From NCBI GenBank assembly GCA_026014495.1, contig JAOZIF010000085.1, forward strand, positions 1 through 10,249: a stretch of 10,249 bases of DNA. The letters run 5' to 3'. Made by a program: the position numbers and the translations under genes. This document shows, piece by piece, positions 1-10,249 of the stretch. The notes under the pieces were generated by a model. That model did no database searches. It was not told the origin of the DNA and saw only the letters and a program-made list of their open reading frames with translations. This DNA comes from Candidatus Bathyarchaeum sp. GTDB taxonomy: Archaea; Thermoproteota; Bathyarchaeia; Bathyarchaeales; Bathyarchaeaceae. The stretch's first letter is position 1, and each line of letters opens with the position of its first letter.

Positions 1-1
1 A

Positions 2-748
2 GGTTTTTCAAAACGTATTGGAAATGGACTTCTGTTGTTTCTACCTTGCATCTGGGGTTCTAAAGAGATTAGCTATCTTATAGAGCATTTTGAAAAACTT
101 ATTTCTGGGTTAATTTCTTATTCAGCAAAACTGGTTGAGGAACCTCCAGACTATATTCAGCAAATTCAGTTTGACAAAGAGAAAGGTGCAAGAGAAGAAA
201 TTGATAGAATTACAGAAAAACAAATAGTTCCCTTAGAAAGACGACTTGAATCCTATAAAGAACTTAAGTCGGTTCTATGGCTCGGTAATAATTCTTTGGT
301 GAAGGCAACTGATAACTTACTAAAAAAAATGGGATTTCAAACAGATATCGATGAGATTGGTGAAGAAGACCTTTGGATTATAAACAACCAAGACAAGTTG
401 ATAATTGTTGAAATTAAGGGATTGAATAAAAATCTAACAAGGCAACACATCTCACAATTAGATGAACATAGAGAAGCAAGGCAAGTACCTAACTTGACTG
501 GATTACTAATTGCTAACACTTTTATGACCGCTGATTCATTGGAACGCAAAGACCAGGCATTCCCACCTAATGTAATTGAAAAAGCTGTAAAGACAAACGT
601 TGTCATTACAAGAACCATTGATTTGTGTAGAATTTTTGATTACCTTGAAGCAAAAGAACAGCCCTCACAACTTCTTCTGGAAAAAATACAGGGAAATACA
701 GGTTGGCTAACAATAAAGGATGGAAAAATCGAAATCATAGGTTCTTGA
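2..748 (+). CDS. PD-(D/E)XK-superfamily (restriction endonuclease/Mrr-like) nuclease-domain protein, 5'-truncated by the window edge
   Basis: The frame is open from base 2 (GFSKRIGNGLLLFLP...), so TTG 35 is probably not the real start. A charged helical segment (EKGAREEIDRITEKQIVPLERRLESY) precedes LKKMGF...EEDLWI...IIVEIKG...ISQL, matching the D...(D/E)xK...Q catalytic pattern (Asp codon 368-370, Glu 410-412, Lys 416-418). Confidence 0.7.
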   Translation, partial: GFSKRIGNGLLLFLPCIWGSKEISYLIEHFEKLISGLISYSAKLVEEPPDYIQQIQFDKEKGAREEIDRITEKQIVPLERRLESYKELKSVLWLGNNSLVKATDNLLKKMGFQTDIDEIGEEDLWIINNQDKLIIVEIKGLNKNLTRQHISQLDEHREARQVPNLTGLLIANTFMTADSLERKDQAFPPNVIEKAVKTNVVITRTIDLCRIFDYLEAKEQPSQLLLEKIQGNTGWLTIKDGKIEIIGS

Positions 749-795
749 GTTCTAGCTCCTCTTTGAAATGTGAGTATACCCATTTTCTTTATTGA

Positions 796-877
796 TTTGG
801 GGTAAATTTTGTTCTCTATTTTACCCCTTATGACTTCTTACTGTTTGGGGTAAAACTAGGGTTCGATTTTACCCTTT
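796..877. repeat. Two tandem palindromic units, GGGTAAA-N13-TTTACCC, 48-bp period
   Basis: Unit 1 arms at 800-806 and 820-826; unit 2 arms at 848-854 and 868-874. Both begin TTTGGGGTAAA and end ATTTTACCC. Confidence 0.85.
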
Positions 878-973
878 GTGTATTCTGATTGAATAGTCAA
901 TTATTCTGATGTCTGACTCCTAGGTCAATTTCTGACTTCAATCAATTTTTCCAGATTGAAATCAGGTTCATAC

Positions 974-1014
974 GCTGACGCTATTTCAGTTTTCATTCTA
1001 CAGCGTCAGCTTTT
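974..1014 (+). terminator. Perfect 9-bp inverted repeat followed by T4; possible terminator or processing hairpin between convergent genes
   Basis: GCTGACGCT (974-982) and AGCGTCAGC (1002-1010), 19-nt loop, then TTTT (1011-1014). The structure is seen directly; the function is inferred. Confidence 0.35.
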
Positions 1015-1020
1015 AGCAAG

Positions 1021-1039
1021 TGGTTGGTTGGTTGGTTGG
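1021..1039. repeat. (TGGT)4.75 microsatellite
   Basis: TGGTTGGTTGGTTGGTTGG read directly, about 40 nt past the DUF4386-like gene stop. Confidence 0.8.
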
Positions 1040-1077
1040 GTAAAATTTTAACTCTCAATATACTTGTTTTTCTTTTA

Positions 1078-1740
1078 TTAGATCAGGGGAGAAATCAGTA
1101 GCCATCCTCCCAAAACTAATTCAAAAATAAAAATTAATAGACCCAAAACGAAGAACATTCTCGCTTTGTCAGGTTTTACAATTATTATTCCGTTAGCAAC
1201 ACCATAAAGGATGCTGGCAACAATTCCAAACCATCCGATGAGTGCTGGTACTGGTACAGCTTCAGAAGTCACAAACAGAATTGAATATGAAAGTGTACCA
1301 ATTGAGAATAGGATTTGTGCAAATGCCAAAACTCGGTTCTTTGTTTTGAGAATACTACGACCTGCTTCAATTAAGGATTGATTTTCAGCGCCACTGCTGG
1401 CTAAGTATTTTCTTGCTATGTCAAGTAACCCCCAGTAGTTCTTTTCATTATAGACGTTGACCAATCCTTCAGTTACTCGAGAGATAGTCCAAATGACAGC
1501 CAGTATTATGTTAAACGAATTAAAAGTAAGAAACAATGTTATGGCAAGTGCAATTATGGTTCCATGTTCTATCAGCGCAAGCATTGTACCAATTTTGAAT
1601 TTTTTAGGATCTTTGTTTATTTCTTTTAGTTTAGTTTCTGAGTCCAAATCGCTTATTACTGAATAACCAAATCTCTCAGCTATAATGAGCGTAATTATTA
1701 TAAACAAAAAGAGAAAACCCGACAAAACCATTTCAATCAT
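1078..1740 (-). CDS. DUF4386-like polytopic membrane protein
   Basis: 220 aa with about 6 hydrophobic segments. Family-like features: an N-terminal TM, L..I....F.IG..L.LI, the SRVTEG motif, and a C-terminal FELVLGGWLL. AAGGCGG lies upstream of the ATG as a possible RBS. Confidence 0.75.
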   Translation of the reverse strand: MIEMVLSGFLFLFIIITLIIAERFGYSVISDLDSETKLKEINKDPKKFKIGTMLALIEHGTIIALAITLFLTFNSFNIILAVIWTISRVTEGLVNVYNEKNYWGLLDIARKYLASSGAENQSLIEAGRSILKTKNRVLAFAQILFSIGTLSYSILFVTSEAVPVPALIGWFGIVASILYGVANGIIIVKPDKARMFFVLGLLIFIFELVLGGWLLISPLI

Positions 1741-1794
1741 GTTTTACCGCCTTTTTTAGAAATTAAGATGTTAGTTGGTTTTTGTTTCTATTCG

Positions 1795-1803
1795 AGATAT
1801 ATA
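1795..1803 (-). promoter_or_regulatory. Possible TATA box (TATATATC on minus strand) for the DUF4386-like gene
   Basis: Lies about 55-60 nt upstream of ATG 1740, consistent with a leadered transcript carrying the GGCGG RBS. Sequence resemblance only. Confidence 0.3.
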
Positions 1804-1889
1804 GCACTTTTTAACATAGTTTTGCTTTCTATTATTTGGAGAAAGTAGAAATCGGAAGTTAGATTTCGGATTGCGGGAGAAATCGACAA

Positions 1890-2987
1890 TTAGGCTATGC
1901 CGATTGTATTGCCGACGCCCACTACAAGAACGGTGCTGCCTTCTTTTGTTCGCTCCCGAATAACCCGACCAATCCTCTTAATGACATCATCAACAGAATT
2001 AGTTACTTTGTCAGTCATCGGCGCCAAAACCTCCTTGAGTGACTGCCGAACAACCATTGCGTACACTGGAATTTTATGTTTGGTGGCAGCTTCTTCTATC
2101 TTGAATTTTTCAACACCAACTCCGCCAATAGCCGCTCCAACACCTTCCACAACATAGCCAGAGTCTTCACCTTCCAGTTTAAGTCCAGCGTCAACCATGA
2201 CTATCATCGACACATTTCCATTCTGCTCTTCAACCAATTTGCCTACTGAATCCCCAACTTTTCCAACAGTTCCGCCTGGACCTTTAGCTTTAGTAACAAA
2301 AACCCGTCTGCCCTCAACACTTACTTCCGCGACAATTGTGTCTTCTGCGAGTTCACGAACAACAGAATCAGCAATCATTTTAGATGCAACTAGAGGACCC
2401 ACTCCATCGCCGATTGGTTTGCCCTGCTTGAAAGCGTCTATAAACGAGAAATATGCTTCTGCTTCTTCCATAATCATGGGAAGCTCCATCTGAATCTGCA
2501 CTGTGTTATAGATGTTGCCTCCCTTTTTTCCAGCCAGATAATGATGCCGAACTGTACGATACAGAGAATTCAATCCTCTAGCGGTTTCCACTAGATTTTG
2601 CAGGTTTTGTATTTGCTTCTCGTCAGCAGAAGGCGCTAATGCTTTAACTTCTTCTTTGACCCGAGTATCAGCGGTGTTAACCAGATGTTCAAGCCTATTA
2701 ACTACTCCCGACGGGTCCATGCTGTTTGGTGAGATAGCAAAAAATTGCAAAAGTGCTTCAATCCTAGGCTTGGGGTCGGTTTCAGGTTTTCCTAACGCAA
2801 CAATCGCTGAAACTGCCTCATCTTTTGCTTTGTCTCGCATAGTCTTTAGCTTGTTTAACGATTTAGACAACTTGCCAAGCATCAGATTGAGCTGTATTTT
2901 TTGAGAGAAAAATGAGAAACCGAAAATAAACACAATGTAAACGATGTTAAGAAGATAACTCAGCATGTTTGAATCCAAAATCGTCAA
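1890..2987 (-). CDS. DUF1512 family archaeal protein (N-terminal TM anchor, helical region, C-terminal alpha/beta domain)
   Basis: 365 aa with family motifs SMDPSG, PIGDGVGPLVA, KAKGPGGTVG, MVDAGLKLEGE, GAAIGG and a terminal VGVGNTIGI. Start is TTG 2987 (10 nt after the padR stop) or ATG 2966. Confidence 0.85.
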   Translation of the reverse strand: MTILDSNMLSYLLNIVYIVFIFGFSFFSQKIQLNLMLGKLSKSLNKLKTMRDKAKDEAVSAIVALGKPETDPKPRIEALLQFFAISPNSMDPSGVVNRLEHLVNTADTRVKEEVKALAPSADEKQIQNLQNLVETARGLNSLYRTVRHHYLAGKKGGNIYNTVQIQMELPMIMEEAEAYFSFIDAFKQGKPIGDGVGPLVASKMIADSVVRELAEDTIVAEVSVEGRRVFVTKAKGPGGTVGKVGDSVGKLVEEQNGNVSMIVMVDAGLKLEGEDSGYVVEGVGAAIGGVGVEKFKIEEAATKHKIPVYAMVVRQSLKEVLAPMTDKVTNSVDDVIKRIGRVIRERTKEGSTVLVVGVGNTIGIA

Positions 2988-2997
2988 CTCACTTTTC

Positions 2998-3591
2998 CTA
3001 TTCTTCTACCTTACCCGAATTATATTCATGTTTCTGTTTTTGCTTAGCTAACTCTGCCAATCTGGTATTCACTGTCTGCAATTCATCTTGCATCATCTTA
3101 ATGCCATGCATAATGCGGTTACGTTTCATTTCAAGCACTTCATGTCTACTCTTTGGCTCTTTTTCAAGAAGTGGCGAAAACGGATTTGGCATCCGAGGGA
3201 ATGGCAATGACTTTGGCTCTAACTCAAAAACTGTTTTAATGTAATCTTCAAAAAGGGCGTTCATGTTGTCAGCAATTTGACTTTGTTTCAAGAGGGCGCG
3301 GTCAAGAATTAGTTTTCCCGTTTCGGTGATGTGATAAATTTTGCGTTTTCTTTTCTGGGGACCCCATTCGCCTTTTATGTAGCCTTCTTGTTCTAGGCTC
3401 TGAAGTGTCGGATATGCGCCCCCAGCGGTTGGTTTCCAGAATCCTTCTGTTCGGTCTTCTACTTCTTTCATCATTTCGTATCCGTGACAGGGTTTTCTGC
3501 TTAAGAGAATCAGGAATGCTATTCTCATGTAACCTTTTTGTGCCTCTTTAAGCCATTTTGTGGCTGTTTTTTCTTCATGTCCGGGGTGCAT
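2998..3591 (-). CDS. PadR family transcriptional regulator with C-terminal helical extension
   Basis: LILLSRKPCHGYEMMKEV...WKPTAGGAYPTLQSLEQEGYI...KRKIYHITETGK is the canonical PadR winged-helix signature. Confidence 0.92.
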   Translation of the reverse strand: MHPGHEEKTATKWLKEAQKGYMRIAFLILLSRKPCHGYEMMKEVEDRTEGFWKPTAGGAYPTLQSLEQEGYIKGEWGPQKRKRKIYHITETGKLILDRALLKQSQIADNMNALFEDYIKTVFELEPKSLPFPRMPNPFSPLLEKEPKSRHEVLEMKRNRIMHGIKMMQDELQTVNTRLAELAKQKQKHEYNSGKVEE

Positions 3592-3621
3592 AGTCTTCAG
3601 GTTCTTTAGATGTAAAAGTAA

Positions 3622-3637
3622 TATTTATATTTTGGTG
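3622..3637 (-). promoter_or_regulatory. TATA box and upstream BRE-like sequence for the padR-DUF1512 transcript
   Basis: The minus strand reads CACCAAAA-TATAAATA, with the TATA ending about 30 nt upstream of ATG 3591. Confidence 0.55.
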
Positions 3638-3662
3638 CGATATATTGCAGTAAAATATATCG
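3638..3662. promoter_or_regulatory. Perfect inverted repeat CGATATATT-N7-AATATATCG; candidate PadR operator
   Basis: Arms at 3638-3646 and 3654-3662, in the 103-bp gap between padR and the divergent ABC operon. The right arm overlaps a TATA-like AAAATATAT. Confidence 0.65.
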
Positions 3663-3694
3663 TGAAGAAGGAACGGGCATTGGAAAGCAACAAC

Positions 3695-4705
3695 ATGATT
3701 GAAGTAAAGAACCTCACAAAGAAGTTCGGCGACTTCATAGCTGTAGACGACATTTCGTTTGAAGTAAAGCAAAGTGAAGTGTTCGGTTTACTTGGTCCAA
3801 ACGGAGCAGGCAAAAGCACAACAATAAGAATGCTGACAACATTGATTCGACCCAACGATGGCACTGCAAAAATTGGAGGATATGACGTAATCAAGCAGGA
3901 CAGCAAAGTCAGGGAACTGATTGGGCTTGTTTCCGAAAAGATGATAATGTATGACCGACTTACAGCAAAAGAGAACCTGAAATTCTTCGGAAAACTCTAC
4001 AATATGCCAGATAGTGTTCTCAACCCAAAAATTGATGAACTTTTAGAAATGCTTAATTTAAGTAAATGGAAAAACTCGAAAGTGGGTACATTCTCGACAG
4101 GCATGAGGCAAAGAATGAATGTAATACGAGCATTACTTAACACGCCTCAAGTATTATTCTTAGATGAACCCACACTGGGATTAGACCCGCAGTCGACAGT
4201 TGAAATCAGAGAGTTCATAAAAAAGCTCAACAGAGAACACAAAACAACAATTATTCTCACCACACACATGATGAACGAGGCTGACCTTCTTTGTGACCGT
4301 ATAGGCATAATAGACAAAGGAAAAATTGTTGCACTCGACACTTCTGCAAACCTTAAAAAAACTATTTCAGGCAACGGAACAACAATCTTGAAACTAGAGA
4401 TTCCAAACCTCACAAGCAGTCTACTTAACACAATACAATCAGTAAAATGCGTTAACTCAGTATCCCAAGAAAACAATTCGCACATAAAAATACACGCAAC
4501 TGGCGACGACGCCTTTGACCTCATAATTGACGCCGTAAGAGCAAAGAAGGGAAAAATAAATTCAATTGAGAAACTGGAACCTACACTTGAAGATGTTTTT
4601 CTAAAAATAACAGGCAGGGAAGTTAGAGATAAAGCAGACAACAAAATAGTCATGAAACATGGACCAGGACCTAAGCGTTTTAGTCAAAAACAGAGGGTAA
4701 GGTGA
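3695..4705 (+). CDS. ABC-2/DrrA-like exporter ATP-binding subunit with C-terminal extension
   Basis: MIEVKNLTKKFG start, Walker A GPNGAGKS, signature FSTGMRQR, Walker B VLFLDE, D-loop PTLGLD, H-loop TTH, and C-terminal PTLEDVFLKITG. The start is set to ATG 3695 (TTG 3680 is an alternative). Confidence 0.95.
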   Translation: MIEVKNLTKKFGDFIAVDDISFEVKQSEVFGLLGPNGAGKSTTIRMLTTLIRPNDGTAKIGGYDVIKQDSKVRELIGLVSEKMIMYDRLTAKENLKFFGKLYNMPDSVLNPKIDELLEMLNLSKWKNSKVGTFSTGMRQRMNVIRALLNTPQVLFLDEPTLGLDPQSTVEIREFIKKLNREHKTTIILTTHMMNEADLLCDRIGIIDKGKIVALDTSANLKKTISGNGTTILKLEIPNLTSSLLNTIQSVKCVNSVSQENNSHIKIHATGDDAFDLIIDAVRAKKGKINSIEKLEPTLEDVFLKITGREVRDKADNKIVMKHGPGPKRFSQKQRVR

Positions 4706-4710
4706 GTAAG

Positions 4711-5901
4711 ATGGGAGCAAAAAGTATGATGTCACATAGTTTCAGAATCGCATGGAAAGACTTGCTTGAGGTTTTCAGAAACCGTATGGGGTTAGTCTTG
4801 CTAATATTGATGCCAATTTTCATGATGGTTATGGTTGGGTACATATATCCATCTGATAGTTCCGTAAGCAACGTGACAGTTGCTTTAGTGAATGAGGATG
4901 TTGGCTATGGCGGTTACACAAATGCCAGCTCAACGTTAATTGCCATTTTGGATACTGTAACCAGCAACACAGACTCGATTACGCTTACTGAGGCGGCAAG
5001 TTTTGATGAATTGAGAACGATGATTCAAAGAGGAGATGCAGATGCAGGCATAGTGATAGCCAGCGATTTCACGACAAGTATAATGAATGGGCAACAAGGA
5101 ACAATCACGCTAGTAACAGACCAGTCTAACATGCAAATGTCCGCAACACTACAAGCTGTACTAGAAGAAGTGTTTGATCAACTGGGAACTGCTTTAGCTC
5201 AACAGAACGTTCAAAACTTAGGTGTTGACCCCAGCAACGCGTTAGCGGTCGTGCAGCCATATAACGTCGAAACCCAAGGAGCTATTGAAGGAGAATTTAC
5301 TTACTTTGATTTTGTAGCACCTGGAATAATAGCAATGACCGTGATGATGAGCGTAATGACTGGGCTTCCTGTGGCAATCTCTGAAGAGCGAGAAAGTGGC
5401 ACACTTGATGGAATGATGGTGGCGCCCATTAGCAGAACAGCAGTAATACTTGGAAAAACGCTTGCCCAGATTGGCAGAGGTCTACTACAAGGGCTAATTA
5501 TCATTGCAATAGCTGTAACGATATTTGGTGTTACTATTCACGGAAACATCTTGTTAGTGTTCGCATTGCTGCTGTTGTGTGTGTTTAGCTTTGTTGGTTT
5601 AGGCATTGTGCTAACGTCGTTCACCAAAGACCAAGAAACAGCCACGATGTTAATGTCAACAATAATGTTCCCGATGATGTTCCTTAGCGGAGTATTCTTC
5701 CCAGTAGAACAGATGCCATGGTTTATGCAAGCAATCTCAAAGTGTCTTCCCTTGACATATGTTGCCGATTCACTACGAAAAGTCATGATTCTTGGCGCAG
5801 ACATAACCATGCTGACAACAGAACTAGCGATACTGATTGGCTTTGGAACAGTTATGATTGCAGTAGCTGTGCCTGTGTTCAAAAAAGCAATAACCAGCTA
5901 A
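4711..5901 (+). CDS. ABC-2 type exporter permease with a large extracytoplasmic loop
   Basis: N-terminal TM, about 150-aa soluble loop, then YFDFVAPGII, ERESGTLDGMMVAPI, FLSGVFFP and LPLTY motifs. GGTGA (4701-4705, containing the ATPase stop) is an RBS 5 nt before ATG 4711; GTG 4702 is the alternative start. Confidence 0.93.
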   Translation: MGAKSMMSHSFRIAWKDLLEVFRNRMGLVLLILMPIFMMVMVGYIYPSDSSVSNVTVALVNEDVGYGGYTNASSTLIAILDTVTSNTDSITLTEAASFDELRTMIQRGDADAGIVIASDFTTSIMNGQQGTITLVTDQSNMQMSATLQAVLEEVFDQLGTALAQQNVQNLGVDPSNALAVVQPYNVETQGAIEGEFTYFDFVAPGIIAMTVMMSVMTGLPVAISEERESGTLDGMMVAPISRTAVILGKTLAQIGRGLLQGLIIIAIAVTIFGVTIHGNILLVFALLLLCVFSFVGLGIVLTSFTKDQETATMLMSTIMFPMMFLSGVFFPVEQMPWFMQAISKCLPLTYVADSLRKVMILGADITMLTTELAILIGFGTVMIAVAVPVFKKAITS

Positions 5902-5930
5902 AACAGCCTTAAACAGACAGGAATATAAGA

Positions 5931-5982
5931 GCCGTAAATAGTCCAACCACTTGGTTGGTTTACACGGCACCCACAGTTTTTT
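5931..5982 (+). terminator. Extended imperfect hairpin plus T6 downstream of the ABC permease
   Basis: Core CCAACC-ACTT-GGTTGG (5943-5958), outer pairing GTAAA/TTTAC (5934-5938, 5959-5963) and GCC/GGC, then TTTTTT at 5977-5982. Confidence 0.5.
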
Positions 5983-6078
5983 ATAAATTAGATTTTTGGA
6001 GCAAAAATAAAACTGAAATTGCAAATGGTTCCCAAAACCGCCTTAAGTTACGATTCTGATTTGTTAAATGTAGCAGTT

Positions 6079-6107
6079 AACTTATTCCGAATGAGTTCAT
6101 TTTATAT
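6079..6107 (+). promoter_or_regulatory. 19-bp palindromic operator (copy 1) plus TATA-like box
   Basis: AACTTATTC-C-GAATGAGTT (6079-6097) is one mismatch from a perfect palindrome and is followed by TTTTATAT (6100-6107), upstream of the 4-TM/wHTH gene pair. Confidence 0.7.
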
Positions 6108-6200
6108 TTGTCTTGCACTTCACGTAAGCCGTTTATACGGGTTTATTGGGAGTAGACAGCGTTGCGTGAACGAGACAATCCACCAAATGGAGCGACAGAC

Positions 6201-6875
6201 ATGACAGACATGATTACCGAGGAGCATGTTGTCTCAAAAGTCCAAGAACTAATGGAGACGCTTGACAGCATCAAAAGATACAACGCATTTGCCACTTCGC
6301 TGAAAAAATTTACGATTATAATCGTTGGATTCATGACTATTTTCTCCATTATTGTCGGGCTTATTGACTTTTATAACCTAAGTAATACCCTTGAGAGACC
6401 CATCTTTTTTTCAATATCTTCACTAGCGCTTCTTATTCCAATAAGTGGAATCATAGCTGGAATCTTGTTTGTGAGAAGAAACGTTAACGCCGTTAAAACA
6501 GAAGAATGGAAAGAAGAGCTTTCGCAGGGTTTTCCATCAGCATTAAAGATGCTAATTGAATTGGATTGGAATGAAACGTTTAATGAAATTTCAATGGGAA
6601 AGATAAGTTATGTCTTGTATGGTTTGATGAAAACAGTTGCGTATTGGATTGTTACTTTTTTTGCATTAAGACTTATTGGAACTGCTTTTTCCATTTACTT
6701 TTTTCAGCGCGTAGAGTCTGTGAGCTGGTTTGTCTTGGGTGTGCTCGCCCTTTTGATTGTTCTGTTCACTTTAGGTAACGACCTTCTGAAGCGATACAAG
6801 GAGATTCTTTCACTAGACATGCTCCTTATGGAGTTACGGTGGTTTAGCTTTGAATTCAGAAAAGCCGAGTTCTAA
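6201..6875 (+). CDS. Hypothetical membrane protein, about 4 TM helices in two pairs
   Basis: Long ORF with two hydrophobic hairpins separated by a charged 45-aa linker, and charged helices at both termini. GGAG (6189-6192) lies before ATG 6201; TTG 6162 and ATG 6210 are alternatives. No family recognised. Confidence 0.8.
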   Translation: MTDMITEEHVVSKVQELMETLDSIKRYNAFATSLKKFTIIIVGFMTIFSIIVGLIDFYNLSNTLERPIFFSISSLALLIPISGIIAGILFVRRNVNAVKTEEWKEELSQGFPSALKMLIELDWNETFNEISMGKISYVLYGLMKTVAYWIVTFFALRLIGTAFSIYFFQRVESVSWFVLGVLALLIVLFTLGNDLLKRYKEILSLDMLLMELRWFSFEFRKAEF

Positions 6876-7146
6876 ACCTGACCTTTATGTCATAGCTCGA
6901 ATAATTAAGGTCTTAAAAGATAAGCGTAAGCTAAACCGGACTGCACTTGCAACTTCTACTGGACTTGCCTATGACAAGCTTGTAAATTATCTTGGTTGGA
7001 TGTCTGAAAGAAAATTCGTTGAAATAGATGATAATGGAGACGTGAAGCTGACAAAAGCAGGAAACGAGGCATACAATGAGCTTGTGCAGTGGATAATGAA
7101 GTATGTAGGTCAACTCAGGTTTCCTAGGCTACGTCCAAGAACCTAG
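6850..7146 (+). CDS. Small winged helix-turn-helix regulator (ArnR1-like/HTH_45, COG3432-like)
   Basis: 98 aa. LNRTALATSTGLAYDKLVNYLGWMSERKFVE...VKLTKAGNE matches the T.l...NL.y....YL..L...G.I...LT.KG pattern. The TTG start overlaps the upstream gene by 26 nt. Confidence 0.85.
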   Translation: MNSEKPSSKPDLYVIARIIKVLKDKRKLNRTALATSTGLAYDKLVNYLGWMSERKFVEIDDNGDVKLTKAGNEAYNELVQWIMKYVGQLRFPRLRPRT

Positions 7147-7164
7147 CTTATGGCTTGTAATCAA

Positions 7165-7204
7165 AACTCCCTCGGAATGAGTTCGCCTTTTAAGTTGCCC
7201 CTAA
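7165..7204 (+). promoter_or_regulatory. 40-bp direct repeat copy A: operator copy 2 plus TTTTAA TATA-like box
   Basis: AACTCCCTCGGAATGAGTTCGCCTTTTAAGTTGCCCCTAA, 37/40 identical to 7719-7758. Confidence 0.8.
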
Positions 7205-7251
7205 GTGGTTATGGCAAAGAGATAGCAGGTCACCAATCTTAAACCTCAAAA

Positions 7252-7335
7252 ATGAAAACTACAAACGTGTCAGTTTTCTGCAATCAAGAGTGCCAAGAAA
7301 AGGGTACCGCGCTATGTCAAAACAATTTAAGGTGA
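7252..7335 (+). CDS. Possible 27-aa cysteine-containing peptide MKTTNVSVFCNQECQEKGTALCQNNLR (not in ORF track)
   Basis: First ATG after the start site predicted from the 7188-7193 TATA-like box. Its TGA lies inside the GGTGA RBS of the next gene. It is short enough to be chance. Confidence 0.3.
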   Translation: MKTTNVSVFCNQECQEKGTALCQNNLR

Positions 7336-7341
7336 ACTAAA

Positions 7342-7605
7342 ATGCCTAAACCAAGAGGACCAGAGACCCAAAAAATGCTTAGGTCTATTGTTACTTTGCT
7401 TCGCAACACAACATGGAAGTGTGGAAAAATCGAGCGACGCGTCATGGATTACTTGCAAGGTCAACATAAAAAGCAAGGGGCTGCTCAAACTCCGGTTACA
7501 GATATAATCCAACATTTTGAGGTTCGTGGAAAAAAGAAGAGCGAGTACCTTGAAGCAATACAACGGCTAGAAAAACGTAACATAATCAAGCTATCCATAA
7601 TTTAA
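7342..7605 (+). CDS. Hypothetical 87-aa basic protein, probable winged-helix fold
   Basis: Strong RBS GGTGA (7331-7335) 6 nt before the ATG. The helix pattern IERRVMDYLQ...VTDIIQHF...EYLEAIQRLEKRNII resembles wHTH domains. Confidence 0.7.
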   Translation: MPKPRGPETQKMLRSIVTLLRNTTWKCGKIERRVMDYLQGQHKKQGAAQTPVTDIIQHFEVRGKKKSEYLEAIQRLEKRNIIKLSII

Positions 7606-7718
7606 CCAAAAACAATTAACTGATAAAGCATCAACCGCACAACAGTAGTGTGCACATTATTGCTAAGCACAAAAGCATCCAAAGAATTGTGGTCTGATGT
7701 AGCTATCCATCATGTTTT

Positions 7719-7758
7719 AACTCCCTCGGAATGAGTATGCCTTTTAAGTTGCGCCTAA
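7719..7758 (+). promoter_or_regulatory. 40-bp direct repeat copy B: operator copy 3 plus TTTTAA TATA-like box, promoter of the second ABC operon
   Basis: AACTCCCTCGGAATGAGTATGCCTTTTAAGTTGCGCCTAA. TTTTAA (7742-7747) ends 22 nt before in-frame ATG 7770, the spacing expected for a leaderless or near-leaderless archaeal transcript. Confidence 0.8.
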
Positions 7759-7769
7759 TTTGTATGAGA

Positions 7770-8720
7770 ATGATTATTATGCCATCAATCGAAGCGTCAA
7801 ACCTTTCAAAACATTACGGTTCCTTTGCTGCGGTGTCGAAACTAAACCTCAAGATTGAGGGCGCAAAATGTGTTGGTTTTTTGGGACCTAACGGTGCAGG
7901 AAAAACAACCACTCTCAAAATGTTTACTGACTTAATCAGACCATCTTCTGGAGAAGCCCTGATAAACGGCATAAATGTGCACAAACAAAAAAGAAAGGCG
8001 CTTGAATCAGTGGGCACACTCATCGAAATGCCCGAAATTTATCCTGCACTAACACCACGAGAAGCACTATCTATGATTGCTGAGATTAGAGGCGTGCCTA
8101 AAGCTGAAAGAAAAACCCGCATAGAAGAAGCAGTTGCCGAAGTCAGAATGAACGAATGGATTGACAAGCGTGTCGGCAAATTCTCTAAGGGAATGAAACA
8201 AAGAATCTGTGTTGCATCTGCTATACTCAGTGACCCAAGTGTTGTTCTATTAGACGAACCTACCTCTGGGCTTGATCCTCGTGGAATGAGCGAAGTAAGA
8301 GACATCATAAAAGCGCTAAAAAACAAAAAGCGACTAATTTTCATGAGCAGCCACTTACTTAGCGAAGTTTCGGATGTCTGCGACGAGGTTGCAATTATCG
8401 ACCACGGTGAACTGCTTGTTTATGACACACTTTCTAATGTAACTTCAAAGGTTTCTGGCGGAGAAAGCGTTGTTGAAATTGGGCTTCGAAACACTGTTGA
8501 TGCTGAGCAGGTAACCAAGATAGCCGCAAAACTGCCATACATTGCCAAGGCTGAAAAAAGTGATGGCACAACATTCAGAATACATTTTGATGGTGGCTTG
8601 GAAGCACAAGAAAAACTTCTTGCTGATTTGGTTAAAATGAAGATTGGAATTGTCAGCTACAAACCCGCTTCATCTGCACTTGAAGGCGCATATTTGAGTC
8701 TTATAAAAAATACGTTGTGA
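7770..8720 (+). CDS. ABC-2 type ATP-binding subunit, BcrA/LanF-like
   Basis: Walker A GPNGAGKT, GTLIEMP at the Q-loop position, signature FSKGMKQR, Walker B VVLLDE, PTSGLD, SSH. The start is likely ATG 7770 or 7779 rather than 7731. Confidence 0.95.
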   Translation: MIIMPSIEASNLSKHYGSFAAVSKLNLKIEGAKCVGFLGPNGAGKTTTLKMFTDLIRPSSGEALINGINVHKQKRKALESVGTLIEMPEIYPALTPREALSMIAEIRGVPKAERKTRIEEAVAEVRMNEWIDKRVGKFSKGMKQRICVASAILSDPSVVLLDEPTSGLDPRGMSEVRDIIKALKNKKRLIFMSSHLLSEVSDVCDEVAIIDHGELLVYDTLSNVTSKVSGGESVVEIGLRNTVDAEQVTKIAAKLPYIAKAEKSDGTTFRIHFDGGLEAQEKLLADLVKMKIGIVSYKPASSALEGAYLSLIKNTL

Positions 8721-8725
8721 TAAAA

Positions 8726-9601
8726 ATGACCGAAACATCAACTCTTCCAAAAAATAAGGTACCAAGTAGCATAACTCAAGTTGGCATCACAACAAAGTAT
8801 ACGTTCATTGATTACTTTAGGTCACGCAGATTTTTCATACTATTAACTATAACTTTGTTGATAGGTGCACTGCTCACAGTTTTGGTTGGCTACTATCAAC
8901 CTGACAGTTTTCTTGCCTCTGAGTTAGGCTTTTATTCTAACTGGTGGGGCAACTCCGCAACATACGTTATCATACTTTCAGGAATTTTCTTTGGGGGCGA
9001 CGCAATCGTAGGCGAATTCCAGAACAAAACAGGCTACTTTGGGCTTCCAAACCCAATTAGGCGCTCTTCAGTGTATATTGGAAAGATGCTTGCAGCATTT
9101 TCTGCATCCACTGCAATATTGGGAATATTTACTTTAATCACAGTTGTTAATGGCGTGTACTACTTTGGCCTAAGTGTACCTTTAGAATTTGCTCAATCTG
9201 TGCTTTTTGCGTGGTTCTATCTCGCATCAGTTATTGGGTTCACATTCTTCTTTAGTTCATTGTTTAAGAGCAGCACAATGTCTACAATCGTGACGGCTAT
9301 CCTGTTCTTGTTTGCCTTTTCGCTTATTCAGACTCTCGTTTCGACGCTTGTAGGGATTGAGCCATGGTTCATCTTGACATACGGTGCACAAATCATAGGA
9401 AACGTATTGACTGTGCCGTATCCAGAACACAAAGTTGTAACCAGTTTTGGCGGTGGAGGACAAGCAGGAGTAAACGTGGGATTCTCGTTAACAACATTCA
9501 ATGCACAAATCCCAGTAGGTCTAGCAATAATAGGCATTTACTTCATAGTCACAGCAGTCCTAGGCTTGATACTCTTTGAAATAAAAGAATTCTCAGGATA
9601 A
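8726..9601 (+). CDS. ABC-2 type permease (COG1277/NosY-like), about 6 TM
   Basis: GGDAIVGEFQNKTGYFGLPNPIRRSSVYIGK matches the permease motif E...GT...L..P..R..i..gK, and there are six hydrophobic segments. GTGA (8717-8720, holding the ATPase stop) precedes ATG 8726; GTG 8717 is the alternative start. Confidence 0.9.
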   Translation: MTETSTLPKNKVPSSITQVGITTKYTFIDYFRSRRFFILLTITLLIGALLTVLVGYYQPDSFLASELGFYSNWWGNSATYVIILSGIFFGGDAIVGEFQNKTGYFGLPNPIRRSSVYIGKMLAAFSASTAILGIFTLITVVNGVYYFGLSVPLEFAQSVLFAWFYLASVIGFTFFFSSLFKSSTMSTIVTAILFLFAFSLIQTLVSTLVGIEPWFILTYGAQIIGNVLTVPYPEHKVVTSFGGGGQAGVNVGFSLTTFNAQIPVGLAIIGIYFIVTAVLGLILFEIKEFSG

Positions 9602-9717
9602 ACAGCACACGCAATAGTCAGGCGCCAACAAAAAACAAGTGCAAATAATCAAGAGATTCAAAGCAGTTCAAATTTCTCTGAGAAGCGTTCATACACTGAG
9701 TTTGCTGAATTTTAGTC

Positions 9718-9778
9718 AAAAAATATAAAAAAATAAAAAGACGAATTAGGCATCTAGCCCATCTTTTGGCTAAATGCC
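9718..9778 (-). terminator. Hairpin plus long U-tract downstream of the EF-2 gene
   Basis: The minus strand reads GGCATTTAGCC-AAAAGATG-GGCTAGATGCC (11-bp stem with one G.U pair, 9749-9778), then TTTTTATTTTTTTATATTTTTT (9739-9718). Confidence 0.6.
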
Positions 9779-9792
9779 GTGTTTGTTTGTGG

Positions 9793-10248
9793 TTATGCTG
9801 TGTCGATGAATTTGTTGGCTTTAGGTATTTCTTCGGGTAGTCCACGTCTTTTTCGTATGCCTGCTATGACTTCCATAGATATGCTTTCAGGAACTTTTTC
9901 CCAGTGGTCAAACTGTGTTTGCCAGAAGGCGTGACCTGAAGTTGCGCCTCTCATATCTGCGGAGAGACCAAAAGTTTCGGAGACTGGAAGGTATCCAGTG
10001 ATGTTTGTTATTGGTCCTTTTTGTTCGGAGGAGACGATTCTGCCTCTCTTGCGGGTTATTAAGCCTGTTACGTCACCGACGAATTGATGAGGAACTGAAA
10101 CTCCAATCTTGTAGATTGGTTCAGACAGAACTGGTTTGGCAGTAAGGAAAGATCCCCATAGCGCGCGTTTCATTGCTGGCATGATCTGTGCGGGTCCACG
10201 GTGTACTGGGTCTTCGTGCAGTTTTGCGTCCAACAGTTTTACTTTGAC
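9793..10248 (-). CDS. fusA: Archaeal translation elongation factor 2 (aEF-2), C-terminal domains IV-V, 5'-truncated by the window edge
   Basis: The frame is open to the edge (VKVKLLDAKLHEDPVHRGPAQIMPA). It carries the diphthamide-loop HRG motif, LSEPIYK, RKRGRI, LPVSETFGL...MRGATSG.AFW..QFDHW and IRKRRGL. Confidence 0.96.
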   Translation of the reverse strand, partial: VKVKLLDAKLHEDPVHRGPAQIMPAMKRALWGSFLTAKPVLSEPIYKIGVSVPHQFVGDVTGLITRKRGRIVSSEQKGPITNITGYLPVSETFGLSADMRGATSGHAFWQTQFDHWEKVPESISMEVIAGIRKRRGLPEEIPKANKFIDTA

Positions 10249-10249
10249 T

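Follow-up and report, generated by a model that had tools for sequence, protein, structure and literature searches.

A 17-bp inverted repeat, ACTC-N9-GAGT, lying at a fixed position upstream of a TATA box, is supported by sequence comparison as the control site by which a neighbouring small wHTH protein would regulate its own operon and an adjacent ABC exporter. The site was analysed in a window of Candidatus Bathyarchaeum sp., by which the whole stretch of 10,249 nucleotides is meant, and at 75 loci of similar organization. We give a probability of roughly 0.55 to the more specific reading that the dyad is the operator of the 98-aa HTH_45 wHTH protein, which would activate three units in the manner of TFB-RF1 of Pyrococcus furiosus, with a 4-TM membrane protein as the sensor. 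To our knowledge, binding sites are known for very few archaeal transcription factors, and in the literature searched no transcription factor of Bathyarchaeia with a described binding site was found. Here dozens of genomes show a defined protein family together with a defined 17-bp site, which keeps a fixed place in the promoter. The pairing spans two cultured genera, Vulcanisaeta and Metallosphaera, and is directly testable.

Dyad sites and genes of the window

Three dyads are present on the + strand of the window, at 6079-6097 (site 1), 7165-7183 (site 2) and 7719-7737 (site 3). Their letters were confirmed as given in an earlier sequence-only reading, along with the 1, 2 and 3 mismatches which sites 1, 2 and 3 show to the perfect dyad AACTCATTCNGAATGAGTT and the TATA-like box placed 2-4 nt past each of them (TTTTATAT at 6100, TTTTAAGT at 7188 and 7742). 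The pattern of the dyads in the window is ACTyAyTC-S-GAATGAGT, with the 17-bp core ACTC-N9-GAGT. The number of matches to AACTCATTCNGAATGAGTT expected by chance is 0.01, and none of 200 shuffles reached three matches. In the whole 2.19 Mb assembly, the three window sites are the only matches at ≤3 mismatches, and the 12 places with four mismatches resemble background.

Site 1, with its core ACTTATTCCGAATGAGT at 6080-6096, is located in the promoter of the 4-TM/wHTH operon and is followed by the predicted TATA-like box TTTTATATT at 6100-6108 (+ strand), whose spacing from GAGT is kept across loci. It stands some 750 nt before the start of the wHTH gene, where the own-operon site is conserved in relatives. 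The core of site 2 (ACTCCCTCGGAATGAGT at 7166-7182) is identical to the conserved exporter-promoter consensus and is followed by the TATA box TTTTAAGT at 7188-7195, while site 3, with TTTTAAGT at 7742-7749, belongs to the promoter of the ABC operon. Sites 2 and 3 represent one duplicated promoter and not two independent occurrences, because both fall within a 45-nt direct repeat on the + strand (first copy, D1, 7165-7209; second copy, the ABC operon promoter, 7719-7763; 89% identity) which spans the dyad and the TATA box. The ATG of the ABC ATPase, at 7779, lies 37 nt past the start of the TATA box, and the ABC-operon mRNA is therefore probably near-leaderless.

The gene assignments made from the sequence alone agreed with the ORFs, family searches and hydropathy. 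The gene at 6201-6875 on the + strand encodes the 4-TM membrane protein, which has 224 aa when counted from the ATG at 6201. Hydropathy placed its hydrophobic segments at residues 37-55, 72-90, 150-168 and 174-192, and no Pfam or NCBIfam match was obtained even at E up to 10. It overlaps by 26 nt the gene of the proposed dyad binder (6850-7146, + strand), a 98-aa protein which matches the HTH_45 family of Pfam (PF14947) with 27.8 bits (gathering cut-off 25.5) and an E of 2.6e-6 over residues 14-80. PF14947 is present in every listed relative of this protein. Its structure model (pLDDT 85.8) consists of a wHTH and a long C-terminal helix, and the closest structures are AspA, Sso10a and MarR. 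The regulator appears to be tied to the membrane, because TM + wHTH fusion proteins are found among its distant relatives. Downstream, also on the + strand, are the gene of an 87-aa protein behind the duplicated promoter (7342-7605), a DrrA-like ABC transporter ATPase (7779-8720; Pfam ABC_tran 4.6e-30; TIGR01188 drrA 4.5e-71, under the cut-off of that model) and an ABC-2 type permease with six hydrophobic segments (8717-9601; Pfam ABC2_membrane_2 1.4e-10). A PadR gene lies upstream in the window at 2998-3591.

The 87-aa protein is a paralogue within a conserved family of small Bathyarchaeia proteins, members of which occur in 43 of 61 related genomes, with three copies in this genome. DNA similarity of its locus to the paralogue loci covers 7343-7619 only. 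The middle unit is peculiar to the window, where a paralogue of the conserved protein has come under the duplicated 45-nt promoter. The stretch upstream of the 87-aa CDS is unlike the paralogue loci, so a peptide gene read at 7253-7339 (28 aa, three Cys) was left unsupported. An internal site, ATTCAGAAAAGCCGAGT at 6854-6870 in the 4-TM/wHTH overlap, was also set aside; the core occurs with ≤1 mismatch in 10 of 76 distinct junction sequences, and the site is therefore taken as a by-product of the conserved overlap. A scan for sigma-70 promoters and terminators was uninformative in an archaeon.

Conservation and orientation of the site

An HTH_45 wHTH gene which follows and overlaps a 4-TM gene was identified at 75 loci of Bathyarchaeia, Vulcanisaeta, Metallosphaera and MAGs of Asgard, Brockarchaeota and Thermoplasmata, and in nearly all of them the 4-TM gene is directly upstream. 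The dyad core with a TATA box is found at a fixed offset before the operon in 65 of the 75 loci, so the motif does recur upstream of the wHTH orthologs. These 65 loci hold 95 sites. The majority (64) are situated 700-1300 nt before the wHTH start, at the operon promoter, 27 are situated 200-400 nt past the wHTH start, at the next promoter, and four lie elsewhere. An everted control pattern gave 8 matches against 76. No dyad at ≤2 mismatches was present in the other ten loci, six of Vulcanisaeta and four of MAGs (L041, L054, L076, L086), and two of these four MAG loci contain little DNA upstream of the gene.

A second copy of the dyad precedes an adjacent ABC-2 exporter in about 30 loci, in which the ABC ATPase follows the wHTH gene. 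Single-site loci (37/75) keep the same register with the TATA box. Among the 61 related genomes, such sites were located beside the regulator gene, at contig ends or, once, before an ABC transporter; this lone site comes from a relative with a fragmented assembly, in which the ABC operon has no regulator gene nearby. The idea of further regulon members in the genome itself was set aside, as the core together with a TATA box occurs genome-wide only in this window and at the paralogous operon on contig C110. The arms ACTC and GAGT are near-invariant and the centre is variable, which fits readout by a conserved recognition helix, the invariant residues of which are Y41, D42, Y47, L48 and W50 in the wHTH family. 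To the limit of what sequence data can give, these results support the local wHTH as the probable binder of the dyad and as an autoregulator with a small local regulon.

Of 32 distinct exporter promoters, 31 keep the ACTCCC arm seen in sites 2 and 3, and the own-operon site of relatives, ACTCATTCGGAGGGAGT, is the reverse complement of the exporter-promoter site. What deviates in sites 2 and 3 thus belongs to the signal, and it is site 1 of the window which is atypical. The view of the perfect dyad as the ideal site, with the best copy at the regulator's own operon, is not supported in the light of this conservation. The site is asymmetric and stands in opposite orientation at the own-operon and exporter promoter types. 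That an asymmetric site should be conserved in opposite orientations at two kinds of promoter is unusual, and it can be tested.

Promoter geometry and mode of regulation

The distance from the end of GAGT to the TATA 8-mer is 4 nt in 53 of 65 distinct promoters. The 17-bp core reaches the BRE position, with an overlap of about 2 nt; the earlier placing of the dyad over the BRE was thus roughly right. At the 65 distinct dyad promoters, BRE positions -5 to -3 read T/T/C, with A in 1, 6 and 4 of 65 respectively; the same positions are A-rich at 19 tRNA promoters of this genome. The BRE is weak and non-consensus at the dyad promoters, which is also expected where operator bases merely replace BRE bases.

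In the favoured mechanism, the 98-aa wHTH would bind the dyad, probably as a dimer through the long C-terminal helix, since the modelled wHTH with its long helix is like the dimeric AspA and Sso10a. The bound regulator may help TFB onto the weak BRE, after the example of TFB-RF1. The units switched on would be the 4-TM and regulator operon, the adjacent ABC-2 exporter and, in this genome only, the captured 87-aa gene behind the duplicated exporter promoter. The 4-TM partner is presumed to act as the sensor of a membrane or envelope signal and as the protein which holds or releases the regulator.

Repression by occlusion of TFB is equally compatible with the geometry, because the proximal arm touches the BRE position. 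The wHTH could be an autorepressor which blocks TFB at the edge of the BRE and is released on signal sensing by the 4-TM protein, derepressing the exporter, by the same logic as YtrA-type or MarR-type regulators which accompany exporters in bacteria. We regard this as possible but rather unlikely. It accords with the overlap of about 2 nt between the proximal arm and the BRE position, with the general tendency of local efflux-gene regulators to be repressors, with the MarR relatives among the closest folds and with the repression by YtrA-type regulators of their own operon together with ABC genes (PMC6746942), and the opposite site orientation at the two promoters leaves room for different outputs. 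However, most archaeal repressors so far characterised have their sites in the BRE/TATA or downstream of it, and YtrASa covers the TSS (PMC6746942), whereas it is activators such as TFB-RF1 (PMC5937170) and ArnR (PMC6396743) which typically bind upstream of the BRE. The consistently poor BRE at 65 promoters also suits dependence on an activator.

The dyad could instead be bound by the 87-aa protein, the upstream PadR (2998-3591) or an unlinked factor, while the wHTH has its target elsewhere, but this is very improbable. The 87-aa protein, which is small and basic and lies behind one of the sites, loses its standing as a family-wide candidate because its relatives elsewhere are stand-alone and without the dyad. 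The dyad is moreover conserved in loci without PadR, ABC and 87-aa genes; the 4-TM + wHTH pair is common to all three locus types, and only these two genes always adjoin the site. It is hardly credible that the repeats are no operators at all: for RNA hairpins or terminators, site 2 does lie 18 nt past the wHTH stop codon with a T run downstream, but the folds are so weak (-3.8, -2.2 and -1.6 kcal/mol; z-scores -1.8, +0.3 and +0.3) that this reading was dropped, and the arms are invariant in sequence with no covariation pattern, while for the inverted ends of a mobile or invertible 4-TM/wHTH cassette, which two asymmetric sites in inverted orientation flank in ABC-linked loci, the pair and the ABC genes share a strand in all ABC-linked loci examined, no recombinase is among the ORFs matched there, and the TATA register is retained in the single-site loci.

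A broader extension of the operator reading is tentative and, in our view, doubtful. The 4-TM + wHTH pair may constitute a widespread archaeal membrane-to-promoter module, in Bathyarchaeia, Thermoproteales, Sulfolobales and Asgard, sometimes fused and membrane-anchored, in which the opposite orientations of the asymmetric operator would give different outputs per promoter, for example capped autoregulation versus full activation by the half-site which faces TFB. If such a module is real and homologous to TFB-RF1, the orphan Pyrococcus regulon would be a branch of a pan-archaeal envelope/efflux stress circuit.

Comparison with known systems

The predicted organization was compared with bacterial and archaeal systems. 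As in YtrA-type GntR/ABC systems, a small wHTH is predicted here to autoregulate and to control an adjacent ABC system, and as in BlaI/BlaR1 a small wHTH stands with a membrane protein as the presumed signal input. Unlike the former, the wHTH here carries no GntR domain, and the bacterial regulators repress at sigma-70 promoters or the TSS; unlike BlaR1, the 4-TM protein has no peptidase M56 or sensor domain.

Among archaeal proteins, the best profile matches of the 98-aa wHTH are AspA (3.4e-5) and Sso10a-2 (2e-4), and its fold matches the AspA/Sso10a structures (PDB 1r7j, 4hw0, 5k5q) with TM-scores of 0.65-0.73. Sso10a and AspA (pNOB8) are likewise dimeric archaeal wHTH proteins with a C-terminal helix, of the same size and order of secondary structure. 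However, Sso10a belongs to the chromatin proteins, AspA binds a centromere and spreads along DNA, and both lack a membrane partner and a promoter-proximal dyad. With 30.9 bits against Sso10a_fam (NCBIfam NF053610; cut-off 60), the 98-aa wHTH is related in fold to Sso10a and is not a member of the family.

The HTH_45-type domain is called 'ArnR1-like' by InterPro and NCBI, and a neighbouring ESM Atlas cluster bears this name. ArnR and ArnR1 of Sulfolobus acidocaldarius are membrane-bound activators which act on inverted repeats upstream of the BRE (PMC6396743), and distant relatives of the window wHTH are also fused to TM helices. ArnR, however, is one polypeptide with HTH, HAMP, a sensor domain and two C-terminal TM helices, needs two TCGAC-N5-GTCGA boxes between -43 and -84 and has archaellum and pilus genes as its targets (PMC6396743), whereas the 98-aa protein has a wHTH and one helix only, and the TM segments are on a separate protein.

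Of the known systems, the TFB-RF1 regulon comes closest, with the same architecture and a different motif. A study of the TFB-RF1 (PF1088) regulon of Pyrococcus furiosus was reportedly made by Ochs in 2012. The protein sequence of PF1088 was available by its termini alone, known from primers (MEEIKEIM..., ...SNRCNTF), which occurred in none of the 150 best wHTH profile hits and had no match in a degenerate metagenome pattern scan or a PDB search. A second profile, of thermophile-like wHTH relatives, reached Thermoproteota only, and PH1061 (PDB 1ub9), considered as a possible P. horikoshii orthologue of TFB-RF1 (PH_RS04980), was a weak profile match with an E of 0.64. The two systems differ in motif, the TRBM TCTGAANTTCAGA being 13 nt long against 17 nt for ACTC-N9-GAGT, and in the spacing of the arms centre to centre, 9 bp in TCTG-N5-CAGA and 12 bp here. 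In Pyrococcus the exporter is not linked to the regulator gene, while here the two are adjacent, and PF1011 has a DUF4162/DrrA C-terminal domain, which is absent from the exporter here. TFB-RF1 belongs to Thermococcales, against Thermoproteota, Asgard and others for the present pair, and activation is demonstrated for TFB-RF1 only.

In architecture, the likeness extends over several points. The TFB-RF1 gene stands second in its operon, after the gene of the TMS-containing protein PF1089 (PMC5937170 supplement), just as the wHTH gene (6850-7146) follows and overlaps the 4-TM gene (6201-6875). In the TFB-RF1 regulon, a weak BRE and a bona fide TATA box follow the palindrome directly and at a fixed distance (Reichelt 2018, PMC5937170), and the palindromic site here likewise keeps a conserved distance to the weak BRE and TATA box which come directly after it. 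TFB-RF1 activates itself and an ABC-2 exporter operon, a tiny regulon in a network conserved across the whole order Thermococcales (PMC5937170); the second predicted target here is again an ABC-2 exporter operon, with the dyad before the ABC ATPase and permease in ~30 loci. The present pair offers a second, independent case in which to ask how activators beside a weak BRE work, and it suggests envelope or efflux stress as a physiological reading for the still unexplained TFB-RF1 network.

Dyads and genes of the window

The 19-mers at 6079-6097, 7165-7183 and 7719-7737 (sites 1, 2 and 3) were found exactly as the sequence-only reading had described them, departing from the proposed dyad at 1, 2 and 3 positions respectively, and the TATA-like box claimed after each was present 2-4 nt downstream at all three. 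The mean number of dyad matches expected by chance was 0.01 in shuffled sequence. Scanning of the whole assembly (2.19 Mb, 41% G+C, 196 contigs, with the window as the complete contig C191) at up to 3 mismatches returned the three window sites only.

Site 1 precedes the genes for a 224-aa protein that has four hydrophobic segments and matches no family (4-TM, 6201-6875) and a 98-aa HTH_45 winged-helix protein (wHTH, 6850-7146), which overlap by 26 nt (6850-6875). Site 2 precedes the gene for an 87-aa protein without Pfam family (7342-7605), and site 3 those for a DrrA-like ABC ATPase (7779-8720) and an ABC-2 permease (8717-9601), both assigned by family match. A 28-codon ORF at 7253-7339 was unsupported as a gene. 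Upstream, a PadR gene with a PadR-linked second ABC-2 transporter (2998-5901) lacks the dyad; the domains of this transporter (ABC_tran with DrrA1-3_C, and ABC2_membrane_3) are the make-up of Pyrococcus PF1011/PF1012, and the putatively dyad-controlled exporter is simpler in domain make-up. A tandem 48-nt repeat between convergent genes (796-891, arms GGGGTAAA...TTTACCC, copies 73% identical) is unrelated to the dyad.

Sites 2 and 3 do not count as separate occurrences: both lie inside a direct repeat of 45 nt (7165-7209 and 7719-7763, 89% identical) which includes the TATA box. This promoter is duplicated around a 554-bp segment with an 87-aa paralogue (7165-7763). The 87-aa family, conserved in Bathyarchaeia, occurs in 43 of 61 related genomes, with three copies in the window's genome. 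Its relatives elsewhere are stand-alone genes without dyad, DNA similarity to the paralogues is limited to 7343-7619 and no other wHTH locus contains the gene. Together these show that the putative regulon has expanded in this lineage by promoter duplication, with a second exporter promoter predicted to drive a captured 87-aa paralogue.

Conservation of the dyad across wHTH loci

A search with the 4-TM protein identified the 4-TM and wHTH pair in 6 of 60 relatives and, as a paralogue of the window's own pair, on contig C110 of the window's genome. At all these loci the operon promoter carried ACTCA-N7-TGAGT (up to 2 mismatches) followed by a TATA box. The source organism belongs to the same genus as Candidatus Bathyarchaeum tardum, whose genome (CP122380) is the relative G005. 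When the wHTH alignment was scanned against species-representative genomes, 75 loci were obtained, mostly from Bathyarchaeia, with others including Vulcanisaeta, Metallosphaera javensis, a Nitrososphaerales MAG, Brockarchaeota, Thermoplasmata and the Asgard Atabeyarchaeum. At up to 1 mismatch, 76 dyads were counted in these loci, and an everted control pattern gave 8. Dyads with a TATA box within 2-6 nt numbered 95, located 700-1300 nt before the wHTH start (64/95) or 200-400 nt after it (27/95); at least one was found in 65 of the 75 loci, as had been expected for wHTH orthologues. About 30 loci (type A) contain 4-TM, wHTH and ABC ATPase genes, usually with an ABC-2 permease (matched in about 24), and mostly two sites. 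Type B (23 loci, one site) adds to the pair a preceding gene for a 170-aa protein with one N-terminal TM/signal segment, type C (about 15 loci, one site) has the pair alone, and the rest have the wHTH or 4-TM gene by itself. Judged by gene content, the 4-TM and wHTH genes are the only constant neighbours of the dyad. Six Vulcanisaeta wHTH relatives (L079-L084, ~50% identical) had no dyad at up to 2 mismatches, and two loci of the same genus (L073 and L074) have perfect dyads; the former paralogues may recognise a diverged site.

In a scan of 61 related genomes, exact matches to the core plus TATA box that also had the flank of the family adjoined the regulator gene in G001, G005, G020, G023, G060 and the window's genome, lay at contig ends in G010 and G021, and in G012 preceded an ABC ATPase/permease pair by ~470 nt. 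Other core-plus-TATA matches were as frequent as the control pattern. The G012 dyad (C102, L127, 1080-3377, minus strand; ACTCATTCTCAGTGAGT and TTTTATAT), upstream of the ABC ATPase/ABC-2 permease, is of the three-gene-operon type. The contig part examined contained no regulator gene near it; as with the Pyrococcus exporter, target and regulator would here be unlinked. The C110 system (L008, 538-2017) encodes, behind ACTCACCCTCGGTGAGT and CTTATAT, a 171-aa protein with one N-terminal TM/signal segment and counterparts of the window's 4-TM protein (34% identity) and wHTH (68% identity); since the dyad arms are identical, cross-talk with the window system is possible.

Site anatomy, putative regulator and membrane partner

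In position frequency tables the arms (ACTC and GAGT) hardly vary, unlike the centre. The exporter promoter of type A loci has ACTCCCTC-S-GA(A/G)TGAGT, and ACTCCC is present in 31 of the 32 distinct sequences; their own-operon promoter has the reverse complement, (A/G)CTCATTCGGAGGGAGT. One asymmetric site thus faces the TATA box one way round at the exporter promoter and the other way round at the own-operon promoter. Sites 2 and 3 match the exporter type perfectly; their deviations from a perfect dyad are therefore conserved signal and not mismatches, as they had been taken to be. Site 1 (ACTTATTCCGAATGAGT) is of the own-operon type and atypically symmetric. The distance from the GAGT end to the best TATA 8-mer is 4 nt in 53 of 65 distinct promoters, and the 17-bp core is predicted at about -51 to -35, if we assume the usual archaeal geometry. 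The tRNA promoters of the genome (n=19) are A-rich before the TATA box (A in 9, 11 and 13 at -5, -4 and -3), whereas the dyad promoters (n=65) have T, T and C or T (A in 1, 6 and 4). The dyad thus adjoins a non-consensus BRE, overlapping it by about two bases.

Modelled with AlphaFold from a 47-sequence alignment (pLDDT 85.8), wHTH forms a winged helix and carries a C-terminal helix of 18 residues. Its top hits by profile and by fold were AspA of pNOB8, Sso10a, Sso10a-2 and MarR proteins, all dimeric DNA binders. The NCBIfam Sso10a score is far below cut-off, making wHTH a relative of that family and not a member. The centres of the arms are separated by 12 bp, a spacing that would suit a pair of recognition helices placed in successive major grooves. 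Nearly all loci (L012-L086) share a 25-31 nt overlap of the 4-TM and wHTH genes, suggesting translational coupling; the junction carries a conserved GGTTT(A/G)... TTG/ATG/GTG, and some loci have no standard start codon there. Seven distant relatives (P0157, P0173, P0186, P0189, P0209, P0229 and P0230; 134-202 aa) have one or two TM segments fused directly before the conserved KPDLYV start of wHTH and would be membrane-anchored forms, a physical link between regulator and membrane in some lineages. The invariable gene pairing, conserved overlap and fused forms argue that the 4-TM protein may sense a signal or sequester wHTH.

Proposed mode of action and known systems

Archaeal activators bind upstream of BRE/TATA and repressors within or downstream (PMC5937170); the upstream boxes of the activator ArnR (PMC6396743) and the site of the repressor YtrASa over the TSS (PMC6746942) fit this rule. 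On these grounds activation is favoured: wHTH bound at the dyad beside the non-consensus BRE would recruit TFB and switch transcription on. Repression, with the bound regulator occluding the BRE edge, is the serious rival. Binding of the dyad by another protein was rejected, as other candidates are not conserved together with the site. A mobile or invertible cassette disagrees with the same orientation in all type A loci and the TATA register kept in one-site loci, and an RNA hairpin with folds no better than shuffles and arms that are invariant, not covarying.

No literature description of this wHTH family or dyad motif was found. The dyad system is real and widely conserved, but unsurprising in principle. 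Experiments would be best spent on the conserved orientation flip of the site and on the membrane partner. A local archaeal wHTH acting from a promoter-proximal dyad on itself and an exporter, as predicted here, is of a kind already known. TFB-RF1 (PF1088) of Pyrococcus furiosus, the closest comparison, is encoded after pf1089, the gene for a TMS-containing protein. It recognises a 13-nt palindrome that lies upstream of a weak BRE with conserved spacing and, through TFB recruitment, switches on both its own operon and the ABC-2 exporter pf1011/1012, in a network conserved in Thermococcales (PMC5937170). The window is laid out alike in these four respects but its motif is different, and the likeness is one of layout.
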